DNA from: a virus | Taxonomy: Duplodnaviria > Caudoviricetes | Virus record (IMG/VR): IMGVR_UViG_3300037424_000154 | Coordinates: 1 to 30,979 of that record | Reading direction: 5' to 3' (one strand) | Length of the DNA: 30,979 nt | Shown here: one piece after another, positions 1 through 30,979 of the stretch | How positions within the stretch are numbered: the first letter of the stretch is position 1 | Layout: each line of letters opens with the position of its first letter | Translations under genes and position numbers: made by a program | Notes under the pieces: generated by a model | The model's database searches: none | Seen by the model: only the letters and a program-made list of their open reading frames with translations | Told to the model about the DNA's origin: nothing

Positions 1-101
1 GATGCCATTTTTTTGCCCTCTCGTTAATTTCTGAGCCCAGACAATACCGACTCAGCGCCAGCCAATCCAATCAATTGTTTCTATCCCAGTCGCGGAACGC
101 T
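1..101. repeat. Partial copy of 362-bp direct repeat (identical to 30315-30415)
   Basis: gatgccatttttttgccc...cgcggaacgct matches 30315-30415 base for base by eye and diverges at position 102. Confidence 0.95.
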
Positions 102-204
102 GCCGGTACGCGCTCAAGCGCCGCCTGTCGTTCCTCTCGCGTTTCGAGTGCCGACAATACGCACTATCCGCGATCCAGTACAGCGGATTGTGTTTATGGG
201 GCAT
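71..204 (-). pseudogene. Probable frameshifted or truncated small phage gene
   Basis: ATG at 204 overlaps the upstream stop (TGATG) and reads MPHKHNPLYWIADS; a different frame reads LSALETREERQAALERVPAAFRDW, resembling 29222-29461, and runs into the repeat. Confidence 0.4.
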
Positions 205-407
205 CAGCTTTTCTTATCGCCTATGGATGCGCGCAGTACCGCTATCGGGTTTCCTGATACGCTCTCCGCGTGATCGCTGCCAGGCTCGTAGTCGAATGAT
301 GCGCAGCCATTGCCGGCGCGCGGGAATCCATCGCAGCCAATCTGGCAGCGGCCTGATTGTGCGCTTGCCGGATATTGGCGGCATGACCAGCAGGGGAGGC
401 GAGTCAT
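204..407 (-). CDS. Small Cys-rich hypothetical protein
   Basis: MTRLPCWSC...C...C...CASFDYEPGSD; GAGGG RBS upstream of ATG 407. Confidence 0.6.
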   Translation of the reverse strand: MTRLPCWSCRQYPASAQSGRCQIGCDGFPRAGNGCASFDYEPGSDHAESVSGNPIAVLRASIGDKKS

Positions 408-456
408 TTTTCGTCCCTCGACAATTCTCGCCCACGACATGGAACATTTATGTCTC

Positions 457-954
457 TCATTCGTCAAACCCCGCCGATCTGATGCCAAGAATTGATTTAA
501 GCTCACCGATATTTTGCCGCGCCTCCTCCCTCCGCTCTTCACGCTCATCACTGGACAACAATTTTGAGCGCTCCGTGATCGGCTGCGGACGGTAGTATTC
601 GGGAATGTAATTTAGCCCGAACTCATTTACCTTACTCAATTTGCCAAGGCATGCATTCCTGAATTCCGAAAGCGATGGCGGCCAATCCTCCTCCCATGTG
701 TCAAACCCGCGCTTTATCTCTTCGCCAGTCAGGCCGGAAAGGCCGCCCGCCCACTCCATGAGTGCAAATTCTTCGATCCCATCCATTGCGCTTACCCATT
801 TGTGCCCGTACCACGCTTGGAACTTTTTGAATATCGCGCTAGCCCAACTTATCGGCAAACCCTTTTTGCTCGATGTCTCTCCGCGCAATTTCGTCGAGTT
901 TGTCAGAGAATCGTTTTGCACGGCTCCTGGTATCAGGCTGCTGATTTTTTCCAT
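457..954 (-). CDS. Replication protein P-like helicase loader
   Basis: Directly downstream of the initiator; IFKKFQAWYGHKW and WPPSLSEFRNAC motifs are typical of lambdoid P-like proteins. Confidence 0.7.
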   Translation of the reverse strand: MEKISSLIPGAVQNDSLTNSTKLRGETSSKKGLPISWASAIFKKFQAWYGHKWVSAMDGIEEFALMEWAGGLSGLTGEEIKRGFDTWEEDWPPSLSEFRNACLGKLSKVNEFGLNYIPEYYRPQPITERSKLLSSDEREERREEARQNIGELKSILGIRSAGFDE

Positions 955-1573
955 TACTATTTCCTCCGCTTGTCTTTTCCCACGTCCTTACTGCGGCTTT
1001 CCAATCCCTCATATGATTTTTCCCGACCCTCCACCCGTTCGATGTGTAGTGGTCAAACCATCGCTCAGGGTCTACGGCGTTCTTGCGCTCAGCGCAGTAG
1101 GCTGCCACCTCAGCAAGCGACGGTTTTACAAATTGCCTGCGCGGTGGAGCGTCAGCGACACCAGTGTTTATGGGTAATGATGGTTCTACTGATGGTTCTA
1201 TTATGGTTATGGGTGCACGTGGTGCAGGGGTACCCTGCACGTGGTGCAGGGGGGGGGTGCACGTGGTGCAGGGGTACCCTGCACGTGGTGCAGGGGTGTC
1301 GATTCCGACAGGGGTGCACGTGGTGCAGGGGTGTATGGTGAAAATGCTGGAGCTGCCGCCCCTTTGAGATCTGGTTATGTGGCCAGCTGCCTCTAGTTCT
1401 GCGAGGTGTTTGTAGACGGATCGCTCGCTCAGCCCCGTCCTTGCGGATAGACGCCGAATGGACGGCCAGCATATTCCGTCATCGTTTGCCTGGTCGGCTA
1501 GGCTGATTAGGAGAAGTTTTGCAGGGCACGGAAGATCGACTTCCCATGCTGTAGAGAGGGATTTATAGCTCAT
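839..1573 (-). CDS. Replication initiator (O-like, N-terminal winged HTH)
   Basis: AKLLLISLADQANDDGICWPSIRRLSARTGLSERSV HTH, central iteron repeats, C-terminal FDHYTSNGWRVGKNHMRDWKAAVRTW; alternative GTG start at 1585. Confidence 0.9.
   Translation of the reverse strand: MSYKSLSTAWEVDLPCPAKLLLISLADQANDDGICWPSIRRLSARTGLSERSVYKHLAELEAAGHITRSQRGGSSSIFTIHPCTTCTPVGIDTPAPRAGYPCTTCTPPLHHVQGTPAPRAPITIIEPSVEPSLPINTGVADAPPRRQFVKPSLAEVAAYCAERKNAVDPERWFDHYTSNGWRVGKNHMRDWKAAVRTWEKTSGGNSNGKNQQPDTRSRAKRFSDKLDEIARRDIEQKGFADKLG
1214..1331. repeat. Replication origin: five 17-bp iterons TGCACGTGGTGCAGGGG
   Basis: Copies start at 1214, 1236, 1258, 1280 and 1315 (spacing 22,22,22,35); each contains the dyad TGCAC-GTG-GTGCA; adjacent more AT-rich TGATGGTTCTA repeats at about 1165-1213. 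Confidence 0.9.
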
Positions 1574-1584
1574 CAGTGAATCCA

Positions 1585-1665
1585 CATTAGGGCCAGCCCC
1601 GGGTGACAGTTACCCGGATGTGCTGGCTCGACGCCTAGTGAAGGGTGCCGGGACTGGCTCTAATG
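1585..1665 (-). ncRNA. c4-like antisense RNA (three-stem structure)
   Basis: Closing stem 1652-1665/1585-1598, two internal hairpins, and segments CACAUCC and CUGUCAC complementary to upstream GGAUGUG and GUGACAG. Confidence 0.7.
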
Positions 1666-1676
1666 CAGACTCACGA

Positions 1677-1703
1677 CACATCCTATTGCGCCTGTCACGG
1701 CGC
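1677..1703 (-). promoter_or_regulatory. c4 target sites (a1/b1-like)
   Basis: Hairpin GCGCC-GUGACA-GGCGC (1703-1688) followed by GGAUGUG (1683-1677). Confidence 0.65.
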
Positions 1704-1712
1704 TTATAACGG

Positions 1713-1741
1713 ATGCTAAATATCTGCCTCGGCAATGTCAA
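1713..1741 (-). promoter_or_regulatory. Sigma70-type promoter for the c4-like RNA and replication genes
   Basis: TTGACA-17 bp-TAGCAT. Confidence 0.8.
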
Positions 1742-1821
1742 CCGTTCGCCGCTCCCGCGACGTGCCAGTCTCGTCCATCAGGCGTTCGATGTCATACGTG
1801 CGAGTAGTTCGGTTTTGTTTG

Positions 1822-2013
1822 TCATTTCTCCACCTCGTTAGGTCTCCACGATTTCGGGCACAGCTCCGGGTACATCAGCGCGAGAACCTGCCGCCTCGCA
1901 CGAGGTATGCCAGAATTGCGCCACTCTGAAACTGAGGGATGGGCGATGCCGAATATCCGCGCAACCGCCATAGTCCCGCCGAGCCTATCAATCAATTTGC
2001 CGTATTTGTGCAT
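1822..2013 (-). CDS. cro: Cro-like HTH regulator
   Basis: 63 aa, LIDRLGGTMAVARIFGIAHPSVSEWRNSGIP; first gene of the leftward early operon. Confidence 0.85.
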   Translation of the reverse strand: MHKYGKLIDRLGGTMAVARIFGIAHPSVSEWRNSGIPRARRQVLALMYPELCPKSWRPNEVEK

Positions 2014-2021
2014 AGTCGCAG

Positions 2022-2050
2022 ATAGTAGCCCAGACTACGATGAATTGCAA
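2022..2050 (-). promoter_or_regulatory. Leftward early promoter with operator GTAGCCCAGACTAC (2025-2038)
   Basis: TTGCAA-17 bp-TACTAT; the dyad operator overlaps the spacer and -10. Confidence 0.75.
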
Positions 2051-2078
2051 ATACCCCATTGTGGATAGGATAAAATTG

Positions 2079-2107
2079 TTGACTCACGCCGTAGCCTAGA
2101 CTACAGT
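2079..2107 (+). promoter_or_regulatory. Rightward early promoter with operator GTAGCCTAGACTAC (2091-2104)
   Basis: TTGACT-17 bp-TACAGT; operator 13/14 identical to that at 2025-2038. Confidence 0.8.
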
Positions 2108-2113
2108 TTGCGC

Positions 2114-2287
2114 ATGAACATCATCCGCCTACTGCCATGCACCGATACCCAGGCTCTCGACATATACGCCGAGCTGGTGGGAGTCGTGTGCCTGGTGGTG
2201 GGCAATATCACTGTATTTTGCGAGGAGGATTTGATGCCGCAATCGCAAAAGCGCTCGGAACGGAGAAGCAGAAATGACCCCTCTTGA
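2114..2287 (+). CDS. Putative leaderless 57-aa ORF (MNIIRLLPCTDT...)
   Basis: ATG follows the -10 box by 6 nt; not in the ORF track; no recognisable family. Confidence 0.4.
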   Translation: MNIIRLLPCTDTQALDIYAELVGVVCLVVGNITVFCEEDLMPQSQKRSERRSRNDPS

Positions 2288-2600
2288 CGCATACCAAATC
2301 TGCGGCGGACTCGACACAATCCGTGCGTGCGAGGACAACGAGACACGCAAATGCGAGTATGCCGAGAAACGCGCAGAACTGTGCCGCGCACGCTATGCGG
2401 CTATCCCTGCCGAGTTTCGCGGTTCGCTGCTGCTGGAGGCAGTAAGCGAGCTGGCGCAAGGTAATAATATCGACGACGAGATCGTCGCCGCATACGATGC
2501 CGGTGACGATGCCGCGCTACTGTGCGCCGTGCGCAAAATGCTGGACGGGTATCGGGCGTATATTGCTGAGCGTGACGTGCGCGAGGAATTTGGAGAGTGA
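2274..2600 (+). CDS. Hypothetical phage protein
   Basis: 108 aa, GGAG RBS, operon context. Confidence 0.75.
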   Translation: MTPLDAYQICGGLDTIRACEDNETRKCEYAEKRAELCRARYAAIPAEFRGSLLLEAVSELAQGNNIDDEIVAAYDAGDDAALLCAVRKMLDGYRAYIAERDVREEFGE

Positions 2601-2657
2601 ACCTCCGGTTAATGATGGTGCAATCGGCGGCAACGCCTATCCGATCGAGATTGAGGA

Positions 2658-2855
2658 ATGAATAGCCGGACATGGGTAATCGTCATTGGCATGGCCTGGC
2701 TGATATCTCTGACATTCTCGGGCGGCTATGCGTGGGGCGATTGCGCAAAGCTCTCGCTGTCGATCGAGCGCGCGTACCAATGGTCACCTGTCGGCGGGTG
2801 TAAAATAAACGTATCAGGCATCTATGTGCCGAGGGAGAATGGAGAATGGCAGTAA
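2658..2855 (+). CDS. Small membrane or exported protein
   Basis: N-terminal hydrophobic helix; GAGG near start. Confidence 0.65.
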   Translation: MNSRTWVIVIGMAWLISLTFSGGYAWGDCAKLSLSIERAYQWSPVGGCKINVSGIYVPRENGEWQ

Positions 2856-3082
2856 CAACCGTAGGCGTGGTGATGAATCGCATTATGTCGGCAACTGAGG
2901 AATCGCCTATCGCAGTGTTTCGGGCGGACGATAAATATCTGCGCGAGTCAGGCTTTTACGAATCGGTATTTGCCAGCACTGTCGAGACGCAGGCGCGCAT
3001 CGAATCTGGCGGCCCTGATTTCGTAGGCACATTCCATGCCAAATCAGATAGCCCGAAAGAGATATTGAGCCGGATTAAGTAG
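2846..3082 (+). CDS. Hypothetical phage protein
   Basis: Overlaps the previous gene, GGAG RBS. Confidence 0.7.
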   Translation: MAVTTVGVVMNRIMSATEESPIAVFRADDKYLRESGFYESVFASTVETQARIESGGPDFVGTFHAKSDSPKEILSRIK

Positions 3083-3095
3083 GGGAGGAATATCA

Positions 3096-3230
3096 ATGGC
3101 AACTCGAATGGGCAAAGAATACCTGTTGCAGATACAAGCCGAGCGCCGGATAAATCCTGCGGCGCTCCTGCGCAAGCGCGGAATCATCGGGCGGATCGTG
3201 GAATTTCTGAATCAGCGAATTGAGCCGTGA
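3096..3230 (+). CDS. 44-aa hypothetical protein (MATRMGKEYLL...)
   Basis: Strong GGGGAGG RBS; read directly from the sequence, below the ORF-track cut-off. Confidence 0.6.
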   Translation: MATRMGKEYLLQIQAERRINPAALLRKRGIIGRIVEFLNQRIEP

Positions 3231-3287
3231 ACGGCGCAGGCTGGCGGCAGCGCGAAGAGCAACTAGAGCGAATGAGCGAGGAAATGA

Positions 3288-3938
3288 GTGATGAGCATAG
3301 CAACAATGATTCTCGGGGAAAGCGGAACAGGCAAAACAACCAGCCTGCGCAACATGGTTGCAGCCGATACGCTGCTGATTCAATCGGTGAAAAAGCCGCT
3401 CCCTTTTAAGTCGGCGGATTGGAAGCCGGTACAGGGCGGCGGCAATGTGTATGTGTCTGATCAATCGTCGCAGATTGTCGCGGCGATGCACAAAACCTCG
3501 CGCAACGTCATCGTGCTGGATGATTTCCAGTATCAGATGAGTAATGAGTTCATGAGGCGCGTTACTGACCAAGAGGTCGGCAATTCAGCGTTTGCCAAGT
3601 ACAACGAGATCGCAAAACACGCATGGGACATCCTGATTGCTGCGAGCTCGCTGCCGGATAACAAGCGGATCTACATCCTGTCTCATTCGAACACTGACGA
3701 GTTTGGCAGAACCAAAATCAAGACCATCGGCAAGTTGCTCGATGAGAAAATCGTCATGGAGGGGCTTGTAACAATTGTGCTGCGAACGATGGTCCAGAAT
3801 GGCAACTATCTGTTCTCGACGCAAAACAGCGGGAGTGATACAGTAAAAAGCCCGCTGGGAATGTTTGACGATGAGATGATCGACAACGATTTAATGAGCG
3901 TAGATCGTGCGATTTGTAAATATTACGGAATCAACTAA
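3288..3938 (+). CDS. AAA/P-loop ATPase, Sak4-like recombination protein
   Basis: Walker A GESGTGKT, Walker B VIVLDD, adjacent to SSB-like and Gp157 genes. Confidence 0.85.
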   Translation: MMSIATMILGESGTGKTTSLRNMVAADTLLIQSVKKPLPFKSADWKPVQGGGNVYVSDQSSQIVAAMHKTSRNVIVLDDFQYQMSNEFMRRVTDQEVGNSAFAKYNEIAKHAWDILIAASSLPDNKRIYILSHSNTDEFGRTKIKTIGKLLDEKIVMEGLVTIVLRTMVQNGNYLFSTQNSGSDTVKSPLGMFDDEMIDNDLMSVDRAICKYYGIN

Positions 3939-3946
3939 CCGAGGAA

Positions 3947-4561
3947 ATGAGCATGTATAACCTGGACACGAACGCAGCAAAGCAAGCCGATCAAAAGAGC
4001 GGCGCAATCAACGAGGCAGGCAAATATATCGGCACATTCACCCGCGCCGAGAACATCACCAGCACCAAAGGAACTCACGGAGTTGAGTTCTCGTTCAAAT
4101 CCGACGCTGGCCTCGGCGCAGACTATCTTACCTTGTGGACAAAGAACAAGGACGGCAAGGAGCTGTATGGATACAAAACACTGATGGCAATCATGGCCTG
4201 CCTCAAAGTGCGTCACGTCACTAAGTCTGAGCGCATGGTCGAGAAATACGATCACGCCTCAAAGACAAAAACACAAGTGCATGCCGAAGTGTTCCCCGAG
4301 CTGATGGGCAAGCCCATCGGCCTGCTCATCACGATGGAGGAATACGAGAAAGGATCTGGCGGCACCGCCTGGAAGCCGACCATCTATGCGCCGTTCGAGG
4401 CGGGGACTGAGCTCACTGCAAGCGAGATTCTGACCAAGGCACAGCGTCCGGAAATGATGCAAAAAATGATGCTTACGATGAGCAATCGCCCGCTGCGCAA
4501 CAAGCCGGCCGCATCTGCGCCGCAAAACTTCGATGATTTCGACGACGATATTCCGTTCTAG
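3947..4561 (+). CDS. Phage single-stranded DNA-binding protein (non-canonical SSB)
   Basis: Acidic C-terminal FDDFDDDIPF tail; follows the Sak4-like ATPase. Confidence 0.75.
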   Translation: MSMYNLDTNAAKQADQKSGAINEAGKYIGTFTRAENITSTKGTHGVEFSFKSDAGLGADYLTLWTKNKDGKELYGYKTLMAIMACLKVRHVTKSERMVEKYDHASKTKTQVHAEVFPELMGKPIGLLITMEEYEKGSGGTAWKPTIYAPFEAGTELTASEILTKAQRPEMMQKMMLTMSNRPLRNKPAASAPQNFDDFDDDIPF

Positions 4562-4574
4562 GAGACTTATTCGC

Positions 4575-5075
4575 ATGACCACTCTCACGCTGTACCAAAT
4601 TTCCGACGAGTACGCAGCAACTCTTGCGCTGGCCGACCTGGACATGGACGAGCAGACCATCGCCGACACGCTGGAAGGGCTGTCCGGGGCGCTGGAGGCA
4701 AAGGCGCAGAATGTCGCAATGTTCGCCCGCAACCTCGAAGCCAGCGCCGCCGCTATCAGGGAAGCAGAGCAGCAGATGGCAGCACGTCGCAAGGCCATCG
4801 AGTCCCGCGCAGAGCGTGTCCGCGAGTACATCAAGGCAAACATGCTTCGAACTGGCATCAGCAAAATCGAGTGCCCGTATTTTGCCATCGCCATCAAAAA
4901 CAATCCGGCGTCTGTCGTTGTCGATGATGTGCGCGCAATCCCGGCGGATTTCATGCGCCAGCCCGAGCCGCCGCCGCCAGAGCCCGACAAAAAAGCCATC
5001 GGGACGGCATTGAAAGCAGGCAATGACGTGCCTGGATGCCATCTTGACCACGGCACGCGGCTTGAGATTAAGTAG
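4575..5075 (+). CDS. Siphovirus Gp157 family protein
   Basis: MTTLTLYQIS, DTLEGL, KNNPASVVV, PDKKAI...ALKAG..VPG; AGGAG RBS. Confidence 0.9.
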   Translation: MTTLTLYQISDEYAATLALADLDMDEQTIADTLEGLSGALEAKAQNVAMFARNLEASAAAIREAEQQMAARRKAIESRAERVREYIKANMLRTGISKIECPYFAIAIKNNPASVVVDDVRAIPADFMRQPEPPPPEPDKKAIGTALKAGNDVPGCHLDHGTRLEIK

Positions 5076-5102
5076 CTAAACAGGACGCGCAAAGGGGGGG
5101 TC

Positions 5103-5474
5103 ATGATAACCGCAGAACGCATAGCCGACTACATGGCCGAGGGAATGTCACGCGAGGACGCTATCCGCAGAGTGCGCGAGGAGCTGGAGATTGCGCGTCA
5201 GGTGCGGGCGGTGAATGACAAGAAGACAACTCCAGGCGGGCGCGGGATGAGATTCTTGCGCCGTATAGTGGATACGGGAATGGGAGGTAGCATGCAAACC
5301 TGCGAACAATGCTCACACTACGAGATGAACGATGCAGCCATGGGCCGCGCCCGTCATATCTGCTGGATAGCCTATGGCGGTGCTCCGGCGATTGGTGACA
5401 AGTGCCCGGGGTTTGATGAGAAATTCAATGCCCGTGCGCGCGCCGTTGATGCTGGCGTTGTGAATTACGAATAG
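5103..5474 (+). CDS. Hypothetical protein, possibly a fusion of two small genes
   Basis: Internal GGAGG RBS before MQTCEQC (Cys-rich C-terminal half). Confidence 0.6.
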   Translation: MITAERIADYMAEGMSREDAIRRVREELEIARQVRAVNDKKTTPGGRGMRFLRRIVDTGMGGSMQTCEQCSHYEMNDAAMGRARHICWIAYGGAPAIGDKCPGFDEKFNARARAVDAGVVNYE

Positions 5475-5479
5475 GAGGA

Positions 5480-5734
5480 GTGATGGACGGCAACATTATA
5501 ATCCAGAGTTACGTGTGGCATGGCGGAAAGTGTTTCTTCGTCAGCACAATAAACCGGCGGTCACCGGCGGCAGCGGCTTACGGCGCGATATACGCAGAGA
5601 CGATGGCGTGGGATTACGCCAGCGGGAAACGCGGTGCGCTGGTCTATCAGCCAGACGCATGTCAAGACTCTATGCGCGGACATTTTGCCATGTGCGAGCG
5701 GATGCGCGCTGATGGACTGGCTACAGAGTCCTGA
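5480..5734 (+). CDS. Hypothetical phage protein
   Basis: AGGAGG RBS, 84 aa. Confidence 0.7.
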   Translation: MMDGNIIIQSYVWHGGKCFFVSTINRRSPAAAAYGAIYAETMAWDYASGKRGALVYQPDACQDSMRGHFAMCERMRADGLATES

Positions 5735-5873
5735 TTTCGCCCGCTGGCGCAGACTCCGGAAAGCCAAGCGCTGCGCATGGTGCGCTATATGGCTGGCGGC
5801 ATGGATAGCGTTTCTGCTGGCGTCTCAGTGGTTGATGCTGGCGATGCATTCCGCTGTGACGCAGAACGCCTGA
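5712..5873 (+). CDS. Small membrane protein ending inside attC1
   Basis: MDWLQSPDF...AIWLAAWIAFLLASQWLMLAM...TQNA; stop codon lies within the attC site. Confidence 0.5.
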   Translation: MDWLQSPDFARWRRLRKAKRCAWCAIWLAAWIAFLLASQWLMLAMHSAVTQNA

Positions 5874-5919
5874 ATTCAGCGCGCGCCCGCAGGGCGTCCG
5901 CTGGAATGATGAGTTAGCC
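5861..5919 (-). mobile_element. Integron attC site (59 bp), attC1
   Basis: Minus strand: R'' GGCTAAC, 5 nt, L'' ATTCCAGC, central dyad, L' GCTGAAT, 6 nt, R' GTTCTGC; unpaired G5904 and T5897 at positions 16 and 23. Confidence 0.85.
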
Positions 5920-6241
5920 GCCTACTCACCACGAAGCGCGGCAAAACTTGGAGATAGGCATGCACTACAGAAACGGACGTGAAGCAAGGAACGGGGACAA
6001 GATCGTGAAACTGGAAGGCGGCAAGGTGGTTGCCTACGGCGTGCTGCACAGCGCAGTAGCCGGAAACGACTACTGCAACGGCAACATTGCGGCAGTGCAG
6101 CCGGTGAACGATTACGCCTGCATGTGCGACTGCCTGCACATTGACGACGTGGCCGAAGCGCTGGCCGCTAAAGGCTTGGACAAGCGCCCCGAGGGGAGGT
6201 AATTCGCCGCACCGCCACTGGCTGATGCTGGTGGCGGCTAA
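5867..6241 (-). mobile_element. Integron-type gene cassette (375 bp)
   Basis: Bounded by two attC GTT crossover points; GTTAGCCGCC (5913-5922) and GGCGGCTAAC (6233-6242) are perfect reverse complements. Confidence 0.8.
5960..6202 (+). CDS. Cassette-borne 80-aa hypothetical protein
   Basis: MHYRNGREARNGDKIV...DYCNGNI...ACMCDCLHIDD; GGAG RBS. Confidence 0.85.
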   Translation: MHYRNGREARNGDKIVKLEGGKVVAYGVLHSAVAGNDYCNGNIAAVQPVNDYACMCDCLHIDDVAEALAAKGLDKRPEGR

Positions 6242-6294
6242 CGCAAAGCTAAACGGCGGGCGGTAGCCCGTCCGATTTGGGCGCCGGGTTAGGC
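6236..6294 (-). mobile_element. Integron attC site (59 bp), attC2
   Basis: R'' GCCTAAC ... R' GTTAGCC on the minus strand; plus-strand hairpin with unpaired G6279, A6275 and T6271 (positions 16, 20, 24). Confidence 0.8.
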
Positions 6295-6308
6295 GCGGGA
6301 GAAGAACG

Positions 6309-6410
6309 ATGACGCCAGACGAACAGCTTCTGGCTCGATTCAAGGTGGCGCCTGAGCCATGCTATCTGGCGGCCAGCGGCGCCGTCACGGCGTCGGCGTA
6401 TCGCCTGTAG
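6309..6410 (+). pseudogene. Probable truncated gene of a second cassette
   Basis: GGAG RBS just after attC2, MTPDEQLLARFKVAPEP..., runs into the convergent i-spanin gene. Confidence 0.45.
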
Positions 6411-6814
6411 GCGATGAGGTCGGCTTGAGTTGCGGCACATAGGGCAGCGATCCGGATAAGAACTGACGCATCATCTGCTGATAATTCACGCCCAGTGGCA
6501 CCGACACAGGCGGCGGGGCTGGCGGCTTGGGGCACTCCGGTGGGACGCTCGGGCCGGTTGCGCAGCCGCTCAATATCATCAAGCAGGCCATCGCGAATAC
6601 CGGCCATCGCCCAATATTGCTCTGATAGTGCATGATTCACGACCTCCTGTTGCTCTCGCTCTGTTTTGCGCGCCGCTTCCGACGCCTCAGCCCGCGCCTG
6701 CTCGATTTTGGCGCGCCAGGTGGTAGCCTCGGAACGGTGGCCGTGGATATCGCCAGCAAGGAACGCGCCAGCGATTGCCAGCGTGCCGGCGAGCAGTACC
6801 CAGGAATTAAGCAT
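6362..6814 (-). CDS. Rz: i-spanin (Rz-like)
   Basis: N-terminal TM segment, coiled-coil region, follows the holin, contains a nested lipoprotein ORF. Confidence 0.85.
   Translation of the reverse strand: MLNSWVLLAGTLAIAGAFLAGDIHGHRSEATTWRAKIEQARAEASEAARKTEREQQEVVNHALSEQYWAMAGIRDGLLDDIERLRNRPERPTGVPQAASPAACVGATGRELSADDASVLIRIAALCAATQADLIAYRRYADAVTAPLAAR
6385..6633 (-). CDS. Rz1: o-spanin lipoprotein (Rz1-like), fully nested
   Basis: AGGAGG RBS, lipobox LSGC, Pro-rich mature region. Confidence 0.85.
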   Translation of the reverse strand: MHYQSNIGRWPVFAMACLMILSGCATGPSVPPECPKPPAPPPVSVPLGVNYQQMMRQFLSGSLPYVPQLKPTSSPTGDTPTP

Positions 6815-7142
6815 CCCCGCCATCCTTATGCACAGACACCCCGAGTCGATTTCCTAGGAGCTGCTCCAATGCGAATATACCCCGACTGCCCATGTGGCCT
6901 GAGATACCGACGAAAGCGGCTGTAATGAGCGGATGGAACCCGGAAGCCTCGCACAGCCAGAACGTGATTACCCCGACGAACCCGGCTGTCACTATCTCGC
7001 CTACAAGTTCTGTGACGTTGAAGGCCCGTACTGCGCCGGTTCGCATCTTGCGGTAGAACGATACGACGCCTCCCCACACTGCCAGGAAAATAACCCACGC
7101 ATAGGTTATCAGCGAGTAGTTGAACGGGTCTTTCTCCGGCAT
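6807..7142 (-). CDS. Holin
   Basis: MPEKDP start, three hydrophobic segments, GISGHMGSRGIF motif. Confidence 0.9.
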   Translation of the reverse strand: MPEKDPFNYSLITYAWVIFLAVWGGVVSFYRKMRTGAVRAFNVTELVGEIVTAGFVGVITFWLCEASGFHPLITAAFVGISGHMGSRGIFALEQLLGNRLGVSVHKDGGDA

Positions 7143-7158
7143 GGTGCTGGCCCTATTG

Positions 7159-7713
7159 TTACGTTTTAACATGTGTCAACGCCGCTCTCAGTCGGCCCCA
7201 ATCAAACAGCAATCCGGGGTCTTTCTTCCTCCCCGGCGCCACGTCGCTATGCCCGACAATGTTACCCACGGTCACGCCGTGATGCGTCATCAGCTCTGCG
7301 CATAGGTGGCTCAATGCTGCGTACTGGTCGCCAGTATAGCCGCTATCATGCGTGGCGATAAGCTCAATGCCGATGCTCCATGCATTGAGATTGTCACGGC
7401 CACGCCAGGTTGATACCCCAGCGTGATATGCCTGTTTTGTCTCTGGCACCAGCGAATAAACCACGCCGTCCCGGTCTATCATGTAGTGGGCGCTAGCATA
7501 CTGCCTCGGGTTGTTACTTGGCGGCATAACCAGTCCGCGCTCGGCCCCGGCGCTGTTGAGGTCGAGGAGCAGGTCGTAGCATGTGTCCGGGGCGAATTTG
7601 TTGTCCGGCATGGCATAGAGCGCCGAGAAATAGTGAACGACAATCGCACCCACTTTCCCCAGCGGCTTCTGCGAGTAGCAGTATTCCGGCAGCGGACGGT
7701 TAATAATTTGCAT
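7159..7713 (-). CDS. Endolysin, N-acetylmuramoyl-L-alanine amidase (AmpD-like)
   Basis: IVVHY, SAHYMIDRDG, AYHAGVS, SIGIEL, GHSDVAPGRKKDPG. Confidence 0.95.
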   Translation of the reverse strand: MQIINRPLPEYCYSQKPLGKVGAIVVHYFSALYAMPDNKFAPDTCYDLLLDLNSAGAERGLVMPPSNNPRQYASAHYMIDRDGVVYSLVPETKQAYHAGVSTWRGRDNLNAWSIGIELIATHDSGYTGDQYAALSHLCAELMTHHGVTVGNIVGHSDVAPGRKKDPGLLFDWGRLRAALTHVKT

Positions 7714-8087
7714 CAGTCACAATGCCCCTCATCAAATGGATCGAGTAAATGCTCACACAACCAAGTAGCCAGCTTCTTGCGCCAGCAGCTCCCGCGCTTG
7801 TGTCGCGCCAGTCGCGCAGTCAGCAGCCACTCGCCCTCGTTCACAATGTACCGGCCACCGACAAGGCGTGGCGGTTCGAGGAACAGGATTGAGCCCATTG
7901 TGATGTTCGTCAGCGCATCCAGCGGCAGGCCGATTGCCAGCAGCACATAGGCGTTGAATTTTGCGAACGGGTGCAGGCTATGCCTCACGATGCGCAGGTG
8001 CATGATCGCGACGTAGAACAGCCATGTTAGCAGGGTCAGAACGTAGAGCGCGGCGGCGTAGGTGATTAGCTCGATCATGACGGCCAC
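7713..8087 (-). CDS. Membrane protein between the tail and lysis genes
   Basis: Two hydrophobic segments, C-terminal LLDPFDEGHC. Confidence 0.75.
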   Translation of the reverse strand: MAVMIELITYAAALYVLTLLTWLFYVAIMHLRIVRHSLHPFAKFNAYVLLAIGLPLDALTNITMGSILFLEPPRLVGGRYIVNEGEWLLTARLARHKRGSCWRKKLATWLCEHLLDPFDEGHCD

Positions 8088-8554
8088 TCCATCTGGGGGA
8101 GTTCGGCAATCAGCTCTTCGATGGTTGGCTGCGTGCGCTGCCCTGAGTAAACCGCGTCAGCCTGGGCGATGCAGTATAGCCATACCTGAGTACGCCAGGC
8201 CTCGAACGCATCCGCATCCGCAGTGAAAGCGGGGAACGCGCTGTCCCTGTAACTCAGGCATGCGGCAGTGGGCGACATGGTGGCGGTCCCGTACCTGCGG
8301 GCGCGGGCCACGTCGTCAATGTGCATATCGACAGCCAGCTCCAGCTCTGCCTCTATCTCTTTTGTTTTGGCCGCGAGGATAGCGTCCGTCGGGTCGACAA
8401 CAACAATGCCGCCATCGGCAATCTGCAACCAGCCGGCATCCGGTACATCGAACGGCTCGAACCCCTCATCCAGGGCCGCAGCTGCGTCGAACCCGTCCCA
8501 CCCACTGTCACGGGCGGCGATACTGCCTTCCTCTATTTTTGCGTATATTGGCAT
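8075..8554 (-). CDS. Tail fibre assembly/chaperone-like protein
   Basis: Follows the fibre gene; AFEAWRTQVW...PTIEELIAELP.MEWP C-terminus. Confidence 0.7.
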   Translation of the reverse strand: MPIYAKIEEGSIAARDSGWDGFDAAAALDEGFEPFDVPDAGWLQIADGGIVVVDPTDAILAAKTKEIEAELELAVDMHIDDVARARRYGTATMSPTAACLSYRDSAFPAFTADADAFEAWRTQVWLYCIAQADAVYSGQRTQPTIEELIAELPQMEWPS

Positions 8555-10273
8555 TTATGAAATCCTCTTGATGGTGGCAACACCAGAGCAGGGGTTACCA
8601 AAATTCAATGTTCCGAGCGATGACCAGATCGTTGAATTATTGTTCCACTCAGTCGTGTAGTACCGCGCCTCGTTAACACCTGCGACCAGCGCTTTGCAGA
8701 CACCGGTATACCGTTTCAATGCGTTCGCTACGCCCCCGGTTGATCCGATATGCACCTCGCCGGAAAAAAACATAGGCGCATTAACATTGCGCTGCCCGTA
8801 CGCCAGCTGAATCGATGATGCGGAAGCAGTTACAGATGATGGCGTTGCACCAGCAATGACTCGTTCAAAAAACTCGTTAAACTGAGAGGAATATGACGTG
8901 TTGTTCGGGGTCAACGAAATCGCAGTATCGGGACCGGCCATGTCAGTATCGCCGGAAATCATATATATGCCGCCGTTCGTGGTGTTAATCCGTAGCGCCC
9001 TACTCGTCTGACTGGTCCACGAGACGATTGCCGTCTCGCCAGGATGGAGGATAATGTCGACGAGGAGGTCGGAGGTGTCCACGACGTTAGCCAGTTGGCG
9101 GCCGCCAAAGCTGCCGGAGTACGACTTAACCACGAATACGCCCGTGGGTTCGGTGACCTGCCAGGAGCCGGATGAGTAGTAGGTCACCCGCTCTGTGTCA
9201 ATGTAGCTCTTCCCTATCTCGAAGACGACGAATTCCTGGTAACTGGCGGAGGCCTGCACCCAAACATCAACCGCCTGACCCAGAGCATCGGCGGGGGCCA
9301 CCGCCCGAAACATCGGCGCGTATGCGGTGGCCGTCGCTACCATAGACTGCACCCGGATAGCCGATCGTGCGCGGCTGAATGTCGAAGTGTCTTGCCTCAA
9401 GTTAATCATCACGTCGAAATGGCCCGACAAATTGGCCTTCGACAAGACGCGCAACGATACCGTGACATCGCGGTATGTAGTTGTATTCATCTGTACCGTG
9501 GCTACTTTAAACCAATACCCATTGCTGGTCCCATTGCCCGGCAGCGTCGCGACTTGACGACTCACATTGCCACTGCTGCCCGTCGCGACCTCCAGCTGCT
9601 TCAGCTCCGACACCGCAGTTATCGGATTGCCGACGTTCGTGCCGTCGCATTCGAGCAGTCGGGATGAACTCACCGGCACAGTTTTGCCCGTACCGGCAGA
9701 TGTTTTAACCGTCGGCGCGCGAGTGGTCGAGGCATTGTAGAACGTCCACCGGCGGTCCTCGTCGGGGACGATGAGGCTCTTGTCAGTCGTCCAGTTCGAC
9801 AAGTCGAGGTTGATCTTGTCCGCTGTGTACTCGGCTTCGGCCAGGGTGTAGTTGGCATCCGTTGGCGGGGTGACGGTGACTTCGGTTATTGCGCTGCTGG
9901 AGCTTGCCGGAGTGCCCGCGAGCTCGTCGATGGCCGCTTGTACATTCTCTGCCGTCAGTCCTGATTCTGTGTTGTCGTATTCTATGCCTGAGGCTGCCGG
10001 CGCATCATCAAGAACAACGACGTCGTTAAACGTCTGCGTGCTGCCGGCCAGAGTTGCGCTGATATTGTAGCGGCCTGGATCGACGTATACGCGGAAAAAA
10101 CCCTTGCTGTCTGCCGTTACAGGATTCGATACCGCGCTTCCGCCTGACCGCGCATCATAGAGCGATGCGGCAGCTCCGCTACTGGCAACGGTGATTGATA
10201 CAGATGCGCCAGCGGCTACGGAAATATAGCCATTCGCGCTCTGGATATTTGCCTGTATTACGCCGCGTGCCAT
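8555..10273 (-). CDS. Tail fibre / receptor-binding protein
   Basis: N-terminal NPVTADSKG anchor region, SGLTAENVQAAIDELA linker, Ser/Thr-rich beta-type distal part. Confidence 0.8.
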   Translation of the reverse strand: MARGVIQANIQSANGYISVAAGASVSITVASSGAAASLYDARSGGSAVSNPVTADSKGFFRVYVDPGRYNISATLAGSTQTFNDVVVLDDAPAASGIEYDNTESGLTAENVQAAIDELAGTPASSSSAITEVTVTPPTDANYTLAEAEYTADKINLDLSNWTTDKSLIVPDEDRRWTFYNASTTRAPTVKTSAGTGKTVPVSSSRLLECDGTNVGNPITAVSELKQLEVATGSSGNVSRQVATLPGNGTSNGYWFKVATVQMNTTTYRDVTVSLRVLSKANLSGHFDVMINLRQDTSTFSRARSAIRVQSMVATATAYAPMFRAVAPADALGQAVDVWVQASASYQEFVVFEIGKSYIDTERVTYYSSGSWQVTEPTGVFVVKSYSGSFGGRQLANVVDTSDLLVDIILHPGETAIVSWTSQTSRALRINTTNGGIYMISGDTDMAGPDTAISLTPNNTSYSSQFNEFFERVIAGATPSSVTASASSIQLAYGQRNVNAPMFFSGEVHIGSTGGVANALKRYTGVCKALVAGVNEARYYTTEWNNNSTIWSSLGTLNFGNPCSGVATIKRIS

Positions 10274-10337
10274 GTTCAGCCCTCGCAGTGTAGGTTAATC
10301 TGGCTCAGTAGTGCGAGCACGCGTGAGAGGTAGGATT

Positions 10338-11456
10338 TCATAGTTTTGCCCCGACAATGAACAGATTATCAACTGCCTCAGCATCCAGTCCGAGAGCAGG
10401 CGCGAGCACATCAATCAGCTGGCTAATACGCATTACGTCAGATGCGTATTCCCACTCAATCATCGCCATGCTTTTTAGCGGCTCATCCAGGCTCGCAATG
10501 GCTGCGTCCACGTCTACCAGTTTGCCGATACTCAGCAGGGCCAGGCGACATTGGCGCATTGTGACGCGCATGGAGGCGCGGGCCTCAGCTAGCAGCTGCT
10601 CTGGCGTTATAACGTCAGGCTCTCCAATCTCCCACTCGACAAAATCAACGCCGGGGGGCGTATGCATCCCGGTTACCGTTGCGCCGATTTTGATTGCGCC
10701 GTTGTGCAGAGCTGTCGTAATGTCGCCAGTGCTGAGCGTGGTGATTTTTTCATCAAACGGGTTGAGCATGACGACGCGGTAATCACCGTCCATCACATCA
10801 ATCGCCCACGGGTGTGGGTATAGCGGCATGTCAGCCTGCTTGACGGCCTGCGTTATCTCCACATCCCCGCGCCACCCTCTACCCTGTTCGTCATAACGGT
10901 CTGCGGCGATGTCAGTAGGCCCATGATACGCCCACGGCGGGTCTTCTGCTGCGGATGCGGCAATCACTTTGCCCGCGGCGTTGTCGATAGCGGCGAACAC
11001 GAACAGGGGGATATTGCCGTCGCCGAGGTTGTATGGGGGGGATGCCTGGATGTAGCGGCTGTAGAGGTAGGCGGTTCTTGAGGAAAGAGAATCTGAATTA
11101 GCAAATCTAACAACCGTCCCGTATGTACCAGCTAGCGGCCGAGTGGTAATTTCTTCAGAGGCACCATTTCCAGGGAACCAACCGAAAGTGTAATCCCCCC
11201 CCGCTGCCGATATGTTAGCGACGCCTTCAGCGGGCACACTCACCGACTGGCTAGCCGTTGTGGATTTCAATTTAGCGCGACTGATGGCCCCGCTCCCCAC
11301 CATCGCCTCAACGACATATCCATCTGCAAGCACAGGAGCGCCGGCAGCTTTTTCAAACATCGCTATCGGATTGTCGCGAAACCGCGTAAATAACGTTGTT
11401 GTACCTGGCGACTCTGGATCGATGTCGCTGTCAGGGATTGCTGTATATGACGTCAT
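10338..11456 (-). CDS. Tail tip/fibre protein with a C-terminal chaperone-like domain
   Basis: YTAIPDSDIDPESP...RDNPIA N-terminus; C-terminal VTMRQCRLAL...IEWEYA...DNLF. Confidence 0.7.
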   Translation of the reverse strand: MTSYTAIPDSDIDPESPGTTTLFTRFRDNPIAMFEKAAGAPVLADGYVVEAMVGSGAISRAKLKSTTASQSVSVPAEGVANISAAGGDYTFGWFPGNGASEEITTRPLAGTYGTVVRFANSDSLSSRTAYLYSRYIQASPPYNLGDGNIPLFVFAAIDNAAGKVIAASAAEDPPWAYHGPTDIAADRYDEQGRGWRGDVEITQAVKQADMPLYPHPWAIDVMDGDYRVVMLNPFDEKITTLSTGDITTALHNGAIKIGATVTGMHTPPGVDFVEWEIGEPDVITPEQLLAEARASMRVTMRQCRLALLSIGKLVDVDAAIASLDEPLKSMAMIEWEYASDVMRISQLIDVLAPALGLDAEAVDNLFIVGAKL

Positions 11457-11659
11457 TCAACTATCCTCTGCATTCTCCGCGTGATTGGCTTGCCGCAAAT
11501 CACGTGGTAGTCATCTACGCTTTCGGTCTCTACAGGAACGCCATTCACTGTGGCCCTTGCCATCCCGAGATAGTGATCGCATTTCAGGCAATGCGCGGCT
11601 CTGCGCAACGCAAATCCAGCAAGCGGGCATGGGATGATTATTGTGTCGTCGATTTTCAT
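11453..11659 (-). CDS. Small Cys-containing tail-region protein
   Basis: CP...CLKC...C; ATGA overlaps at both ends. Confidence 0.7.
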   Translation of the reverse strand: MKIDDTIIIPCPLAGFALRRAAHCLKCDHYLGMARATVNGVPVETESVDDYHVICGKPITRRMQRIVE

Positions 11660-13422
11660 ATTATTTTGTACGCCTTTTCTCCATCAAGGAATACGCCAGT
11701 ATCGTAGCAGATAAAGCCGTATTTTTCGCGCTGCTCATCAGTCGCGCTCGAATAATCAGGCGTTCCATCCGGGGCAATAAACCAATACCGCCCTGTGAAT
11801 GACGAAGTAAGCGCCTTCACTTTCAGCTTGTGACCAGGATCAATCTCGTCTATTTCCAGAACCTGATATTTGCGCGGATCATTCGATCCGCTGAAATCTT
11901 GGAATTGCCATGAGTCCAATTCAACGCGCACACCCATGCCTATCTTTGCGTCGTCCTTGGCGTAAATCTCGAATTCAACAATTTCAGGCGTGTCAGAAAA
12001 CCTGGCAAGAAGCCTGCCCGCCAATTGAGACGCTTGGGCGGCGTCAGAAATCCAGCGCGACAATATGACCTTAATTGAGCTGCTTCCGTATCTGTCCTCG
12101 CCGGAGCGCGACAGGTCTACAGATAATTGAGTCTGCGCGAAATTCTCTATCTCATCCTTTTCAGAGTAGTCAATTTTGTTATACCAGACCTGAATCTCGG
12201 TGAAACGCTTCTTAGAATCACGTTTGATTTTCAGCGAATCCTTGGCGATGTGATAGCCTTCGGTCAGCGTGCTGAGTGTTACGCCTGGCGGTTCAGGGGA
12301 AAGAGCCTTAATCTGCACCTCTTGATCTGTCGCGCTCCACCAGATATCGAACATGAACTGCTCAGACCATTCGGCAATCAGTTTGTCTATATCCTCCGGC
12401 TTCATTAGGATTCCAGACAATACAGCCGATGACATCCATTGGCTCTTTTCAATGTCCCAGCTCTTATCTATTCCAGTTGCGCCATTGTCATAGGGCAGAT
12501 AGGCGCTAGGGAACCCGGCGCCAGTACTCAGCACCTGGTAGAGCGCATCGACTGCATTTGTATTCGTCCACGTCACGCACAGTTGCGCGGTATCGCCTTC
12601 CTCGTGCGCTTTGTCCTCTGTTCCGTATTGCCCATGCCCGGTGAATGTCAGCACGTCGCCTGAGCGCGTAAACGATTTAACCTCTTTGCCGATTGATACA
12701 TAACCGGATGCCGGGTATTCGCTGTTTCCGATCCCCGCAGGCAGGAGCGTAGCTGATGCGGCGCTCGCGGTAATATCAGCGGACAGCCTTCCGTTACTCA
12801 ATGCCGGGTATTTTTGCTTCTCGCCGTAGGTGCGGACAAGCGCGTCCTTTCCTGTGATAGACACCTTGCCGCGCGTCGGGCCTGATATGTCTTGGATATC
12901 GTATTCTTCGACGGTGAAATTGTCCCACGAAAAAGGAGTGGTCAGATATCCGTGATATACCTTGATTGTGCGGCCTTCGTAATACGGATTGCGGCGCAGC
13001 TTTTTCCCCCAATATGTGCCGAGCGATTCGGCATCATAGGTGCGCTCGTTCCAGTACGGATCTTCACCTCGGTCATGGTGCGGAAAATCCTTAATGCCAA
13101 CACGCACCACGGCGCGGTTTCCAAGCCCCTTGCCAGCGGTTATGGAAGTTGGTGACTTCTCCGGAGTTCCATCGAGCGCCGGAATCATATTGATACCAAC
13201 AGGCAGATTGCTACGCGGCTGGCAATACAGATATTCCTGGGTGGTGCGCGTGTAGTTGGGCGTATCGTTGCAGGTTGGATAGGTGTTATAGCATTTATCG
13301 TCGCCCGTCTCCGTAGCGGTACACGGAAAGCCGCCAGCGGTCAGGCTGCATTTGTCCAGCACGAGACCGACAACGACAAACGGCTCTTTGCCTAGCTTGT
13401 CTTTCTCTGAATCGTAACTCAC
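11656..13422 (-). CDS. Tail tip / hub protein
   Basis: 588 aa, N-terminal Cys cluster (C..KCYNT..TC), position after the TMP. Confidence 0.8.
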   Translation of the reverse strand: MSYDSEKDKLGKEPFVVVGLVLDKCSLTAGGFPCTATETGDDKCYNTYPTCNDTPNYTRTTQEYLYCQPRSNLPVGINMIPALDGTPEKSPTSITAGKGLGNRAVVRVGIKDFPHHDRGEDPYWNERTYDAESLGTYWGKKLRRNPYYEGRTIKVYHGYLTTPFSWDNFTVEEYDIQDISGPTRGKVSITGKDALVRTYGEKQKYPALSNGRLSADITASAASATLLPAGIGNSEYPASGYVSIGKEVKSFTRSGDVLTFTGHGQYGTEDKAHEEGDTAQLCVTWTNTNAVDALYQVLSTGAGFPSAYLPYDNGATGIDKSWDIEKSQWMSSAVLSGILMKPEDIDKLIAEWSEQFMFDIWWSATDQEVQIKALSPEPPGVTLSTLTEGYHIAKDSLKIKRDSKKRFTEIQVWYNKIDYSEKDEIENFAQTQLSVDLSRSGEDRYGSSSIKVILSRWISDAAQASQLAGRLLARFSDTPEIVEFEIYAKDDAKIGMGVRVELDSWQFQDFSGSNDPRKYQVLEIDEIDPGHKLKVKALTSSFTGRYWFIAPDGTPDYSSATDEQREKYGFICYDTGVFLDGEKAYKII

Positions 13423-14216
13423 AGCATGCCCTCATAATCCAGCGTTGCCGTCATGTAGTTCGGCGTAGAGTATGCGGGCTTCCCGACCTTGTCTTTCTTC
13501 CATATCAGCACGGTCTCAGATGGCCGGTTTAGGTAGTCCCATGCGAACGCGCACGGATAGCCGTTATTGAGGTGATCAATCAGCCCCTGCCATGATTCGC
13601 GCACCCATGCCGCAGAAATGTTTGATAGGGAAATGGTGCCGCTTACGCCTGTTCTAAGATTGGACACGCCCAGGTTGACGCCAAGTTCAGACATCGCCGT
13701 TTTGCTCTCAATGTCAGGCGACAGCGACGGAGGCGCGAAGCCGGCTGTAATGTCTCGCTCAAATACCATGGCCTCACCTATCATGACGCCGGCAATGATC
13801 GATTGCCCTGTTGATGTGACAACAAGACACCTCCAGTCCGCAGCAGAGACAGAATCGAAACCGATAAAAATAGTGTTCCCGTTTGCAGGAGCTGTAGCAG
13901 TTGCTGCATCGTTCCACGTGGAGCCGCCATCTGTCGAATACTGCGGTTTTACGCTGCCTCCAACACCATGGAGATTGTGCCCGAAGACGCACATGTAATC
14001 AGCAGAGGCAGCAGACGCGAAGGACGCGCGTAGCCAGCTTGTGCCGGCCGCCGACTGCTTCCACCAATCGTACTGTTTCCAGTCATAGGCGTTTTCCTTC
14101 TCATATCCTGAGACCTCGTCAGAGGCCGCTACAGTCACTCCTGAATCCGTGAATAGGTTGTGGTAGCCGATGCGGCCATTTCCCTGTTGGGCGCCTGACA
14201 GGACTATAACGGTCAT
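13419..14216 (-). CDS. Distal tail-type structural protein
   Basis: Immediately after the TMP, translationally coupled. Confidence 0.7.
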   Translation of the reverse strand: MTVIVLSGAQQGNGRIGYHNLFTDSGVTVAASDEVSGYEKENAYDWKQYDWWKQSAAGTSWLRASFASAASADYMCVFGHNLHGVGGSVKPQYSTDGGSTWNDAATATAPANGNTIFIGFDSVSAADWRCLVVTSTGQSIIAGVMIGEAMVFERDITAGFAPPSLSPDIESKTAMSELGVNLGVSNLRTGVSGTISLSNISAAWVRESWQGLIDHLNNGYPCAFAWDYLNRPSETVLIWKKDKVGKPAYSTPNYMTATLDYEGML

Positions 14217-16321
14217 GACAGCACCAGATCAACGTCGCTGCCCATATCTCGCAGCGTCTCTCCAAGATCTGCGGCGAATTTACGCATAGCGTTGGAGTGG
14301 ATTGATTCACCTTCGAAAGTGACGCGAACCTCTTTTGCCGCCGGCTTTTCTTCCTGCCGCATAGGCTGTCCGGCTGGCCCTGCGCCGCCGTTGAAGTCTG
14401 CGCCAATATTCACAGCCCCTCCGCTTCCGACGCTTACGCCACCACCGCCGCCGTATGACGCTGACTGCAAAGAGCCAATCATTGACCCGGTCTTTAGTAG
14501 TGATGCGGAGGCATACCCTGCCGCAACAAGCGGCGCCCACGGCCCGCCAGTTGACATGCCAGCGTCCCATGCGGCAATAGCAGCGGAGTATCCATCGATA
14601 ACTGCGCGCGATATTGCCGCGGCCTTCCCGATCTCAAACATCTGTTTTGATCCGGACGACATAAGGCCGATCGCGCTACTCCAGAAAGATTGTTCCGCCT
14701 GTTGCTTTGCGCGCATTTCTTGCTCTTTGATCGATATTCTTGCGTTCGCGGCATCCTCCTCGATCTTGAGCATCTTTTCTTCGAATTCCCACTGAGCCTC
14801 AAAGGCGAGCTGTCGCGCCTCTTCCTCTGAGACGATTCCGTACTCTTCAAGCTCAGCGAGCTTTGCCTGCTTTTCTTGGTATGCGATAAGAGCTAATTCT
14901 TGATCGTCTGCGTAATGCTTGCGCATCATATCAAGTTGGCGCTCAAGCTTTTCTCGATCATCATCGCTAATCTTCGCTGGCGCAGATGATGCTGCCGCGG
15001 CGTATTCCCTTGCTTTTCGCTCTTCTTCGACCTGTTTTATTGTTTCTGCGGCTTTTACTTCTGACTCGGCCTTTTTCTCTACGGCGTCCTTCTCTTCCCA
15101 TATCTTTGATATGCGCGCATCAGCTTCTTTGCGCTGTTCCCTTCTCGCGGCAAGCACCGTTTCAACGGATTGCCAATCAAGCGTTGACACAGCAACTGCG
15201 ATTGCGGCATAAGCTCCCAGCATGTCGCCAAGGTCTCCGACTTCTTCTGAAGCTGTTGCGGCGACTTTACCAGCCCAGGTCAATGACTGAGCCGTAAACC
15301 TTAGTGCAGGATCGAACGTGTTCCCAAGTATCAGTGCCACGCGCTCCCAAGATGATCCCATGGCTTTGATATCGCCGTCGAGGTTATTGGTATTGATTCG
15401 CGCCTGCTCATATGCCGTAGACGTGCCGGTAAGCGCCCGCGTAAGCTCACCTACTTTATCGGCCTGCTCAATGAGCGCAGTGGCGGCTGTGATAGATTCC
15501 TGTCCGAAAAGATCCATTTTCTCGGTAGTCGTAAGGTTTGCATCGCGCAGATTAAGAAGGGCTCTCTCAAGGCCGACAATCTCGGGATTGAACTCGTCGC
15601 GCCCATCCTTAGCGAGCTTTAGCAGAACTCCGCGCAGGCCTGTTCCAGCCTCGGCGCCTTTGAGCGAGTTTGCAGAAAGCGCCTGTATTGCTGCGTTTGT
15701 TTCCTCAAAAGACAAGCTCATCGATGCCGCTACGGCACCCGCATTTTTCATTGCTTCGGCGGTCTCATTTATTTCTGACGATCCGAATTTTGCGCCGGCC
15801 GCTAAGACGTTTATATACCTACTAGCCTGCTCTGCGCCTGCGCCAAACTGATTGAGCGAGCCAGCAAGAGCCGTTGCAGCATCAGGCAATTGCATTCCTG
15901 ATGCCTCGGCAAGCGTTAAAACTTCGCGGGTCACTTGAGCTAGAGCATCCCGACTAGCCAAAAGTTCCGGCTTGGCAGACGCAACCAACTTAAACGCCTG
16001 CACAACCTCTGACGCCATGAACGTAGTAGACGCGCCCATCTGTAGCGCCTGTTCGCGGTAGAATTTCAAGTCTTGGCCTGTTGCGCCTGTTATGGACGAA
16101 AGCTCACTAACCGCTTTTGAAAACTCTCTGTGAGCGTCAATGACCTTCCATACAGCAACATAAACAGCAGCCAAAGAGGCGTATTTTTTGAAAGCCGAAA
16201 GTAATTTGTCGGTTGCTTTCTCTGTCTTTTTTGCCTGATTGCCGAATTTGTCCAGCTCCTGCCTGCCTTCCTTAACTTGGCTGGAATCAACAGCAAGACC
16301 GATATTGACTAAATCAACCAT
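14213..16321 (-). CDS. Tape measure protein
   Basis: 702 aa, Ala-rich helical, TP901-like core (INVLAAGAKFGSSEI, GAEAGTGLRGVL). Confidence 0.95.
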   Translation of the reverse strand: MVDLVNIGLAVDSSQVKEGRQELDKFGNQAKKTEKATDKLLSAFKKYASLAAVYVAVWKVIDAHREFSKAVSELSSITGATGQDLKFYREQALQMGASTTFMASEVVQAFKLVASAKPELLASRDALAQVTREVLTLAEASGMQLPDAATALAGSLNQFGAGAEQASRYINVLAAGAKFGSSEINETAEAMKNAGAVAASMSLSFEETNAAIQALSANSLKGAEAGTGLRGVLLKLAKDGRDEFNPEIVGLERALLNLRDANLTTTEKMDLFGQESITAATALIEQADKVGELTRALTGTSTAYEQARINTNNLDGDIKAMGSSWERVALILGNTFDPALRFTAQSLTWAGKVAATASEEVGDLGDMLGAYAAIAVAVSTLDWQSVETVLAARREQRKEADARISKIWEEKDAVEKKAESEVKAAETIKQVEEERKAREYAAAASSAPAKISDDDREKLERQLDMMRKHYADDQELALIAYQEKQAKLAELEEYGIVSEEEARQLAFEAQWEFEEKMLKIEEDAANARISIKEQEMRAKQQAEQSFWSSAIGLMSSGSKQMFEIGKAAAISRAVIDGYSAAIAAWDAGMSTGGPWAPLVAAGYASASLLKTGSMIGSLQSASYGGGGGVSVGSGGAVNIGADFNGGAGPAGQPMRQEEKPAAKEVRVTFEGESIHSNAMRKFAADLGETLRDMGSDVDLVLS

Positions 16322-16322
16322 C

Positions 16323-16763
16323 TTATTTCCTCAGCATGGCAAACAGTGATTTCATTTTTCCCTCTACCTGCTCTCTGTTTGGCGGTGTCTCGATATGAGG
16401 AGACGTGCAGCCTGGGTCGATTGATTCGTAATACTGAGACACATAGCAAGTCGATAAATGCCTCAGCGACTCAGCTGTTCCAGGGCTTATATCAGAGCCT
16501 GTAACGTCCATCCACGCTCTTAACTCTTCCCACGATAGGGATGCTATCCTTTCGCCGCTTAGCCTAGCCTCGCCTATCTCAAACAGTAGAGAGGTGAAGT
16601 AAACAGCCTCCCCCAAGTCTGGCAATTGGTAATCGGGGTCGCATCCTTGCGACTCTGCCGCTATCTCTAACTGCGCCCGTCTGGATTTCTTCGCGCCTTT
16701 AGGTGTTGCGTTTAGCCATGCAAGCTGCCTGACATACAGTTCAGCAACCTCTAGGCACTCGGA
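16323..16763 (-). CDS. Tail assembly chaperone GT, -1 frameshift extension
   Basis: The -1 frame is open from T TTT TTT (16769-16763) through SECLEVAELYVRQLAWLNATP into the 16323-16625 ORF. Confidence 0.85.
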   Translation of the reverse strand, partial: SECLEVAELYVRQLAWLNATPKGAKKSRRAQLEIAAESQGCDPDYQLPDLGEAVYFTSLLFEIGEARLSGERIASLSWEELRAWMDVTGSDISPGTAESLRHLSTCYVSQYYESIDPGCTSPHIETPPNREQVEGKMKSLFAMLRK

Positions 16764-17164
16764 AAAAAATTTGCCCGGTCTCCGATAAAGACATCAACCT
16801 GCTCACGAATCCATGGATATTTCATGAACAGGTCGAACGCCGCCTCTTTTGTGAAAGCGATCGCCTCCCCGTCTTCAACGAGGCCCGTCCATTCGACAGT
16901 GCATTCGGCCAGCAGCTCGCAGGTGTCTTCATCACTCATGGTGTGGTCGATGTTTTTGGACTTGGTGCGCCTCATTTTATGGAAGCGCTTGCGCTGAAAC
17001 TCACGGTTCTTTTCGCGCCACGCCTTGCTGTCCACGCCAAGAACCTTGATAGCTACCGGCCGACTATCGTCGTCAGTGAGCGCTTCGCCAGTAGCGGGAT
17101 TCTCCAGCTCGCACCATGCGCCCTGCTCCGCCTGCTTCGATACGTTAAATTTGCTCAGGTCCAT
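16751..17164 (-). CDS. Tail assembly chaperone G
   Basis: Lies between the major tail gene and the TMP; ends PWIREQVDVFIGDRANFF with a slippery site. Confidence 0.9.
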   Translation of the reverse strand: MDLSKFNVSKQAEQGAWCELENPATGEALTDDDSRPVAIKVLGVDSKAWREKNREFQRKRFHKMRRTKSKNIDHTMSDEDTCELLAECTVEWTGLVEDGEAIAFTKEAAFDLFMKYPWIREQVDVFIGDRANFFPSA

Positions 17165-17168
17165 GCGT

Positions 17169-17621
17169 TTATGCCTCGAACAGGGTTTCGGGATCGATCG
17201 CCAGGGTTACGGTGGTAGAGCTAACCGCGCCTGATGCAATCGCGCCAATGCCCGCTTTCATGACCTTGCCTGTGAAGTTGGCAACATCGCCAGACGGAAG
17301 CGTTACCTCAAAGGCGTAGCTTGCAGAGGACGCCAGCGCAGTCTGCAATAGCGCCTGGCCAGTGTCGGAAGATACGCGGCCAAGAGTCAGCGGCACGTCA
17401 GGGATGTCGTAGGTATCCTTGAGTTTCTGCGGATATGCGCGGGTAACGGCTTGATGTGTTACTGCCGCCCATGTCTTTGCAATCTCGCCAACATCAACGA
17501 TTTCGCCGATGCCAGTGAACGTAAGTGACGCGTAACCAGTGGTCGCGTTATCGTCATAGGTGGTCGGCAGCGTGGCCGACATGCCTACAGTGGTTCCGGT
17601 GTTAATAGTCACATCAACCAT
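17169..17621 (-). CDS. Major tail tube protein
   Basis: 150 aa, synteny, IGEIVDVGE and DTGQALL motifs. Confidence 0.85.
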   Translation of the reverse strand: MVDVTINTGTTVGMSATLPTTYDDNATTGYASLTFTGIGEIVDVGEIAKTWAAVTHQAVTRAYPQKLKDTYDIPDVPLTLGRVSSDTGQALLQTALASSASYAFEVTLPSGDVANFTGKVMKAGIGAIASGAVSSTTVTLAIDPETLFEA

Positions 17622-17635
17622 TTTTCAACCCTCTC

Positions 17636-18076
17636 TTATCGTGGAACAAATGCGCGGTATGAAATCCGCACAACTATTTGATAAAAACCACCTTCAATCC
17701 TGCCGCCATCTCGGCGTTTTGATTCAATGTTAATAGTTTGCCCGTTGTATTCAATCGGAGTTCCTGGCACGAATAACGCGAGCACATCTTCAGCTTTTGA
17801 CTTAATCGTGTACGCTCCAATGTCAGCCGGATATTTCAGTATGATTTGGAAGAACCCAACCTCTGCATCGCTATGGTTCAGGCTGTACGGCACACGGTCA
17901 GCAGGGAAGTTCCTTATCTCGCAATGCTCACGGTTCGCATCAGGCGTATAAACCCCGGCTGTGTGCGCGTATGCCGTTCCGCTCCATGTTGAGTACAGTC
18001 CGTTTTCGTGAACGATGTCGATACCAAGCCCGCCATCTAGGATGGTTGATATAAATGCTTGGTCGATGGCGCTCAT
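17636..18076 (-). CDS. Tail terminator-like protein
   Basis: Synteny; GFFQIILKYP..IG motif. Confidence 0.75.
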   Translation of the reverse strand: MSAIDQAFISTILDGGLGIDIVHENGLYSTWSGTAYAHTAGVYTPDANREHCEIRNFPADRVPYSLNHSDAEVGFFQIILKYPADIGAYTIKSKAEDVLALFVPGTPIEYNGQTINIESKRRDGGRIEGGFYQIVVRISYRAFVPR

Positions 18077-18279
18077 TTATGCGCCCCACGCATGCTGCCC
18101 ATCCAATTAACCCGACGATAACTGCTAGCAAATAGAAAGCGCCTCTCAGGACTGCTTGCGGTGCCATTGCCGAGACTTGTGACAGAGCTGTATTCAACGG
18201 GAAATTTCGCCGTGCCAAGGTCGCTGGCAGAGGTTTGTGTTGCGCTTACTTTAGTCAGGATAGAAGTTGTCAATGCCAT
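18073..18279 (-). CDS. Short, possibly truncated structural-type ORF
   Basis: GAGGT RBS; the Ser/Thr-rich first ~44 aa change abruptly to a basic/aromatic tail. Confidence 0.5.
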   Translation of the reverse strand: MALTTSILTKVSATQTSASDLGTAKFPVEYSSVTSLGNGTASSPERRFLFASSYRRVNWMGSMRGAHK

Positions 18280-18284
18280 TTCAG

Positions 18285-18692
18285 TTACCTCAGTTTATCG
18301 GCCATCAGTTTAATACCTGCTTTCACTCGCTCAACGTTACGCTGAACCATTCCGTCTTTCTCTTCGTACACTGCTGCGTATGGCAGGTTATTGACGAAGT
18401 AGGTAAGCCCGTCTTCTGTTGATTTTGCGTTTACCTCAGATGTAACGGCAGCGCCTGACGGGTCTGTTCTTTCCAGCTCGCCAGATGCCTGAGTGTTTTC
18501 CTGTATTTGCCAATTACCCCTTAGCCTGCCTCCAACATATCCCGGTACAGGATTCTTCCATGTTGACGGGTCTGCAACTCGTGTATCACTCACAATGCCT
18601 GAGAATGCCTCAATCTTAATGGCCTTCGCTAGTTCGCCAAGGTCGTGCCCGCCTTTCGTGCATAGCTTTTGCAGGTCATCGGTCCAGCTCAT
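18285..18692 (-). CDS. HK97 gp10-like tail completion protein
   Basis: GYVGGRLRGNWQ and NNLPYA motifs. Confidence 0.85.
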   Translation of the reverse strand: MSWTDDLQKLCTKGGHDLGELAKAIKIEAFSGIVSDTRVADPSTWKNPVPGYVGGRLRGNWQIQENTQASGELERTDPSGAAVTSEVNAKSTEDGLTYFVNNLPYAAVYEEKDGMVQRNVERVKAGIKLMADKLR

Positions 18693-19042
18693 CGCCTGAC
18701 CTGGCAGAAGTAGCAAACATCAGTTCCGGCCGGCGATACTGTTTTAATGTCTATGATTGCCCATTCTTCACCGCCGATAACCGGCTTGTCAGACGGCAGC
18801 GGAACTTGCTCATTACTCAACACCAATTCGCGGTCGCTGGCAAGGATGCGTGTTCCATCAATCATCTTTGCCGAGTACTGCTTAATGAGTCCCGTGGTGA
18901 TTACGCTAGCATCAGTTCCGGCAGTAGCGACTCCCGTTACGGGATCGATGCTACCGCCCGTTTCGCGTGATAATGTGACCGACTGCCCGAACTCAGTAAG
19001 CAGCTCAAGAGCTGTTGCGGCCATGTCATCGTAAAAGCTCAC
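18689..19042 (-). CDS. Head closure / head-tail joining protein
   Basis: MSFYDDMAATA.ELL.EFGQ, IDGTRIL..D; synteny. Confidence 0.8.
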   Translation of the reverse strand: MSFYDDMAATALELLTEFGQSVTLSRETGGSIDPVTGVATAGTDASVITTGLIKQYSAKMIDGTRILASDRELVLSNEQVPLPSDKPVIGGEEWAIIDIKTVSPAGTDVCYFCQVRR

Positions 19043-19551
19043 GCGCGCACCAACTGGATAACTGACATGCCATTAGCGTTTAGCAGAGAGGCTAATAGAG
19101 CCTCGCCTGTGCTTGTTCTGCCGAGTTTCTGCGGCGATGTGTCGCTCACTGCATAGCTGACCGATACAGCGCCTTCGACTCGCTTGGATTTTGCAATCAA
19201 TCCGGGATTCTGAGGCGGGTTGTAAATATCAACCCCGGATTTCAGGTCCAGCGCATAGGCCATCTGGCATAGTTTCACCTGCCGCGGGATTTCGGTGGGC
19301 AGCCAGTACCAATCCTCAATATACAAATCTCCACGAGGGAAGCTCAGCGGCTGGTCACGCTCTACGCGCCACCCTTTCAGATTAGCTTCATGGTCATCAA
19401 TGAACGCGGCAGCCTTCACCAGATACACATCTGTCGCATCTTCATCGGCGACGGTAACGCCGCGTGCCAGCGCGTAAGCGATGAACTCAGCACGGGTAAC
19501 CCAGCTGTCAGCGCCTGTTACAATGCTGCCATCCTCGATTATTAGCGCCAT
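19039..19551 (-). CDS. Head-tail adaptor (often annotated as DnaT-like)
   Basis: MALIIEDGSIVTGADSWV, QPLSFPR, VEGAVSVSY. Confidence 0.85.
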   Translation of the reverse strand: MALIIEDGSIVTGADSWVTRAEFIAYALARGVTVADEDATDVYLVKAAAFIDDHEANLKGWRVERDQPLSFPRGDLYIEDWYWLPTEIPRQVKLCQMAYALDLKSGVDIYNPPQNPGLIAKSKRVEGAVSVSYAVSDTSPQKLGRTSTGEALLASLLNANGMSVIQLVRA

Positions 19552-19553
19552 TC

Positions 19554-20042
19554 CTAAATCTCGTCCTCGTAAAAATGCATGTCAGCAGATATTGATATTT
19601 CCTGCCCAGATTGATTTGTGAGACGAATCGCATAAACAGATCCTGGCGCTAGATCCCACTCCCCGCGAATAACGCCTTCCTTCGCTTCCGAGTTAATTCC
19701 GGCAGATGATCCGTACATAACCTTCGAGAAAAGAACAGTTCCGCCTGTAACGGTCGCTCCCTGGTATACCTTCATTCTTGCGCTGTTCGACGAATCCCTG
19801 CGCCGGTTATACACTTCGGCCAACGTTCCCTGAACGGGAACCGTTGGATTTTCGATAAATTCAATCAGTATTGGCCCCGCATCCGCATCGAGCGCCATGT
19901 CATGGAAATGAACGTTTATCCCGTCTGGATACCCTACAAATGTTGGTGTTCCTGCGATTGCAACTGTTAGCACCGGAGATAGCGAAAACCCCTTGCCCTC
20001 GTGTATGAGGGTCATAATCTCCGATGCAGAGCCAATTGGCAC
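19554..20042 (-). CDS. Hypothetical protein in the head module
   Basis: 162 aa, GTG start, beta-rich, fills the operon gap. Confidence 0.7.
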   Translation of the reverse strand: MPIGSASEIMTLIHEGKGFSLSPVLTVAIAGTPTFVGYPDGINVHFHDMALDADAGPILIEFIENPTVPVQGTLAEVYNRRRDSSNSARMKVYQGATVTGGTVLFSKVMYGSSAGINSEAKEGVIRGEWDLAPGSVYAIRLTNQSGQEISISADMHFYEDEI

Positions 20043-20044
20043 GG

Positions 20045-20215
20045 CTACTCGCCTGCGCCCTCGGCATCTTGCGCGCGGGCCTTCTTTTGCCGCCCGCGCC
20101 GCTTCTGTTCGCCATCTTCATACAGCTCGTGGTTACCGCTGTCGAACTCAGATTCTTCGATCACAACGAAATCACCCTGCGACGGGTGGGACGGTTTGAT
20201 TTTAATGGTAGTCAT
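20045..20215 (-). CDS. 56-aa post-capsid protein (MTTIKIKPSHPSQGDFVVI...)
   Basis: GGAGGT RBS; read from the sequence, below the ORF-track cut-off. Confidence 0.75.
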   Translation of the reverse strand: MTTIKIKPSHPSQGDFVVIEESEFDSGNHELYEDGEQKRRGRQKKARAQDAEGAGE

Positions 20216-20241
20216 GATCACCTCCAGGCAATACCATCAAG

Positions 20242-20266
20242 ACTGCCCACTCAAAGAATGGGCAGC
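20242..20266 (-). terminator. Hairpin after the capsid gene
   Basis: GCTGCCCA-9 nt-TGGGCAGT followed by CTT; weak U-tract. Confidence 0.55.
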
Positions 20267-20275
20267 GGCGAGGCG

Positions 20276-21442
20276 CTAGCCAAGCAGAATGGCGGTGTGT
20301 TCCGGCTTGATGTTCTTCACGCCCCATGCCAAGGCTACTTCATATCGCACTTTGCGATAGCCCTTGTACATTGAGAATTCGAACGTCAGACCGGAGCGCG
20401 GGTCAGTGACCATCATCACATCTTCCGCCATGTCGCCTTCTTCCGGGCGGGCCGGAGCGCGGGCAGCCAGCACGATAGCAGAGCGATTGAACGCCATGTT
20501 GCGGGCAGAGTTTGCTACTACAGTGATAGCGTAAGCGGCGGATGCCTGAGCCTTACGAATGCCCGGAGCGCCAATGGTGATGGTGTCGCCGGAAGCGGGG
20601 TTAGCACCAGCGAACGACACGGAGGCGACAACGTACTTGTTGGTATCGTTGGCGATGGTGATGATGTCGCCAGCGGCCACAACGCCAGTGCCAGCGGTTG
20701 CCAGAGGAATGACGGTCTGGCCGACAGTCAAAGCAGCAGCAGTGGTGGTAGCCGATGCCATCGCGCTCTTGGTGAAATCCACTACCTGGGCAGACTGGCG
20801 AAGATCGAGACCAGCCAGCGGGAGCAGGATGCCCTGACGCTGGATGGAGTCGGTGCCGGCCACGTTAGCAGCGGCCTGTTTGCCGATCAGGGTAGCACCT
20901 GCGGAGGTGTTCATGATCAGGTGGTTGTCGAACTCAGGGGCGCCGTTATCCAGGAGGATCTTCTTGGTGAACGAGGCGTCGGTGAAGTCGGCAGCCGTAG
21001 CAAACGGCGTGGTGCCGGCAGTGCCATAGGCGCGGGAGGTGGTTTTATGCAGGGCGGCAAGATCGGCCTCAACATCATTCACCAGACGACGGATACGCTG
21101 GGCGATTTTGTTTGCGCGGACATTGCCATAACCGGGACCGGTGTTCAGGCCCTGAATGTCTTCGCCGATGAAACCGAACTCGTATGCCTTGGCATTGCTG
21201 ATGGTGATGTCAGTGTAGCCGGAGGTCTCGCCGGTCGGTTCAGGAACGGTCATTGCCGGGGTGATGGTGGAGCCAGCGCCAGAGGCGGGTTCAACGTCAA
21301 CGCGGATGGTTTGGTTCAGCGCGGCACGCTGGGAAGATGCGCTCATGGTCACTGCCGAGATGAAGCCGGTCAGCTCACGAGAGACGACATCAAGCGCCTC
21401 GTAGATGTCGGGCACAAGCCCGGTGATGGTGTTCTCAGCCAT
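20276..21442 (-). CDS. Major capsid protein (P22 gp5-like)
   Basis: LVPDIYEALDVVSRELTGFI, DPRSGLTFE, YEVALAWGVK; strongly biased codon usage. Confidence 0.92.
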   Translation of the reverse strand: MAENTITGLVPDIYEALDVVSRELTGFISAVTMSASSQRAALNQTIRVDVEPASGAGSTITPAMTVPEPTGETSGYTDITISNAKAYEFGFIGEDIQGLNTGPGYGNVRANKIAQRIRRLVNDVEADLAALHKTTSRAYGTAGTTPFATAADFTDASFTKKILLDNGAPEFDNHLIMNTSAGATLIGKQAAANVAGTDSIQRQGILLPLAGLDLRQSAQVVDFTKSAMASATTTAAALTVGQTVIPLATAGTGVVAAGDIITIANDTNKYVVASVSFAGANPASGDTITIGAPGIRKAQASAAYAITVVANSARNMAFNRSAIVLAARAPARPEEGDMAEDVMMVTDPRSGLTFEFSMYKGYRKVRYEVALAWGVKNIKPEHTAILLG

Positions 21443-21443
21443 T

Positions 21444-21561
21444 TGTTAGCCCTCTAAGTGGTCGATTTAGGGGCCAACATGAAAAAGCCGCGCCCCTGTT
21501 GATACATTTGGGCGCGGCCCTGAGTCATTGCCGCCGCTGGCAGGTCTGAGTCGATACCTGC
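21444..21561 (-). promoter_or_regulatory. Structured capsid leader (terminator plus RBS-sequestering hairpin)
   Basis: GCCGCGCCC/GGGCGCGGC + T5 (21518-21482); stem 21479-21467/21457-21444 covers the GAGGG RBS. Confidence 0.7.
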
Positions 21562-21562
21562 G

Positions 21563-21590
21563 ATATTAGCGTGTTTTTGGTGCGTGTCAA
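21563..21590 (-). promoter_or_regulatory. Sigma70-type promoter upstream of the capsid gene
   Basis: TTGACA-16 bp-TAATAT. Confidence 0.65.
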
Positions 21591-22232
21591 CTAGTCCGCG
21601 ACTTTGCCGCCTTCCTTGATGTATTTCATTTGATCCGCGGGCGGCATCTTATCGAAAGCTGCGCGCTGCATGGTCTTTGCGCCTGCGTCGCCTTTGCCGC
21701 CGGGAGATCCTGCGCCATTCGCCATGCTGCCGATAATGAGCGGCGCGAACGCCTTATCTTCCATGATTTCCTTTTTCAGGTCATCGACCGACATGGCGGA
21801 CGGCTTGCCGGCCTTGTCCAGCACGCGAACAACCGCGCCATCTGCGGTGATTTCCGTTTTCAGGCGTCGCTCAATGTGCGGCATGAGTACATCGGCGCTT
21901 CCAGGGATCGATATCTCTGCGGAAAGTTTGCTAGCTGCCTGCCCAGCCGTCATCTGGCTGATGGTGACCTGATACGACTGCAACTTATCGTCGCGCTCCT
22001 TAATAGCGGCATCCATCTTTTGCTGCCATGATTTCTCCAGCGCCTCAATGTCGCCGGACTTCCTGGCCGCCTCCTCGGCAGCCTTCTGCGCTGCGCTCTT
22101 GGCCTCGCCCTTTTCCGCGATGAGTTCGCGGTTCTTTTCCTCCAGCTTGCGAATGGATTCCTGTAGCGCGGCGAGCTGCGCCGGGCCGATGGATTTCTGC
22201 TCTTGCTGCTGTTCCTGGTTCTCTTCCGACAT
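21591..22232 (-). CDS. Capsid scaffolding protein
   Basis: Coiled-coil, GDIEALEKSW, directly before the capsid gene. Confidence 0.85.
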   Translation of the reverse strand: MSEENQEQQQEQKSIGPAQLAALQESIRKLEEKNRELIAEKGEAKSAAQKAAEEAARKSGDIEALEKSWQQKMDAAIKERDDKLQSYQVTISQMTAGQAASKLSAEISIPGSADVLMPHIERRLKTEITADGAVVRVLDKAGKPSAMSVDDLKKEIMEDKAFAPLIIGSMANGAGSPGGKGDAGAKTMQRAAFDKMPPADQMKYIKEGGKVAD

Positions 22233-22246
22233 GTGCGTCTCCTTGG

Positions 22247-23365
22247 TTAAAGTCCTGCTTTCATAAAAGCGGTTGGCTCCATCTCGCGCATCTGCTGGAG
22301 TGGCGTTATTAGTTTCCCGTCTCTTTCAATCGTTTTCAAAGGTTGAAAGTTCTTACCCATCTGTAATTCTGCAAAACGCTGAGAGCTGATGCCGCCATTG
22401 CGCAATAGTTTACCTCTTGTTGGGCCAATTATACTATTTTGGACATCTGCTGGCTGTGTTTTAAGCCAGCTGTAATATGCTTGGTCTGCACTAACCTTTC
22501 CTACTTTGCCGGTCTCAGGGTCACGCTCTGATCGGGTGCGACCACGGCTTAGCTCTTTGTATTTGTCGTCCAATACTGCGACCTCTCCAGTTCTACAGTT
22601 CGGGTGGAACGGAGGGACAGGCCCTTTATCAAGCGGGAACTCTTGGCCGTCAAGCGATCTGCAAATCGCGCTCGTTACGCTGTCGAGCGTTGCGACTATT
22701 TTCCGGCGCTTAATCACCGAATCATTCGCCTTCCACACCTCACCACGCGCCTGCTGCGCCGCGTGTTGTAGCGCAGTCCTGGCCACCGTCTCGGCATTGC
22801 GTTTGGTAATGGCCAGCACGCCGTCAGAGTAGCCTGATGCCTTCGTGCCGCGAATCCTGCGTACAATGTCCCCGGTGGTCTCGCCCTGCGCGTAGCCCAT
22901 CCTGATAGCGCCCTGTACGCGCTTAATCTCGGTTGCCGTCATATCATCAAGCCACGGCTCCAGCAGCGAGCCGCCAGCAGAGCCACCAATATCACCAAGC
23001 GGTGTATTGAATACGGCTGCGGTAATTTGGCTATCAGAAGGCATGGCGAAGTTCACGCCATCAACCACTTGCCCCAATGAACGAATCTCGAAACCAGCTT
23101 CATATTCTGCGGCGCTTAGGATTGATTCACGCCATACCGCCTTGTATTCCTTGAACGATCTGCGAATCAGGGTATCAATCTGCACAAGCTGGCGTTCAAG
23201 GCGTGAGCGGGTGAAGTCTGTAATATCTACGCTGGTCAGTTTATTTCTGATGTCCTTTTCCATCTGGACGAGGAAAACGTCGAACTTCTTGACCTCGGCA
23301 GATTTCAGGCGCTCGTAATGGCTCTGGTGCCGTGTACTTATGGTTATAAGCGCTTGCTCAGGCAT
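22247..23365 (-). CDS. Minor head protein (SPP1 gp7 / Mu F-like)
   Basis: ATLDSVTSAICRSLDG, PPFHPNCR. Confidence 0.92.
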   Translation of the reverse strand: MPEQALITISTRHQSHYERLKSAEVKKFDVFLVQMEKDIRNKLTSVDITDFTRSRLERQLVQIDTLIRRSFKEYKAVWRESILSAAEYEAGFEIRSLGQVVDGVNFAMPSDSQITAAVFNTPLGDIGGSAGGSLLEPWLDDMTATEIKRVQGAIRMGYAQGETTGDIVRRIRGTKASGYSDGVLAITKRNAETVARTALQHAAQQARGEVWKANDSVIKRRKIVATLDSVTSAICRSLDGQEFPLDKGPVPPFHPNCRTGEVAVLDDKYKELSRGRTRSERDPETGKVGKVSADQAYYSWLKTQPADVQNSIIGPTRGKLLRNGGISSQRFAELQMGKNFQPLKTIERDGKLITPLQQMREMEPTAFMKAGL

Positions 23366-23531
23366 TCTTAGGCGGCTCGTCTGTTACAAACAATGTTTCG
23401 TTCAATCTCCCGCATGAACCACACTCAAGCCGCATCGATTCCAGCACGTAGAATCGCTGATGCCCGCACGCGCACTCCCACACAGGATCAAAGCGGCGCG
23501 GCTTGAATTCTAGGATGTTTTTGTCAGTCAC
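23358..23531 (-). CDS. 57-aa zinc-ribbon-like protein
   Basis: GTG start; WECACG...LECGSCG; overlaps both neighbours by 8 nt; not in the ORF track. Confidence 0.7.
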   Translation of the reverse strand: MTDKNILEFKPRRFDPVWECACGHQRFYVLESMRLECGSCGRLNETLFVTDEPPKNA

Positions 23532-24933
23532 TTACGGCAGCACCCTCAAAGTCAGGCATATCAACCTTGCCAATTTCCTCCTGGAATTCTTCTAGCGTTT
23601 TCTCGCTGTCGGTCAAATCAACTTTCTTGAGCCAGCGGAAATAGTCCCCAACAGGAATTGCGCCTTGGATGAACCCTGCCACCATGGCTTGAATATCCTG
23701 CGCGGTAGCAGTAGGCGACACAAAATCCATCGACGTTTGCACTGATGCCTCGCCAGTCGCGCCCATGTATTGCATAGCCCATTGCAGCGCCCGAGTATAT
23801 GCCTCGCTGATATTGGCACTTACCATTGCAAGACCGCTGTATTTGCTGCGACTGTCTCCTGCCGCTTCCGTTGCTGTCTTCACTTGGCCGCTGTCACGGA
23901 TGAAACGCGCGCCCATGCCAATCATCATTTCAAGTTTGTCGTTCATCGCTTCTTTGACCATGCTATTTGGCGGAGCTGAGGCAAACCCGAATGTTTCGCC
24001 TGATGGAACGGCCATCATGGTTCGAGAGCCGACATACATGTTGTTTTTCTTCATCAGGTCGATGTGAGACTGAGACAGGCCGCTCGCCCACGGCTGGGCC
24101 TGGCCGACATACCACACGGAGTCCTCATAGTCTGCTGAGTTCCGGTAGTGCGCCTTGTTGACCTCGCACAGTGGATACATTGGCGATCCATCTACATGCG
24201 TAGAATTAGATTGTGAACCGATGAAGGTGAACGGGATCTCCTTCCATGTCTGGCCGCGTGAATCGGTAGGCATGTGCCCGGAGTGAATCGCCCATTCGCC
24301 ATCACGCGCCTTTCGCCATTCGCGCACAATGAAAACGCCGCCTTCTAGCGCCAGCTCGCGTAGTTGCCTGACCTCTTTGACCGTATAGCCGTCATCCTCG
24401 ACTTCTTCCACCGTCTCTGCAATGACCACCAGGGATAACACGACCTTAGCGCCGACCTTTGATGTGCGCCAGTTAATCACCTGCTCGGCGTCAATCTCGT
24501 GGATAGTGGCGACATAGCCGCCCTGCTCCATCTGAGCCTTTGAGACGGCGCCCTCTGTCTTTGGGTACGATACGAACAGTCCGCCACGGCCGGTGCTCAA
24601 CACGTCTCCTGATGCGTCCTGCATCTGCTGATAGATGGATACGCCAGAGCCATCAACATCATTCAGCATGTACTCAAGTGGTTTTGGGAGCGTGATTTGC
24701 GGGTCTTTGGCGAACATCAGGCCAACTAGCCCATTGAGCGTATGACCGGCGACAGGGTAGAAAACAGCCCGTTCCCGGTATTGCTCATTTCTGATTCGGT
24801 TGGATGCTGATTTGTCGCTGGGATTCAGCGGGAGGAGGCATTGCTCGACGTTCTTCGAGCTGCAAATATCGTCACATAGTTTCCAGCGGTCGATATTCGA
24901 CTTATACTCTGGATGCTGAAAATCAATAGCCAT
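23524..24933 (-). CDS. Portal protein (DUF4055-type)
   Basis: 469 aa after terL; QHPEY, IINW-like, HYRNSADYE, KTATEA motifs. Confidence 0.92.
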   Translation of the reverse strand: MAIDFQHPEYKSNIDRWKLCDDICSSKNVEQCLLPLNPSDKSASNRIRNEQYRERAVFYPVAGHTLNGLVGLMFAKDPQITLPKPLEYMLNDVDGSGVSIYQQMQDASGDVLSTGRGGLFVSYPKTEGAVSKAQMEQGGYVATIHEIDAEQVINWRTSKVGAKVVLSLVVIAETVEEVEDDGYTVKEVRQLRELALEGGVFIVREWRKARDGEWAIHSGHMPTDSRGQTWKEIPFTFIGSQSNSTHVDGSPMYPLCEVNKAHYRNSADYEDSVWYVGQAQPWASGLSQSHIDLMKKNNMYVGSRTMMAVPSGETFGFASAPPNSMVKEAMNDKLEMMIGMGARFIRDSGQVKTATEAAGDSRSKYSGLAMVSANISEAYTRALQWAMQYMGATGEASVQTSMDFVSPTATAQDIQAMVAGFIQGAIPVGDYFRWLKKVDLTDSEKTLEEFQEEIGKVDMPDFEGAAVSD

Positions 24934-24986
24934 GGCCCGCCCCCGCGAATAATTACCGGAAGGCTAGCATAGTTTTATGGTCTTGG

Positions 24987-25013
24987 AAAGCCGCCAGTTT
25001 TGAGGCTGGCGGC
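24987..25013 (-). terminator. Intrinsic terminator-like hairpin
   Basis: GCCGCCAG-8 nt-CTGGCGGC-TTT. Confidence 0.65.
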
Positions 25014-25020
25014 CACGTAT

Positions 25021-25272
25021 TCACTTCTCGGCAATAGCCTGTTGCAGCACCACGATCAATTTCTCCACGTCGCCATTATCCATCATGACAAGGGTTTTGC
25101 TGATGCGGTTCTTATCAGCGGCATATACACCATAGGTCGGGTATTGCTTGCCGTTCGTCATTACCATGATGCTGCCGCTCAGACCGCGAACAGTGCCGAT
25201 GGTTTCGGTGGTGTCAGCATAGGCTGGGAGCAGCATGGATGCTGCCATGATTGCGAAGATAATGTATTTCAT
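25021..25272 (-). CDS. Exported small protein (moron-like)
   Basis: Signal peptide MKYIIFAIMAASMLLPAYA; GAGGA RBS. Confidence 0.8.
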   Translation of the reverse strand: MKYIIFAIMAASMLLPAYADTTETIGTVRGLSGSIMVMTNGKQYPTYGVYAADKNRISKTLVMMDNGDVEKLIVVLQQAIAEK

Positions 25273-25296
25273 TATTGTGTCCTCTCTGTTGTTAAG

Positions 25297-26535
25297 TCAG
25301 TTCGCGCTTTCGATGCCGGTGAATATCATGTCCCGGTTGATGGCGTATCTCTGGTGGATCATGTAGCCAAGGCTGTCTACAAAATCATCCAATGAAGGAT
25401 GATCGTTGTATTTCTCCGGCTCGCCTTTGTCTGTGTAGCCCTGCGACTCAAGCGCAAAGGTGAGCTGCGGGCATTTGTCGGTGTTGACCAGCAGCCTGTT
25501 GTGGGCCAGCAGGCCATTGACTGAGTTAATCCTGTCCCTGATTGCCGGGTTAGCTTTCGGCGCGTCAACCATCAGCCCGGCCCGCTCTATCATGGCAATG
25601 TCTGATTCGCTGGCATTCGTCCTGCCCGCCCTGCCGCTTGCATCTGGGTAGATAATGCAGCGCTTGCCCGGGTAACGGGAATGGACGTTATTTATCACGT
25701 CTGCCGTATCGTGAGATACGAACTCATCCACCGCCACAGGTTGGCCGGCATCAATCGCAAACACCACCGCGCAACAGCCGCCGATGTTGAAGTCTAAACC
25801 GATGTGCAGAACGGTATCCTGATCGGTGATAACCCTCGGCGTGTGGTGCTTTTGCCGGTCAAAAAAATGATAGACCTTGTTTTGCGTGAGTGATACAAAC
25901 TCGCCGTTGATATACATCTCGGCGAGGATTGGATCGTAGTTGCTGCGGATTTGCTCAACATAGCCAGCAGGGAGGAACGGGTTGTCTGTGGTTTTTGCTT
26001 TGATGGTGTCGTGATGCGGGCTGTCATTTGTCACAACGTGCTGATACGCGAACCCGCTGAACCCCTGATCGGGCGTGGTAATCAACGCAATGGAATTGTC
26101 GCCATTTGTCTTTTGCCGGGTGCGCTCGGTGATTTTCCGCCACACTAATTTCGCCTGGTCGCGCTTAATCGTATCAATCTCATCGACAATGGAGTGGGCC
26201 ACCTCGAACGAAACAATCCGTTCTGGGCGGTCATAGCTGCGAAAGATAATAAATCCAAGGCTAGGAACATCGATGCGGAAATCAGATTTGTTTACCCTGT
26301 AGTCAATCCCGCACATCTCTAAATCCTCCATCATGCCCGGCATAGCGCGGAGCTTGAGCAAATCGTACGTGGGCAGGAAGATACCGATATTGTCGCCGGG
26401 GTTCTGCGCCATTTTGATAAGCGCGCGGGCTGTCCCTGCTCTAGTTTTGCCGCTGCCCAACCCCGCGATGATTGAGGGGAATCTTGCGCTACTGAACGCG
26501 AACCGCTCTTGATATTCGAGAAGCGGCAGACTCAT
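25297..26535 (-). CDS. terL: Terminase large subunit
   Basis: AGLGSGKT, IVDEID, TTPDQG, IGLDFN, YPDASG, DDFVDSLGY. Confidence 0.97.
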   Translation of the reverse strand: MSLPLLEYQERFAFSSARFPSIIAGLGSGKTRAGTARALIKMAQNPGDNIGIFLPTYDLLKLRAMPGMMEDLEMCGIDYRVNKSDFRIDVPSLGFIIFRSYDRPERIVSFEVAHSIVDEIDTIKRDQAKLVWRKITERTRQKTNGDNSIALITTPDQGFSGFAYQHVVTNDSPHHDTIKAKTTDNPFLPAGYVEQIRSNYDPILAEMYINGEFVSLTQNKVYHFFDRQKHHTPRVITDQDTVLHIGLDFNIGGCCAVVFAIDAGQPVAVDEFVSHDTADVINNVHSRYPGKRCIIYPDASGRAGRTNASESDIAMIERAGLMVDAPKANPAIRDRINSVNGLLAHNRLLVNTDKCPQLTFALESQGYTDKGEPEKYNDHPSLDDFVDSLGYMIHQRYAINRDMIFTGIESAN

Positions 26536-26906
26536 TTTGCGCGGGTCACCGTGACAGTGACAGGCGCTTGTGGCGGCCTATCTGACCCACCATCCCACCC
26601 GTGCATCCGGTTAAGCTCTCTGACAGCGCCTATGCGGTCTCCTGGCTTCGCCTCCTCATCCCCTATTGCAATATCGGCCAGCACCCTGACTGACTGCTCG
26701 CGGCTCCAGAGGGCCGCTTTTGCCAGTTGTTGGCGCAATTCTTGCACCCTTACCGAAACCTTACCGTGAGAAAGAAGTTCTGACGCCTTAACGTGAACGA
26801 CGCCAGGCTTTGCCTTTGAGCCGTATACCTGCCGGTACGCATCGCTTGCGTTACCTGTCTCCAGATATAATTGGCAGAATTGTTCCTGCTTAGGCGTCAG
26901 ACTCAT
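26532..26906 (-). CDS. terS: Terminase small subunit
   Basis: LTPKQEQFCQLYLETGNASDAYR motif, coupled to terL. Confidence 0.93.
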   Translation of the reverse strand: MSLTPKQEQFCQLYLETGNASDAYRQVYGSKAKPGVVHVKASELLSHGKVSVRVQELRQQLAKAALWSREQSVRVLADIAIGDEEAKPGDRIGAVRELNRMHGWDGGSDRPPQAPVTVTVTRAK

Positions 26907-26955
26907 TCCGCCAGTCTATTTGCTGGGCGATGGATTTGCAACCAGCCCGCCCGCC

Positions 26956-27030
26956 CTAATCTGCCACAGCGACCCGGCGCGCCAGTTCGGCCTGTGTCCA
27001 TCGTAGTTCCTTGAGTGCTGAATCCCTCAA
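26956..27030 (-). pseudogene. HTH regulator remnant
   Basis: TTGA-coupled 24-aa ORF with ALKELRWTQAELARRV, ending before the recognition helix. Confidence 0.5.
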
Positions 27031-27275
27031 CCCCTCAAATAGTCCTGCATGTCTTGCGCCGTATCCCGCAGATAGCAGGCAAACATGTGCGCATCGCTGT
27101 TGTAGGGCGCAGTCATGGCCGCCCCGTGATACGTCAGCTCGGCCCGCTCCCAGTCGTAGAGCGTCGGCGGGCGTAACTCGCCGCCGCTATGGGTTGCGGT
27201 ATCAAGCTGCTGCCGCATCGGGAAGAGGATGTTCAGTCCGGCCATAAACGCATCGTCTATGTTGAGCTGTTGCAT
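27027..27275 (-). CDS. Hypothetical protein (MQQLNIDD...)
   Basis: GAGG RBS; overlaps the upstream gene. Confidence 0.6.
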   Translation of the reverse strand: MQQLNIDDAFMAGLNILFPMRQQLDTATHSGGELRPPTLYDWERAELTYHGAAMTAPYNSDAHMFACYLRDTAQDMQDYLRG

Positions 27276-27493
27276 GGTTTCGCCTCTCGTGCGTTCCAAA
27301 ATTTCATCGCCGCTTCCCGCGTATCGAACATGCGGGTAGTGACCCCACAGAAACAGCAATGGATCTCGTAGACCCTCTCGATGCGTTTCTGCTGGCGATC
27401 TATTGATCTATCGCGCAATCCAGTCGGGCATCGATGTCCGGCGACATCAAAACCACCGCATGAGCTGCACTGTCTCGGCAATCCGGCCATCAT
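27257..27493 (-). CDS. Cys-rich protein with Lar-like C-terminus
   Basis: CSSCGG...CCFCG.TTRMFDTREAAMKFWNAR. Confidence 0.55.
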   Translation of the reverse strand: MMAGLPRQCSSCGGFDVAGHRCPTGLRDRSIDRQQKRIERVYEIHCCFCGVTTRMFDTREAAMKFWNAREAKPCNSST

Positions 27494-27702
27494 CTCGCCC
27501 TTTTCGCCAAATCCCACATGCCAGACTCAACCTCGGCCACCTCGCCAGCATCCCGCAGATACGCCAGCCCAAAAAATGTACGCTCCCGCGTGTATCTGGC
27601 CCGCGCCGCGATATGCGCAATAGCCAGAGGTCCGCCGGCTGATTCCAGCGCTATGCGGATGCGACCCATCAGGAGGTTGTCGCCTGGGTTATGTGCTGCC
27701 AT
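27490..27702 (-). CDS. Small winged-helix protein, paralogue A
   Basis: 70 aa; similar to 28600-28812. Confidence 0.7.
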   Translation of the reverse strand: MAAHNPGDNLLMGRIRIALESAGGPLAIAHIAARARYTRERTFFGLAYLRDAGEVAEVESGMWDLAKRAR

Positions 27703-28249
27703 TTTCCAGTTCCTTCGCCTTTTTCATGTACTCGGCCCTGATTCGTTTGGCGTCCTCAATCGTCCACCGCACGATCCGGTTATCGTTTTCTAGTGCCTCG
27801 ACTGCCTCTTGCCCGATTCGTCGGACTAGGTTTACCCGGTACTCAACCACGTTTCCTGACAAATGCGAGTTACAGGGCATGCACTGTTTTGCACAGTTGG
27901 CCTCGTTGTAGCGGAGCTGCGGCGCGGCTTTCACGGAGCGGTAATGGCCCGCATGGTACTGCCCCTGGTGATGCCTACCGCACGATATACACGGCAGACT
28001 GGCATCTCTGAGCCTGATGTACCGGTTAAACGCCGCCTGCGCCTCCCTGAGCCAGTCGGCGCGGCTTTTGATGCGCTCCCTCGCCTCCCGTGTCGATTTC
28101 CGGCGCTGCTTGGCCTGCTGCGCCTTTGCCGTCGCCAGACCATGCGCTGCCATGCACTCCACTCCGCAGAATCCTGCGCGCTGGTAGCCGTCGCTTGCGG
28201 CCAGTTTCGGCAGCTCCTTGCGACATGGTTTGTGGCGGCATTTGCGCAT
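27689..28249 (-). CDS. ninG: NinG/Rap recombination endonuclease
   Basis: AQAAFNRYIRLRD, CISCG, YHAGHYRS, QCMPCNSHLSGN. Confidence 0.95.
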   Translation of the reverse strand: MRKCRHKPCRKELPKLAASDGYQRAGFCGVECMAAHGLATAKAQQAKQRRKSTREARERIKSRADWLREAQAAFNRYIRLRDASLPCISCGRHHQGQYHAGHYRSVKAAPQLRYNEANCAKQCMPCNSHLSGNVVEYRVNLVRRIGQEAVEALENDNRIVRWTIEDAKRIRAEYMKKAKELENGST

Positions 28250-28489
28250 CTATCGCGCGCCCGCCTCAATCTGCGCCGCCGTCGCCCGCCCGCCGCCCGG
28301 CGTCACATACAGCGCCTGGCCGGCCTCGTTGAACTCATAGCCGATGCGCCTCGGCGCGAAATTCTCCCACTTGAACTTCATTGCCGCCGGATAGCTCACG
28401 CCATCCACGACCAGGCAGCGGCCGAAACCAGTTTCGTCAGTGCTCATCTTGTTGCCCTCGATTTTTACGCTCCGCCTCTCTCCGCTCAT
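28250..28489 (-). CDS. Hypothetical protein
   Basis: Operon fit; start may be ATG 28447. Confidence 0.55.
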   Translation of the reverse strand: MSGERRSVKIEGNKMSTDETGFGRCLVVDGVSYPAAMKFKWENFAPRRIGYEFNEAGQALYVTPGGGRATAAQIEAGAR

Positions 28490-28634
28490 CCTCGGCCCTG
28501 TATCGCTCCGACGATGCGCGCCCTTTGTCCGTGCATACCGGCATGTGGCGCCATGGACTGGCCCGTTTTGCTGCGAGGCCGGCTTTGCGCTTTATCGGAT
28601 CAACTGCCATTTGCGCGCACCCACAGGCCATCAT
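28437..28634 (-). CDS. Hypothetical basic protein
   Basis: Operon fit; start probably MAVDPIKR. Confidence 0.45.
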   Translation of the reverse strand: MMACGCAQMAVDPIKRKAGLAAKRASPWRHMPVCTDKGRASSERYRAEDERREAERKNRGQQDEH

Positions 28635-28812
28635 CCGTTTCCAGCGCCTGCCCGAGCTCGGACAGATGCCGCAGCGCTCTGATAACTCTGTCGCCGCCTG
28701 TCGCCACTTTCACTCGTGCGGCTATCTGTTCAATTGTCAGCGGGATGGGCGCAGATTCGAGAACGATCCGCGTGCGCCCGATGATTAGATTGTCGCCGCA
28801 TTTTTTGTTCAT
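28600..28812 (-). CDS. Small winged-helix protein, paralogue B
   Basis: 70 aa; ATGA overlap with ninB. Confidence 0.7.
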   Translation of the reverse strand: MNKKCGDNLIIGRTRIVLESAPIPLTIEQIAARVKVATGGDRVIRALRHLSELGQALETDDGLWVRANGS

Positions 28813-29225
28813 GCACCAATCTCCGATCTATCCGTCCTGAATTTTACGCCATGCTCCGCGCCGAATGCGTAGATTAACTCAATCAGCATGGAAAACGTTT
28901 GTTTGTCCATCGTGCGTGTACTGGCGCCGATAATCACGAATCCGCCGTCTATCCCTGGGACTGCACGCTGTTTGCGCAACGAGGCCGTGAGCAGTTCCTT
29001 CCAATCCTCCTTGCTCAATTTCATGCCGTGCCATTCAACCTGCCTGGCAATATCATCGAGTATCGGCCACATCAAACTATTCTGATCTTGAGTCCTGCGC
29101 GGCCTGCCAATCGACACACGCACCGGCCCGGCTTCCAACCCTTTACGAACCAGCGCATCAAGCCAGCGTTGCGCGAACACGATATCCTGCTCGGTGTTGA
29201 TGATGCGCTGTAGTTCGTGTTTCAT
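28809..29225 (-). CDS. ninB: NinB/Orf recombination mediator
   Basis: RTQDQNSLMW, QVEWHG, EDWK, VPGIDGGFV, STRTM, LIELIYAFGA. Confidence 0.95.
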   Translation of the reverse strand: MKHELQRIINTEQDIVFAQRWLDALVRKGLEAGPVRVSIGRPRRTQDQNSLMWPILDDIARQVEWHGMKLSKEDWKELLTASLRKQRAVPGIDGGFVIIGASTRTMDKQTFSMLIELIYAFGAEHGVKFRTDRSEIGA

Positions 29226-29461
29226 TTTTTCATCGCCCGGTGCTGCCGCAAAATTTCAGCCTCCAGTTTATCGTCCGCACCATTGCCGTGCCGCCGCCGA
29301 ATTTTCGCCAAAACCTCTTTCCTCTGTTCTTTCGTCGGCATGGCCAGGACATACGCCGCCAGGTGCCGCATTTTCTCGGCGGCGTCCGCAGCAAGTTTTG
29401 CGCTCCACTCCGGCCAGGGGCTTGACTCCGGGTTGCTGATGTAGTGGCGCGGTCGTGTCAT
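29222..29461 (-). CDS. Hypothetical phage protein
   Basis: 79 aa, coupled to ninB. Confidence 0.7.
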   Translation of the reverse strand: MTRPRHYISNPESSPWPEWSAKLAADAAEKMRHLAAYVLAMPTKEQRKEVLAKIRRRHGNGADDKLEAEILRQHRAMKK

Positions 29462-29865
29462 TCATTGCTTCATAAATGCTATCCAATGTGTTTTTTGCTG
29501 CTTTCCGCTTCGGTGCCCGAAAAGAGGCTTTTCCGGAGTCAGTGCGAGTATATGTGATACCGGGATCTCGTCCTCGCACCACTTGAAGATCAGCACCCCT
29601 TCGTGGCGCAGTACGCGGAAGCATTCTGCAATCCCCTTGCGCAGTTCCTCTCGCCATTCGCCTTTCAGTGTCCCGTACTTCAGACCAACCCATCCGGTCG
29701 CGCCGTTGCGCTCAAAGTGTGGTGGGTCAAATACCACCAGCGCAAAGGTATTGCTGTGGAAAGGTAGATCCGTAAAGTTAGCCTGGTGATCGGGGTCAAT
29801 CACCAGCTCCCGCGAGCCGCCCTTGCTCGAAACATCTGGAAGGGTATGCCTCTCCCTGCGCTTGC
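29462..29865 (-). pseudogene. C-terminal part of a SAM-dependent DNA methyltransferase
   Basis: FTDLPF, LVVFDPPH, ECFRVL...GVLIFKW, THWIAFMK; no recognisable SAM-binding N-terminus in frame. Confidence 0.7.
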
Positions 29866-30009
29866 GCCCGTTCCTGCCGCCGGCTCTCCCCATGCCATGC
29901 CACGCACCATCTCGTGATTGATGCATGCGGCCAACGACCGGATCGACCTGCGCGGAGTCGGGTAAAAATCGTTCTCTGCGCGAACTGCTCCGCGATTTGT
30001 GGCGCTCAT
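29866..30009 (-). pseudogene. N-terminal part of a different methyltransferase
   Basis: GGAGG RBS, MSATNRG...DFYPTP...EPAAGTG, after which similarity ends (ORF stops at 29800). Confidence 0.7.
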
Positions 30010-30053
30010 TGTTCCGCCTCCAGTCCATCAACAACCGAAACATCAACGCCAGT

Positions 30054-30415
30054 CATCGTTAAAGTCCCCATGATTCGTGCACCGGTACGCAGAAAATCTC
30101 CGACCCTTCCGGGATATCAACATCCGCAATCTGCCGGAGATCTGCCGTCGTTGTGTTTTCCAGCATCCCAGCAAATCCGACTGATTCCCATTTGAACACA
30201 TGCAAGGCGCGGGACAACTTGATGCGGCCATTCTCCCGCACAACATCACCAGCAAATATCCAGCCACGATCTACTACGATCACGGCGCGATTGCCAACAA
30301 CCTTGATTGTGTTCGATGCCATTTTTTTGCCCTCTCGTTAATTTCTGAGCCCAGACAATACCGACTCAGCGCCAGCCAATCCAATCAATTGTTTCTATCC
30401 CAGTCGCGGAACGCT
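30054..30415. repeat. 362-bp direct repeat, complete copy
   Basis: 30054-30177 = 30856-30979 and 30315-30415 = 1-101. Confidence 0.9.
30059..30322 (-). CDS. Conserved small phage protein (DUF6948-like)
   Basis: VIVVDRGWIFAG...GFAG; GAGAGGG RBS; family recalled as a frequent neighbour of (Gly-X)n genes. Confidence 0.7.
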   Translation of the reverse strand: MASNTIKVVGNRAVIVVDRGWIFAGDVVRENGRIKLSRALHVFKWESVGFAGMLENTTTADLRQIADVDIPEGSEIFCVPVHESWGL

Positions 30416-30417
30416 TA

Positions 30418-30537
30418 TCACCAGAACGCGCTCCGCGCGTTCGAGAATTCGTCAGCCTCACGCAACAATTCGCGCCCGCGCTCGATCATGCCGCGGATGT
30501 AAAGCGCGTCCTCCTCGGTCAGCTTGGCCCATGGTAA
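30418..30537 (-). pseudogene. Internal fragment of a small phage DNA-binding protein
   Basis: LPWAKLTEEDALYIR...ELLREADEFSNA with no upstream start codon, cut near the repeat edge. Confidence 0.55.
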
Positions 30538-30858
30538 TTACGGCAGCCTGCGCCGCGATCTTGCTCGAACCGTTCCGTTGCCGTTGCCGTAGCCGTAGCC
30601 GTCGCCGTTGCCGTCGCCGCCGCCGTTGCCGTTGCCGTTGCCGTTGCCGTAGCCGTTGCCGTTGCCGTTGCCGTAGCCGTTGCCGTAGCCGTAGCCGTAG
30701 CCGTCGCCGTTGCCGTTGCCGTAGCCGTCGCCGTTGCCGTTGCCGTTGCCGTAGCCGTCGCCGTTGCCGTAGCCGTAGCCGTCGCCGTCGCCGTAGCCGT
30801 CGCCGTTGCCGTAGCCGTAGCCGTTGCCGTAGCCGTAGCCGTCGCCTACCGGATGCAT
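30538..30858 (-). CDS. (Gly-X)n repeat protein, X = Tyr/Asn/Asp
   Basis: MHPV-(GD/GY/GN)n-TVRARSRRRLP; ATG 2 nt after the stop of the duplicated upstream gene. Confidence 0.7.
   Translation of the reverse strand: MHPVGDGYGYGNGYGYGNGDGYGDGDGYGYGNGDGYGNGNGNGDGYGNGNGDGYGYGYGNGYGNGNGNGYGNGNGNGNGGGDGNGDGYGYGNGNGTVRARSRRRLP
30574..30846 (-). repeat. Hexamer tandem repeat GGC-NAC
   Basis: About 45 units of GGCTAC/GGCAAC/GGCGAC, one GGCGGC. Confidence 0.95.
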
Positions 30859-30979
30859 CGTTAAAGTCCCCATGATTCGTGCACCGGTACGCAGAAAATC
30901 TCCGACCCTTCCGGGATATCAACATCCGCAATCTGCCGGAGATCTGCCGTCGTTGTGTTTTCCAGCATCCCAGCAAATC
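30856..30979. repeat. Partial copy of the 362-bp repeat, with the 3' end of a second DUF6948-like gene
   Basis: Identical to 30054-30177. Confidence 0.95.

What the first reader, a model, noticed from the sequence alone, without database searches (positions are those of the whole stretch)
5861..6294. Integron-type attC gene cassette embedded in a phage early operon with no integrase
Seen: two 59-bp imperfect palindromes with attC anatomy (R'', spacer, L'', dyad, L', spacer, R' GTT) flank one 80-aa gene. Unpaired bases fall at positions 16/23 (G,T) in attC1 and 16/20/24 (G,A,T) in attC2. GTTAGCCGCC and GGCGGCTAAC at the two cassette ends are perfect 10-bp complements, whereas the R boxes within attC1 do not match (GGCTAAC vs GTTCTGC). 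Established: these extrahelical positions are those of aadA7-type and VCR-type attC sites as I recall them, and end-complementarity is the footprint of a cassette that integrated as a circle. Inference: the phage gains and loses accessory genes using a host IntI in trans, i.e. a phage-borne cassette system.
Basis: partly seen in the sequence, partly recalled or inferred. Interest (0 to 1): 0.92.

Follow-up and report, generated by a model that had tools for sequence, protein, structure and literature searches.

The report
Reversed integron cassette from phage integrons
A small gene in this phage sits between two integron-type recombination sites (attC) but faces the opposite way to genes in bacterial integrons, and relatives of the gene lie in the same reversed layout just upstream of intact-looking integron integrase genes in other phages, so this is likely an integrase-less leftover of a phage form of the integron gene-swapping system that my literature searches did not find described.

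Summary
Observation confirmed. Both sites score as attC (47.9 and 45.3 bits, next best 9.6), with G16/T23 and G16/A20/T24, and the cassette ends are 10-bp complements. The finding does not state that the 80-aa gene lies on the attC bottom strand, inverted relative to bacterial cassettes. This layout is common in uncultured phages (77 of 91 intervals), and the scan noted it before on other DNA. The ends of 135 such cassettes match each other (5.4/7) better than their own site does (3.2/7): the footprint of circle insertion. New here: phages also carry complete integrons of this polarity. Viral IntI loci had 58 inverted and 4 canonical intervals of 66, intact catalytic residues and phage-rich clades. 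Homologues of this gene lie upstream of IntI in four phages or prophages. This genome has no integrase, so it is probably a truncated derivative; 'host IntI in trans' is possible but not the only source. Against: only 6 of 160 homologue loci have a scoring attC, attC1 folds poorly in context, and no excision was seen. Integrase-less attC clusters in phages are published (Qi 2023); this polarity with phage IntI was not found in nine searches.

The parts
5861..5919 (+). attC1, aadA7-like (6/5 spacers, G16 at 5904, T23 at 5897 in a 2x2 loop). The + strand is the bottom (recombinogenic) strand; predicted crossover AA|C between 5866 and 5867
   Evidence: Sequence; 47.9 bits; aligns on + to attC sites of fosE, aacA34 and blaOXA-732, whose genes lie on the other strand
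5867..6241 (.). 375-bp gene cassette: attC1 body, leader, inverted ORF, trailer
   Evidence: End complement 5913-5922 / 6233-6242; the joined circle site folds at -21.7 kcal/mol against -11.7 for the linear site; homology with L010 and L238 ends at the right AAC
5916..5959 (+). Cassette leader with a small hairpin and GGAG ribosome-binding site; no sigma-70-like promoter
   Evidence: 64-75% alike in L202, L018, L010, L021, L238, L102, L059
5960..6202 (+). 80-aa conserved phage protein of unknown function (predicted small beta-sheet plus Cys-rich tail), on the attC bottom strand
   Evidence: 5604 homologue clusters; changes fall mostly at third codon positions, 285 of 421; pLDDT 88; no Pfam, PHROG or NCBIfam hit
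6203..6242 (+). Trailer hairpin whose right arm ends in the R' box of attC2
   Evidence: -11.7 kcal/mol; last 32 nt identical in L010 and L238
6236..6294 (+). attC2, oxa2-like extrahelical set (5/5 spacers; G16 6279, A20 6275, T24 6271); same polarity as attC1
   Evidence: 45.3 bits; fold z -2.29; G16/A20/T24 given for attC oxa2 in PMC5027507
6242..6410 (+). Probable stub of a second cassette: attC2, ribosome site and a 33-codon ORF (6309-6410) that runs into the end of the Rz gene; no attI-like site or intI follows
   Evidence: Sequence; no relative found, so the stub reading is inferred
3288..5075 (+). Context: Sak4-like recombinase, SSB and Gam-like genes of the rightward early region that would transcribe the cassette
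   Evidence: PHROGs
6362..7713 (-). Context: converging lysis module (Rz-like spanins, holin, endolysin), beginning where relative L202 has intI and a phage integrase

Best explanation
Two attC sites enclose an 80-aa phage gene that lies on the attC bottom strand, and this 375-bp unit is likely a cassette inserted as a circle by an integron integrase, left behind from a phage-type integron that has probably lost its attI site and integrase gene in this genome. Shown: the sites, their polarity, the matching cassette ends, the absence of a recombinase gene, and the same polarity with intact-looking intI genes in other phages. Inferred: in the full form, early transcription runs through the cassettes, across attI and into intI. 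Because intI lies on the bottom strand, only genes written on that strand would be expressed, which would select for inverted ORFs. Inferred: a deletion from inside the second cassette to the lysis module removed attI and intI here. Untested: the whole cassette could still be excised by attC1 x attC2 recombination when a host or co-infecting phage supplies IntI (about even odds).
For: Sites and strand; plasmid controls; the model also picks the strand that Qi et al. list as bottom for the tested TJE1 sites. Polarity: inverted in 77 of 91 intervals at viral attC-pattern loci and 58 of 66 at viral IntI loci, against 0 of 8 in plasmid controls and 2 of 14 at metagenome IntI loci. Circle footprint: 135 inverted cassettes, end-to-end match 5.41/7, same-site 3.23, shuffled 3.27, 0 of 2000 shuffles as high. 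Crossover at the left AAC: 0 of 6 pairs sharing the upstream flank share the attC; window, L010 and L238 share 32 nt up to AAC and then diverge. Phage IntI: all 32 viral IntI with inverted arrays keep R-K-H-R-H-Y and the IntI insertion; the last cassette end matches its R'' at 6-7 of 7 in 20 of 35 loci, often followed by a conserved attI-like sequence; 6 of 7 tested exceed the TIGR02249 cut-off; 118 of 120 attC hits lie on the intI strand; neighbours include terminase, portal, tail, Mu transposase and separate phage integrases. The same gene family lies upstream of IntI in L018, L141/L330, L137 and L202; L202 has cassette, intI, phage integrase, then the converging lysis genes, with attC 78% and leader 74% like the window's.
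Against: No close relative of this phage with an empty site or with intI at this position was found, so the deletion is inferred. 35 of 36 viral records found by attC pattern had no IntI hit (most are fragments), so integrase-less arrays are the common state. Only 3 of 80 viral and 3 of 80 genome loci of the gene have a scoring attC. In context the R-box pair of attC1 has probability 0.015 (attC2 0.49). Among 12 pairs sharing the downstream flank only 3 share the attC; 9 have a different attC body, so attC and gene are not strictly linked. The IntI search was seeded with a phage-derived alignment and kept the best 80, which favours phage clades; the orientation calls are my heuristic; the model's training sites were picked by my scanner.
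Confidence: 0.74

Rival explanations
1. The array never had its own integrase: a host IntI inserted the cassettes in trans at a secondary site at the end of the early genes, and still adds and removes them.
For: No recombinase in a probably complete genome. 35 of 36 attC-pattern records lack IntI. IntI1 recombines phage attC sites (PMC9892861). Prophage L238 carries the same cassette end with no intI in the stretch fetched, and its host has an IntI on another contig.
Against: Four relatives of this cassette gene have IntI in cis. Viral IntI proteins form phage-rich clades, one with 36 viral rows of 38 at support 99. Bacterial and plasmid arrays are mostly canonical, so hosts are not an obvious source of inverted cassettes.
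Confidence: 0.13
2. Frozen relic: the block was once a cassette but reached this phage by homologous or illegitimate recombination, and the sites are no longer used.
For: The phage encodes Sak4-like, Gam-like, NinB and NinG proteins. attC1 has a short inner stem and folds poorly in context. Decayed copies exist (L010, L059, L072). The gene moves by other means too (repeat-flanked free copies).
Against: Both sites keep all extrahelical bases and score 45-48 bits; the 10-bp end match is perfect; loss of T23 did not stop attC aadA7 (PMC5027507 passage).
Confidence: 0.09
3. The hairpins are RNA signals (terminators, processing or stability elements) between early genes that merely resemble attC.
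For: They lie on the coding strand; stop codons fall in the next site's TAAC in 44 of 135 cassettes; the gene has extra leader and trailer hairpins.
Against: An RNA hairpin would favour pairing within one site, but the match is between the two ends of a cassette. The sites are associated with attI-like sequences and intI. No Rfam family matches and no terminator pattern overlaps them. A secondary RNA role is not excluded.
Confidence: 0.03
4. A piece of an ordinary bacterial integron captured by the phage, or a chance palindrome pair.
For: Such captures exist: L117/L118 is a provirus with a canonical array and IntI; Qi et al. describe others.
Against: The ORF is inverted and belongs to a mostly viral family; chance is excluded.
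Confidence: 0.01

Closest known systems
Clusters of attC sites lacking an integrase (CALINs) and integrons in phage genomes (Qi et al. 2023, PMC9892861; parts 1-4 of 7 of the text and part 1 of 2 of the supplement read)
   Same: Two or more attC sites in a phage with no intI; phage attC sites were shown there to recombine with attI1 through IntI1.
   Different: Their tested TJE1 array is canonical by my test (genes on +, bottom strands on -), and their complete integrons are described as host-derived or class 1. The text I read does not describe ORFs on the bottom strand or phage-specific IntI clades. It does mention divergent attC directions in phage P12002L, which I did not re-examine.
Class 1 and chromosomal integrons with attC aadA7-type and oxa2-type sites (Nivina et al. 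2016, PMC5027507, passages read)
   Same: R and L boxes, G16/T23 and G16/A20/T24 extrahelical bases, crossover in the bottom-strand AAC, complementary cassette ends, intI on the bottom strand.
   Different: The ORF is on the bottom strand, co-oriented with intI, so a Pc promoter facing away from intI could not express it. In one clade only about 35 nt separate the attI-like AAC from the intI start.
Inverted-integrase integrons of Treponema and others (Cury et al. 2016, PMC4889954, passages read)
   Same: intI and the cassette genes are transcribed in the same direction.
   Different: There the integrase is flipped relative to attC. Here intI keeps the usual relation to attC (118 of 120 hits) and the ORFs are flipped.

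Membership tests
attC site | AAC and GTT core triplets with 5-6 nt spacers and paired L boxes | tested here: met
   the R' of attC1 is GCAGAAC, off the RYYYAAC consensus at two places
attC site | Extrahelical G16 and T23/T24 on the arm opposite the AAC of the bottom strand | tested here: met
   T23 of attC1 is in a 2x2 loop
attC site | Score with the IntegronFinder attC model | not testable with these tools
   That model is not held; my own 30-site model was used
attC site | Recombined by IntI as a folded bottom strand | not testable with these tools
   Needs a bench assay
Integron gene cassette | Unit bounded by two crossovers whose ends are complementary | tested here: met
   10 of 10 bases in the window; class-wide
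Integron gene cassette | Same unit found in other contexts with boundaries at the crossover | tested here: met
   Right boundary shared with L010 and L238. The left boundary is less clean: attC 75-84% alike in L021, L202, L102, but a different attC in L238 and L018
Canonical cassette | ORF on the top strand, ending at its own attC | tested here: not met
   ORF on the bottom strand, starting 44 nt after the R'' triplet; the antisense 155-aa frame scores -1.6 against 17.2 for the gene
CALIN | At least two attC sites close together with no intI nearby | tested here: met
   Two sites; Qi et al. required two; no IntI
Complete integron | intI gene | tested here: not met
   present in relatives
Complete integron | attI site | tested here: inconclusive
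   None seen by eye after attC2; no attI model was run on the window
Inverted-integrase (Treponema-type) integron | intI flipped relative to attC | tested here: not met
   In relatives 118 of 120 attC bottom strands lie on the intI strand

The most novel reading that the evidence does not exclude
Phages run their own integrons: several phage-specific IntI lineages sit at the end of phage operons, keep cassettes whose genes are written on the attC bottom strand, and turn ordinary phage genes into new cassettes. The 80-aa gene, found free, as an inverted cassette with several unrelated flanks, and as a canonical cassette, would then record repeated cassette creation and make the open question of cassette origin testable.
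Probability: 0.35. Interest if true: 0.9.

Novelty: new variant of a known kind. Interest (0 to 1): 0.68.

Why it matters
Integrons are viewed as bacterial platforms whose strand choice makes cassettes face the Pc promoter. A phage form with the opposite gene polarity and its own integrases would mean that phages use the same chemistry to shuffle accessory genes. It would also mean that cassettes passing between phage and host arrays face the wrong way for the recipient's promoter, which would limit or shape that exchange (inference). How cassettes are first made is 'largely unknown' (PMC5371416 passage); one gene family present in free, inverted and canonical states gives a place to look. This locus itself is a minimal, truncated example with a cargo of unknown function.

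Tried and rejected
Rfam scan of the window: two chance-level hits, nothing at the sites. BLAST of 5700-6400 against GenBank phages: no relative. attC2 against plasmids: no full-length match. My first scanner allowed only a 6-nt spacer and missed attC2; fixed. My first orientation caller (longest ORF) was noisy and was replaced by a codon-model caller. Relatives through the upstream 84-aa gene: 6 distant loci, none informative on an empty site. Stub ORF pattern: 0 matches. Sequencing runs: no RNA holder listed. Only contigs could be laid; no excision or circle joint at the cassette was seen, which contigs cannot exclude. The tree of the cargo protein is mostly unresolved (109 of 160 branches open); inverted copies are not clustered (7 changes, 3 forced; 378 of 500 shuffles as low), so it cannot tell repeated capture from repeated loss. 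Cargo fold searches: nothing at E<=0.001 in PDB or BFVD, and only weak KOW/Tudor-like matches (Z<=4.1, rmsd about 5); Atlas hits were unnamed viral clusters. The metagenome IntI scan covered 1 of 64 parts, so it served only as a control. Virus Rctr41k has an IntI-like gene among co-oriented genes but no convincing attC by my model. Considered and rejected: top-strand cassettes (gene followed by its own attC), because pairs that share the upstream flank never share the attC.

Full report
Setting. The window is the whole record G000, a 31-kb tailed phage with replication, Sak4/SSB/Gam, lysis, tail and head modules (60 ORFs scanned). CheckV rates it linear and 74% complete. However, bases 1-101 equal 30315-30415 and an 87-aa ORF spans that join, so it probably closes as a circle. 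Six-frame searches found no tyrosine recombinase, IntI or resolvase at E<=1. A contig from run X1, which may be the source of this DNA, spans 4500-7500 without differences, and a second study (X2) holds identical pieces including attC2.

My anatomy scanner gave 15.5 and 16.5, with 0 sites of 15 or more in 100 simulated genomes. A covariance model from 30 bottom strands of canonical plasmid, provirus and metagenome arrays (the 30 shorter sites of 44 listed, chosen by my scanner) gave 47.9 and 45.3 bits on +, with 9.6 next. G16/T23 and G16/A20/T24 are the sets given for attC aadA7 and attC oxa2 (PMC5027507 passages). attC1 is the weaker site: fold z -0.22 against -2.29, and R-box pair probability 0.015 against 0.49 in context. 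Joined as a circle it folds at -21.7 instead of -11.7 kcal/mol, with R-box probability 0.98.

The gene is inverted. attC1 aligns on + to the attC sites of fosE, aacA34 and blaOXA-732 (78-82%, individually weak E-values), whose genes lie on the other strand. The model also picks the strand that Qi et al. list as bottom for the TJE1 sites they tested. So + is the bottom strand, and the gene starts just after its own attC instead of ending at it. The gene is real: 285 of 421 differences to ten relatives fall at third positions, and the antisense frame scores -1.6 against 17.2.

The layout is a class. One attC pattern gave 40 viral loci. A codon-model caller (mine, heuristic) called 77 inverted, 11 canonical and 3 unclear of 91 intervals; 10 of the canonical ones come from one provirus with a bacterial-type array. 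Controls: 8 of 8 canonical in plasmids; 9 canonical, 2 inverted and 3 unclear at metagenome IntI loci. In 135 inverted cassettes the seven bases beyond the core triplets match end to end at 5.41/7, against 3.23 within a site and 3.27 for shuffled partners (0 of 2000 as high); canonical controls behave alike. This is the footprint of circle insertion, and it argues against a purely RNA role. Of 230 sites, 0 of 6 pairs that share the upstream flank share the attC, so the crossover is at the left AAC. Three cross-contig pairs of homologous cassettes clearly share the upstream attC more than the downstream one, two are at background level, and one pair is from a single contig. Against strict linkage: 9 of 12 pairs sharing the downstream flank carry different attC bodies, so bodies are also swapped at R''. 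Top-strand excision followed by bottom-strand insertion could do this (inference).

Phages carry the integrase too. Of 41 viral records tested, only the canonical provirus passed the IntI cut-off, but L018 had a cut-off hit. There a Mu-like early region runs Gam-like gene, attC, a homologue of the window's gene with its own complementary ends, AAC, about 35 nt, intI. The full protein P0121 scores 415 bits on TIGR02249. An alignment of 60 relatives fetched the 80 best viral IntI loci from 43 of 64 parts of the collection (biased towards this clade). These loci, with L255, gave 58 inverted, 4 canonical and 4 unclear of 66 intervals. 118 of 120 attC hits lie on the intI strand. The gene just upstream of intI is on the same strand in 58 of 67 viral loci, against 16 of 48 metagenome loci. 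All 32 IntI with inverted arrays keep R-K-H-R-H-Y and the IntI insertion; in 20 of 35 loci the last cassette end matches its R'' at 6-7 of 7, often followed by a conserved attI-like sequence. In 19 loci sampled, neighbours included terminase, portal, tail fibre, Mu transposase, primase and separate phage integrases. In a FastTree tree of 153 rows these IntI fall in several phage-rich groups, one with 36 viral rows of 38 at support 99; at least 6 label changes are forced.

The cargo. The family is large (5604 clusters; 448 viral stretches) and is usually not a cassette: 3 of 80 viral and 3 of 80 genome loci have a scoring attC, all inverted. A targeted pattern added more, among them two canonical cassettes (L133, L155) with TJE1-like sites. 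Four inverted copies lie upstream of IntI: L018, L141/L330, L137 (242 bits, under the cut-off) and prophage L202. L202 mirrors the window, with cassettes, then intI and a phage integrase, then the converging lysis genes; its attC is 78% and its leader 74% like the window's. Window, L010 and L238 share the last 32 nt of the cassette and diverge two bases after AAC. L238 lies between terminase and portal genes without intI in the stretch fetched, and its host has an IntI on another contig. The protein tree is too weak to separate repeated capture from loss. The fold is confident (pLDDT 88) but has only weak KOW/Tudor-like matches; function is unknown.

Mechanism. Shown: sites, polarity, end match, absence of recombinase, and the class-wide links above. 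From established knowledge (PMC5027507 passages): IntI cuts the folded bottom strand in the AAC of R'. Inferred: in the full form, phage transcription runs through the cassettes and attI into intI, so only bottom-strand ORFs are expressed; this phage lost attI and intI by a deletion that cut the second cassette. Untested: present-day excision by an IntI in trans.

Literature. Qi et al. 2023 (parts 1-4 of 7 and supplement part 1 of 2 read) report 17 phage CALINs and IntI1 activity on phage attC sites; their figure-only tables and the Dryad annotation file were not seen and could show inverted ORFs. Cury 2016, Loot 2017, Nivina 2016, Ghaly 2021, PMC13366799 and PMC13323075 were read as passages. 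Nine searches found no paper on bottom-strand ORFs in phage arrays or on phage IntI clades; the library lacks most subscription papers. Earlier notes of this scan report inverted integrase-less arrays in other phages; none of the notes shown mentions phage-encoded IntI.

Verdict. A real attC-bounded cassette of inverted polarity; a new variant of a known kind; interest 0.68.

Noticed in passing
L003, L006, L017, L019, L046, L050, L051, L148 (flanks of the 80-aa gene): Free copies of the cargo gene lie between about 22-bp inverted repeats that begin GGGAATTAC or similar, like a small non-autonomous insertion element (the likeness to IS1595-family ends is recalled, not tested).
   Followed up: no
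L008, L022, L036, L146, L151 (flanks of the 80-aa gene): Other free copies lie between direct repeats of roughly 15-45 bp, in varied phage regions; the gene seems to move by several routes.
   Followed up: no
window 5916-5941 and 6212-6237; L018, L102, L137, L141, L188, L240: Cassette forms of this gene have a trailer hairpin whose right arm is the R' flank, and often a leader hairpin using the R'' flank; the arms change together with the cassette ends. They could compete with attC folding or act in RNA.
   Followed up: partly
L108/L119, L122/L202, L114/L316, L021/L238: Closely related cassettes (83-93% in the downstream flank) carry different attC bodies, switching at the R'' GTT.
   Followed up: partly
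L133, L155: The same gene family in canonical cassettes with TJE1-like attC sites, so both polarities exist among viral arrays.
   Followed up: partly
window 6135-6154 and 8306-8325: A perfect 20-nt inverted match between the cargo gene and an unrelated late gene, both reading HIDDVA; probably chance.
   Followed up: no
window 30054-30979: The contig end holds an 802-bp extra loop between repeated segments, with a Gly/Asn/Tyr-repeat ORF (30458-30976); it may be an assembly variant or a tandem duplication.
   Followed up: partly
window 1210-1332: Five 22-bp repeats inside the O-like replication gene, probably origin iterons.
   Followed up: no
L258, L261, L266, L275, L280, L283, L310, L314, L202: In many phage integrons a separate phage integrase directly follows intI; cassettes often encode DNA methyltransferases, PAPS-reductase-like and radical SAM proteins.
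   Followed up: partly
L421 (KX853513, virus Rctr41k) 4680-5678: A GenBank virus with an IntI-like gene annotated xerD among co-oriented small genes; no convincing attC by my model.
   Followed up: partly

Follow-up and report, generated by a model that had tools for sequence, protein, structure and literature searches.

A gene cassette inverted relative to its attC site in a tailed phage, and its counterparts in phage integrons

The early operon of a tailed phage ends in a 375-bp gene cassette whose gene is encoded on the bottom strand of its own attC site. This cassette belongs to a widespread phage variant of the integron. We consider it quite probable that the unit 5867-6241 is a bottom-strand-gene cassette of a phage-borne integron type, whose cassettes likely owe their mobility to IntI acting by its usual bottom-strand chemistry and their expression to the phage's early promoter. 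Integrons are treated as bacterial devices, and lately as stores of anti-phage genes. If our reading is true, a widespread phage integron that has a clade of integrases to itself would provide a dedicated mechanism behind the small-gene mosaic of phage early regions.

The cassette, its two attC sites and its gene

The window, meaning the whole stretch of 30,979 nucleotides that was analysed, is the entire virus record IMGVR_UViG_3300037424_000154, a tailed phage of ~30.3 kb. Its gene content includes terminase, capsid, NinB/NinG, an O-like replication gene and a lysis module (Table 1). The original prediction placed the cassette gene and its neighbours on the plus strand, and indeed each of the 12 genes called between 2114 and 6202 is found there, with the lysis genes running convergently from the right toward the early operon. 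As for the promoter proposed at 2079-2107, its position in the divergent gap at the operon head stands, but its sequence match (9/12 to the consensus) is not above chance, with 2 such matches found against 3.2 in shuffles.

Table 1. Features of the cassette region and its setting in the window
Feature	Position	Strand	Remarks
Five 22-nt repeats, probable origin	1210..1332		inside the O-like replication gene
Candidate sigma-70 promoter	2079..2107	+	weak match; lies in the divergent gap ahead of the operon
Early operon	2114..6202	+	Sak4-like annealase, SSB, Gam-like protein, small genes; the cassette is its last member
Possible 53-aa hydrophobic ORF, insertion target	5712..5873	+	final codons cross the AAC crossover (in-frame Asn), stop inside attC-L
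attC-L, the cassette's own attC	5861..5919	-	top strand minus, bottom strand plus; crossover AAC 5865-5867; R'' 5913-5919
Complete cassette, 375 bp	5867..6241		attC-L, leader, gene, 3' tail
Ribosome-binding site GGAG	5950..5953	+	downstream of R''; purine-rich leader conserved in the homologue alignment
Cassette gene, 80 aa	5960..6202	+	inverted relative to attC-L; Cys/His/Asp-rich small beta protein, no named family
Hairpin in the cassette 3' tail	6212..6237	+	-11.7 kcal/mol as RNA; common to L010 and L144
attC-R	6236..6294	-	polarity as attC-L; member of a second, truncated cassette; extrahelical G6279 on plus
33-codon ORF	6309..6410	+	behind a ribosome-binding site; runs into the 3' end of a convergent Rz-like gene

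The attC grammar was written for the top strand, and the whole window was scanned on both strands. The top-ranked candidates in the 31 kb are 5861-5919 (score 15.3) and 6236-6294 (14.0), while a score of at least 13 was reached by 0.05 sites per window across 20 dinucleotide shuffles. Both sites have the R''-L''-L'-R' boxes, the AAC/GTT triplets and spacers of 5 and 5-7 nt. Both fit solely with minus as the top strand; at the opposite polarity the left site scores 9.4 and the right one gives no candidate. This bears out the claim that the extrahelical G/T bases lie on plus and that plus is the bottom strand. On its top strand, attC-L is composed of R'' (GGCTAAC), a 5-nt spacer, an 8-nt L'' with an extra base, a 19-nt loop, a 7-nt L', a 6-nt spacer and R' (GTT). 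Its unpaired bases on plus (G5903/5904 and T5897) belong to the arm facing AAC (5865-5867), as is the case for bottom strands in the accessible text of PMC5027507. For attC-R, a G-T wobble is feasible on plus alone. Folding of attC-R is better than that of shuffles (z -2.3), whereas attC-L folds no better than them (z -0.16). The bottom strand of attC-R is more stable than the top one (-16.8 vs -14.8 kcal/mol), with no such asymmetry in attC-L (-15.5 vs -15.6 kcal/mol).

The crossovers C5867 and A6241 delimit exactly the unit 5867-6241, as originally predicted, and 10 nt at one end of the cassette are complementary to 10 nt at the other (5913-5922 with 6233-6242). With two crossovers, complementary R''/R' ends and neighbours that vary across loci, the unit qualifies as an integron cassette. 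It is not a canonical one, in which a top-strand ORF reads toward its own attC: the gene 5960-6202 is inverted because the bottom strand (plus) of attC-L is also the coding strand.

On the left, the 53-aa ORF had no PHROG match and is absent from the calls of our own gene finder. On the right, the ORF at 6309-6410 is probably the stump of the gene of the second cassette; no homologous DNA to it was found among the fetched loci. The window is a minimal two-site remnant, with one complete cassette plus a stump severed by the lysis module. It corresponds to a CALIN (at least two clustered attC, no integrase), as called by our own detector and not by IntegronFinder. It is not a complete integron, with intI and attI beside the array, and tblastn of 82 IntIs against the window gave no match at E 0.01. 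The contigs of four runs over 2000-9000 revealed no joint skipping the cassette, a comparison of contigs alone that is uninformative either way. Relatives of the holin (69 loci, 37-70% identity) included no close relative with an empty site. Within the cassette gene, 6135-6154 has a perfect 20-nt inverted match to 8306-8325 in a tail-region gene, 2.1 kb apart.

The 80-aa protein has 5604 homologues, with no PHROG or NCBIfam family assigned to it and no precomputed Pfam domain among the 120 homologues listed. Its predicted structure is confident (pLDDT 90.9), and searches with the model matched no known fold (Foldseek E 6.4 or worse; best Z 2.8, rmsd 5.3, 47 aligned). Its Atlas neighbours are unnamed viral clusters, and blastn of the cassette DNA against annotated phages returned no match. 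The conserved Cys, His and Asp suggest metal binding, although any function read from these residues is a guess.

Homologous loci were taken as the best 80 of 448 viral and 80 of 81 genomic matches, giving 160 loci, 145 of them unique. The tabulation of ORF against attC orientation in this set yielded no canonical attC (0/145 unique loci), and an intact attC within 200 nt upstream in 4/145 (5 at a lower threshold), all inverted. Most homologue copies are ordinary phage genes. A gene family found both free and as a cassette (4-5/145 loci) is material on how cassettes arise, and cassette genesis is called largely unknown in the available part of PMC5371416. The window shares its upstream site with L021 and L108, the similarity beginning at AAC, and differs from them downstream. 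Its 3' boundary at AAC 6240-6242 is common to L010, L018, L059, L094 and L144, each with different neighbours. The upstream attC is decayed in L010, L018 and L059, and in L018 an intI comes directly after the cassette.

Orientation of cassette genes in viral and bacterial loci

Gene direction was taken from our own gene finder, and each site was assigned the gene belonging to it. A first degenerate attC pattern retrieved 131 viral loci, of an estimated 510, with 307 sites: 257 inverted, 15 canonical and 35 uncalled. The bacterial comparison covered 301 genomes of one class, through 28 hit loci and 20 larger hand-chosen regions, and the 152 sites of these 48 loci were 11 inverted, 96 canonical and 45 uncalled. 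Since sites within one array are not independent, we used the count per locus, which gives an inverted to canonical split of 94:9 in viral vs 4:35 in bacterial loci (Fisher p 2e-20). Unpublished-genome loci from G044 and G146 (L313, L322, L405) were left out of all counts.

A second pattern, which matches an estimated 200 viral stretches, gave 169:32 (29 uncalled) in the viral set vs 37:133 (57 uncalled) in metagenomes, with 121 loci each. Canonical loci in this viral set are 16/121, and 5/10 of the inverted metagenome loci have a PHROG match among the genes submitted. At score 12, the detector missed the PH101 sites (scores 10.0-10.4) and the P12002L sites, so AT-rich sites are undercounted.

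Several controls support these calls. Chromosomal integrons beside intI (L292, L296) come out as canonical, and the strand call of the detector agrees with the published assignment for the TJE1 sites. As a check of gene direction, PHROG matches at E <=1e-5 were obtained for 42/117 inverted cassette proteins (of 249 family representatives), and the GenBank annotation agrees on gene direction for ctTUS972 and PH101. Phage-type cassette genes include methyltransferases, Lar-like and Mom-like genes and nucleases.

In terms of protein families, none of the 416 unites inverted viral with canonical bacterial members, a result of low power with 383 singletons. Under the same shallow sampling, the 277 families with inverted viral members have 0 in common with canonical bacterial cassettes. 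Some bacterial cassettes, such as toxin-antitoxin pairs, carry reversed ORFs, and the cassette-family set includes one such case, a BrnT-like gene.

The longest uniformly inverted arrays have up to 12 sites in 6 kb (L236). Exceptions with canonical polarity among phage arrays are TJE1, Rctr41k and the L373 group. Conversely, a chromosomal array with otherwise mostly ORF-poor units has one inverted cassette with a phage homologue (L499, 2347-2812; G248 C3). A single canonical cassette is present within an otherwise inverted phage array (L218, 3402-3903), possibly captured from a host.

Phage integrases and the platform of the arrays

The prophage-like contig L108 encodes terminase, portal, capsid and, separately, a phage integrase, and carries four inverted cassettes followed by a co-oriented intI. 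When used as a query, its IntI retrieved 54 viral loci. In L108 (4305) and L230 (2668) the array and intI are bordered by an excisionase-like gene on one side and the integrase of the phage itself on the other. Considering loci where an upstream attC was found, the gene adjoining intI is co-oriented with it in 30/32 viral loci and opposed in 17/20 bacterial ones. The order in related phages is early operon, cassettes, attI-like motif and intI, all in one reading direction. These sequences show that attC polarity in the phage platform is normal relative to intI, with the ORFs alone reversed. As phage genes are read toward intI, Pc could not express them.

The attI-like motif, a conserved AAC plus half-site, lies between the last cassette and intI. 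Searched alone, it was found in 20 viral loci, 7 of which are contigs already seen; an intI starts 52-113 nt behind it in 15, a fragment is elsewhere in 2 and there is none in 3. L515 and L521 retain inverted arrays and the motif with no intI behind it, and would represent a route to integrase-less arrays like that of the window.

The phage IntIs form one clade within bacterial IntIs (SH-aLRT 99), with 36 rows, or 42 with 6 motif-found ones in an 87-row tree that leaves out three long branches (L392, L173, L183). These trees come from quick searches without bootstrap, sampling began from one query and the sister group changed between trees. The catalytic RKHRHY residues are intact in 36/36 phage-clade IntIs, the IntI-specific insertion is aligned in the 8 phage rows listed, and 5/5 phage IntIs tested pass the TIGR02249 cut-off. 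LexA-like boxes precede intI in 3/33 phage-clade vs 7/34 bacterial cases.

A second viral IntI group of 6 members (L373, L374, L376, L377, L378, L394) has intI ahead of canonical-polarity sites, and Rctr41k (L502) likewise has intI upstream of canonical-polarity attC. This layout is another way to place everything on the operon strand. The phage-specific cassette pool of the original prediction is supported, as a phage bias, by the viral and bacterial counts and by the phage IntI clade; the bias is not absolute given TJE1 and this second group. Separately, the viral contig L173 has a canonical cassette with a divergent intI (2656-3057) inserted among tail genes; we take this cassette to be SMR-type.

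These data bear on whether a phage system is needed at all. A host IntI could now and then place bacterial cassettes of the rare inverted-ORF kind into phage DNA, at secondary G|TT sites, where any that are expressed would survive. Such an origin agrees with the lack of intI in the window genome, the non-consensus left target of attC-L (GTTCTGC), the inverted cassette in the chromosomal array of L499 and the secondary-site insertion documented in the accessible part of bioRxiv 10.1101/2022.09.11.507474. Nevertheless, we consider it unlikely as a general account in view of the long uniformly inverted arrays, the phage IntI clade with its own attI-like motif, the phage-type cassette genes with their PHROG matches and, within the shallow sampling, the absence of families in common with canonical bacterial cassettes. 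It may be how the window genome in particular got its cassette.

The recombined strand and a proposed mechanism

A different reading keeps the phage system and alters its chemistry. Phage IntIs would cut the other strand (at R''), or both strands, and the gene would travel with its downstream attC and not be truly inverted. The ends of 225/277 units are fully complementary, vs 55/277 for the arms of one site, which points to recombination at the R boxes without telling which strand is used. The assigned bottom strand is the more stable one at 312/411 viral and 115/150 bacterial sites. The mean skew is -1.58 in viral vs -1.55 kcal/mol in bacterial sites, and a value of -2.12 appears in the available text of PMC5027507.

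Experimental information exists for PH101, where the published bottom strands of attC1 and attC2 correspond to the annotated gene strand, hence inverted. IntI1 recombines these bottom strands better than the tops, according to the accessible part of PMC9892861. The two published sites of P12002L are on opposite strands and are uninformative. The PH101 record (L527) has the published attC2 sequence twice in its array, at 76538 and 77940.

The association between genes and attC cores was compared in 16 pairs of homologous viral cassettes from different phages, with the upstream core more similar in 8 and the downstream core in 8. Core co-segregation above background is limited to an X-Y-X array in L353 (4188-5916), where one cassette occurs twice; between one AAC crossover and the next, upstream attC included, the two copies are 100% identical. 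By its sequence, this duplicate would be a sign of recent reshuffling. The homologous cassettes of L204 and L353 are 95% alike from one R box to the other but differ in both cores. The neutral co-segregation implies frequent replacement of attC cores, for which occasional cuts at R'' may be responsible.

Cutting of the other strand draws on this exchange of cores on both sides of homologous genes, on the equal stability of the attC-L strands and on the low-rate top-strand recombination at some sites noted in the accessible part of PMC5027507. We find it improbable, because the L353 duplicate owns its upstream core, the window, L021 and L108 have the upstream site in common from AAC on, the intI end of arrays consists of AAC and a half site instead of a full attC, the stability skew goes in the same direction as that of bacterial sites and the PH101 assay favours bottom strands. 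A canonical attC is absent from the homologous loci, and the available evidence favours plus as the recombined strand of the window sites; on both points the original prediction holds.

Least credible of all is that the hairpins only look like attC and would instead be decayed relics or RNA elements such as terminators or processing sites, since their position on the coding strand between co-transcribed genes, the poor folding of attC-L and the decayed upstream sites of L010, L018 and L059 are outweighed by a full attC grammar far above chance, similarity that breaks exactly at AAC, no match to a terminator on plus within 1500-7100, no Rfam family at gathering score and the linkage to intI.

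Under the bottom-strand-gene reading, a phage ancestor would have acquired intI together with attI, both placed at the tail of its early operon. IntI would be made from the early transcript, together with the array, during lytic growth, when single-stranded DNA is plentiful, and attI would be the entry point for new cassettes. Only reversed-ORF cassettes would be transcribed there. Canonical ORFs would be antisense in the phage operon, and this would select for a reversed pool built from ordinary phage genes. The probable origin would put the attC bottom strand on the lagging-strand template, a position that would be beneficial on the basis of the accessible part of PMC5371416. Reversed cassettes would be silent behind Pc in host arrays. 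The reversed layout likely lets phages swap their own gene pool, read from the early promoter, and the reversed polarity would separate phage and host pools while one recombinase chemistry serves both.

As for the window genome, it would have lost intI or never had it, and the cassette would have been inserted by the IntI of a host or a co-infecting phage. Lacking intI and having just two sites, this genome either depends on an integrase supplied in trans or is a relic, and the cassette itself may now be one.

A broader proposal is offered tentatively, as a possibility that we hold with less than even confidence. Here phages would run their own integrons: a phage-specific IntI lineage expressed in the early operon would assemble cassettes from ordinary phage genes and shuffle a large reversed pool, carried silently in host arrays. 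Every ORF is flanked by inverted R boxes, and recombination between these boxes would flip the ORF or swap attC cores, and would be the route between host-type and phage-type cassettes, making cassette genesis visible.

The phage type resembles canonical integrons, as described in the accessible parts of PMC4889954 and PMC5027507, in its attC grammar, extrahelical bases, strand-stability skew and complementary cassette ends. It also shares with them a TIGR02249 integrase and the attC polarity relative to intI. Unlike in canonical integrons, the phage ORF is on the bottom strand with attC ahead of the gene, ORFs run toward a co-oriented intI, the genes are phage-type and expression would start in the phage operon, on the side of the array away from intI, and not at Pc.

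Next, the phage CALINs TJE1, PH101, P12002L and ctTUS972 of PMC9892861 are likewise attC clusters without integrase in phage genomes. On re-check the arrays of PH101 and ctTUS972 are inverted and that of TJE1 is canonical. The accessible part of that paper makes no mention of ORF-versus-attC inversion or of a phage IntI clade, although its figures and Dryad annotation file may show orientation, and there its complete integrons are captured host integrons. It reports 21 phages, vs the estimated 510 and 200 viral stretches from our two narrow patterns.

Inverted-integrase integrons (Treponema type), as given in the available text of PMC4889954, also have intI co-oriented with the cassette genes. 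There, intI is oriented as the attC sites and lies ahead of canonical cassettes, whereas in the phage type it comes after the array and attC polarity is normal. The main phage clade is not of this type, as the top strand of the upstream attC is opposite to intI; the L373 group and Rctr41k do resemble it. SALINs and attG insertions (accessible part of bioRxiv 10.1101/2022.09.11.507474) similarly place a cassette outside an integron platform, beside a resident promoter, but ORF inversion relative to attC is undescribed in that part. Our literature search, in which subscription journals were scarcely covered and which also spanned the accessible parts of PMC8618304, PMC13366799 and bioRxiv 10.64898/2026.03.17.712381, found no account of reversed-ORF phage integrons.

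Lastly, the minus strand of the window at 30538-30873 encodes a gene of Gly-Asn/Asp/Tyr dipeptide repeats. It is flanked by duplicated stretches (30054-30177 equal to 30856-30979, and 1-101 equal to 30315-30415), which may reflect an assembly tangle or a variable insert.
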